This document shows, piece by piece, positions 1 to 64,000 of a stretch of 64,000 nucleotides of DNA. Source of the DNA: Octopus sinensis (Eukaryota); the NCBI RefSeq assembly GCF_006345805.1, contig NC_043003.1:116250001-116314000 (forward strand). The letters run 5' to 3'. Each line of letters begins with the position of its first letter. The first letter of the stretch is position 1. Position numbers and translations under genes: made by a program. The notes below the pieces were generated by a model that worked only from the letters and a program-made list of their open reading frames with translations, was not told where the DNA came from and did not search any database.

Positions 1-640
1 GGATCCAAGCTCTCTTCACTTCGGCTATCCCAAACGTATTCATACGTTATCACACTGATCTATCCATCACCAGACCAGACCAGACTCCAGTCGCACACCC
101 AAATCTCCAGACCAATGACACCTCTAGCCACTCTACTACGCCTCATGTCTTCCGCTATTGTTCATTTTGCTTCACTGCCATCTCCCCTAGTTGTTATTTA
201 GTGGACAGGATGAAGTGCTTATCTCATGCCATTTGATGAAGCGTTGAATAAGAATTGCTGGAAGGCAATGAGAAAGTCGGATAATAAATAGATATAGATT
301 GAGTGATTCTGTAAAGAAGAGGGAATAGGTGTTTATCAATAAATCTGGAGGAAGAGAGGAATGAATGTTGATTAGAGGTTAAGAAAGAGGCAGTTTGTGG
401 TAAGACAGATTTAAAACCAGTTAATTAAATAATTGCCAAACAGAAAGACAAAGAATTTAAAGGAATTTTATGACACTTGTAGTGACAAGAAAAACTAAAA
501 ATCATAATTATTAGTAGAGTGAATGAGAGAGCGAAAGTGGGGGTGCGTGTGCTTGTGTATGAGCGTCTATGTGTGTAAGTGTGCGCGCGTGTGTATGACA
601 GTGTTGAGAATGTGTGTAGTATAAATATATATATGTGTGT

Positions 641-688
<48 letters not shown>

Positions 689-1042
689 GGAAGAGAGAGA
701 GGAAGGGAGTGATCGATAACAAAGACGAAATACAAAGTGTACGCGATCGAAACAAGCAGAATATTTAATAAAATTCAGGAAGATGGTTTAGTGAGTCAAT
801 TGAAGCAAAAGAAAAATATTTGCAGAAAATGGGGAGAAATCATTCGTTTATATTTAAACAACTAGAAAGCTATTTAATATGAGGGAGAGTTCCAGAAACA
901 GACGACGAGGGGTTTATGACTCCCCCTTTCTCTCTCTCCACTCTCTCTCTCTCTTCATTATAATATATATATATACATGCATACTTATATATATATATAT
1001 ATATATATGTATATAATACTTATATATATATATATATATTAT

Positions 1043-1074
<32 letters not shown>

Positions 1075-1108
1075 ATACATACATATATATATATATATAG
1101 ATATATAC

Positions 1109-1155
<47 letters not shown>

Positions 1156-1705
1156 CATATATATAAAAACCCACTCTTGTGGGTTCGACTGCGCACCTTC
1201 AAGAGTAAACGAGTGAGACAGAAACAGGCAGAAACAAGGAAAATTCCCCTTTTGTTTGAACATTATGCAGATATTCTTTAAAAAAAACTTTTCTTTTAAT
1301 TTTTCCAAAATAAATTTTGAAATGAGACAGGCTACGCTGGGAATATACAGATATTTGTATTTCGCATTTTGCATCATGCAAGTGTTAATAACGAAATCAT
1401 GAGACCTATGTAATCGTTTTATTTTGTATATATTCATTTGTCTTGCTCATCTTTACAATCTGGCGTTTTTGCTGAGATTTTTCTTCAGAAAACACTCTTC
1501 GTGGTAAGACGATTTGACGTCTATCTTTAGCATATTAGAAAACCAATTTAGTGGTCATTCCTCTTATTAATTGTGATATAATTCTTAAATCTTCGGATTT
1601 TTAAAGATATGCTAGACCACAGGTTTAAACTGATGTTAATTGATTGATATCAATTTCTATTCTCATTATTTAATTTACACCACATACACACACACGTATA
1701 TATAC

Positions 1706-1797
<92 letters not shown>

Positions 1798-1846
1798 GTA
1801 TGTATCTCTCTCTCTCTAATATATATATATATATTTATATATATAT

Positions 1847-1897
<51 letters not shown>

Positions 1898-1966
1898 GTA
1901 TATCTAAATGTATACATATATATATAGAATGATAATTCTAGGATGGAATTTATGAATATTTACTAC

Positions 1967-2100
1967 ATCGCTACGCACGTTTCAGCAGGTCACTTGACCT
2001 CAGCATCCGAGTTCGAATCTCTTAAGATGGGTACAGTATAGTACGTATTATCCCTAGGTATCCGATTGATCATCATCACTGATTTATTTGATCAGGCGAT
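1967..2100 (-). ncRNA. Degenerate type I hammerhead-like motif (core CUGAUCA)
   Basis: Minus strand reads ATCGC-CTGATCA-...-GAAACGTGCGTA-GCGAT; stem I covaries relative to the plus-strand copy; G8 is changed to C. Confidence 0.5.
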
Positions 2101-2204
2101 ACTGCATTACTGGATGAATCACAGATGGGTATTTATCCCGTCGCAATATGTTAGCTATGATACAGTGATAATCATCTCTTTGTGATTTATGCATTAATTT
2201 CAGT

Positions 2205-2337
2205 ATCACCTGATGAAATGAACCAATGATGATGATCAAGCGGATGTCTACGGATAATACAGACGATACTGTACCCATCCCAAGGATACGAACTCTGGTG
2301 TCAAAGTCACGTGATTAGTGGAAACGCGCGTAGTGAT
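2205..2337 (+). ncRNA. Type I hammerhead ribozyme-like motif with long domain II insertion
   Basis: ATCAC-CTGATGA(2210-2216)-~104 nt-GAAAC-GCGC-GTA-GTGAT; stem I ATCAC/GTGAT; palindromic stem III. Confidence 0.6.
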
Positions 2338-2679
2338 GTATCAAATATATATAAATTCCATCCTAGAATTATTGTTATTATTTATCCTAGATTATATTGT
2401 TATAACCATGATGAAACCCGGAAAAACTGACTCACTAATCGGTATCATTAGGCGGCAGCCGGCTTATTGAAATAGGAGCTTTATTTGCATAACCCTAACC
2501 ATAAAAGTACTTAAAAGATATATAAATATATATAATATAAATTAGAGAAAAGCCACTATTATGCAATTCAAACAATGTCAGACATAAACCAAATCATATA
2601 TATAAAATAGAATATATTTTTTAAAACATATAACTAGATCACAAAAAGTACAAAAATGAATAAACAATATATAGTAAGT

Positions 2680-2800
2680 AAAAAAAATACGTACGTTTCA
2701 TGGCTATAATTTAAATTCGAATATTCGAATTACAATTAAATTTAAATTTAATCGAAAAACAAATCAATTTGAAATTATAGTCACTCTTCAGGTTACTACT
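2680..2800 (-). ncRNA. Hammerhead-like motif with long AT-rich stem II; stem I damaged
   Basis: Minus strand: AGTAGTAAC-CTGAAGA-GTGACTATAATTT...AAATTATAGCCAT-GAAAC-GTAC-GTA-TTTTTTTTACT; stem II pairs 12 of 13; the stem I 3' strand is a T-run. Confidence 0.55.
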
Positions 2801-2839
2801 AATAATAATAATAATTATTATTATTATTATTATTATTAT

Positions 2840-2939
<100 letters not shown>

Positions 2940-3641
2940 TTAATAAAATAAATACTCAAATAGAATTAAACAATATTTCTGAAAGAAAAATCATGATTTT
3001 CTTTTCGTATTTTTCTAATTTACATATTATATATATTTATATTGTGAAATTTGATTCAATACTAAATTGAATTTTCCCCCGTAAATTTGGAGTTATACAC
3101 CCTAATAGCATATACGTCCCTATATCTAGATAATTATGTGACCATTTTCTGTAATTCTTGCGGTAGTAAACTACGTAGAGTATCTTACATTCATCATTAA
3201 TGTTAAAGAACGTGGAATTAGCTGACATTTAGGATCCTCTAAGTATGTTTTCCCTATGCCTTTTTTACTTTTCTATAAAATCATGGAGATTCATTTTATT
3301 CCTCACAGCAAACGTAACAATTACTTTCAGCGTGCAAATTCTTCAAATTCACAATTATGGAATCGGATCTTAAATTCTTGTCAAATATAGCATATTAACA
3401 TATGTAATTCCTTACAATATATAACTTTCAGTCCATTTTGTTACCAATCGAAATATGTTTTGAGGCCTATTTGATCCAGTAGGAGAGACATTCAATGTGC
3501 TTTTTCATGGATAACGTTTCTCGCTGTAATCAAATCGATGTAAAGCCACCGAGTCAGCTCACAGCACATCGTAACGAGACTGTAAGATGCATGTATTTCG
3601 TAGAGGTTATCTCCTCTTCAGGAACAGAACCCGGAAAGGTA

Positions 3642-3741
3642 NNNNNNNNNNNNNNNNNNNNNNNNNNNNNNNNNNNNNNNNNNNNNNNNNNNNNNNNNNN
3701 NNNNNNNNNNNNNNNNNNNNNNNNNNNNNNNNNNNNNNNNN
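3642..3741. other. Assembly gap (100 N)
   Basis: Run of N. Confidence 0.99.
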
Positions 3742-3871
3742 GCCGCTGAAATCAGGAGTGGTTGGAGATCACGCGGTCGTTAGCCTCAAAGCGCCAGGCC
3801 TGGTCGGTGTTTGTGAGAGATGCAGCATTGAGGATGATTGAAACCAGCTAAACCCACCCCGGGTGAATGCT

Positions 3872-3903
<32 letters not shown>

Positions 3904-3921
3904 AAGAAGAAGAAGAAGAAG

Positions 3922-3922
<1 letters not shown>
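3742..3922 (+). mobile_element. Possible RTE-clade LINE 3' end with (AAG)n tail
   Basis: GC-rich segment translating to ...RQAWSVFVRDAA..., ending abruptly in a trinucleotide tail; the 5' side is lost in the gap. Confidence 0.3.
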
Positions 3923-3977
<55 letters not shown>

Positions 3978-4394
3978 GTGTTTTCTTTTATTTCTTTCAA
4001 AATAACCAAATATCCGTATGAAGTTATGCATGCTATTTTCGGCACAGTATTTTAGCGCGTCTGAGGGAATGTTTCACGAGAAATGTTTCGGCGTCCAATT
4101 GGTACCCATTGTTTCGACACTTGAAGGATGAAAGACAAAGTCGACTGCGGCGGCAGAATTTGAACCCTGAATATAAAAATCGTAGAAAAGCTGCCAAGCT
4201 TTTTTACCCGGTGTGCTAACAATTGTGCCACCTCATATTTAAGGATATTAATAAAATACTGGTAATAACAATATTTTAATTAATTGGGGTTATAAGCCAT
4301 TGCTAAATAATCTTCTTTAGCAGGTAGTGCTTGACTCATTATCAACACAAGTCAAGTAAACCTGAAATTAAAGGTATTCAAATCAGGCCAATTC

Positions 4395-4564
4395 AAGCCG
4401 GATCTGCGGAGATTTGCCTGCGGATCTGCATCTAGGATTCACTTCCTTCACAAATACCACGATAGCTACCGATGAAACCAAACAACTTCCCTCTTCCTAT
4501 TATAAATCCAGACCCCGTAACACTAGATGCAGTGGAGAGCTTCGTGGGTCGCAAGAAACCTTAT
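4395..4564 (+). repeat. Local duplicate segment (empty-site paralog of 6936-7301)
   Basis: Near-identical to 6936-7061 joined to 7258-7301. Confidence 0.9.
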
Positions 4565-5094
4565 ATTTGCAATAACCACGACACCCTAGTTTTTCCGTCC
4601 TATAACCTCAGCATTCTGAAATATTCTTCACATTCTTATCTTCATTTAGGGTCTTTAGGGTGTTGCTGTCAACATAAGCGCATTTTTGATTGCATCAGTT
4701 TTGTAGGTTTCAAATGAACTGAAGGGGCCATGGGTACCCCTGTTCCTCCAACAAGTTAAAAAGAAAGACAAATCGATCAAGTGTAAGACTGTTACTCTGA
4801 CTCCCGAGACGCGTAACTTGGCTCATCTAATAACTCTCTTTTTCAGTTGTTAAGAAACACGTTGCTTTGACTGAACAGATTTTTGAAAAAGGGCGCGCCT
4901 ACCATGCACATCAACAGAGAGGATAGATAATTAATTTCGGAGATATTGATTTCAGTGATATTACCATTACTACGTCGAATGGACACGGGAGAAATCCTCT
5001 TGACCAGCATCATAAATGGTGGTTTTAAAATGTCTGGTAATGGAATGTCTTATCAGTTAGTAAGTCACCGTCGTCGTTGTTGTTGCTGTTGCTT

Positions 5095-5126
<32 letters not shown>

Positions 5127-5769
5127 GAAAAGAAGTTATTTTTGGGACAGTTCTATCCACTTTTCATCAGCCACTCTTCATAGATGATGTACCCTTCACT
5201 CTAACACTGTCATCTCCCGTTTCTCCTTTTCTTCTCTTTTTTCATTCACCCTCGCTGCTGCCATTTTTCCTTCCTCATCAAACCATCCATTCTTCCAATC
5301 ACTCAATAACATCCTAACTCGTTCCATCACTACTCTCTTATACACTTGAATCTCTTGACATCCTTCACAAGCCGAGCTCTCTCAAAAAATCATTTTTCAC
5401 CTTTAACTCCGCTTACCACGTCTGCTTCGCTGGGCAGCAAGAAAAGCTTCTCAAAATTCGGAGCCATGCACGCACGAGCACATTACACACACACAATCAG
5501 TGAGAAACTTACAAACACACGCATATATGTGCGTATGTATGTATGCAAATGTATAGGTGTGACATAGAGTGCGTGTCTCTGCCTGCTCGTGTGGGTATGG
5601 GTGACTGCAGTATACTGTTATAATTGTGTGTGCGCATGTATGTGTGCGTGTATGTAAGAATGTATATAAGCATACACATGGTTGTAATATTTTGCAATAC
5701 TTAAACACGAACACTTATAATAATGCACATGAGTGCACGCGCGTATATCTAGATATATATACATATGTG

Positions 5770-5803
<34 letters not shown>

Positions 5804-5853
5804 CATGTTTATATGTATACATGTATATATATGTATGTATATATATATATATA

Positions 5854-5885
<32 letters not shown>

Positions 5886-6060
5886 CACATGTGTGTATGT
5901 ATGTATGCATATATACATATATATATATTTATATAAATATATATATACATATATGAATGTATATATATACACTCACACATATGTATATGTATATATATGT
6001 ATGTTATATATATATATATATATACACTTATATGTATGTATATATGTATATATATGTATG

Positions 6061-6091
<31 letters not shown>

Positions 6092-6107
6092 GTATATATA
6101 TATACAT

Positions 6108-6164
<57 letters not shown>

Positions 6165-6205
6165 TGTATGCATATATGTATATACAGCATAATGCATAGA
6201 CTTAC

Positions 6206-6404
6206 ACATCTTTGCGTGCAACATTCGAAATGAAGCCAGCTTGACATCAACGCAAATCTTCACGAAGTTTGATGTCAGCAGCTGCCATTTCGTTTTTGTG
6301 TATTGCGTAGCGGCAATTCACAGTCAAATGGATTTAACACATGCACGCCGCGGTGACAACTGGTCGTGTTCGCGCACACTTCCGGACGAACAGGAATGAA
6401 ATAG
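6206..6404 (-). other. Candidate non-coding exon
   Basis: Minus strand: long polypyrimidine tract ...TTTCCACTTTCTTCCAG acceptor, a 199-nt CpG-rich body and a GTAAGT donor; all three frames contain a stop codon. Confidence 0.4.
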
Positions 6405-6662
6405 CTGGAAGAAAGTGGAAATAAGAACAAACAAATAAGAAATAGTAAGAATGAAGACTAGATTTTTTTAAAAAAAGGAAAACAATGGAATAGAATGGTA
6501 AAATAATGATATAGGAAAAAAAAGTTGGATATGCAGATGATGGAGAAGAGTATTATAAGGATGAATATGGCGGTGATGATCCTGATGATGATAATGATAA
6601 TGATGATGTTAAGAATAATGATAATGATAATAATAATAATAATGATTATAAGAATAATAATG

Positions 6663-6693
<31 letters not shown>

Positions 6694-6704
6694 TGATGAT
6701 GATG

Positions 6705-6736
<32 letters not shown>

Positions 6737-7061
6737 AATAATAATAATGATAATAATAATAATGATAGATAATAACGACTGAGTTTGTTTTTCTTTAACT
6801 GCTTAATGGCATCAAAACTAAAGTAATGCTACAGCAACAAGGGGAAATCAATGACTAGAACGAACCAAGAAGAGAGCATTTTGACAGTTCCTTGCAAGAG
6901 CTCTAGATTTTACCACTTTTTGAGAAGTGACGATGAAGCCGGATCTGCGGAGGTTTGCCTGCGGATCTGCAGCTAGGATTCACTTCCTTCACAAATACCA
7001 CGATAGCTACCGATGAAACCAAACAACTTCCCTCTTCCTATTATAAATCCAGTCCCCGTAA

Positions 7062-7257
7062 TTATATCTTTATCATCATCTCATTGATTAATAATATGAA
7101 TAGGCTTAGAATTAAATTTAATAGGAATTTTACCCTTAATAAATATTAAATCTAAAAATTTTGAAATCGAAAGATCTATAAAGTATTTTATTATTCATTC
7201 AATGAGATCATCATTATTTATCAGAGGATCAATCTTTATATATATATCTTCGATCTC
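7062..7257 (+). pseudogene. nad2: NUMT: fragment of mitochondrial NADH dehydrogenase subunit 2
   Basis: Invertebrate mitochondrial code from 7061 gives IMSLSSSHWLMMWMGLELNLMGILPLMNIKSKNFEIESSMKYFIIHSMSSSLFISGSIFMY, matching the ND2 N-terminal motifs W..W.GLE.N and KYF..; no stops in the mitochondrial code. Confidence 0.9.
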
Positions 7258-8379
7258 CACTAGATGCAGTAGAGAGCTGCGTGGGTCGCAAGAAACCTTA
7301 TGCTTTAACGAATCTCAAGACAAGGCAAGCGTGCAGTACATCCCGTGTGATACAGATACACGTCCCCATCATGTGAGAAAATGGAAAAGGGGACGTATTA
7401 TAGGATCTGACCAGCCCCTTTTGTAAATTTAAATTATATAATCCAACGTTGTTTTTCCCGAATCAATTATTTTTCCTGCAGAGGAGACACCATACCATCT
7501 TCAAGAGAAACGGTTTGAGTAATCCTACTACACCGACTCCAACCCGGACACCATGATTGAAGCTTCCCAGATTTGCAAGTTACCATTCTGAATTTATCGC
7601 CAGGTTTAGGGCTGAGGATTCCGTCATTGGATTCCTGTCTTGAGCCACTTGCAAGAACGCACGACGTGAAATTCGCTGAGTGGAAAACTAGAGCCTTGGC
7701 ATTGACCGTATAGTTCAGAGCAGTTTAGGGATTTCTATCACTCCGAGCAGAGCAGGACTTGCTACCTTAGATTGTGCTTCCAAACCTTGTAGTGGTGACT
7801 GAACCGTTGGAATAGAAGTGCTGAATAACCGGAAAAATTCATTTCTATTCCAACCCTCAACTTAGGTTCCCTACTTCACTGATATTTCCATATTCCAGCA
7901 ATGATTAAAGTTAAATGAAACGGTCGATATTGGAGGACGCCAGGGTATGAATGTTGGGTGATGCCTCTTCAGATTGTGCACCAATGAAGGATTCAAAATC
8001 ATATTAGTCAGCAGTAACTATTTACTTAATAAACGGAATGATGTCGGATTGTTTTTTGCTCATAGAAAACCTTGAACGCCCCGATAAAACTTGGTGGGTT
8101 CTAGCAGCACCTACGATGAGATAGGATAGTCTCCGGTTCTTGCCTAACGTGCTACGGCGATATCTCTTTCACTGGGCTCCCGTTTGTTGAGCTGCAGAAT
8201 GTTATGAGTTGTCTGCCCTACATCGAGCTACAACCATTTTGTTCCTTCCTCACTTTTACTCCTCAGTCGTCTTTCCCATTTCTATTTGTCCATTCGTTCC
8301 TCATCATCGTCAGTTTTCTCAGCAAGACGTCCTACCAATATCTACATATATTTTACCCACGTTTAAATAAATCAAATGT

Positions 8380-8612
8380 TTCCTTCTCGAGCGAAGCTAG
8401 GCTCATAAGGACCGGTTTTCCGGTTTCAATGTCGTATATATTCCCCCACCTGGATGGGACGCTGGTCCCTCGCAGGATTACACCTTTTTACCAGCTGAGT
8501 GGACTGGAGCAACATGAAATGAAGTGTCTTGCTCAAGGACACAACGCATCACCCGGTCCAGGAATTGAAGCCACATGAGTTCAACAACCCTAACCACTAA
8601 GCTACGCACCCC
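8380..8612 (-). mobile_element. tRNA-derived SINE (degenerate)
   Basis: Minus strand starts GGTGCGTAGCTTAGTGGTTAGGG (A box), contains GTGTCCTTGAGCAAGACAC, and shares its 3' tail with the SINE at 48799-49092. Confidence 0.7.
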
Positions 8613-9970
8613 CGCTTTATGCAATTACAAATAAATTTGCCTATCATATATACTATTCTACTTTGCATAAAGCTTTAGCTATATTGGTACTTCTGGCTCT
8701 CATTTATTAAGTATTCTAGTGTATCAGTATTTTAACAAAACGATGGTACCTTTTCTTAATTATAATGTTACTTTGTAAATTCAAATCAAATAATTCAAAC
8801 ATTCATATCTTATCCTTAGCTACAATATTTTAAGTAAAAATTTTCTTTTCTATACTTTACCAGGTGTCATGATTTGTCCTGAACTTTTCCAAGTGTAATA
8901 ACTTGTCCTGTAATTTTCCAGGTTTATAATCTTAATATTATTTCTCTTGCTTGCATTTTTCCATATAATCCATGTTTTTTCCAGGCTATGCTATTACGCT
9001 AATTAAGAATGTGTCAAATGTGTCAATTAGCGATTGTCGTTGATAATTTTTTCCATACATAAATGACGCCAGTGACATATATTAAAAGTCCATCTATAGA
9101 TTTATATTCATAAAAAGTATAGAACTATATTATCACCCTCAAATTTGAGAAAGAAGCACTCATAACTTTCTTCCCTTTTAAAACTTCATTACATGACATT
9201 GATAGCATGAAATTCCTCGAATTGAGCTCTATCATTTAAACTTAATTAAAATATAGTTTGTTTTTAAAATAAAGAAAAAAGTTAATTATACTTAAATCTA
9301 ATTTTTTGCCTTGCTTATATTTTTTTCTCGTGACAATTCTTAGTTACATGGGGCCAAAACTATGAAATTCCTCATGCTTTCTTCTATCATGAAAGCTCAG
9401 ATATATATATTTCTGCTTTTAAACTGAAAAAGTTATTTAGATCTAAGTTTGACTGGAAGCGTTCTCCTCTAACGTTGGTACAAATTTTGATGTAAACTTT
9501 CTACTGGACCAAATCTCAATTTTTATGCCAAAATGCAGCTGGGGACCATTCCGCTTCAAATATGTTAACAGTTTTCAATTTCGTTAAGAAGCGACTTAGA
9601 GACAAGCTTTAAAAGGTGCTGCATGTGCGTAACTTGTGGCCTTAAGAATATTATTCAACTACTAGCGCAGTTGAATAATATGCATATTGGTGTATACTGT
9701 AGTATGGAACGGTGAGAATGATTGAGCAACATCGCATTTAGTGGATAGAAATGCTTTCTTTGTGGACTAACAATGCTATTAATGGTTACATGTTGAAAGT
9801 ATTTCACATTCTACAAGCGACCCGGCCCACTTTGAAATGCTAATAGCATTATTCATTTTCGAGGCAATTACCAGCATTTCTAAGTGGATCGTGTTCCACA
9901 TGGCAGAACTGATAGTTCTGTCAATTCTTAAGTGTATTATATATTACTATTTATATACCCACATCTACGC

Positions 9971-10008
<38 letters not shown>

Positions 10009-10610
10009 TATATATATATTATTATATATATATATATATACAAACTCTTACTGTATAAATACATATACATGCATACATACAAAGGCATACGCACACACAC
10101 TCACATATATGTATATATATACGTACATATACTTTACGAGCACATGTAAATAATTTGAACTCGTTGTTGAATTTCACTCGCATGCCATATTGAACTATAA
10201 TAACCTTTTGACAGTAAACATAGAAAGTAAGTAAGATTGCTCTGTTACCGTGTTACTGGACAGAAAATTCAAAAGAATAAACGTAAAATAAACTGTAAGA
10301 GTATGAATAATACACCAGCATAGAAAACAGAGATTTCATCTGAACCGCTTCCCGAATTACAATTTCAGATTCTTCTTTCAATTTTGGGAATGGTTTTAGG
10401 CATCGATTGAAGCTAGTACAAGAACAGGATATAAAATATCACTGGTGCTTGTTTTATCCTCGCCAAAAGGAAACCCAGATCCTGAAAGAAAATTTCTACA
10501 GTTGAACTACAGAAGTAGAAACAGAAGCCAAATTTCCTTCTTGGAATATGTATTATATATCTATATATATATATATTTATAATAAGAGTAGATCGTATAC
10601 GAGTGGGTAT

Positions 10611-11220
10611 ATATTTATAAAAAAGAAGTTTGAAAACGTCACTATATTAGATAAATTATAATTTTCTTATGAATTTTACATGTTTCGGTTCTTGAAAAAA
10701 CGAACCTTATCAAAAATATTATAAAAAGTGTAATGGAGAAGAAAAGTGTAATGGAGAAGTTCATAATCGGTTCTAACTGGTCTCGAACCTTATCAAAAAT
10801 ATTATACAAAGGGAAAATTGAAAAGTTCATAATCGTTTCTTACTGTTAATCGCTATATTCCTGTTGAGTGTATTGAAGAAGTCCATTATTGTTTCTTGCT
10901 ATAATTATTGGAACACAAAGTAACAAAAAAGCGGTTCCTTTTAATACCAGCAAGAAACAATAATGGACTTCTTCAATACACTCAACAGGAATATAGCGAT
11001 TAACAGTAAGAAACGATTATGAACTTTTCAATTTTCCCTTTGTATAATATTTTTGATAAGGTTCGAGACCAGTTAGAACCGATTATGAACTTCTCCATTA
11101 CACTTTTTATAATATTTTTGATAAGGTTCGTTTTTTCAAGAACCGAAACATGTAAAATTCATAAGAAAATTATAATTTATCTAATATAGTGACGTTTTCA
11201 AACTTCTTTTTTACAAATAT
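10611..11220. repeat. Near-perfect long palindrome (arms ~10611-10900 and ~10949-11220)
   Basis: Arms are reverse complements apart from a ~17-nt internal duplication (AAAAGTGTAATGGAGAA) in the left arm and a few single-base differences; spacer ~48 nt. Confidence 0.92.
11114..11158 (+). ncRNA. Minimal hammerhead-like motif, U3-A8 core variant (mirror copy at ~10673-10717, minus strand)
   Basis: ATTT-TTGATAA-GGTTC-loop-GAACC-GAAAC-AT-GTA-AAAT. Confidence 0.5.
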
Positions 11221-11231
11221 ATATATATATA

Positions 11232-12430
11232 TATCAGGTCAGCCCATACGTTCTTTCCGAATTTTGAATGAAGAAACCAAGTGATCAAAGGTTATATTTA
11301 TTTGAAATTTAATCATCACTTTCCCTGATTATCTATGACTTCCTTCCATCTATTTACAGGCGTTTTAATCCCATGAATGGAAAACTCCGAAGAACTCTGA
11401 AATGCCAGTTTCGACCTCCTCCTGGCTTGAGAAAGTTATGTCTCCCAAATGATTCTCTAAAATACAAAACAAATGATAGTATGAAGGAGTAAGGTCGGGA
11501 GAATTATGTGGATGAAGATTTTTTTCCCAACCAAGCTCTTCGACATTCTGTGATGTGATCTTCGCAGTGTGGGATCGGCCATTGTCCTGATGAAACATCA
11601 AACGGTTTAATTGCTGACAGTAGACGTGAGCATTGATTGTTGCATTAGGTTGTAACAATTCAAAGTGAATTCCTCCTTTCCAATCCCACCAGATAGAACG
11701 AATAACCTTTTTCCAATGAAGTTCCCTTCACGGTTGTGGTTGAGTTATTTCCCTTTTTCCCAAGCCACTGTTTATGACATTTAACATTTCGATAGAAGAT
11801 CCATTTTTTGTCACCAGTCACAAGTCTATCGAAAAAGTGGGAAATGATTTCGCGAGAATGGAGAGAGAGCAGATGTCAACTCGGGATTTGCGGTTGCTTT
11901 CGGACAATTCATGAGGCACCCATTTTCCAAGATTAGGAACCGTTCCAAGTAGTTGAAGATGACAATGAAGAGTTGTATAGTTTGAATTAAGCTCTATTGC
12001 CAATTCTTCAACTGATAATGCAGAATTTTCTTCAAGTAATGCCTCAAGGAACTTATCATCAAACTCAGCTGGACGTTCTGTTCGATCTTCATCTTCAAGA
12101 CTGAAATCTCCACTTCTGGATTTTGCAAACCGTCGTCAGCAAGTGATTTTATTCAAACATTCTTTCCCATAAATTCAGTGTATTTTTCGAGTCGCTTCGT
12201 CTACAGATTTTACATTTAAGGCATTATTTGCCTTAAAAGCTCTATGGATACTTCTATGTTAGAAAGGGCTTTAAATCAGAGAAATTTTAATTCTATTATT
12301 CTGTAAAATAATATATAATTAATGTAAATGTACACAAATGCATAAACATAATTTCAATTCCATTACACGTTCTAAAATACTATTAAATTTCATTCAATTT
12401 TAAAACAGGTAAAGTCGGACAGAACTTATG

Positions 12431-12438
<8 letters not shown>
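11232..12438 (-). mobile_element. Mariner-family DNA transposon, defective
   Basis: Remnant motifs GKWVPHELSE, FHQDNGRSHTA and HPHNSPDLTPSYYHLF; degenerate terminal inverted repeats (TIRs; GGTCAGCCCATACGTTCTTTCCGA / TCGGACAGAACTTATGACC) flanked by TA runs. Confidence 0.9.
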
Positions 12439-12490
<52 letters not shown>

Positions 12491-12501
12491 ATATATATAT
12501 A

Positions 12502-12901
12502 GGCGCAGGAGTGACTGTGTGTTAAGTAGCTTGCTTACCAGCCACATGGTTCCGGGTTCAGTCTCACTGCGTGGCACCTTGGGCAAGTGACTTCTACTAT
12601 AGCCTCGAGCCAACCAAAGCCTTGTGAGTAGATTTGGTAGACGGAAACTGAAAGAAGCCCGTCGTATATGTATATATATATATATGTGTGTGTGTGTGAG
12701 TGTGTGTGTGTGTGTGTGTGTTTATGTGTTTGTGTTTGTCCCCCAAACATCGCTTGGTGTGTTTACGTCCCCGTAAAAAACAAACCGATAGAATGAGTAC
12801 TAGGCTTACAAAGAATAAGTCCTGGGGTCGATTTGCTCGACTAAAGCCGGTGCTCCAGCATGGCCATAGTCAAATGACTGAAACAAGTAAAAGTAAAAGA
12901 G
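12502..12901 (+). mobile_element. tRNA-derived SINE, family A
   Basis: GGCGCAGGAGTGACTGTGTG...GGTTCAGTCTC head, internal (TA)/(TG) microsatellite and (GTAAAA)n-like tail; multicopy in this window. Confidence 0.9.
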
Positions 12902-12909
12902 TATATATA

Positions 12910-13029
<120 letters not shown>

Positions 13030-13256
13030 AAATAGATATATATGATAGATAGATAGATATGAACTACTAATAGTTTTAGGCGATGAAAGTTTCTCAGACA
13101 CTATTTATTGACACGCCTGGTGCTTTCCATCCTCAGACAGAGGGAATAATTCTTTTGTTCATCTTACTACCACAAAAAGAGTACGAAATATATACATACA
13201 CACACAAACACATATATATATGTTCTATTATATTTTATTTTTATTTTCCATGTCTG

Positions 13257-13356
<100 letters not shown>

Positions 13357-14732
13357 TATATATATATATATATATATTATATAGTATATATATATTCAAA
13401 CATGTATATATGTATGTGTGTATATATATATATGCATATTCATTTTTATACATATATGTTTTGTGTGCATATGTGAGTGCGTGCGTACGTGTGGGTGCAA
13501 GTATGTGCATATATTTGTAACAAGATGGAAACCATGGAACTCAGGAAATAATCCAAGATCAATCAAATCTATACCTCTATATCAACCACTCCCTCGCTCT
13601 TACCTGTTTCATTCGGCATCAACCCTACCTCTTCGCCATCAGTGGATACTTTTATTTTTCTCAACTATTAGCAGAAACCTACGCCTTTTTAACTCTCACA
13701 ATCATGCTGGCTTCAAAAACCGCAGCTTTGCTTTTATTTTTATTTTAACTTGAAGACGTTGCGGAGAAGCAAAATAATGGAGGATAAGACATCATACAGC
13801 TCTGCCACACACATGTTCACCTACGCATGAGAACCAACGGAAACGACAACACACCCAGCTGCTGATACCCTCATTTTTCTCTTTATACATACACCTACAA
13901 ATGTGTGTGAGTGCGTGGTTGTATGCATACATATATATATAATATATATATATTATATATATATTATAATTATATATATATATAATAACATATATTATTA
14001 TATGTATTTATGTATAATAATTACCTATGTATATATATATATATGTATATTTATGTATGTATATATATATGTCATATATATATATGTATATATATATGTA
14101 TATTTATGTATGTATATATATGTGTGTATATATGTATGTATATGAATATGTATAAATATGTATATATATATATAAATATATATACATATATATATATATG
14201 TATGTATATATATATATATATATATATAAAAGGGAGTTATGGGTGTTATATATATATATATCCATGCACAAACGTAGAGGCGGATGTGTAGAAACATATG
14301 TGTATGTGTATTAACATACATATATACATATATACATACACATGAGATATATACTTCACCATGCACACATGTAGTACGTGTCTTCATAGGCACACTTTCA
14401 ATACCAGGCTACACGCAAATACACACACAGGCACACAGGACTCAGCACCGACCACATGCACACCCAACAGAGTGCATCACATCACCGCACACCGCACCAC
14501 GCCTCACATTGCCACAACACGCTACCCAGTGCAGCGAAAGAAGAAAGAAGATTATACATTGTTTAAGCTGAGTGTGACATCTTAATGCAGCAGCACCGGC
14601 AGCAGCGTTTGCAAGAAAAAATGATAACAATAAAAAAAAAACAGCAGCAAAAACAATAATGGCATCAGAAATGAGCGGAGCAGTGACAATAATATCGTAT
14701 CAAGAAAAAAAAACAACAACAACAGCAGCCAT

Positions 14733-14741
14733 TGAATAATA

Positions 14742-14799
<58 letters not shown>

Positions 14800-14801
14800 G
14801 G

Positions 14802-14835
<34 letters not shown>

Positions 14836-14877
14836 AAAATATTAATAGTAATAATAGCAATAATGATAGTAATAATA

Positions 14878-14908
<31 letters not shown>

Positions 14909-14938
14909 TATTAATGATGATGATAATAATAATAATAG

Positions 14939-14985
<47 letters not shown>

Positions 14986-15068
14986 TAATAATAATAGAAA
15001 TAATAATGATAATAATAATAGAAATAATAATGATAATAATAATAATAATAATAATAATAGTAGTAGAA

Positions 15069-15139
<71 letters not shown>

Positions 15140-15190
15140 TAATAACAACAACAACAAAAACAATAAAGACACCAACAACAACAACAACGA
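14733..15190. repeat. (TAA)n / (CAA)n compound microsatellite
   Basis: Direct reading. Confidence 0.95.
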
Positions 15191-15863
15191 ATGTAATGGT
15201 GGCAGAGAGAACACCAAATGTAGAAACAAGGAACAAGTATTACAAATAGGAATAAAAATAGAGAGGAATAATGCGTAAGGCTTTTGACCTATGAAGGAGA
15301 GGCATGCTTGGCTAACAGCAAGATGGATTGAGATGTGTGTAGTCTGCAGTCTAGCAATTGCCTTAATCTTCTTCGTTCAATTGTCTAATCTCCTTTAGTC
15401 CAGCCTAGCCTCGCCTGCTTTGGAATGGGATCAGACGCTAAGTTTATGGGTGTTGTGGGTTGTGTAAGGATTTGCAGTGAGACTGGATAAGGTTAAAACC
15501 ATGTTAATGCAGTTACAGTTTTTGTTTTATTTGTATAGAAAATCCAATTTAGTTATGTCTGCTTTGACAAATGGACTGCATGAACTGCTCTCAGCTAACT
15601 ACAGTAATATGGGTAACCTGTTGTGATCTGTTGCGAATTTCTGTTTCAGAAAGTATGTCTAAGCTTCTCTGTGTATTTATTGTTGAATATATACACACTT
15701 AGATACATGGATACATACGCACAGACACAGACTCCCCACACACACCCAAACACAAATACACATATATATTTGAGAAAATACTGATTTACTGAATCTCATG
15801 TACATTTGTAAGATGTTCATTAAAATAAATATACAAATGCAACCTATATATATATATATATAA

Positions 15864-15932
<69 letters not shown>

Positions 15933-15963
15933 ATGTATGTATGTATGTACGTATGTATGTATA

Positions 15964-16327
15964 GGCGCAACGGCCCAGTGGTTAGGGCAGCGAACTCGTG
16001 GTCATAGGATCGCAATTTCGAGTCTGAGACCACGAAACGAAAATACCTAAAACTCTACGAGGTTCCGGCAAGTGTGGTGGCGAACCCCACTATACTCTCT
16101 CACCAAGACTTCCTCTCACTCTTTCTTCCTGTTTCATTTGTTCCTGTATTTCAAAGGGCCTGCCTTGTCACACACTGTGTCACGCTGAATCTCCCTGAGA
16201 ACTACATTAAAGGTACTAGCGTCTGTGGAGTGCTCAGCCACTTCCACGTTTATTTCACGAGCAGGCTGTTCCGTTGATCGGATCAACTGGAACCCTCGTC
16301 GTCGCAGCCGCGGACGGAGGAGTGCCG
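15964..16327 (+). mobile_element. tRNA-derived SINE, family C (tail type 1)
   Basis: GGCGCAACGGCCCAGTGGTTAGGGCAGCG head; tail shared with 40634-41004. Confidence 0.85.
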
Positions 16328-16376
16328 CACAAATATATATATATATTATATATATATATATATATAATAATAATAT

Positions 16377-16446
<70 letters not shown>

Positions 16447-16667
16447 TGTATGTATGTATGTACGTATGTATGTATGCATGCATGTACGTACGTACGTACG
16501 TACGTATGTATGTATGTATGTATGCATGCATGTATGTATGTATGTATGTATGTATGCATGTTGGTATGTATTATGTATGTACGTATGTGTGTGCGTGTGT
16601 ATTTACAAATACATATATGTACATATACTATGCGTACAGATATGCGTTCCTATATTATATATATATA

Positions 16668-16698
<31 letters not shown>

Positions 16699-17929
16699 CA
16701 TATTCATATATATGTATGTAGAAAGTTTGTAGATGGTAGAGAAAGACAATGAGAGGGAGAGAGAGAGAGAGAGATAATTGTGTGCACGAATATTTATAGT
16801 TTACAATAGCTGCGTGTTTCCATAATTCATAACGGGTATGTATTGTTTTATATTTTGCTAGATCAATTCTGTAAAATACTCACAGGCACGTCTATGAATT
16901 CCACTATAAGGTCTTTTACCAAATTATGTACTGTGTTTGCTGAAACTTTTACGACAAAAGCAGTGTGAAATGGCGACCCATCTACACATGTAAACTGGCA
17001 TATTTCATTTTACAGTAGGGCTCGATAAATGGATGCGTGCCATATTGTCCCTGATATTTATTTTCACTTGCTGTTTCGAAGTTCTTAACTATTTGGAGTG
17101 GCTGTGTTTGTCTTTGAATTTGTTTGTTTTGTTTTTAGTTTTTATGTTGACTTCATTTTTTTTTTACATGCCCACAGTAGATACGAACATTCTTGGGGAA
17201 ATCGTAACAAAATCTCTTACTGTATTATTTCCTGTTCCCTTCCAATTTTAGCAGACAGGAATGATTTTAACAATGGCTGTCTAATATTTGCAGATATTCG
17301 GTTGATAACATTGATTGTCCCCTTCCCCAGATAAGAAAAAAGGGATTCCACATTATTTGTGCATTTTCCAATGAGAACATTAAACTGCACAGAGATTGAA
17401 ACCGTGTTGCACACTTCACTTCCCGAGACCTCCTCAACTGTTGCTCTCGGATGCTTGTCACATACTGTCCATATTTATTAACCGAATTACATGTATAGGT
17501 TTGATCAACACGAGCAAGCTGAATTGAGTCTCTTACGAAGACAAGAAGCTTGATAGATAGCGCTCCTTCATGTTTCCAGGAATGTCAAATCTTACGGCAA
17601 ATTCATCTCCAACCACTATTGATTGGATTCAAGACACTAAGCTGTTATTTGATTATTAAAATTTCCCGGGAAATTAAATAAGTGAGTGATTAAGCACCAT
17701 TGAAAAGGCAGGAAAAGAAGACACGGCAAAACAAGCAACAAACGTGCAACATGTAACGTTTACAAAATATACAACAAACACAGCAAATACAAGAAAGCAT
17801 TTCGACGGTGACGTGAGGAAAAGACAGCAAAAGAAAAGAATTTCGCAGAAGAATTGTTTGTAAATTGTTGAGTCATATTTTCTTCTCTTTACAATTCATG
17901 AAGCGTCAGTAACATGACAATTGCTCGTC

Positions 17930-18530
17930 ACTGTATATGTATGTAGAAATATATATATGTATGTGTTCTGTATGTGTGTGTGTGTGTGTATATGTGTGTA
18001 CTTGTGTGTGTATGTATGTATGTATGTATGTGTGTTTGTGTTGTGTGTGTACATGGGTATGTGTGTGTATGTTTGTGCGGATGAGTGTGTGTTTGTATGT
18101 GTGTGCGTATGTGTGTATGTATGTATGTATGTGTGTTTGTGTGTGTGCACATGGGTATGTGTGTCTATGTTTCAGCGGTCGTGTGTATCTTTGTATGTAT
18201 GTGCTTGTGTGTGTATGTGTATGCGTGTGTGTCTGTCTGTATGTGTGTATGTGTGTTTGTGTGTGTGTACATGGGTATGTGTGTATGTTTGTGCGTGTGT
18301 GTGTGTGTTTTTGTTCGTCTGTGATTGTGTGTGTATGTGTGTGCGTGTGTGTGTATGTATGTGTGTGTGTTTGTGTTTGTGTGTGTGTATATGGGTATGT
18401 GTTTATGTATATGCGGCTGTGTGTATGTTTATATGTGTGTGCGTGTCTGTGTCTATGTGTGTGCATGTGTGTGTGTGTGTACATAAACGTATACGCACTC
18501 GTTTAGGTTGGTATGTGTGTGTGTGTGTCA
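17930..18530. repeat. Degenerate (TG)n tract with higher-order periodicity
   Basis: ATGGGTATGTGT recurs at ~18053, 18151, 18271 and 18391. Confidence 0.8.
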
Positions 18531-19083
18531 TTGTGTCTTTTAATATAAGAGCGCTTACATAGTTGGTGTTGTATTTTGCAAATATTTTTGGAATTTCATA
18601 TTTTTAAGGAAGTCCATCATGCAGTAAATATTGAAACTTGATTAGATCAGCACCGCTTCGTATACTTACCTCTCTTCATTGAAAAAAAACCTACGTTAGC
18701 CATTGACATCTGCATTTGTATTCAAATTCATGAAATTTATATAAAGTTCTCTACAAAAAACTATATTGACGAGACAAATTAATTTAACTGAGCGATGATT
18801 TAAAAAAATAAAAAATAAAGGCAATATCAGCATTTGATATTAAAGGAATTCCAATAATGAGTGTACTGTACAAGTAGTGATGACTCAAAAAGAAGTTTTC
18901 CAAGATTATCTATTGTTGTAAAAGGAGACTGACCACCGTCTGGTTGTTTCCGCGTGGTGAACGGAAACCTTGTACAACAGTACAGACACAGGCATACACA
19001 TAGCCCTACACCATATATATATATATATATATATCTATATATATATTATATATATATATATGTATGTATATATGTATATATAT

Positions 19084-21998
19084 AACGGGAAGCTTTATGA
19101 AAATAAACAAAAGACGAAGGCAGGTGGAAAACAAACGAACAATTGTATTAGTATGGCGCTCAGGAAATATAAATTAAAACAAGTCTTTAACGTTTCGAGC
19201 CTACGCTCTTCAACAGAAAGATACACAGAGAAGAAAAAACACAGAAAGAAGGAGAGAAAAAAATGCGTGCAGTAGCTAACGAATCAACATGGCGATCTGA
19301 TTTCGGCCAGAGGTCAAAGATCAAACATGAGACGCGAGAGCGAATAAGGGGAGATAATAGGTTGATAATAGGGTTGAGGGACCAGCTAAAAGTGCGTGGG
19401 AGGGGTCTGGATGTGTGTATGTATAGGGTTGGTGTATGTATTAGTATGTATAAGGGTGTGTGTGTGTGGTGTGTGTGTATGAGAGAGTATTAGTGCGTAG
19501 GATTGGTCTGGACGTGCGTATGTATGGGGGTGGTGTATGTATTAGTATGTATTAGTACGTATTGGTATGTATAGGTGGTGTGTGTGGTGTGAGAGAGAGT
19601 ATAAGTGCGTATGCGGGGGTCTGGACGTTGTGTATGTATAGGGTTGGTGTAGTATTAGTATGTACTAGTATGTATTAGTACGTATTAGTATGTATTAGTT
19701 GGTGTGTGTATTAGTATGGCACATCATATGTGATGTGATGTTAAAGTCATGTGGTGTAGTGAGGAGAAGAGGGGGAGGGGGAGAAGGGGGGAGAGAAGGG
19801 GAGGGGAAGAAGAAGAGGGGGGGGGAAGAAGAGGGGGATGAGAAGGGGAGAGGAGAGGATGGGGGAGAAGGAAGGGGAGGAGGGGGATGAAGGAGGAAAG
19901 AGGGAGAGGGGGAGAGAGAAGGGGAGTGAGGGAGGTGGGAGCAGAGGGAAGGGGAAGAGGGAGGGAGAAGAAAGAGGGAAGAAGGGAGGGGAGTAGGGGT
20001 GTGAAAGGATGAAGACTGAAGAAGTAGGGGTCGGGGGGAGAAAGGATAGGTGAGGAGGGGGAGGGGGTTAGATGAGGGGGGGGAGAGTTGAGACCAAATG
20101 GCGTATAAGAGCGAAGAGAGAAGATTAATTCCTGTTCACGGCGCAAACGGGAATCCGGATGGCCTCTGTGTAAGGACAAACCGAACACAGATAGGTGTTG
20201 CAAGGAGTGACCGGTGGAGCGGAAATGGCGTGAGACCGGTGTGTCGTTCGCAAGGTGGATGTCACGAAGGTGTTCCGCGAACCGGTCAGCCAAGCGGCGT
20301 CCCGTTTGTCCGATGTACAAGGAATTGCAGAGAGAGCAAGAGATGCAATAGATAATATTGCTGGAGGTGCAGGTGAAGGAGTGGATGATGGGATAGGGTC
20401 GATGGGGGGTGCTAGTGAGGCGGGTGGTGTTGGAGAGGTAAGGGCAAGTGCGGCAACGTGGGCGGGAGCAGGGGAACGAGCCGGGTTGGGAGGTAGGGTC
20501 AGGGAAGGAGCTATGGACCAAAAGGTCTCGAAGGTTGTGGGCTCGTTTGAAAGAGGGGAGGGGTCGGTTAGGGAAGAGGTGTGAAGTGGACGGGTCGGAC
20601 TGGAGATGACGGAAAGCTCGAAGAATGGTGCGTTGGAGACGTAGGGTCGTGGGTGGTAAGTGAGGGGAAAAGGAGGCGGGAGACTACAGGGCGGGTTCGG
20701 GGAGAGAGAGCAGATACACGGTCCACGGACCGTGCTCTGGCAAGGGCGGTGTGGATAGTGGTGAGGGGGTATCCACGTAGGGTGAAGTGGTGAGCCATAC
20801 GTTGAGACTGAGTCTCAAAGTCATGGTCGTCACTACAGAGCCTACGTAGACGGAGGAATTGGGAATAGGGGATGGAAGCTTGGTGTGTTCTGGGTGGGAG
20901 GAAGAGAAGTTGAGGTATGAGTGTGAGTCTGTGTGTTTGTAGTGAATGGAGGTGGTAAGAGTGGAGTGAAGAATGCTAACCGAAATGTCGAGGAAGGAGA
21001 CAGAGGTGTTGGAGATAGTGGAAGTGAAGTGGAGGGCTGGATGGAAAGATTGGACGAAAGAGAGGAAGGAATCTAGATGTTCGCGGGAGAGTGAGGTGGC
21101 ACCGATAATGTCGTCAATATAACGACCATATAGTTCAGGAGTGGGACCAGTGAAATTAGAGAATATTTGGGCCTCAACATAGCCAACGAACTGGTTCGCA
21201 TAGTTGGGGCCATTCGCGTTCCCATGGCCACTCCCGAGACCTGATGGTAGAACTCGCCCGCGAACGAGAAGCAGTTCAGAGTAAGGACAAGTTCGGCCAG
21301 ACGAATGAGTGTGGAGGTGTCAGGTACAGGGTTAGAGCGGAGGTCAAGAAAGTGTCGAAGGGCTGCAGTCCTTCGTGGTGAGGGATAACAGTATAGAGGC
21401 TTTGGATGTCCATAGTAAAAAGGATTTTGGAGGAGCCGGGAGGAAAGGAGAAAGAAAGAGTTGAAAAGCCGGAGAGCATGGTTGGTATCGTGGATGTGGG
21501 AGGGAAGAGATGCCACTAGGGGGGCAAGGACACGGTCGAGGTATTTAGAGATGAGCTCCGTGGGGCAGTTACAGGCGGAGACGATGGGGCGGCCAGGGTT
21601 GTTGGGTTTGTGGATTTTGGGGAGGAAGTAAATGGTGGGGGTACGTGGGGTTCGCACAATTAGGTTGGATGCGGTGTGGGGGGAGACGGGAGGACGAGAT
21701 GAGGTCTTGGACAGTAGAGGATACCGTCTGTTGGTAGCTACGTGTGGGGTTAGAGGGCAGAGGGGAATAGAAGGAGGTGTCATTGAGTTGGCGGAAAGCC
21801 TCGGTCCTATAGAGGTCCGCGCGCCACACCACTACAGCTCCACCCTTGTCAGCCGGTTTGATGATAATGTCAGCGCGCCGTTGGAGGGAACGAAGAGCCA
21901 AGAGCTCAGCCGGGGAGATGTTGAGGCGACGTTGGCGCCTGGAGAAGTTGAACCGCTCCAATGCACGCTGACAAGCGCCCGCGAAAAGATCCACTGCT
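19084..21998 (-). mobile_element. Penelope-like retroelement (Neptune-type), 5'-truncated and frameshifted: RT plus GIY-YIG endonuclease
   Basis: IIKPADKGGAVVVW, YFLPKIHK..PGRPIVS, DIQSLYT.IP, GVAMGTRM, RYIDD (~21113-21125), Cys linker PCSRPRCRTCP and GIY-YIG NIIYCISCSLCNSLYIGQTGRRLADRFAEH; the 3' UTR contains an HHR. Confidence 0.95.
19184..19221 (-). ncRNA. Minimal PLE-type hammerhead (CUGUUGA core)
   Basis: TCTTT-CTGTTGA-A-GAGC-GTAG-GCTC-GAAA-CG-T-T-AAAGA. Confidence 0.7.
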
Positions 21999-22035
21999 AG
22001 GAATAATATGTATATATGTATATATGTATATATAT

Positions 22036-23535
22036 AACGGGAAGCTTTATGAAAATAGACAAAAGACGATGGCAGGTGGAAAACAAACGAACAATTGTAT
22101 TAGTATGGCGCTCAGGAAATATAAATAAAACAAGTATTTAACGTTTCGAGCCTACGCTCTTCAACAGAAAGATACACAGAGAGAAAAAAAACACAGAAAG
22201 AAGGAGAGAAAAAAAATGCGTGCAGTAACTAACGAATCAACATGGCGATCTGATTTCGGCCAGAGGTCAAAGATCAAACATGAGACGCGAGGGCGAAATA
22301 AGGGGAGATAATAGGGTTGATAATAGGGTTGAAGGACCAGCTATTAGTGCGTGGGAGGGGTCTGGACGTGTGTATGTATAGGGTTGGTCTATGTATTAGT
22401 ATGTATTAGTATGTATAAGGGTGTGTGTGTGTGTGGGTGTGTGTGTATGAGAGAGTATTAGTGCGTAGGATAGGTCTGGACGTGCGTATGTATGGGTTTT
22501 GGTGTTGTATTAGTATGTATTAGTATGTATTAGTACGTATTAGTATGTATTAGTTGGTGTATGTATTAGTATGGCACATCATATATGATGTGATGTGTAA
22601 AGTGGTGTGGTGTAGTGAGGAGAAGAGGGGGAGGGGGAGAAGGGGGGGAGAAGGGGAGGGGAAGAAGAGGGGGGAAGAGGAGAGGATGGGGGAGAGAGAG
22701 GAGGGGGAGAAGAAGGAGATGGGGAGGATGGAGGAAAGAGGGAGAGAGGGAGAGGGAAGGGGAGTGAGGGAGTGAGGGAGCAGAGGGAATGGGAAGAGGG
22801 AAGGAGGGAAGGAGAGAGGGAAGGAGGGAAGGAGAAAGAGGGAAGAAGGGAAGGGAAGGGGAGTAGGGGTGAAAGGATGAAGGACTGAAGAAGTAGGGAT
22901 CAGGGGGAAGGATAGGTGAGGAGGGGGAGAGGGGGGTTAGATGAGAGGGGGAGAGTTGAGACCAAATGGCGTATAAGAGCGAAGTGAGAAGATTAATTCC
23001 TGTTCACGGCGCAAACGGGAACCCGGATGGCTTCTGTGTAAGGACAAACCGAACACAGATAGGTGTTGCAAGGAGTGACCGGTGGAGCGGAAATGGCGTG
23101 AGACCGGTGTGTCGTTCGCAAGGTGGATGTCATGAAGGTGTTCCGCGAACCGGTCAGCCAAGCGGCGTCCCGTTTGTCCGATGTACAAGGAATTGCAGAG
23201 AGAGCAAGAGATGCAATAGATATATTGCTGGAGGTGCAGGTGAAGGAGTGGATGATGGGATAGGGTCGATGGTGGGTGCTAGTGAGGCGGGTGGTGTTGG
23301 AGAGGTAAGGGCAAGTGCGGCAACGTGGGCGGGAGCAGGGGAACGAGCCGGGTTGGGAGGTAGGTCAGGGAAGGAGCTATGGACCAAAAGGTCTCGAAGG
23401 TTGTGGGCTCGTTTGAAAGAGGGGAGGGGTCGGTTAGGGAAGAGGTGTGAAGTGGACGGGTCGGACTGGAGATGACGGAAAGCTCGAAGAATGGTGCGTT
23501 GGAGACGTAGGGTCGTGGGGTGGTAAGTGAGGGGA
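22036..23535 (-). mobile_element. Partial tandem copy (pseudo-LTR) of the same PLE: GIY-YIG region plus 3' UTR
   Basis: Highly similar to ~19084-20668; lies immediately upstream of the longer copy in element orientation. Confidence 0.95.
22135..22172 (-). ncRNA. Minimal PLE-type hammerhead (CUGUUGA core)
   Basis: Same motif as 19184-19221, with one stem I mismatch. Confidence 0.65.
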
Positions 23536-24248
23536 GAATATAAATATAAATAAGGGTGTCTGAGAGACACTACCATGCGAAATAGCAGTCAAAACCCTGA
23601 CTCTAAGAACCACGTTAAATGTTCATATCGCACCATGAGATAAGACAGGGACAAAATAGACTAGCAAAAAGATATTACTGGATAATTCAAGATCCTGAAT
23701 TTCTAGCTTTGCTTTAAATAAGCTTGAAACATGGCTAGAAACCCTTTGATTATTAGACTCACCTATTTAGTGTGACATGGAACAACAAATATGCTTTGAG
23801 ATCAAGTATTTCATTTTTTTGCTGAGATGAATTGAAAGTTTTGAACCAGCCTGTAATAGATGTTGGAAAACCTGTTGCGGTCTCTGATATAGTTATAACT
23901 TTTGAATTCAGGGTGACAATGAACATTATATATTCTCCCCACTACACAGTTAACATTATAAAAGTGTATCAGGCAGTGATATTGGTAACAGCAAAAGTGT
24001 TGCTGAGTATTAAGAGAAAAGGAAGTGATATGTGGTTCATGTTATAATACGTTTTCAATCGCTCATGCGTTCAACAATTTTATTCTCTCGTCAGAAACAT
24101 TTCCAACAAAACCAAAACAACGAGATATTGCATTCGTTCTATTGCTGATGTTGATGTTATCGTTTAAAATGATGGAAACTCAATGTTCACTTGCTTGGTC
24201 AGGACGATATTTGAATTGGAAATAGAAGGAACTAGTTTTGATGTGTTT

Positions 24249-24574
24249 TAGATATTATGTCAAGAAGAGTGTTTGCTTCATAGTAAAGTTGCGGAGATGC
24301 TGTGTATACGTTCAAATCGGAACCTCGAACATTCTGTAAAGGACGAGTTCGTATTATATTGTACCAGGCTTTAGAGCTGAGCGAAAGGAATGAGATTCCA
24401 GATTAATCTGATTCACTCGTTCATGGATATTAGACGCAAAAGTTTGATCTAACAACGTGGTGTATTTGATCGCTGGGACTCGACGATACACCTTCAGTTT
24501 TAATTATTTAAACAAAAAACCTGAGCTTATATACAGAAAAGTGAGTATTGAAATGCAATCACAGTAGTATATTG
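24249..24574 (+). repeat. Segment duplicated at 28923-29346
   Basis: GAGTGTTTGCTTCATAGTAAAGTTGCGGAGATGCTGTGTATACG... is shared; the second copy has two extra blocks. Confidence 0.9.
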
Positions 24575-25276
24575 ATGCTAAATGAAACTTCATTTATAGA
24601 TCAACGGTAGATTTTGGTCAAGTGACGAGGGTAACATCATATGAACCCATAAAGTCTATTTGCTAGAATTTCGGTTAGCTCCTAGAGCAAACAAGATGCG
24701 CAAACTCAAGAATAATTTAATAGTTTGAAAAGACTAAAAATTCAAACGAACGAGGATAGCCTTTACTTATTCACGTGGGCCTGCAAGCAATATTCGCAAA
24801 ATATCCTTCAAATCTCATTCAAGTCTGTATACCGAGTACTGTTGTTCTTGGTCGGATTTTCACTTCATTTGACCTTAGATCCGTTCCATCAGAGCTGAAA
24901 TGTTACTAATCATTACAACAACAGCTGGAATATAAACGTTAAGAGTCTATATATTTTACGGCAAATTTGTCTGCTTTCTTTAACATTTTAGTGAACACTT
25001 TGCCCTCAAATGCAATGTGGCTTCTATTAAGTTAAAAAAGAGGCTAGGCAGGAATTATTTTGACCAGCTTCAATGTAAGTGGAAGAAAGCTCATTGACGT
25101 CCAGTAAAACATTGTTCATATTCATGTTTAAAGAAGGTAAAATAGAAGAAGGCAGAATGTTGTTCAGCGGTTTCTGTTGGTTCTTGATATGCTGACGGGT
25201 CAGCGTATCCAGATTCTTCCATTCAACAACACTCTCAACAATAGTGCAACATCAAATCATATTACTGCACATATTG

Positions 25277-25533
25277 TTCTTTTCTCTTTCAGTCATTTGA
25301 CTGCGGCCATGCTGGAACAGCGCCTTTAGTCCAGCAAACCCCCCCCCCACCCCCGAGCATATTCTTTATAAGCCTAGTACTTATTCTATCGGACCCTTAT
25401 ACCGAATCGCTGAGTTACGGGGACGTAAACACGCCAGTATCGGTTGTCAAGCGCTGTTGGGGGGGGGGGGGGGGGGCAAACACAGACACAAACATACGAC
25501 ATATATTATACATATATATATATGTATATATAT

Positions 25534-25620
<87 letters not shown>

Positions 25621-26388
25621 CATATAATATATATAATATATATATATATATTATATATATATATATATATATATGTATTATATATATAATATATATATTA
25701 TAGTTTTACGAATGTTAAGATATTATTAAGATATATTATATCAGTACCATGGCGCAGGAGTGGCTGTGTGGTAAATAGCTTACTTACCAACGACATGGTC
25801 CTAGGTTCAGTTCCACTGCGTGGCACCTTGAGAAAGTGTCTTCTACTATAGCTTCCGGCCGTTCATATCCTTTTGAGTGGATTTGGTAAACAGAAACTGA
25901 AAGAAGCCCGTCGTATATATATATATATAAAGGACCATGTGGTTGGTAAGTAAGCTATTTACCACACAGCCACTCCTGCGGTATTCTGTCTCTCTTTTTT
26001 TACTCTTTTATTGTTTCAGTCATGTGACTGTGGCCATGCTGCAGCACCGACTTTAGTCGAGCAAATCAACCCCAGGACTTATTCTTTGTAAGCCTAGTAC
26101 TTATTCTGTCGGTCTCTTTTCCCAAACCGCTAAGTTACGGGGACGTAAACACACCAGCATCGGTTGTCAAGCAATGCTAGGGGGACAAACACAAACACAC
26201 ACACGCATATACATATACATATATACGACGGGCTTCTTCCAGTTTCCATCTACCAAATCCACTCACAAGGCTTTGGTCGGCCCGAGGCTATAGTAGAAGA
26301 CACTTGCCCAAGGTGCCACGCAGTGGGACTGAACCCGGAACCATGTGGTTGGTAAACAAGCTACTTACCACACAGCCACTCCTACGCC
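25277..26388. mobile_element. Cluster of family A SINE copies and fragments in both orientations
   Basis: Minus 3' part ~25277-25500, plus head ~25751-25915, minus head stub ~25933-25980 and a full minus copy ~25990-26388. Confidence 0.85.
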
Positions 26389-27104
26389 TATAATAATATC
26401 ATATATTGATAATAATATCTTAATAATATCTTAACATTCGTAAAACTATAATACATCTGTGAACATCAGCTTATTCGGGTTCGCAGCTTTTAGCTCGACT
26501 CATTATCTGTATTACAACCGATCAAGATAGACTGGAGTTGAACACCAAGAACAAGAACAAGAACTTGAATTGAAACTAGTTTGTTGTTCAGGGGAAAGTA
26601 GAGAGTTACTTAAAAATATTAACTTTTGATAACACGACACATGGAATTTTAAAAGTGAAATATTCCACACTCTGTTTTCTTTTTTGATGCTCTTTTCTCA
26701 AATGCCGAGTAATTTCGGACAAGGCGGTGATCTAATAAGCGACATATTCACACATATTTTTAGTTTTCATTTTCTTGTCACAGTGAAACGGCTCCAGTTA
26801 GTTTCCCCTCGTGTTTGACATCGCGGACGGGGGTTGCAAAAACTTCGTGCACAACTGAGCGTAAGTAGTCAATATGGGAGTTTGAAGCTTTTGGACTTAA
26901 TGGATATAATGAGATCAGTCATTAATTATTTCTAGCGCGTCCAAATTAAAGTAAACACCAATCATATTACCTCCGTCTGCCTTCTACAATGTGTGATTAA
27001 CATTTTAGCGAATTCTCACACGTCCAGTTTAAGCTGATCTCGAAATTGGCAGTATAATGAAAACGTGCGTGGATGGTGGATGCAGCTGAAGTAGTAGTAG
27101 TAGT

Positions 27105-27147
<43 letters not shown>

Positions 27148-27176
27148 CGGCGGTGGTGGTGGTGGTGGTGGTGGTG

Positions 27177-27219
<43 letters not shown>

Positions 27220-27318
27220 CAGCAGCAGCAGCAGCAGTAGTGTCAGTTGCAATGCTAGGTAGTAGGTCGCATCATTAAAAAGGGTAATGATAATAGTTCA
27301 GTAGAGGGCATGATTATG

Positions 27319-27367
<49 letters not shown>

Positions 27368-27459
27368 GTGCAGTGGTTCCTATTGGCGTTATTGCTATTA
27401 ATACCAATAATAATAGTAGGTATAGTAATAGCTGCAGGAGGAGCAACAGTAGCATTCGC

Positions 27460-27521
<62 letters not shown>

Positions 27522-28045
27522 CAGCAGCAGCAGTTAACGAGGAGAGTGGCTGGACGTTTTGATGACAGCAGTGTTGGATAGGTTTGTATTGATTGGAATT
27601 TGCCGTTCAGTCAACTGGATAAGACAGCAGCATATTGGCCAAATGAATCTCCATCTGTCTCAAGAACTATGAAATATTAATGCGATGGCCAGTTCTTCTA
27701 CAAGAGCAGTTTATTTTATTATACAAGAGCAATTCAGACATTTAGTGTTAACAATTCTATAATGTGATGGAGAGTCGTAAGATGACGTTATTTTACAGAA
27801 GCATGCAATTATATATGTGCGCATGGAAATTATATGCGTATAAATAGATGTGTGTATGTATATATGTGTGTGTATGCACTTATTCGTTTACATATATATA
27901 TGCATATATATATGTATGTTTGGGTGTGTGTATAATTACGAGCGAGCAAACGAAACAAAATGGCATTCAAAACATTCGTTTGGCGTTCCATGTATTTAAT
28001 AACAATTTGACTTTTGTGTGAGTACACGCACGCTCACAAATATAA

Positions 28046-28112
<67 letters not shown>

Positions 28113-28339
28113 TGTGTGTGTGTGTCTTTTATCTTTCACTGTTTAAGTCATTGGGCTATAGACATGCTAGGGAACTGCCTTGAAGAATTTTTGCCCAGCA
28201 AATCGTTCCTATTACTTTTTTGAAGCCTAGTACTTATTTTATCGGTTTTTACCGAAATACCTGTTGTAAACTGTTATAGAAACACGGACATAAACACACA
28301 TCTATGCATCCATTTCTCTCTCTCTTTATTTTCTCCTAT

Positions 28340-29690
28340 GGGATGAAAATTTCATTCGATCAGGAAATATACTCAGAGCGTATAAACCATTGCCTAAGCA
28401 ACCAGCATCAAATATATTAAGGAGAAACAGGAGCAAAGCCCACTGCATGGACTCTGATATAGGCCAAGCCCTTTACTCAGCAATGGCTCTCATGCTTTAG
28501 TCTCGAACCAGAATCAGAGGGGTTTATTATTGTTGCTACGCAGCTAGGAATTCCAGAGTTCTGTCCTGAAACATGAAAGTATCTCGCCTTGTCGCATATG
28601 CGGAGAACACCCAGAAACAATCGCCCACATAATCTCCGGATGCATCAGACTGGCACCAACCGAGTACTTGCGACGGTGTGGCTGGGAGGTTCAATGCAGA
28701 CACTGATCAATCCACTGCAAATACAACCTTCCTCGGAAAAACAATTGGTAGGAACACAAGCCACTACACATTTCCCAGAATGCCGAATTTACTAGCCTTT
28801 GGAATTATAGTTTTCAGACAGATTGGGAAATACAAGTACACCGACCTAATCTCATTGTGAAGAATCATATTGAAAATGAAAAATTTTGTCTTCTGGTTGT
28901 ATTTAAGATAGGTTTTTTTTTATAGATATTATGTTAAAAAGAGTGTTTGCTTCATAGTAAAGTTGCGGAGATGCTGTGTATACGTTCAAATCGGAACCTC
29001 GAACATTCTGTAAAAGACGAGTTCGTATTATATTGCCTCAGTCTTTAGAGCTGAGCGAAAGGAATGAGATTCCAGATTAATCTGATTCATTATTAGCTCA
29101 TAATTCACCAATCATATAGTCGTTCATGGATATTAGACCCAAAATTTTGATCTAACAACATGGTGTATTTGATCGCTCTTGTTTTAATATTTATACCAAA
29201 CACACTTCATCCACGAACGTGTTGACACGCGCCACGGCTATACGGGACTCGACGATATACCTTCAGTTTTAGCTATTTAAATAAAAAAAAACCTCAGCTC
29301 ATATACAGGAAAGTGAGTACTGAAATGCAATCACAATAGTATATTGCAGACCCAATTGGCAAAATCATCTCTGAAGATCTTTCTAAATTTGAGTAAATAT
29401 AAGGAAATTGGTATTGAAATCGGGAGAATGTGGCATCTCAAGTCAACAATATCACCTGTTATTAATTGGGCTCTTGGAATGATATCAAGATCAAACAAGT
29501 ATGTAGAACAAATGCCTTGCAGCCCCCAAAAGAGCGAATTAAGAAATATCATATTTATGGGTTCCTCATATATTTTATGTGAATCCCTCTCCATGCAAAT
29601 GCAGCCTTGATCACGCTGTGTTTCTTACATCTCCCACAGACATCAGTGTTTTCAACTACATGACATCTCAACACTTGGCATCTTCATATG
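28340..29690 (+). mobile_element. Old degenerate R4/Dong-like LINE 3' region, interrupted by 28923-29346
   Basis: Remnants PLHG, ESEGFII and LSKYKEIGIEIGRMWHLK..PV..ALGMI parallel the younger copy at 29862-30838. Confidence 0.7.
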
Positions 29691-29765
29691 CAAAACCTTG
29701 TTGTCCTTTGTCGTTTCTGTTTGAGACTTGGGTGCAACTTGTATAGATTAAAGCAAAACCAAAAC

Positions 29766-29861
<96 letters not shown>

Positions 29862-29862
<1 letters not shown>

Positions 29863-30835
29863 TACCACCTAATAAACACAAAGAAGAAGAAGAAGATGAT
29901 GAAGAAACAACAAAAGCTATAAAACAAATGAAATCCAAACTAAAAATAGAACAGCAACGAACCATGATAAAACGATGGCAAGAAAAGCCCCTTCATGGTA
30001 AATACTGGACTAAACTAAACGCAAAAGAAATAGACAAAGAAAAATCCTAGCAATGGTTGAGAAGCTCAGGACTCAAAGCAGAGACAGAGGGATTTTTAAT
30101 TGCAGCACAAGACCAAAGCCTCCCCACCAGAAATTACCAAAAACATGTAATGAAAAGAAATATTACAAGTAACTGCAGATATGTGGAGATGGACAAGAAA
30201 CAATAAATCATATTATCTCTAGCTGCCCAGTCCTGGCTAAGAAGGAATATATTCACAGACATGACAGAGTTGGAACCTACATACATTGGAAGCTATGCCA
30301 ACATAATGGAATAACAACAGAAAAAAGATGGTATAGGCACACACCAGAAAAGGTCACAGAAAACGAGAAAGCAACCATACTCTGGGATATGCCGATACAC
30401 ACAGATAGAGAAATTAAGGCCAACAGACCAGATATAGTTGTCAGAGATCATGAAGAAAAAAAATGCTTTCTTATTGATGTATCAATACCGGCAGATGACA
30501 ACGTGTCTCTAAAAGAAATGGAGAAACTCTCAAAATACAAAGACCTGGAAATAGAGGTAACTAGAATGTGGAACCTGAAAACAGAAACAATTCCTATCAT
30601 AGTAGGTGCATTAGGCATGATAAAAAAATATTCAGACAAATACATAACAAAACACCAGGACTTACAAACACATATAACATACAGAAAATTGCACTACTAG
30701 GCACTGCACACATCCTACGCAGAACACTTTCCATACAATAACCATCAGAGCATCACAACAAATCACAGCACATACCCAAGGCACACAGAGCTGCGCTCGG
30801 TAGTGAAGTGAAAACACGCTATAAAAATAAAACTA

Positions 30836-30838
<3 letters not shown>
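29862..30838 (+). mobile_element. R4/Dong-clade non-LTR retrotransposon, 5'-truncated (CCHC finger plus restriction-like endonuclease, RLE)
   Basis: WQEKPLHGKY, ETEGFLIAAQDQSL.TRNY, CR.CG...ETINHIISSC, RHDRV, NRPDIVV, LIDVSIP, KLSKYKDL and LLGTAHILRRTL; stop at 30048 and frameshifts; (TAA)n on both sides. Confidence 0.93.
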
Positions 30839-30909
<71 letters not shown>

Positions 30910-31357
30910 GTGTTACCATGTACATTGTTTTGTCTTGGTATAAAAGATGGGCTACAGCAAATATTCTGCCCAATGCAACAGATTTGCTTGTCAGTTGTTT
31001 GATCTTAACCAGTTGAACATGTTCCTTAGTGGCTGACGATATGTGCATCTCTGATCACGAGCAGAATTTGTGGGGGAGCATCATAGCCATGTGTTGAGAG
31101 GGATACTTTGGGGTTTTAATAATTCACCTCTGGAAACATGGCTGTTTCGTTCAGCATTCTTAAATAATCCTTATTCAGGGACCTTTTGAGCGGAAAGGGC
31201 TACTCGACCGGAAGAAAATTCTAACTAGGCTCCAACTGCAAAATCATGCACTGTTTATCTTGATATGAGATCCCTGTCGTACACATATGGTTGTAATGCA
31301 TGTGCCTAGTGTACTCTTATCAGACGGGTAATCACGATGGGTATACTGGGCTTCGTA

Positions 31358-31530
31358 CGAAAAAAGCAAAAGACGAAGACAGGTAGTGTACAAAACAAAC
31401 AGATGTATTAGTATAACGCTCAGGAATAGAAAAAGTATTTTACGTTTCGAGTCTACGCTCTTCTACTGAAAGGAACACAGAAAAAAAGGGGAGAAACAAG
31501 GAAAGAAAAAATGTGTGTAGTGGCTAACGA
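31358..31530 (-). mobile_element. Solo PLE 3'-end fragment with degenerate hammerhead (~31436-31472)
   Basis: Similar to 19105-19285; core reads CAGTAGA-A-GAGCGTAGACTC-GAAACGTA. Confidence 0.75.
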
Positions 31531-32127
31531 TCTATCTATCTATCTATCTATCTATATATATATATATACATATATATACATATATATACACGTATGTATA
31601 TTCATATATATATATATGTATTTATATATATATATATATATACGCATACATATGTATATATATATAAGTATACGTTTGTATATATATATGTATATATATA
31701 TATATATATATTTGCATACATGGGTACATAGTGTATGCACATGCACGCAATATAAGAAGAACTACGAGATAGAAGGGTAGAAAGAAGCTCCAAAAAATTA
31801 TTTTATTTTATTAGAGAAGTTGCCTGAAAAACTTCAATGTAAAATGATGATGTCTTTATCAACTTGAAGCTTTCTATATCAATAATGTGTACGGCAAAGA
31901 CAATTCAAGTATAGATACCTCTCTCCCTCTCTCGCTCTCACCCTCTCTCTCTTCCTACCTCTCTCCTTCCCTCTGTTTACTTCTGTCTGCCTCTGTCTCT
32001 CTTCTTTTTCTTCTCTTTGTGTGTGAGTGTGTGCGTGACGGTGTGTGCGTGACGGTGTGTGTATGTATATATATATGTATATATTGATAAAATACAAATT
32101 AATGAAAAGTAGTCGTTATAGTAGTCA

Positions 32128-32192
<65 letters not shown>

Positions 32193-33762
32193 GTAGTAGT
32201 AGTGGTGGTGGTGGTGGTGGTGGTGGTGGTGGTGGTGGTGGTAATAATTGCTGTGCGTCTGCTTGTGTTGTCGTTGTAGTTGTTGTAATGGTGATTAAGA
32301 CGGAATATATTTCCGTTGTGTTTTTGATGTTACTCCCAATATGTACCATTAACAGCATAATTTTCTTTATTTTGGTTTTTGCACATTTTACTTTCCTCAG
32401 TTTCCATCGGGCAATACGAATATACGCACGCACACACACACGCACATACACACACACACACACACACGCAAACACACAAACACATGCATTATCTCGCAGA
32501 GCGAGGAAGGGAGATGCAAACCTTTTTCTCAACGATGCTTCCTCCTTCTTATGGCACCAATGCTTGCACTTTTTCCCGCTCGTTTTCTCTGAACGAAAAA
32601 TAAGTTACACATCAGCATATTTGGCGGGCCTCACTTAATATCTCTCAGCAATTATTGTCAAAAACAAAATAAAACCTTATATTTGCATTTTTATATATGA
32701 AATTTACGAAAATATTTATATATTTATACATATTTACAATTTCTTTACCATTTTCATCTTCTTTTCCTTCCTTTTTCTTCCTCATCTTCTTCTTCTCCAT
32801 CTTATATTATTTTAAGTAGAAGAAGTAGTATTAATATATTATAGCACCATGATGATGATCATCATCATCATCACTACCCTTATCATCATTATCAATACCA
32901 ACATCGCCACTTTCATGTTATTATTTTCACTATATTTCCTATTTTCGGAGACGTTCTATTTTCTACCTACATCTAATTGGACTGATGTTGTCAGGAAAGT
33001 TCAGCCCTATTTTAAAATAACCTAAGATAAATTGCTTCTATTTTGCAAATTCTTCCGTGTTCAGAAAAATCTTGCACGAAGCAGTCAACATTAAACAAAA
33101 CATATAAGCAATGCGAAAACTGCAAACTAAAACCAAAAGCAAAAAGAAAATTCTTTAAAGTAAAACACATTTCCGAAAGATATATTACCTTTCATTATAA
33201 CAGGGGAACTTGATGTTACGTCTATAGAATATATATTTTAAATATAACATTTCATAGTACCAAAACACCGACATATATGCGTGTATAGCTCGATACATAT
33301 AAGTAGGCAGGTGCACAGAGAAACAGGTACGCATTCACACACAAACATATATACATATATGTAAGTGTCTGTACATATGTATATATATATATATGTGTGT
33401 GTGCAGACTCACACACTTACATATGTGTATATATATTTGCGTATGAATATATATATATATATATATATATATGGATTTGTACGTGCTTTTGCTCATATCA
33501 ATGTAAGTGCGAGTGTGTACATAGATTTGTGTGTCTGTGTCTGTGTGTGTAGAGAGACAGATAGATATAAAGATGTATGTATCCATGTATGTATGTATAC
33601 AGAAATTCATAAATAGATGTATGTGGATAACAATTCCGAAGCTGGTTATCCATCTTAATTAGCTCATATACACACACAAACACGCATGCACACACGTGTA
33701 CGAACACAGTAGAGCATACACACACACACAAACACACAAACACATGCACACACACACACACA

Positions 33763-33820
<58 letters not shown>

Positions 33821-34455
33821 AACATCCGTGCAACATCACACATATTCATCTATTTCTGTCAGTGGCGATGTATGTGCGCGGTTCTGTGACTATATTTTGA
33901 TAAATCTTTGCGTGCAGGTCTGTGCGCATATGTGTTTGTATACTCACATACGCACAAAACGCACACAAACACACACGTGTGGTGTATGTATATATATATA
34001 CATATATATATATACATATATATATATACAAATCTGTTAATTCTTTTTTGTATCATTTTACTGTGTGTTTAGCAAACTGCTTCGTGGTGACCCTGCGTTA
34101 TATTTGTGAGATATTATCTGCCATTCTGCCATACTGAACAAACACACGGGTTGTAGTTCACGTATGTTTAATTCGTTTATATAATAGTCTTTGTCGCAAA
34201 TTTGCTCTTCTTTGAATGGCTACGCGTAACTCGGAGGACTCGTTGAGAAAGCAATTTGAAGATGTGAAGACATCAGCAACAAAGGGAATTGAGGAAAAAT
34301 ATCACCAAACTGCATCGCGTTCGAATTTATTTGTCTTGCGTGATGGATGTAGACCACAGCATTCCAAATCCATATGTGATTGGGAATACACTTACACACA
34401 CACACGTACATATACACACATACACACACACACATACATACATGCATACATACAT

Positions 34456-34568
<113 letters not shown>

Positions 34569-34578
34569 TGCAGGTGGA

Positions 34579-34878
34579 GGCGCAATGGCCCAGTGGTTAT
34601 GGCAGCAGACTCGCGGTTGTAGGATCGCGGTTTCGATTCCCAGACCGGGCGTTGTGAGTATTTATTGAGCGAAAACACCTAAAAGCTCCACGATGCTCCG
34701 GCAGGGGGTGGTGGCGATCCCTGCTGAACTCTTTCGCCTCAACTTTCTCTCACTCTTTCTTCTGTTGGTCTGCTCGCTTAGCCAGCGGGGTGGCGTCATT
34801 TGAAGGCTAAAACAATGCAAAGCGCATTGGGACCAGCGATGTGTAGCAACATCTGATAGCCTGGTCGGTCACGGTGAT
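34579..34878 (+). mobile_element. tRNA-derived SINE, family C (tail type 2)
   Basis: GGCGCAATGGCCCAGTGG head with GGTTTCGATTCC B box; tail shared with 50497-50808. Confidence 0.85.
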
Positions 34879-35391
34879 TATGTTGATATGTATGCATGTA
34901 TGTATGTACGTGCTTATAGACGGAATGATGATGGAAAGCTGTAGAGATGCACATTCTCAAAATTGTGAGTGTGCACGTATTTATATGTGTGTGTGACTGT
35001 GTGTATGTGTATGTGTGCCTGTGTGTATGTAATAGCATTCTGTATATCTTACTGAACGTGGATATACAGAACCATATTCTAAAACAATTTTTTTTCAGTC
35101 GCGAAAAACAAATCTATTCCCCAGCGCGTCAGTCCTTGACCACAGCTTTTCTATATGAGTAGGGGCTAAACTTTTAAAATGCACTTGATGTTGGATACTT
35201 GCTGCCTATTTTGCGGTATACACAGAACTCTATGATCTATCAACTGCCTACTGGACACTTTTTTATTTTCAGTTCATACACACATTTCTAGGCCTTTTCG
35301 ATCTATAAATCTAAGCATGAACCTTTCTCAAGGTAAATACTGGCAGGCGATCCAATATAATTCCTCAGTGCCGGCAACGATAAATAGAATG

Positions 35392-35680
35392 CTTAGTTAG
35401 TTAGTTAATTCTTTGGCTCAAAAAGCAAAAAGCAAGGCCATGTAGAGGGACATGGAGTTATGTACAGGGTGGTGTTCATGTAAAGAGTTCAGGCCACTTG
35501 AGGTCAAGGGAGACTTTGAACAAAGCGGTCGTCGGCATCTTCACCATCTCGTCTGGCAGCTTGTTCCACGGATCCGCAACCCGGACGGAGATAGCTCCTC
35601 TCCTTCGATTGAGATGAAATCGTCGCAGATAGAGCTTTTCGGAATGACCCCGCAGCCGACGCTGAGGTGCTGGCCCTAAT
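35392..35680 (-). mobile_element. CR1-clade LINE 3' end
   Basis: RLRGHSEKLY...SVRVADPWNKLPDEMV...FKVSLD, followed by a 3' UTR and (TAAC)n tail. Confidence 0.85.
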
Positions 35681-35887
35681 ACATTACATTTATGCATGCT
35701 ATAGTCCTCCTCGTGTTACAACAGAGGTTGACAATATGTGCTAGTAGTTGGATAGTATTAAAAGAGGATAGATAGAGGATCGATTGGGAAAGGACTTTAA
35801 AGGCCGCTCAGTCTCTGTACATCCACTCCCATACACATACGAAGCTATGCACATATACACAGAATATGGAAGAAATAGGCAAAAGAA

Positions 35888-36610
35888 GCATACATACATA
35901 CGTACATACATACATACATACAAACATACATACATGCATACTTACATACATATATACATACATACATGCATACATGCATGCATACATACAAACATACATA
36001 CGTACATGCATGAATACATACATATATACATATATACATACATACATATATGCATACATACATGCAAGTATACTTACATATATTCATACATACATACATA
36101 CATACATATATACATATCTACACACATACATGCATACACACACATTTATTCATACATACATATATACTTACATACATATATGCATACATACACACATACA
36201 CATACATGCATGCATACATACACACACATATATACACACATACATGCATATACACACATTTATTCATACATGCATACATACATACTTGCATACATACATA
36301 CATACATACATACATACATACATTCATACATACATATATGCATTCATACATACATATATACATACATACATATATACACACATACATGCATACACACACA
36401 TTTATTCATACATACATACACATATGCTTACATACATAAATGCATACATACACACACATATATACATACACACATACACATACATGCATAAATACATACA
36501 TGCATACATACATAAATGCATATATACTTACATATATACATGCATACATACACACACATATATACATACACACATACACATACATACATACATACAAACA
36601 TACATGTACA
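35888..36610. repeat. (CATA)n-rich compound microsatellite with cryptic higher-order unit
   Basis: CACACATTTATTCATACAT recurs at ~36139, 36253 and 36395. Confidence 0.85.
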
Positions 36611-37147
36611 CTTGTTTACGTGTTACAATGCTGTTATGAATTTGGCAATTTTATGAAATTCAAGTTGATTTACTTTTGACAAGAGAACAATATTATCTCA
36701 TTGTAAGACGACATTAATTTTATGATTTGTTATAGAGACTAAACACTCATACTTTTTTCTGTTTGCTTCCGCTATTGTAAGTCGAGCACGTTAGGGTATG
36801 CTTTCAAAGGATTATTTCAAATATTTCGATAAAATGACTCACATATAAGATATAAATATATCGGCTCCCATGTTATATATTGACCAATAAACATTTCTAT
36901 TTATCACATGATAGTTTTCCTATATTCTTTTTCATTTCATCACGTCCGTTTCAGGCAACTAACTGATCGTTTGTAAAATAGCACCAGCAAAGTATACTGA
37001 TTTACACTGCGATGCACAGACTAATTTTAATTTTAGCTGTATACACAAATGCTATGTAATCTCTGTCCCGGCTTTGATTAGTGCTGACGCATTAAATCCT
37101 AGGTTTTTCAGATACTTGTGTAGCTCCCCGCCAAATATATACATATA

Positions 37148-37680
<533 letters not shown>

Positions 37681-38066
37681 AATATATACACTAATATATT
37701 CATATATGTGTATGTGTGCTTAGATGTGAGAGAGTGTGTATGTGTATTGATAAACGCTTACGAAAGTATAGAATGAGAAATAAATAGATATATAGATATC
37801 TCTTATTAATGGCGTGTTTCATTCGCTTGAATAATAGATTAAAAGAATGACGGGTGCACAAGCTGACATTGTGGGAGCTCTCTTATGACTCGGGTCACTT
37901 CTACCAAGCATCAGAAAATGGTTGATGGAATAGTTATGTGTCATCTGATTGATCTCATATAGTCTTTATTTGTTTGTTTACTTATCGAACCATTTGTTTG
38001 ATACGTAATCTGACTGGTCCTTACAATCTTTCTCCTGCAATACAAATATGTGTGTGCGTGTATGTA

Positions 38067-38102
<36 letters not shown>

Positions 38103-38229
38103 TGTATGTATGTATGTATGTATGTATGTATGTATGTATGTATACGTAAGCACACACCGAAACGCGTGCAAACACACATACACCCATTTTTTTTCATACA
38201 TACTCGTATGCATAAAGGAATATATAAAC

Positions 38230-38780
38230 GTTTCCCCGCCTACCTTCCCTCTAAAAACCACGATTATAACAATGCCCTGCACTTCTTCCATTCCATATCC
38301 GGTTCCTCCCATTATTTCTTTGACCTTATCGTCTCTCCTCATCATCCCACACTCACCTACTCCACTTTCTACATACCTACTGACTGCCACACCTACATTA
38401 AGTTATTCTTCTCTCATTCCACCCATCCCCAAACACAGCATCGATTATTCTCACTTCCTCCCGCTCTGTAACTAACATCGATGGACCAAATACGACACAT
38501 CAGCAGTCAATTGCCCGCCAGCATTTATCCATGCTGATCTTTATTATTCACCTTAGCACCTTAGCCCTCACGGCTCGCAACTGTATCCCGACACATCACA
38601 TCTTTCGGTACACCTGTCACACAGCTACCAGGCTCCTACAAGGTCGCATTTTCAGTCTAATAAAATCTTATCCTCTCTCCTCAAATTTCCACCTTCTCTT
38701 GCATGCAATCTTTACATTTCTTGTCCTCAGGAAGTACATCGTCCTCTCCCTGTTCCCTTCAATGCTTCCCCGTCCGGTGT
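38230..38780 (+). mobile_element. Ancient Penelope-like RT/thumb remnant
   Basis: FFDLIVSPHHPTLTYSTFYIPTDCHTYIKLFFSHSTHP aligns by eye with FLDISVSILHSTLTTSIHYKHTDSHSYLNFSSSHP of the PLE at ~20890-21000. Confidence 0.65.
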
Positions 38781-39535
38781 AACATTTATTCTTGGATTTC
38801 ATCGCGAACACTTAGCCGTCCATAATGTTATACATCTTCGTCAGACTCTCTCTTCCTCTCCCCTCCATCACACACACACACACACATACATGCAAGTACT
38901 CTCACACTCACACACACACACACACACAACTTAAAAGTCACCAACATATTTCCCCACATGTCATTACTCATACTTAGAACAGCAGCTTTCATTACACCTT
39001 TCGCCCAAAACTTTCACCCGTCACCTTTGATTGACCGCTACTCAATGTTTAACCTGTTAACATACACACACCTATTCTCATGCGGCAGATCTTTTGATGC
39101 TTCTCTCACTTTACCATAACCTATACATACATATATGTATATATACATGCCTTACCAATTTTATGGTTTTTATTTGTTCGTTTGTGCTGCGGCAGTGTCT
39201 TGTAGTGATTAGTTGTACAAACCTACTGCATCATTTATCTTCTACGTCTGTATATTTGTCTATGTTTGCGGTTATGTATAGACGTACACTCACAAACACA
39301 CACATATCCATACAAACACAGACAAACGCACAAACACACACATACACTTTATGTAAATGCGTATACCTATACAAATCGAAAGCAGTTGATTTTAAGCTAG
39401 TTGTGATTCGATCTTCGTCATTCAGGCAACACTTAAAGGATTATGTGCTGAATGTGTAATAAATTAATATCTAAACATTTGCCTCCTTATAAATATATAT
39501 GTATCCGTACATATATATGTATATATGTATATATA

Positions 39536-39609
<74 letters not shown>

Positions 39610-39628
39610 ACATATATATGTATATATG

Positions 39629-39685
<57 letters not shown>

Positions 39686-40633
39686 AGATATAGATATATA
39701 TACATATATATGCATGTATATATGTGTGTATGTATGTATGTGTATGTATGCATGTATGTATATATCTATGTATACATATATACATTGTATATATATATAT
39801 GTCTGTGTTTATGCTTTTTATGCTTCTATGTACAAAAATATATACGTATGCTAATATACGTATATACATAGACATAAACATACACACATATATATAGGTT
39901 CAAGTCTATATATTAATATACCTATCTACATATGTATATAGATATCTACATAGATACGTAGTCAAGCACAGACACGATATACGTATATACACATTCCTAG
40001 ATGGTCGTTATCATCGACGAGATGTTTGAATCGTTTGAATAATAGATTAAAGGAACGATAAATAATAAGCCTGACATTGTTTTATCATGTTTTATCGCGA
40101 TTCAATTTTATCAGGGATCAGAAAAATGGTTGATTGAATCGCTATATTTCATCTCATTGATCTCCTATAACAGATCTGATAGATTAATTATCAAATAGTT
40201 TACACAATTCCGTACCTTTGTGAGTTTCTCTCTTTCAATTTCCCCATCATTCTTGTGCCTCTCTGTGCGTCTCTTTGTGCCTCTGTATAAATATATCTCT
40301 ATACATACATATATATACGCGTGTGTATAATTTTAAAGTTTGTAAACCGAACGGGTATATTAACAATTTTGCTAAATTAGCCGCCGAGATGATGTTCAAT
40401 ATTGGCATCACATTCAGTCCGTTGCTTCAAATGGTAAATTCCTCTCCATGGTTGTGCTCAAAATCTGTTTCATCTTGTTTCTTTTCTGTTTTTTTATAAT
40501 TTTTTAATTAGCATTCCCCCTCCCCACAACACCCAAACATTCTTTCGTTATCTTCCACTTTCTCCATTGCTTTTGTCTTTCTTTCTGTCTACCTACAAAT
40601 CTACAGCTTATCGAGCTATTACCTACATCAGTA

Positions 40634-41004
40634 GACGTACAATGGCCCAGTGGTTAGGGCAGCGGAATTGCTGTCATAGGATCATGGGTTTCGATTCCCA
40701 GACCGGGCGTTGTAAGTGTTTATTGAGCGAAAACACCTAAATCTCCACGAGGCTCCGGCGGTGGTGTGGTGAAGCCTGCTGTATTCTTTCACCACTACTT
40801 TCTCTCACTCCTTCTTCCTGTTTCTACTGTATTTCAAAGCGCCAGCCTTGTCACACTATGTGTCCCGCTGAATCTCCCCAAGAACTACGTTAACGGTAGA
40901 TATGTCTGTGGAGTGCTCAGCCACTTGCACGTTAATTTCACGAGCAGGCTGTTCCGTTGATTCGGATCAACCGGAACCCTCATCGTCGTAACCGACGGAG
41001 TGCA
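40634..41004 (+). mobile_element. tRNA-derived SINE, family C (tail type 1)
   Basis: Shares head and tail with 15964-16327. Confidence 0.85.
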
Positions 41005-41016
41005 GCGATTGCATAA

Positions 41017-41053
<37 letters not shown>

Positions 41054-41565
41054 CACACCGTAAAAATATTTTCATTTACTAATCTTATTTTCTTTCTTAC
41101 TTTTTATTTTTGTATGTTACATAATATCAGGGTGGTTAAAATCGTATCGATTTTTACCCTCTTCAAATGACCTTAGATGAGATCCATATCAGACACTGCA
41201 TGCAGTAGAAATTAAATAAGGGTCTCGCAGCATTCTGCTGCTAGAAATCAAGCTTTCAGTGTCCTTGCATGCCATAAGTGGTTTAAACAGTTTCTCTTGG
41301 GAAATTTTTCTCTCGCGTATTTTGCTCGATTCCAACATCCAACTTCTGTAAATTTATAGCTGAGAAAAATTCAAAGCAAATTTCATGAGACTGAGAAACA
41401 CAGTTCCTCATCATCCTGTTTTTCAGCTTAAATCAATGAGTTGCCCTCTTTCATCATTAAAGGGTAGACTTGCTACCAAGCGTTTCCTCTGTTGAATCAT
41501 CACAACCGATATGTGAATTCTGAATAATCCTATTTAGCGGAAACAACAATGATTAGCAACTAATA

Positions 41566-41980
41566 GGCGCAGGAGTGGCTGTGTGGTAAGTAGCTTGCTA
41601 ACCAGCCACATGGTTCCGGGTTCAGTCCCACTGCGTGGCATCTTCGGCAGGTGTCTTCTGCTATAGCCCCGGGCCGACCAATGCCTTGTGAGTGGATTTG
41701 GTAGACGGAAACTGAAAGAAGCCTGTCGTATATATGTATATATATATGTATGGGTGTGTGTGTATATGTTTGTGTTTGTCCCCCTAGCATTGCTTGACAA
41801 CCAATGCTGGTGTGTTTACGTCCCTGTCACTTAGCGGTTCGGCAACAGAGACCGATAGAATAAGTACTGGGCTTACAAAGAATAAGTCCCGGGGTCGATT
41901 TGCTCGACTAAAGGCGGTGCTCCAGCATGGCCGCAGTCAAATGACTGAAACAAGTAAAAGAGTAAAAGAGTAAAAGAGTA
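41566..41980 (+). mobile_element. tRNA-derived SINE, family A
   Basis: Near-consensus copy with (GTAAAAGA)n tail. Confidence 0.93.
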
Positions 41981-42059
41981 ATGAAAAGAGAGAATCCTTC
42001 CCTAAACCAGGACAACACCCGAGAAAGTTAATCTTTTTGTACATGAATGATGTAATCTA

Positions 42060-42455
42060 TCATAGAATGTCAGACGAACGTAAACAAAACAATTAATGCT
42101 GATTTGTACTGTTATCGATTAGAAGTATTTAAAAATCGTTCGCCGAAAAATCGTCCATAACTGTTCAATCCCAAGTAGATATTGCTTTTAGACGACAGGA
42201 ATAGTCTATGGCAATAAATATGGAAGATGTACTTCATTCTTTTGCTCTCCTCACAGCTCCGTCTAACAATCATCTTTTCAGATTTTTTGCTCTCTCATTT
42301 AGAGGGATAACAGATTATTTATTGCGAATAGGTTATGAATGATATTAAGTGATTAGTTGCTTCGAAGCCCGAGATGCTTTACGCCTATGGTATCATCAAT
42401 TATCTAAATAGATAGGATTATGTTATCAATTATGAGCGAAAATATTTTCATTAAA
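42060..42455 (+). mobile_element. Highly degenerate mariner transposase C-terminal remnant
   Basis: APSNNHLFRF-like and GIINYLNR*DYVINYERKYFH* segments resemble PSDYHLF and GI..L..RW..VI...G.YF. Confidence 0.45.
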
Positions 42456-42536
42456 TATTTCAATTAAATCCAAAGGATCTTTTGTTTGCTTCCCATCTTC
42501 AAATGCGAAAGGAGATTCTTTCCAAACTCTCTCTCG

Positions 42537-42668
<132 letters not shown>

Positions 42669-42669
42669 T

Positions 42670-43940
42670 GTATGCGCTTGCGAAATTGAGGCAACCGAAG
42701 TTTCGGGCTTTAATAACTATCAATAAATGTGATAAAATATGAAAATTGAAGATCATTATAAAAATTGAATGTCTTCATTTGGTTTCAGACTAAATAAATT
42801 CAGATTTGTAAATTAGATAATGGCTCTAGACCAAAATACAATCATAACCCTCCACAAAGTAGGCGAAAGTAACACAGCTATAACAACATTTTTTTAATTT
42901 ACCGAACATCATAGTGGAAAATTGCCAAAATTTTCTAAAGCGACTACGTTCCACCGCTGATCGACCTGGATGCGGTTAAAAAAAAGGGTGCGGAGCCCTG
43001 AGCTTATCAGATGTACCAGAGAAAAGATACGGTCAAATTCTCGCCCGTCCGTCAGGAAACTGGCTGCCACAGCAAAATTAAGCCGCAAATCGATGTATCG
43101 AGTGCTGAAGGGGAATCTCAGGATCCACCCCTACAGAATGGTCCATTCCCATCAGCTCATGCAAGACTGGAGAGAATTCGCCTTACCCAGCGCCAGATTA
43201 CTGAAGTTACGCTGTTCAACCTAACGTACACTGCTGAAAAGAAACTTGACATCGAACAGACAGTAAACCACCAGAATGACCGTTTTGGGAGGGTATCTGG
43301 CTCCGTCGAGAGAAGACTTGTAAATCGACGTCAAAATCCAGTCAATTAAGGTTTCGGCGGCTGTGACAGCTACGGAAAAGTTTACCCTCCTTTTAGTTCC
43401 TTCGGGAGTTAAAATTAACACCCAGCAATATATTAGCGACATTCTGGAAGCTGAGCTCCTTCCATGGGTGATTGAGCGCTTTCAAGGCGAACCTTAGACC
43501 CTACAACAGGACTCGGAACCATCCCAGAGCTCTAATCAGACACAACATTGGATTCGGGAAAAACATTATGTCGTTCATAGGCAAGGACGTATGGCCCTTA
43601 TGAAACCCCAATCTCAATCCATTGAATTTTTCTCTTTCGTCCATTTTGGAGACGAGGGTCTTGAGCACTCCTCATGCTTCGCTCGATGCTCTGAAGGCTA
43701 AACTGTGCCAGGAATGGGTTTCGATTCTGAAAGAATAGCTGCGTGCCATGTGTGAAGCATTCACACCTAGACTTCAGGCTATAATTCGTAACAGAGGTGG
43801 TCATATCGAACAGGTATGGTAGTGTCATAATTGTGTTTTCTTTACCATCGCATTGCAATGCTCGGACTTGAAATATAACGATATTTTGCCTTGACAAAAT
43901 TGAAAGAATTTAGTTGCCTTAATTTTGGGACACACTGTAT
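42670..43940 (+). mobile_element. Tc1/mariner superfamily element, probably maT/DD37D-like, defective
   Basis: HTH region RSNSRPSVRKLA, GVKINTQQYISDILE, LQQDSEPS and PNLNPLNFSLSSILE; TIR remnants AAATTGAGGCAAC (~42682) and GTTGCCTTAATTT (~43913). Confidence 0.8.
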
Positions 43941-44054
43941 GTGTATGTGTGCATTTGTGTGTATGTGTGTGTGTGCATACGGATAGACAGGTGGACGGAC
44001 GGAGGTATGGATACACACGCACACATGCACACACACATATACACACACACATAT

Positions 44055-44215
44055 ATCTTCCCTTCTTTGGATCTTTCCTTTTTCTATGTTTCTGACGAAG
44101 AGCTCCGCTCGAAACGTAAACCCTCCTTCTTTCCAGAGCGTCCAATAATACTATACTTGTTCCACGTCCTCGCATTGTTGTGTTTTTTCTTTGTGTTTTC
44201 ATGTTTGGATTAACT
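44055..44215 (+). mobile_element. PLE-derived terminal fragment containing a minimal hammerhead (44088-44121)
   Basis: GTTT-CTGACGA-A-GAGC-TCC-GCTC-GAAACGTA-AAC, with canonical core; the downstream AATAATACT...TTGT resembles the PLE 3' UTR. Confidence 0.7.
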
Positions 44216-44399
44216 ATGTATGTATGTATGCATGCATAACTATTTATGTGTGTATTTGTCTGGAGAAGCATTTCGGGGGCTAATGAAAGTGGAGTAAATA
44301 TTGTCTTCCACAGAATTCCTATGTGATTCCCCTTTTTACTACAACTTTAATTACAAATAAGCAGACGCATTTTTACCTGTGAAATAAACCAAAATTTTA

Positions 44400-45156
44400 C
44401 ATACTTACACTTTTACTGCCTTCGAATTATTCCTCGTTTGAAGAAATGTATCGGTCCAGAGACGTTTTACACTCTTGGAATTAGTGCTGGAACTCTTGCG
44501 AAGTGATGCCTTTTAATGCATCCGATGTTTTTTTCTTCACCTTTTTCACATTTGCAAATTCCGTAGCACCAGCTTTTGTCACCAGTGATAAAACGCATTC
44601 AACCGTGTCTCCTTTAGTTCTCAGGAAGCAAGTGAGACACAAATTTTGCTGCAACTCTTTTCATTCGCAATTCCTCGCTCAAAATTTGTTGGTACGAGAT
44701 CCATTACACACCAATCATATCAACAAGTTCGTCAAGTCTTCAAGATAATTTCATGAATTTTCATTCGTTCAGGAGGTCGGCGGTTGCCCTGCACGAAGTT
44801 GGTCTTTGAACGACAGGTGACCATCCCTAAAGAGTGAAACTCACTCATGAATTTGTGTTTTGCTCATGGCAGCGGCCTTGTAAGCTGTTTGAAGTTTGAC
44901 AGCTGTTTCTGCCGCTGTTTTTCCCAGCGGAAAATAGAATTTCACAGAAGGACGCCGTCCCTTCGTTTCAGCTATCGCAAAAATCGATAAATAAGGGAGA
45001 AGCACTGCAAAACAAAGACGCACCACATGGCAATACGATCCCAGAAGGACAACGTCGGTCGGCAGACTAATGCCAGTGGACCGCATCAAGCGGCTTCTAG
45101 CAGCGGAAGCCCGAACCACAGAGAACATTTCCTTTACTTTTGTGTACCCTCTCGTA
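44400..45156 (-). mobile_element. Internally deleted mariner element
   Basis: N-terminal RPSVKFYFPLGKTAAETAVKLQTAY..AMSKTQIHE; terminus TACGAGAGGGTACACAAAAGT; C-terminal remnant near 44410-44560. Confidence 0.7.
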
Positions 45157-46757
45157 CATTCACATGCATCTATATTGTGGATCCTCACCCAATATCTAAC
45201 TGTTTTATAATAAGAAACCTTTTCATATGTAACAAGCAACCGACGGAGAGAAGGAAATTTCTGCCCATGTTTTCCTTTCACATAACTAAACTTGTAGAAG
45301 ATTACATTAATCTACAATAATTAAATTCTCAGTTAATTCTTTTTCTTATAAATACATCCTACTTGTTCATTTATTCTAACCTTTCAACCTGAACAAATTA
45401 TAAGCCAAATGTTGCTTTGAACAGAAAGTTTCAAATGCTTACTTCGGCTTCTATTAATCTCTAACTCCCTTTACAGTTCGAATATCGTCAACGCTCAGTA
45501 AATAAACAAGACTACAGTACTATTTTGGACCGCAAAATATTTATTCTTCTTAATCCCTAAACTATTTCTAAACATAGCTGATAAAGATGTAACTTCTGGC
45601 AGCATAATGAATCCAAAAAAAGAAAACTCAAATATAGACAATGTCGTCTCGGAAATGTTTTGTCTGCTGCGAAATTACTATTATTTTTGAATCGTATTTG
45701 TGGTGTGAAAATCAATACAATATAGATAATGATGAAGATAGGTAACGTACAGTTAGTTGCCTTAATGGAAAATTCAAAATAGAAAAACTTTCAATGACGT
45801 ATCAAGGGATATAATGGAGAAAACAACCTTTTGTGTAAATGTCATTTGAAACATTAAATTATTTTCTATGAATGTGTTTACGTATATTTCGGCCATTTTG
45901 ACCAAATTTATTTACGGATATAATGCGAAGAAGCCATTATTTCTTTCTTTCTGTTACTTGACAGCATTTAGCCACTCACAATGATTTATTTAATTAATTA
46001 GAAAACAAACAAACAGAATAACCAAACTTAAGCATATTATCCGTGTTGATAATTTACATTAAGATAACAAAGTTTAATGAGATTTCGCCATGTTTAATTA
46101 AATTGAGAAAGAAGCCAGTAAACATAATATAATTGAAAGAGAAACAAAGGAAACCAGCGTTTCACAGATTCTAGCTATAGACACATATACACAGAGTCTG
46201 TAGATGCAAACACACACACGCATCGCTCTTGGCAAATATTTTCACAAATATAACTTTGTTAACACACTGCTATCTATACTGCAACTTACACAGACATTAT
46301 TGTGTAACTAATAAGGCATCTAATTTTCTTTTATTGATGAACGCAGCAAAGTAAAACTACTCTTACGTGATATGTGACTGTCGTGCAAGGACAAGAAAAA
46401 AATGTTCAAGTTTGATTAAAACCAGGAGGCATAAAAGTATGGAACAAATAATAAAACGGAAAGCTTAATCTAAAACTCGATGGAAGGAGTTTTCGTCAAA
46501 AGTGATGTTTGATTTGAATAAGAAAAAAAAATAAAACGGAATTATTTCTACAACTCAGCAGGAATAATTCACAAAAATGTTATCATAAATAAATAAATAA
46601 TATTAAATAATATTAACAACTCGAAGACACAAAGAGAATGGTTTTTTAATATTTTAAAATCACTGAAAGACACATTTACAAATTATTTAAACAGAAAGAA
46701 TTCGCTGTTAAGAAATATGCATGCATGCATAAACATGTATTTATAGTTATCTGTGTG

Positions 46758-47135
46758 CGCAGGCGTGGCTGCGTGGTGAGCTGCTTGCTCTTCAACCACA
46801 TGGTTCCTAGTTTAGTCCGACTGCAAAATATCTTGGGCAACTGTCTTCTATTATAACCTCGAGCCGACTAAAACCTTGTGAGTGGATGTGGCAGGCGGAA
46901 ACTGAAAGAAGCATGTAGTTTATGTATGTGCATATATGTGTGTGTGTATATGTGTGTGTCTTTGTGCCTATGTTCGCGTATTTGCATCGAGACGCAACTT
47001 AGCGGTTCGGCAAAATCGAACGATATAATATGTACTAGGCTTTAAAGACAGATGATTACTGGGGTCGATTCGTTCGACTAAAATCCTTCAAGGTAATGCG
47101 CCATCAAGGCCGCAATCTAATGACTGGTACAATAA
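46758..47135 (+). mobile_element. Degenerate family A SINE
   Basis: Diverged head and tail motifs. Confidence 0.75.
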
Positions 47136-47327
47136 AATATATAGATTATAAAAGACAAATGATCTGCATATAACCATATATCCATGTAAATATATATGTT
47201 TGCAAATTATACACACTTACACACACACAGACGTATACATATATGGATTCATGTGCGTGGGTCAGTGAATATACCCTTGGTAACACTTTTAAGCACCACT
47301 TGTATTAAGGTGTCTGATTGCATCATC

Positions 47328-47448
47328 GGCATTGGTCGGCCCGAGGCTATAGCAGAAGACACTTGCCCAAGATGCCACGCAGTGAGACTGAACCTGGAAC
47401 CATGTGGTTGGTAAGCAAGCAACTTACCACACAGACACTCCTGCACCT
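47328..47448 (-). mobile_element. Family A SINE head fragment
   Basis: Reverse complement of the family A head. Confidence 0.8.
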
Positions 47449-48074
47449 ATATGTATATCTTCTGTCGATTTTTTATTCGTGAAAGGCAATAATTGCATAT
47501 TTTTACGCCTTACATATTGATGATTACATAACTATTTATTATAGACGCAACTATTTATGATAGATGATTAAATAACTATTTATAATAGACACAGACACAG
47601 CATACTTTCCCATATTATTAGCAAGAAAAGACGCTAAGAATCACCAAAGCATTAATCAAGAAAATTAATAAACTCTTTGAAATACTGATTGAAATATTTA
47701 TATACAAAGCACAAAATATTTAATATACAAAAATACATAAATATGAATATGATTGTGTATGGATCCATGTGAGTGTTTGTGCGTTGAATCGAAAGGACAG
47801 GAAAGGCATTAAAACATGCGTCTGAGCAGCAAATTTATTGACATATTATTTCTTTCAATCTGTGTCCAACAATATAGGAGAACATATAAGATTATTGAAT
47901 AAGTTGTTCACGTCACTTTGCTGCATCCTTAGAAAATATTTCATCACAGCTTTATAAGGCGATGCGTTTGACTGGAATAACGGTAGCATGCCAAATTGTA
48001 TGGCGCAGTGTGTTAATAATATATTTGTTACGTTTGTGCCCCCTGTTTTATTGCTATAATTACGCCAGGTTGAA

Positions 48075-48555
48075 GGCGGCGAGCTGGCAGAATCGTTAGC
48101 ACGCCGGGTGAAATGCGTAGCCGTATTTCGTCTGCCGTTACGTTCTGAGTTCAAATTCCTCCGAGGTCGACTTTGCCTTTCATCCTTTCGGGGTTGATAA
48201 ATAAAGTACCAGTTACGCACTGGGGTCGATGTAATCGACTCAATTCCTTTGTCTGTCCTTGTTTGTCCCCTCCATGTTTAGCCCCTTGTAGGTAGTAAAA
48301 AAATATATAATTACGCCACGTTGAAGGCGGCGAGTTGGCAGAGACGTTAGAGCGCTGGGCGAAATGCTTAGTGGTATTTCGTCTGCAGTTACGTTCTGCG
48401 TTCAAATTCCGCCGAGGTTGACTTTGCATTTCATCCTTTCGGGGTCGATAAATAAAGTACCAGTTACGCACTGGGGTCGATGTAATCGACTTAATCCCTT
48501 TGTTTGTCTTTGTTTGCCCTCTCTATGTTTAGCCCCTCGTGAGCAATAAAGAAAT
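48075..48555 (+). mobile_element. Two tandem family B tRNA-derived SINEs
   Basis: GGCGGCGAGCTGGCAGA...GTTCAAATTCC...GCCTTTCATCCTTTCGGGGTCGATAAA; units start at 48075 and 48326. Confidence 0.9.
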
Positions 48556-48798
48556 ATATAATTACGCCACGTTAAACGTACCAATAAATCGTTGGTTACT
48601 TTTCGATTTTCTGAATCGTTTAGTATGAGTCTGAACCGTTATAATCTGTTTTTGTTAACCTGAGTTTTTCGAAGTATTCTGATTAACTAACACTTGCGAT
48701 GTGATTCGTTTCTGAATTGCCATAATCTCTTTAGTAGATCCCCCTTATCTTTCGTTTAGCTATCTACACATCTATCAGTGCTCACGCTCATGTTATTT

Positions 48799-49092
48799 GT
48801 TCCTTCTCGAGCCATGCCTGGCTCATAAGGGCCGGTTTCCCAGTTTCTTGGCGTATAGGTCCCCCACCTGGACGGGACGCCGGTCCGTCGCAGGTGAGCT
48901 ACAAGATGCAGGAGGAAAGAGCGAGAGTAAGTTGTGGCGAAAGAGTCAGAAGTTCGCCATTACCTTCTGCAGGAGCCGTGTGGAGCTTAGGTGTTTCGCT
49001 CATAAACACACACATCATTCGGTCTAAAGATTCGAACCCGCGATCCCTCGACCGCGAGTCCGCTGCTCTAACCACTAGGCCATGTGCCTCCA
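48799..49092 (-). mobile_element. Family C-headed SINE with tail type 3
   Basis: Head GGCACATGGCCTAGTGGTTAGAGCAGCGGACTCGCGG; tail shared with 8380-8475. Confidence 0.8.
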
Positions 49093-49623
49093 CTCACGCT
49101 CGTGTGTGTGCGTGTATACGTTTCAAGACGCTCTTGTTCACTTCGAGTGACATGTAACCCAGTATAAACTGTTGTATGGTCGGAGTGTCGACGACCAAGC
49201 CATCTACCCCACCAATCTTGCTTGGTGGGGTGGGTGAGTGATTTTGAATGAAAACCAAGGATTGTCAAAGTGTGAAGGAATTCATGATAGTGAACAGCCA
49301 TGCAATATATTCAAGATGCTAATCACCGATGGTGGTGAAACCATTCCAACTAAACGGAACACACTGAAATAGAAACCGTGCAACAAGAAATTGCAACCCA
49401 CATCTGATATCACGTCATCTCCTCGGTAATTTCCAGACTTCTATGGCAAAGTGAATTGTGTCATGGTGATGTTTTCTCACAGACGGTACCCAACTGATCC
49501 TACTATACTGTGTAGTCAGCATAATCAAAAACAATGGGCATGCGTGAAATTGAAAATACAAAATGGCCACAATTTACCCATGGCTCCCTATGTGTGTGTA
49601 TGAGTGTGTGTGTGTACTTATAT

Positions 49624-49660
<37 letters not shown>

Positions 49661-50245
49661 TACACAAACTTAAATTAGTGGGATTTTTCAACATATATAC
49701 TGCATAATACTTTTGTCGAGATGCTCTCCTTTACATCGAAACAAACTTCTCAACAGTTGATGAAGTGTATCCCAGACTTCCATATTCATTGGGGTATGTT
49801 TTCTTTAGTAAAAGTTCATGGAGTTTATTCCACATTATAGCCGTAGACAATGCAATAACAAAGAATACAATATCTTTGGAAATATAATGTAAAAGATATA
49901 TTTATATATAACATTAATAGAGACAGGAATACTTTTTGTTATTAGTAATGTACAATATAACTCACGATTTGTTTATTCAGTGAATCGTCTCGATGTGAGT
50001 TTCACTTTATATTTGAACCATATATACACTCAGCGATCTTCCATCATGGCCATACCATTCTCTGGACATTTATTTCACAGACAAATTTATCTTCTTACCA
50101 CTGACTTTATATAAACATTAATCTTAGATATAATTCAAAATATCTTCCGTTATACGCAGTTTCCAACTCTTACAACCAAACAGATACAAAGAGAGTAAAC
50201 CGACAGAAGAAATTTATTTAACGAAGAGAAAATGTACAGACGCTG

Positions 50246-50299
<54 letters not shown>

Positions 50300-50362
50300 T
50301 ATATACACACATATATATATATACATATATATATACCATATATATAAAATAAATAATAAATA

Positions 50363-50408
<46 letters not shown>

Positions 50409-50457
50409 ATATATATATACACATATATATATAATATATATATATAATTATATATAT

Positions 50458-50496
<39 letters not shown>

Positions 50497-50501
<5 letters not shown>

Positions 50502-50808
50502 CGTGATCACTGTGGGCGACCAGGCTATCAGATGTTGCTACACATCGCTGGTCACAATGCATTTCACATTGTTTTAGCCTTCAAATGACGCCACCCTGCT
50601 GGCTAAGTGAGCAGGCCAACAGAAGAATGTGTAAGAGAAAGTTGTGGCGAAAGAGTACAGCTGGGATCGCCACCATCCCCTGCCGGAGCTTCGTGGAGCA
50701 TTAGGCGTTTTCGCTCAATAAACACTCACAACACCCGGTCTGAGAATCGAAACTGCGATCCTACAACCGCGAGTCCGCTGCGCAAACAACTGGGCCATTG
50801 CGCCTCCA
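50497..50808 (-). mobile_element. tRNA-derived SINE, family C (tail type 2)
   Basis: Reverse-complement match to 34579-34878. Confidence 0.85.
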
Positions 50809-50877
50809 TATATATATATATATAATATATATTATATATATATATAATTATATATATATATATATATATAATATATA

Positions 50878-50908
<31 letters not shown>

Positions 50909-51296
50909 ATATACATATGTGTGTGTGTATTCTTTCTTTATTTGCGAATTAAATGTAACGTTGGTTTTATGTTAAGAAAAGTAAGAAAATATCCAAGAAA
51001 TCTATATGAACGAAGAGAGAATGTACAGAGGCTGATATATAATATATATATATATATATAAACATATATATAAAACAAAAATGAAAGTGGATGACGAATT
51101 TTTGTAGGAAAATTTCTTTGTCATACGAATAAAAAATGCATAAAAATATTGATCGACATGTTAGGTTTCAAGTGCTGCAGTATAGCAATCCAAAGAAAAG
51201 CAGTATTACAAGATTTTACGATCGTTTCGAGAAAAAGCGTTTGTATTGGGCGAGTTTTCCAGTCGATACATATAGTCGCATTTCTTAATATGTATA

Positions 51297-51505
51297 TCGC
51301 CATGTTGATTCCCTAGCTTCTGCACGCATTTTTTTCTCTCCTTGTTTCTCTCTGTGTTTCTTTTCTGTGTATCTTTCTGTTGAAGAGCGTAGGCTCGAAA
51401 CGTAAAAGCCTTGTTTTATTTATATTCCTGAGCGCCATACTAATACAATTGTTTGTTTGTATTCCACCTGCCTTCGTCTTTTGTTTATTTTCATAAAGCT
51501 TCCCG

Positions 51506-51508
<3 letters not shown>
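51297..51508 (+). mobile_element. Solo PLE 3'-end fragment with minimal hammerhead (51372-51408)
   Basis: Reverse-complement match to 19084-19296; CTTT-CTGTTGA-A-GAGCGTAGGCTC-GAAACGTA-AAAG. Confidence 0.88.
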
Positions 51509-51558
<50 letters not shown>

Positions 51559-51560
<2 letters not shown>

Positions 51561-52043
51561 AATATTAAAGGAAATAGAGAAATACAGTTGACATATTAAG
51601 AATTTATTTACATTATAATATATATTATACAAAGATATAATATAACAATTAATTAAAACAAATATATAACCTACAATTTGGTTCGACTCATATTCACAAA
51701 TGAATTTATGCACATGATTCTCCTCAGGATGCTATTTATTCAAAAAACCAGGCAAATAATTTCCATAGTGGATATCAGTCGAAACAGATTGGTGAATTTA
51801 TATTCGTTCTTTTTATATTATATTATATATTTTATCTTTCACCCAAAGAGAATAGTATTTCATATCTGTGAAGATGGTGAAGGATTTGTATGCATCTCTT
51901 CCCAGACACATTGAAGTAATTATTCAAGCTACACGAATTATAAACGCGAAATATTATATCTTTTTATAGTATATCATATTGTATTATAATGTAAATAAAT
52001 TTTTAATATGTTAATTATATTTCTCTATTTCCTTAAATATTTG
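51559..52043. repeat. Imperfect AT-rich inverted repeat (arms ~51559-51643 and ~51951-52043)
   Basis: AAGGAAATAGAGAAATA...AATTTATTTACATTATAATA is mirrored in the right arm. Confidence 0.75.
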
Positions 52044-52097
52044 AGTATTGTAATTATACCCTTTCATTTCTCGTATTTAAGTGGAGTACCAGCGAAA

Positions 52098-52264
52098 GAG
52101 GAAGAGGAAGAGGCCGACCAAGAACCCGCTGGCTTGACACCATCAGGAGTGATACCGGAATGGACATAGCCAATCTGAAAGAAGCGGCCCAGGATAGAAC
52201 TGACTGCAGGATGCTGATCCATCGAGTAACCGAGAGTCGACTTCGACTAAGCGGATAGAGAGAG
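52098..52264 (+). mobile_element. RTE-clade LINE 3' fragment with target-site duplication (TSD)
   Basis: RGRGRPRTRWLDTIRSDTGMDIANLKEAAQDRTDCRMLIHRVTESRLRLSG*; (GA)n tail; TSD ACCAGCGAAA at 52088-52097 and 52265-52274. Confidence 0.88.
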
Positions 52265-52342
52265 ACCAGCGAAAATTCAATGTTTTCTATATCATTAAAG
52301 GAAATAATGGATATTTTCCTTGGTTATGTATACACACGCACG

Positions 52343-52375
<33 letters not shown>

Positions 52376-52887
52376 TTATGTATGTATGTATGTATGCATG
52401 TATGTATGTATGTATGTATTATTACAGTAATATCAGCACCAAGCAGTGTTTAAGCATAAGCGTAGTTTAGTTTAAGTTAGTTAAAATATGTTTGGGACAT
52501 ATTCCAACTGCTAAAGACAAATGTATTTCAGCTGCTGGGGTAGGAGTCGGAAATCCTCTCTTGTGGTTAAAATTAGTGTAAAGACAGTATATCTGTCCAG
52601 TCCTGCCACCTGACAGATAACCAGAAATCGATACATTTAGCTTCTCAGCCGGTGTCAATGGGAAATACCAAAGATAGGCGAGTCTTGACAATCGTGCAAT
52701 TTAAAAATTGGATATCGAACTACCGCTATTTAAAGCTAAGTTGTATTGTATCCGGTTTATTGTATTCGTACCATTTCGCATGAGACAAGAGTTTGGGAAT
52801 GTTACAGAGTACATGCGATAAAACAAACCCGCATGTTTTGTATTAACTGTTATGCATTTAAAACTTATGTATTCACACACACACACA

Positions 52888-52920
<33 letters not shown>

Positions 52921-52924
<4 letters not shown>

Positions 52925-53537
52925 TTAACAATTAAGGATAACTTCTTAATAAGGAATCTTAACAAGAAATTATCAGGTAGATAGCGTGAAAAACCTCATA
53001 AGAGAAAAATTTCGAAAATAATTCTTTCTTATTGAACATATTAATTTATATATAGAGGGCATTATTATACATACATGCCTCACGCTAAGAGGGACATCAG
53101 TCATTTCTACCAAAAAATTTTACTAATCATACCCAATGCAATTTTTCAAAGCAAGACATTTAAAAAATGAATTTAGTCTTGTATCACCTGTGATTTCGTA
53201 CTTACCGCAGAATTGCGACCGTACTCATCAGCAAGACTGATTCTGAATATATCATAAATAAACGACCTGTACCGTCGAAGTCGAACAGCCATCTGCTCTC
53301 TCCCAACGAAGCACATGGAGAAGTTTACATATTATACATCCGGTAAATGGCGGGCTTCTTCGAATTGCATTTCGGATAGGAAAAGTTTTTTCGGAATAAA
53401 TTTAAATTTAACAATTAAGGATAACTTCTTAATAAGGAATCTTAACAAGAAATTATCAGGTAGATAGCGTGAAAAACCTCATAAGAGAAACATTTCGAAA
53501 ATAATTCTTTCTCATTGAACATATTAATTTATATATA
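52921..53537 (-). mobile_element. Non-coding retrozyme-like or PLE-derived unit: ~133-bp direct repeats (starting 52921 and 53404) around a hammerhead
   Basis: Near-identical direct repeats with a period of 483 bp, embedded in (TA)n; no ORF. Confidence 0.7.
53175..53238 (-). ncRNA. Canonical type I hammerhead ribozyme
   Basis: AGTCTTG-CTGATGA-GTAC-ggtcgcaattctgcggtaa-GTAC-GAA-ATCAC-ag-GTGAT-A-CAAGACT; all core nucleotides and all three stems are present. Confidence 0.88.
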
Positions 53538-53540
53538 TAT

Positions 53541-53707
53541 ACTTTATAATAGGGTTCAGCAAAGATTTGCTTTACCAGATACCGAAGTTTAGAAATAGCA
53601 GCCAAGGAACCTTAGCTATTTCCTCTACTTTAAAAAGGTTCTTTGGATGCTATTTCTAAACTTCGGTATGTGGTAAAGCAAATCTTTGTTGAACCCTATC
53701 ATAAAGT
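53541..53707. repeat. Long hairpin (~73-bp arms, ~20-nt loop)
   Basis: ACTTTATAATAGGGTTCAGCAAAGATTTGCTTTACC...GGAACCTT and its reverse complement, with about 5 mismatches. Confidence 0.9.
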
Positions 53708-53869
53708 ATTACTTTAGTTTACCGTGAAATGGTCCTTTTTCATGCCGAATTCTACTTGGTGAAATTATTGATTACTGGTTAATTAATTAATTTTATCCTT
53801 TGCTATTATATATATATATGAATGGTTTGCAATGCATTATTTTTCATATGTTGTGTGATGTTTTGCTTT

Positions 53870-54258
53870 CTTACGGAAAGTGTTATCGTATTGAAAGATT
53901 GGCAAACTCAGAACACTGACTTAAATATTATTGAGCAAATGTTAACTGGACTAAAAAGAAAAGTTTGTCAGAGGAATCCACGCAATCTTGAAGAGTTGTG
54001 GGACCTCCGCCAGAGAAAATAGCATTTCATATCTGTGAAGATGGGGAAGGATTTGTACGCATCTCTTCCCAGGCACGTTGAAGCAATTATTCAAGCTAAT
54101 AGAAGCCACACGAAATATTAACAATGTACAGTAACTTCATGAAATGAAAATTATGTAATCAATTTTTGTTATAGACATTTTTCTGTTTTAAAACACTGTG
54201 TCTTGATTGGTGTGAAGTGACAGAAAACGTTTGCTTTGCCATTTTGCACGGTACTATA
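53870..54258 (+). mobile_element. Tc1-family transposase C-terminus and right TIR remnant
   Basis: DWQTQNTDLNIIEQMLTGLKRKV...LYASLPRHVEAIIQANRSHTKY*; end TTTTGCACGGTACTATA. Confidence 0.8.
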
Positions 54259-54359
54259 TATGATATCCTGCTTTACGTATATGCAGCTGCATCTTCCTTA
54301 CATGTGTGCGTGTGTGAGTGCATATATATATATATAATATATATATATATATACATATA

Positions 54360-54413
<54 letters not shown>

Positions 54414-56835
54414 ATATATACATATATATGTATATATACATATATATATATACATAGATGTATATGTGTATATATACATATATAAATATATATCTATACA
54501 CACACATATATATACATGTGTATATGTGTACATGTGTATATGTATATATATGTACGTGTGTGTAAGTATATATGTATGTTTGTATTATGTATTATGTATA
54601 TTTGTATATATATATACGTATGCATGTATGTATATATACAATGTTTTACTAGACAAATGTCACAGATATCAAATATACAAGAACTTTTTCATCAAATATA
54701 CGACGCATGACTTCCTAAATATATATCTTTCTTATCGATTAAATAATATTTTTACTTGTCAAATATATATCTGTCTTATCAATTATACAATATCTTCCTT
54801 GTCAAATACACAATATCTTATTTTTATCAAATATATAATCTATATTTCTTGTCAAAAATAGAACATATATTTCTTGTCAAATATATAACTTTTTTTCATC
54901 AAATACCATAAATACCTCCTCAAAAATAGAACCTATTTCTGAATGCTGTAACATTTAGCTGCTTCACTTTTTTTAACTATGGTATAAATTTATTTTATCC
55001 GAAGAAGAAACATAGCAACTCAGAAAGTCATTTTAGCTGAGATTATTTCTAAAGCAAGGTTGATTGTAAATTCACTACAATATGTAAATATCATCTGGCT
55101 CCACTGGAATGATTTTTCCGTTTTCGTTTTTCCTTCTTTTTTTTTTTGTCCTGTTAGGGGTAGGGGTTACTTGTATGAAGCAGTATTTGACTACATCGTC
55201 ATATGTTTCTATGTGAAATGCTAATCTGGCCCGAAATTGCAACCTAATATCACATTATTTCATGCAACTTGTGCAAGATCATAGATACAGGACTTGTGTT
55301 TTCTGTGTTTTGTAGTCTATTTTTTCTGTGGTCAAGTAATACATTAAAGGAACAGATTTATGAATGATGTGAAACTGTTGGTACTTCATTAACAATTTCT
55401 GATAAGATGCGGCTCTTTGTGAAACGGGGGTCAATAAATGTCGTCTGTGCTGCTAATATTGTTGGTAGGGTATTTACCACCAGAGCAGCTAACAACATAT
55501 TAGTCCTACAATGAAAGGCATTTTGAAAATGGACATTATCATAAACAAACTTATCAAAACTCGCTTCTTCTCTTTCTTTCGCAACACATTATATCAGGAT
55601 ATGACTTAAGAAATAGAGGCATCTCATTTCTAACACGGGAATTAGCAACGTAGCGGCTTCATTATTCGCACAGGAATTTCTGTTATTGAAGCAGTATATA
55701 TTTATGTTGTTCTTGTTTTTGGACTTGTTGTTGTATAGCTTACATCGAATTGTCTCAAATAAGGTTTATCAGACATGGCTTCATGTACTTCCTTCCGCTT
55801 GCATTGCGTTTTAAAATACTAAGTTCACTTTCATTACCCTTGTCTTTTATGCATAATAATTGACTCGTTAATGCAATAGTTCTATAGCAACGATGTGGAT
55901 GTGAGGAAGAAGATTTTTGATCAAATCTATCCAAGTGCTTTTTTTTTGTCCCTCTCTGTTTTTTTTTTTTACATCAGTGTATTTAGAAGTATATTATCCG
56001 TCCCCGCTGTTAAGAAAAGTAAGGGAAATTAGGCTATTTTGTCTAATTAGACAACTTTGTCTTTCCATGCATTAGCCCACTCGGTGACTCATATGTGCCC
56101 TGTTGCTGTCTTTTTGGGGGTTTTTTCTGCATCATTTTCAGTGAAATGAACTTAATGCTGCATGAACTTAATGAACTTCATGCTGCATAATAAACTGAGG
56201 ATGCTTAAGTTGACAGCTGACCCCCAAAATGAGCTCAGCGATTTGCTTTCATACTATAGTCTGTTATTAGACTGGGAACTGCACAGCTATATTTCAAGAA
56301 GAATTTTAAAGGAAGATAATATTTATTTCGTAAAGTATACTAGCCATCTTAATATGGCTAACCACTAGGGGTGGGGGTGTTACTGTAGCTTTTTAGCCCC
56401 AGGAGATCATCGTCTCCAGCTGGCTTTAGACACAATCCTGTGCCCTTTAATGATATTCGCAAAGGGAGGTCATCCCCTCTCGAAAACCTAAGTGATACTC
56501 ATGGACTGTAGTTTCGAGATTATTGTTCGCATTTGAATTAGAAATATTTTTGTTGCAAAATAAGTCTGAATTTAGAACAATTTGGAATGTTAACCATAAA
56601 AGACAGCTCAAGAAAATGTTGTTCCGTTAAATGATTATATCATGTGTGTATTTCTGTATTGTTCTCCGTGAGAACATAAAGAAAAGATGTTCAATTGGAT
56701 GTGGGAATGTTGAAGACTCGTATAATTTAAATATTCCGACCTCATACCTGGTATTTACTTCCACGTATTTGTCTTTGAAAAATTCGTTGTTCATTTGATA
56801 AGGGTACCTCTGATTAATATACCGAGAGAGATTAA

Positions 56836-57040
56836 GGTGGCGTGCTGGTAGAATCGTTAGCACACCTAGCTAAATTTTTCCAATACATTCGTCCATCAAT
56901 CTGAGTTCAAATTCCGCCGAGGTCGACTTTGCTTGTCATCTTTTCGGGGTCGGTAAAATAAGTAGCAGTTTGGCACCGAGGTCGATGTAATCAACTTAAC
57001 CCCACCCCCGAAAATGCTAGCCTTGTCTCAAAACTTGAAT
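56836..57040 (+). mobile_element. Degenerate family B SINE
   Basis: GAGTTCAAATTCCGCCGAGGTCGACTTTGC motif. Confidence 0.75.
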
Positions 57041-57124
57041 CGAATATTACAAAGTGTGTAACGGCAGAGAACTGGCACTATACAGCCAAAACTTGAAATT
57101 GATATAATATTTTGGATAAGAACA

Positions 57125-57540
57125 GGAGCAGGAGTGGCTGTGTGGTAAGTAGCTTGCTAACCAACCACATGGTTCCGGGTTCAGTCTCACTGCGTAGCAT
57201 CTTGGGCAAGTGTCTTCTGCTATAGCCCCGGGCTGACCAATGCCTTGTGAGTGGATTTGGTAGACGGAAACTGAAAGAAGCCTGTCGTATATATGTATAT
57301 ATATAAGTGTGTGTGTGTATGTTTGTGTGTCTGTGTTTGTCCCCCTAGCATCGCTTGACAACCGATGCTGGTGTGTTTACGTCCCTGTCACTTAGCGGTT
57401 CGGCAAAAGAGACCGATAGAATAAGTACTGGGCTTACAATGAATAAGTCCCGGGGTCGATTTGCTCGACTAAAGGCGGTGCTCCAGCATGGCCGCAGTCA
57501 AATGACTGAAACAAGTAAAAGAGTAAAGAGTAAAGAGTAA
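57125..57540 (+). mobile_element. tRNA-derived SINE, family A
   Basis: Near-consensus copy. Confidence 0.93.
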
Positions 57541-58273
57541 CAATCGCCAGTTCGTTTGCTTTCCTTGGATATTTCATTGAACGTCTGTATTCTTAGACGA
57601 ACGTAAAACGATTCACAAAGAATCCTTTTTGTTTCTGGCTGTTATAACTGTTACTGCGTTCATAATTTTAGGCGTTCCTTGTTATGAATTTTATTAATAG
57701 TGAAGGATGTGTTGTTAACCTGAGTGAATTTCTAACTAAATTACACAAAAAGAAAATCTAACTATTTAACATGAGCATGAGGGTGTACGAGTGTGTAACA
57801 CGCGCATGCGTGTCTAGCTGTCACTGTCTCTGAGTTTGTATGCATCTCCAAGTAGTTGAGAACCGCTGACAGTCAACTGATGAGGCTTATATTAATAACA
57901 ATAATGATAATATTAATAAAAAATAACAACATGAAGAATAATATTTGAAGGAAGAAGAGCAAAAGCAAAAACAAGAGGAAAAAAATAGCCAGAGTAGCAA
58001 AAAGGAACAAAAATAATAAATATGCGAAAGAATACGTGAAAGAAATCTGAAGAAAGTAGAGATGTGTTTAGCGAAGCGATGAGAAGATTCCTCTTATGAG
58101 ATATCGGGAAATTTATGGGGAGAGAACCATTTGCGAACAAATTACAAATTCAAAACCCTCATACTTTATAAAGGTATATTTATGAATACCCCCCACCCGC
58201 ACACACCCACACACACGTATGTACATTCATACATTCACACTTACCTAAGGATGTCTGTGTGCATGCGTGTGAG

Positions 58274-58330
<57 letters not shown>

Positions 58331-58420
58331 ATATACATATAAATAGAGAGATAGATATAGATATATGTATATACATATATATATATATATATGACATGTT
58401 TATAACACATGCACACACAT

Positions 58421-58451
<31 letters not shown>

Positions 58452-58679
58452 ATATATATGCATACATGTATATTATTTATGTTCCTGTGTGCACAAACAC
58501 GCGCACTTATTATATATATATATTTATATGTATGTGTATATATATATATTATATATATTTATATGTATATATATATATATTATATATATATTATATGTAT
58601 GTGTATATATATATATATATACATATATACATATATATCTATATCTATATATATATATATACATATAATATATATATAA

Positions 58680-58769
<90 letters not shown>

Positions 58770-58798
58770 TATATATAATATATATATAATATATATAT

Positions 58799-58861
<63 letters not shown>

Positions 58862-59384
58862 ACAGACGTGGTGTGCTATGCGGTAGGCTTACGAGTGACA
58901 GTGACTATGTCGTGATGTAGCGTTAAGGAGATCAAAACTTTCAGCAACCAACATTACAGAAGCTTCTTCTTCGATCACACAACTCAACAAAGATAAAACA
59001 CTTCTATTCCCAATAACTTGTTATTAGTAGCACTGTTTTTATCATCATCATCATCATCATCATCTCTGCCCCTTTCAACTGCACATACCCTAGGGTACTT
59101 CTGCATTATTCCCTATAACTTATTTATAGACATTATTGCATTTATAACAGTGTGTGTGTGTGCGTGTGTGTGTGTTCTTATATGAGTCTATGTCTGTGTT
59201 TGGGAATACATTGTAGAGCTCTGGATTCCCGTATTATATGCGTTCTCTTTGCATAAATTTTGTTATGCTTCTTTTAAAACATTATTTATTTCAATTTATC
59301 ATTTCTGACAATACACCCCTCTCACTTGAGACAATTTTCTGTTTATTATTTGCCAACACATCGCCCCTTTATCATATATATATA

Positions 59385-59470
<86 letters not shown>

Positions 59471-61009
59471 TGTGTGTGTGTGTGTCTGTGTGTATGTATG
59501 TATGTATGTATGTATGTATGTATGTATGTATGTATTGTAAACAAACTCATAAGCGCCGGATGTTTAGGTAATATACAGAAGAAAATAATGGGGATCGCGA
59601 ACGCAAGATGGTTGTGAGGAAAACTTAAAGAATTAGGTAAATACTCGTTCGAAAAGTGACCAGCAAGCTGAGCTGGAATGTGAGAAGTGCAGGTTTCGAT
59701 TCCCTGTCGATGATTGCTGTCCCCTTTTTTCTCCGTCTTTTAAAGGTTATTTAAGCTGTCCTTACGGCCTTCTTGCACGTACGAACTCATTTATTATATA
59801 TGTAGAAATGAATGTGTTTGTGTGTGGGAGGCGGTGTATGTGTGTATTTTCTTGACCAACTCAACGGTTTAATTATTTATGTTGATTTGTCTTGCATTGA
59901 CCCCTGATTTCGTCCTGTAATTGCCTGATTGTATTTCGAAGAAAGTTGAGTCCAAATTTCCAGTCGCCGCATCATGATTTTAACCATTATTCTGAGGAAC
60001 ATCACTGCATTGCTTTACAAAGGTTGTTCTTGACCCGGGCTTAATTTTGTGCCGCACTCTGCGTTGCAGTTTTATTTGTTTAATTATGACATTTTATATT
60101 TTATTTCTTTATATTTGTTCTCGCAGTTTCTGCAGCTATCATCTTTTCCCTTGTCAAAATGCGATGGACTTTTGCTGACGATTAGTAGTCCCATCTGAAA
60201 AGGCATCTAATAGCTTGTCGCTTTTAAAAGGGTTCCATGTCATTTATGATATTTCCAGAGCGATGGCTACAGCTGATCCCGAAACTGGAATCCTGCGTTT
60301 CGTATTGCTTCTTCTCCTGGCCTCCAATCCTTTTCTGTCTCGTTTTAGTGTCTTGTATATTCTTTCTTACGGGCAAAAATCTTTATAAAGCTTACTAAGA
60401 CATGAGTATCGATTAGCCCTATTTCCCCGCACAGTTATTATTTGCTTTAGCTCAGCGCTCTAAATTGAGCACATTTCTGGTATAACCTTGTAACCTTCGG
60501 TTACCATTAGGAATCGCAAGACCCTTCTCATTTTCCCTGACCCCCTCTCCCCAGTTCTTCTTTAACCACCCACCCATAAATTTGGCGGACAGCCAAAGAT
60601 TTATTTGGCATCCCTTATATCGTCATAAAGATTATATTTCCCAACTATTGTATGTGTTTGGCACACACAGTGGTTAGAACATGCATCACAGATATATATG
60701 GACAACAATTTCACCCAATGGTTTGGCGCTGAATCTTCGTTTTTGGAAGCAGTAAACTGCATCATTACATTTCTCCACATCGTATCAGAGGTTCTCTCAT
60801 CTATGTCTTCTGAGAGGCGTTTGCTGAACAAGTAACATTCGTTTCAAATTTGGCCCCAGTCCACGGCCATTTATTCTTACTACTCTCAATCAATGTCCGC
60901 CAATCGGAAAAACTTCCAAGATAGGTAATTGAGGATGTTCGTTGAGAAAGGCGTGTGTTGTCCAGTTCTTAGTCAGGATGATGTCCCTTTAAATCCCGTC
61001 TAGTTGGAG

Positions 61010-61428
61010 AAAGGATAAGTCGATTACATCTACCCCAGTGTTCAACTGGTACTTATTTTATAGACCCCTAAAGGACCCGAAAGAACCCCAAAGGGTGAAT
61101 GGTAAAATCGATCTCAGTGGAATTTGAACTCGGATCGTAAAAATGGACGAAATACTCTGTGAGTTAAAAGTTCAGTCAGCTCGCTGCTCTAACAATAGTA
61201 ATAACAATAAGGGTTTCAAATGTTGCCATCCCTGTAGACATTTTTTTGTGGGGAGGAGATAATTCGATTACATCGACTCCAGTGTTTCTCTGGCACTTCA
61301 TTTATCGATCCCGGGAGGGTGAATGGCAAAGTCGACCTGAGCGGAACTTGAACTCAGAATGTAGCGGTAGACGAAATACAGCTACACATTTCGCCCGACG
61401 GGCTAAAGATTCTGCCAGCTCGCCGCCT
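61010..61428 (-). mobile_element. Two degenerate family B SINE copies
   Basis: Reverse-complement matches to the family B head and core at ~61010-61195 and ~61255-61428. Confidence 0.7.
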
Positions 61429-61749
61429 GATAAAAATAATATTGATAATAATAATAATAATAACAATGAGAAGATGAAGAAGAAGAAGGAAGAGGAGGAT
61501 GAGGAGGATGAGGTGGGGGTGGGGAGGGGAGGGGAAAAAGAAGAAGAAAAAGAAGAAGCAGAAGGAGGAGGAGGAGGGAGAAGAAGAAGAAGAAGAAAGA
61601 GGAGGAGGAGGAGGAAGAAGAAGGAGAAGGAGGAGGAAGAAGAAGAAAGAGAAGAAGAGGAAGGAGAAGAAAAAGAAGAAGAAAAAGAAAAGGAAGAAGA
61701 AGAAATTTAAATTTGATGTTTTCTTAGAGACCCTCATCAACACTGTAGG

Positions 61750-61780
<31 letters not shown>

Positions 61781-62554
61781 GGCAGCATGCTTATAGCGAT
61801 CATATTATCAGTCTCTAATAATCATCACAACATTCATCTTCCTACGCATCAACGTCATCATTTCCAATATCATCATCATCATCATCATTATCATCATCAT
61901 CATCACTTTCATCACCGTCGTTGTCGCTCTCATCTTTGTCTCTCAGAGCTGTCTTTTTCATGATAACATGCGTATTTTAAACATCCCCACCCCACACACA
62001 CACCTACGCAAAAAAAAAACGAAAAAAAAGACAAATCCATGCAGATATCCACAATTACAGTTACAAACAACCAAACAAAAAAAAAAAAACAAAGAAAACA
62101 ATGACATGAGTCTCCACATTGGAACCGGTACACACCAAAATAGCACGTATAACGTTGTATTTTTTTTTATGACCGTTTTTATTTTGGCGTTTGGCTTTTG
62201 GATTTTTTTGTTTCTTCAATTTTTGCATATCTCTATCTCGCTCTACGGATTCTCTCCTCCACCCATTGTCATATGCAGCCGCTGTCAAGCGGACATTCAG
62301 CTGAAGATTGAAAACAAATGCAGGAATGAAATAATAAAAGAATAACTATCAAACAATGAGAGGCCGAAATGGAGAGGTGAGGGAGGAAAAAATATGAGAA
62401 ACGAGAACAACAAGAACAACAGTATCAAGACAGAAGCACCGACAGATACAATGGCAATGAGGCAACAACAACCACTACCACTACCACTACTAATATTAAT
62501 ACTACTGCTACTTTTACTACTACAACATTTACAATTACTACTGCAAATAATAAA

Positions 62555-63170
62555 GGCGGCGAGCTGGCAGAAATGTTAGCACGCCGGTCGAAATGCTTAG
62601 CGGTATTTCGTCTGCCGTTACGTTCTGAGTTCAAATTCCGCCGAAGTCGAATTTGCCTTTCATCCTTTCGGGGTCGATAAATTAAGTACCAGTTACGCAC
62701 TGGGGTCGGTGTAATCGACTTGATCCGTTTGTCTGTCATTGTTTGTTCCCTTTGTGTGTAGCCCCTTGTGGGCAGTAAAGAAATAAGAAATGCTAGCACG
62801 CCGGTCGAAATGCTTAGCGGTATTTCGTCTGCCGTTACGTTCTGGGTTCAAATTCCGCCGAGGTCGACTTTGCCTTTCATCCTTTCGGGGTCGATAAATT
62901 AAGTACAGTTACGCACTGGGGTCAATATAATCGACTTAATACCTATGTCTGTCCTTGCTTGTCCCCTCTATGTTTAACCCCTTGTGGGTAATAAAGAAAT
63001 AGGTATTTCGTCCTCCGTTACGTTCTAAGTTCAAATTCCGCAGAGGTCGACTTTGCTTTTCATCCTTTCGGTGTCGATAAATTAAGTACCAGTTACGCAC
63101 TTAATCTGTTTTGTCTGTCCTTGTTTGTCCCCTCTATGTTTATCCCCCACTAGGCAATAAAGAAATAAAT
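62555..63170 (+). mobile_element. Head-to-tail trimer of family B SINE, progressively 5'-truncated
   Basis: Units start at ~62555, ~62787 and ~63002. Confidence 0.88.
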
Positions 63171-63177
63171 TACTACT

Positions 63178-63392
63178 ACATCGAAGGAGAGGGGCTTTCT
63201 CCGTCCGGGTTGCGGATCCGTGGAATAAGCTGCTGGACGAGATAGTGAAGATGTCGAAGACCGCTCGGTTCAAAGTCTCCATCGACCACAAATGGCCTGA
63301 ACTCTTTGCATGAACATCACCCTGTACATAACTCCATGTCCCCCTACATGGCCTTACTTTTTGATTTTTGAGCCAAAATATTAACTAACTAA
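63178..63392 (+). mobile_element. CR1-clade LINE 3' end
   Basis: Same family as 35392-35680 (RRRGAFSVRVADPWNKL...FKVSID), with (TAAC)n tail. Confidence 0.85.
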
Positions 63393-64000
63393 AAATAACG
63401 TAACAAAACTAAAATAACAAAAAACAACAACAGAAAAAAAAACTAAAAGAATCCTGTAACCTCACAACAATCGCCACCACTGCTATTCCAGCCATTAACT
63501 ACAATAACAGCACATGGAAAGAGCAACAACAACAACAACAACGACAACACTTTAAACTGCCACAACAACACTAACAATAAAAATAACTACGCAGTAAGCT
63601 TGTACGCATTCACTTGTCCGGCTGGCAAGACATAGTAGCTACATTACCTGAAATCATATTCAAAAGAGCAAGTAAAAGTAGTCCATATATTTTTTAAATG
63701 TCGAGATAGCCACGGACGAAAAGTTTTCGATTGTACCAAACCTATCCAATTAGATTGCACTAAATAACAACAATTGCAAGATACCAAAGGTTAGTCATTG
63801 TTTTGACAGTGACTTCGAAAGCAATCCTCCATGCAAGAAATACATTTCCTATGGTAAATATTGCGCATGCTACAGACATGGAACACTTCTTATTACAACA
63901 TAAAACTAATTTCTCAGAATCAGAAATATAAATGGAATATATCGAAGCACGTTCGAGATTTTTTTTAAATGTCAAAACGTACTCACTTTTTGCAGAGAAT

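Follow-up and report, generated by a model that had tools for sequence, protein, structure and literature searches.

The locus lies in a 64,000-nt stretch of the Octopus sinensis genome (contig NC_043003.1, positions 116,250,001 to 116,314,000 of the forward strand; hereafter the window) and consists of two diverged arms in opposite orientation that follow (TA)n-rich target sequence, each arm carrying both halves of a hammerhead ribozyme core (Table 1). No coding sequence is left at the locus. Contigs from public sequencing runs match the arms with 1 difference over 1933-2238 and 0 differences over 2210-2374, and this near-identity indicates that the arms are not an assembly error.

Table 1. 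Features of the inverted insertion in the window, and representative arms of the related family B in coordinates of their own loci.
Feature	Position	Strand	Remarks
(TA)n-rich target sequence	1692..1925		Left end of insertion
Inverted 5'-truncated copy of element 3' end	1932..2139	-	Short terminus without tail
Minus arm GAAA box, stem III and stem I 3' strand	1967..1983	-	Predicted cleavage after 1972
Minus arm domain II, 105 nt	1984..2088	-	4 of 7 closing pairs retained
Minus arm stem I 5' strand and CUGAUCA box	2089..2100	-	G8 lost at 2090
Inversion junction	2140..2165		Contains self-complementary TAGCTA (2152-2157) of the element 3' UTR
Direct 5'-truncated copy of element 3' end	2166..2384	+	
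Plus arm stem I 5' strand (ATCAC; family ATCGC) and intact CUGAUGA box	2205..2216	+	
Plus arm domain II, 104 nt	2217..2320	+	Family closing helix 2218-2225 with 2312-2319
Plus arm GAAA box, stem III and stem I 3' strand	2321..2337	+	Predicted cleavage after A2332
Tail of about 135 nt	2385..2518	+	At one end only of an insertion; fixed end point, then mostly TA-/TG-rich repeats
Family B arms	L099:1545-1673, L090:2224-2348 and 34 further arms		77-nt three-way domain II

In the plus arm, ATCAC (2205-2209) leads directly into CTGATGA (2210-2216), a 104-nt spacer (2217-2320) and GAAA (2321-2324), followed by CGCGCG-TA up to A2332 and then GTGAT (2333-2337); the palindrome of stem III is ACGCGCGT (2324-2331). 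Read on the opposite strand, the minus arm has ATCGC (2100-2096), CTGATCA (2095-2089), a 105-nt spacer, GAAACGTGCGTA (1983-1972) and GCGAT (1971-1967), and here one CpG change breaks the stem III palindrome. The two arms are 79% identical over the motif region. The first-pass annotation, made from the letters of this stretch, had described two core halves about 104 nt apart in each arm and the loss of G8 in the minus copy, and both descriptions are accurate, G8 being replaced at 2090. It had also seen no convincing helix closing domain II. That holds for these two copies, which keep 5 of 7 counted pairs in the plus arm (with changes at 2223 and 2317) and 4 of 7 in the minus arm, but not for the family, which has such a helix; it is invisible in the window because both copies there have lost parts of it. 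The two arms are not a functional pair, since they lie on opposite strands and belong to one inverted insertion.

A search of the host genome with the plus-arm repeat returned 1051 first-look candidates, of which the best 40 were scored, giving at least 54 matches. A 21-base piece of the repeat has 129 exact matches in the genome and is held by 9 of 70 sampled arms, from which we estimate, as a rough figure, some 1000 arms in the genome. In longer copies the arm is preceded by a reverse transcriptase (RT), a CxCX5C linker, a decayed C-terminal GIY-YIG endonuclease and some 500 nt of 3' UTR, in that order. The RT upstream of the arm in three of these copies (L034, L044 and L054) shares 44% of 151 aligned residues with a full-length relative. 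A similar full-length protein occurs in Argonauta hians, and the closest full-length proteins are Logan P0152 and Argonauta P0029; a word-based protein search gave no longer relatives. The Pfam GIY-YIG match (E = 0.004) is under the Pfam gathering cut-off.

The linker is of the CNCRCKEEC type in this family, which we call family A, and reads CSCRDKSKC in a second family, B, described below. The endonuclease has CxxC and CxH flanking conserved E and N, as in CNIC-LEE..N..CKH of copy L015. No copy recovered here has an intact N-terminus with its RWK/DKT region, one (L140) having a decayed SKT-GNLY at the place of DKT, and inspection of the copies by eye showed no CCHH. The CxCX5C linker and the CxxC..E..N..CxH arrangement are listed as features of the Hydra clade of Penelope-like elements (PLEs), for which a (TA)n target preference is also described (section 11 of PMC8557442), and inverted 5'-truncated copies with a one-sided tail are described for PLEs in the same paper; all of these are found here, including insertion into (TA)n. 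By these sequence features the arms represent the 3' end of a Penelope-like retroelement of the Hydra clade. An RT tree with 37 rows, built from proteins collected in this analysis with published Hydra sequences compared by eye only, groups both octopus families with the Argonauta protein at an unstarred support of 93/74, the family B branch being long.

Thirteen loci carry two opposite arms, with an identity of 0.86 within a locus versus 0.79 between loci. In the head-to-head pairs inspected, the tail of about 135 nt, with its constant end point, is found on one arm, and the other arm ends before it. Sites of truncation and inversion are concentrated around the self-complementary TAGCTA of the 3' UTR, and AGCT falls within the junction stretch in 9 of 12 head-to-head pairs; the region is possibly a fold-back or cleavage hot spot. 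In related copies the end of the tail (2470-2518) resembles by eye the N-terminal start of a Hydra ORF, in which case the tail would belong to the next tandem unit as its 5' end; the best E reached with a profile built on 41 relatives was 0.38, which is not significant. A non-LTR retrozyme, expected to form tandem units of 150-400 bp that each hold a hammerhead and have no ORF, was rejected, as the copies occur singly or as inverted pairs and run on upstream into PLE coding sequence. A third family in the same genome (L128, L131, L221-L245) is too decayed for comparison, with one poor descriptor match in 25 loci.

The family A motif comprises the core boxes, a 5-bp stem I plus a distal helix, a palindromic stem III and the 104-nt domain II, and it sits in the 3' UTR after the endonuclease stop. 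The spacer measures 103-105 nt in 49 of 70 arms. Core positions C3-A9, G12-A15.1, U16.1 and H17 are intact in 35 of the 70, the plus arm of the window among them and the minus arm not; the variable core position is N7 (T 54, A 13, G 1 of 70). Seven of the 70 arms retain the core together with all counted helices, for instance L002:2842-2991. The family copies bear out the earlier proposal of a PLE-associated type I hammerhead motif with a domain II of about 104 nt. A descriptor with a long spacer accepts the plus arm, and a long-spacer match of any kind arises in 5 of 2000 dinucleotide shuffles of the arm; for the 680-nt family 3' region, 0 of 2000 shuffles match with stem I of at least 5, stem III of at least 2 and stem II of at least 7. 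The bare pattern CTGANGA-N90-120-GAAAC occurs 5 times in the window against 0.52 expected, which is weak alone. The motif is more than chance.

In the column-majority spacer of family A, the ends form an 8-bp helix set off from either box by a single base, as happens in 2 of 500 shuffles. The base of stem II is an A.G mismatch, with A after A9 in 68 of 70 arms and G before G12 in 60 of 70. Such a mismatch would be rejected by Perreault et al., and both it and the change U4C are expected to lower activity (PMC3088659); U.U at this place occurs in published Hydra motifs (File S2 of PMC8557442). Because 10.1 and 11.1 are unpaired, we file family A as a hammerhead variant, not as canonical.

Core columns are more conserved than the rest, averaging 0.955 versus 0.887 for other non-CpG columns (p = 4e-4, 70 arms, columns and paired arms not being independent). 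By subsample, the excess has p = 0.011 in 20 arms found through the endonuclease and p = 0.14 in 11 arms found through the tail. Paired arms give a second view, as a change found in both members of a pair should, barring conversion, be older than the insertion. None of the 137 core sites carries such a change, against 46 of the 1982 remaining sites (one-sided p = 0.045); set against private changes the p value is 0.12, and this pair-based test is weak. Both arms of one pair (L030) have the same damaged stem III.

The stem I difference between the window arms, A:T versus G:C, is real, but its reading as a compensatory change did not survive comparison with the family. Positions 2208 and 2334 each lie inside a family CpG, where the bases decay independently. 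Among 70 arms the pair is G-C in 31, G.U in 6, A.C in 16 and A-U in 9 (Fisher p = 0.13), and among 53 arms it is G-C in 23, G.U in 6, A.C in 13 and A-U in 9 (p = 0.13). In the 53 arms, 2208 is associated at p < 0.05 with four further CpG columns that are not its pairing partners, as strongly as with 2334 or more so. Given the CpG decay and the association of these unpaired columns, compensatory selection is not supported, and the A-U form reflects two independent deaminations. In dead repeats, as this case warns, decay of CpGs in both strands of a helix can look like compensation.

A protein search of the host genome, in which the best 150 of 16059 candidates were scored, revealed family B, whose endonuclease is 44-47% identical to that of family A and whose motif lies at the same place. 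Its spacer is 77 nt in 30 of 36 arms and is closed by a 9-bp stem II with G10.1-C11.1 at the base (0 of 500 shuffles). Stem I is ATCAC/GTGAT, and the palindrome is ACAATTGT. Stem III, a perfect palindrome in either family, is ACGCGCGU in A and ACAAUUGU in B, and the stem I pair is G-C in A and A-U in B. Stems II and III therefore pair in both families despite differing in sequence, each family having its own palindrome and its own closing helix. U4C, a variant that reduces activity in vitro (PMC3088659), is present in 29 of 36 family B copies, and two (L081 and L130) keep CUGAAGA. The inserts of the two families align globally slightly above chance (12 of 1000 shuffles), the local alignment is not significant (131 of 1000), and both contain an inner helix led by CCGGATG. 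A single origin of the long insert is possible, given the grouping in the RT tree. A 35-codon frame across domain II was discarded as a candidate, being absent from family B.

Free folding of the window arms gives z values of 0.23 and -1.06 and no hammerhead fold, and constrained folds of these arms lack the closing helix. The stability of family A domain II is ordinary (z -1.2 for the column majority, mean -0.2 per copy). RNAalifold finds no consensus for it with default scoring, and with ribosum scoring its result is reached in 11 of 100 column shuffles. The older family A subfamily folds to the same rod with z -2.3, and family B domain II folds into a three-way junction with z -2.2. In an intact copy (L002), a fold compatible with the hammerhead is predicted to cost 2.2 kcal/mol relative to the most stable fold, and self-pairing of stem III into a duplex to yield -13.3 kcal/mol. 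A transcript through both window arms is predicted to form a single long duplex of -224 kcal/mol in which the motif is buried. Given the damaged helices or core and this mutual pairing of the arms, the window copies are likely inactive by these predictions. In the younger subfamily, the upstream TGATTCAT (2183-2190) is complementary to the 5' strand of the closing helix (2218-2225), and an alternative inactive fold could form; the older subfamily differs at this upstream TGATTCAT position.

Covariation within the families is weak or absent. Within family A, 0 of 7 closing-helix pairs are changed on both sides; an excess over the whole alignment exists (1/500 and 18/500), within the range that the tool states for relatedness. 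Family B has 0 pairs changed on both sides. Between the families, stems I and III are changed yet still paired, a comparison of two lineages only.

The known relatives of these elements have much shorter spacers. Our comparison set contained 80 related metagenome loci, 63 of them with at least 150 nt of 3' sequence, and spacers up to 250 nt were allowed. A hammerhead was found in 32 of the 63, some of them near-duplicates, and all had spacers of 10-25 nt; the domain II of family A is about four times longer. The other 31 gave none, and a relaxed rescan of 22 of these yielded one 16-nt candidate and no long spacer. Published Hydra-clade hammerheads (Craig et al. 2021; section 11 and File S2 of PMC8557442) are likewise of type I, lie in the 3' UTR after a C-terminal GIY-YIG, and have a short stem III with a GUH-type site and frequent mismatch at the base of stem II; their elements also share (TA)n targets, inverted 5'-truncated copies and a one-sided tail with those described here. 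They differ in that A9-G12 spacers counted from File S2 are at most 26 nt, as against 104 and 77 nt here, that the mismatch is U.U and not A.G, and that the tail is 30-40 nt and not about 135 nt. Hydra-1_Obim, as given there, is a separate family with a short motif.

The minimal and variant PLE hammerheads of Cervera and De la Pena (2014; PMC4209133) resemble ours in their small palindromic helix III, which implies dimers, in motifs 100-700 bp apart on opposite strands, and in occurring mostly as truncated dispersed copies. Unlike ours, they have a short-looped helix II of 6-8 bp, and G10.1-C11.1 is conserved in them but missing from family A. Core halves spaced beyond descriptor limits, as here, are known from PLE-X1_sMoe (about 54 nt, counted from File S2) and from the 'HHR_half_core' of Naiad elements (35-50 nt; PMC8557442), but these have half the length or less and belong to other PLE clades, and for the Naiad cases a closing helix is not reported in the sections of that paper that we used. 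The discontinuous Clec2 hammerhead (as summarised in PMC6155905) is another natural hammerhead that tolerates a large insertion in one arm; it is of type III, with 150-1500 nt in helix I of a host mRNA, whereas here the type is I, the arm is helix II and the host is a retroelement. A search of the open literature returned no report of a natural helix II of about 100 nt in a PLE; the family itself may already be catalogued, for example in Repbase or Dfam. Hammerheads in PLEs are already known; what is new, as far as these searches reach, is a closed domain II of 104 and 77 nt.

The suggestion that standard searches would miss the motif is borne out for Rfam, which gives no hammerhead match at gathering, none at E <= 10 on 1900-2560 and, across four loci, none at E <= 1. 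A long domain II is not needed for such a miss, because Rfam at gathering also failed to find a short canonical hammerhead elsewhere in the window, at 53.2 kb. That motif (53170-53240, minus strand, in an element at about 52910-53600) is a complete short type I hammerhead with a 7-bp stem I and a 27-nt domain II. Its host is a different young repeat, with direct repeats of about 105 nt in (TA)n, 2341 first-look candidates in the genome and best copies 91-99% identical. It appears to be a better candidate for activity than the arms with the long domain II. A further long-spacer descriptor match at 31033-31137 is weak (93 nt, only 2 closing pairs) and likely due to chance, and between 18000 and 24000 there is a strong skew of G over C (0.46-0.56) with raised GC, probably from G-rich simple repeats.

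From these comparisons we consider the locus to be a decayed, 5'-truncated, inverted insertion of a Hydra-clade PLE whose type I hammerhead, with a 104-nt domain II, would likely fold and cut in an active source element; we put the probability of this reading at roughly 0.68. In the RNA of an active element, a type I hammerhead would form with the insert looped out on the 8-bp closing helix II, the palindrome would allow a dimeric helix III, and the cut would fall after GUA, either as a dimer or with the help of the element's protein. PLE hammerheads act as dimers with low activity (PMC4209133), and one, from Anolis, is protein-assisted (PMC11167929). Cleavage may have released element RNA from tandem or read-through transcripts, and reverse transcription may then have begun at two points, leaving one short end and one end with the 135-nt tail; two RT start sites are the explanation given for the tail in PMC11167929. 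Domain II itself may have expanded through small duplications of local sequence, which the motif would tolerate since its helix II is directed away from the core. The insert contains GAT triplets and three ACGGA units, which suggests growth by slippage.

The ribozyme could instead be a relic, already crippled by the growth of domain II, by the A.G mismatch in family A and by U4C in family B, so that the source elements spread without it. Naiad PLEs reached tens of thousands of copies without canonical hammerheads (PMC8557442), and the absent or weak covariation within families, the damaged stem III in both L030 arms and a core excess that is modest and does not show in every subsample all fit such a history. 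The two families nevertheless keep the core, stem I, differing palindromic stems III and differing closing helices across endonucleases that are 44-47% identical, and pair-shared changes avoid the core (0/137 versus 46/1982); we regard the relic as unlikely, while giving it real weight. A very improbable alternative is chance juxtaposition within a repeat, or a short hammerhead whose halves were separated by an intron or by capture of a small RNA. CUGAUGA does resemble a snoRNA C box, weak Rfam C/D matches overlap the arm (E 0.76-9.3), and an intron touches the Drosophila Penelope hammerhead (PMC4209133), but the shuffle controls (0/2000; 2/500 for family A; 0/500 for family B) and the location in the 3' UTR, where Hydra elements keep their hammerhead, speak against it. 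The C/D matches are far under gathering, family B lacks the D-box-like CTGA, whose C is substituted in most older copies, and the insert has no GT..AG pair that would restore a short stem. A snoRNA or intron origin of the insert was rejected on sequence and Rfam scores. A candidate short hammerhead near 2295-2324 ('CTGATG + hairpin + GAAA') was likewise dropped, having no stem I partner and a first base that differs in most older copies.

The long domain II might also be a selected module, for example a docking site for an element protein or part of an internal promoter in the pseudo-LTR. Subfamilies agree in its length, the rod fold recurs in the older subfamily (z -2.3), family B has its three-way junction (z -2.2), and the global alignment of the inserts (12/1000) and the CCGGATG-led inner helix in both point the same way. 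Against this stand the local alignment (131/1000), a conservation of domain II versus flanks (0.897 versus 0.880) that is no useful excess, the placement of most subfamily differences in unpaired or re-paired positions without double changes, and the triplet and ACGGA repeats, which point to slippage. We think selection on the module quite improbable. A broader proposal, that an octopod Hydra PLE lineage evolved active hammerheads with a structured helix II module of 77-104 nt having its own job, as protein handle or internal promoter, is by our reading of the sequences distinctly doubtful; it would hold that short-loop descriptors and Rfam miss these motifs, and it may explain some PLE families scored as hammerhead-less.

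Should the decayed insertion indeed derive from elements whose RNA cleaves, natural type I hammerheads would tolerate a helix II the size of a tRNA, and descriptor-based statements that a PLE family lacks a hammerhead would need a re-check with long spacers. In that case the insert would also offer a deletion test of the purpose of PLE hammerheads.
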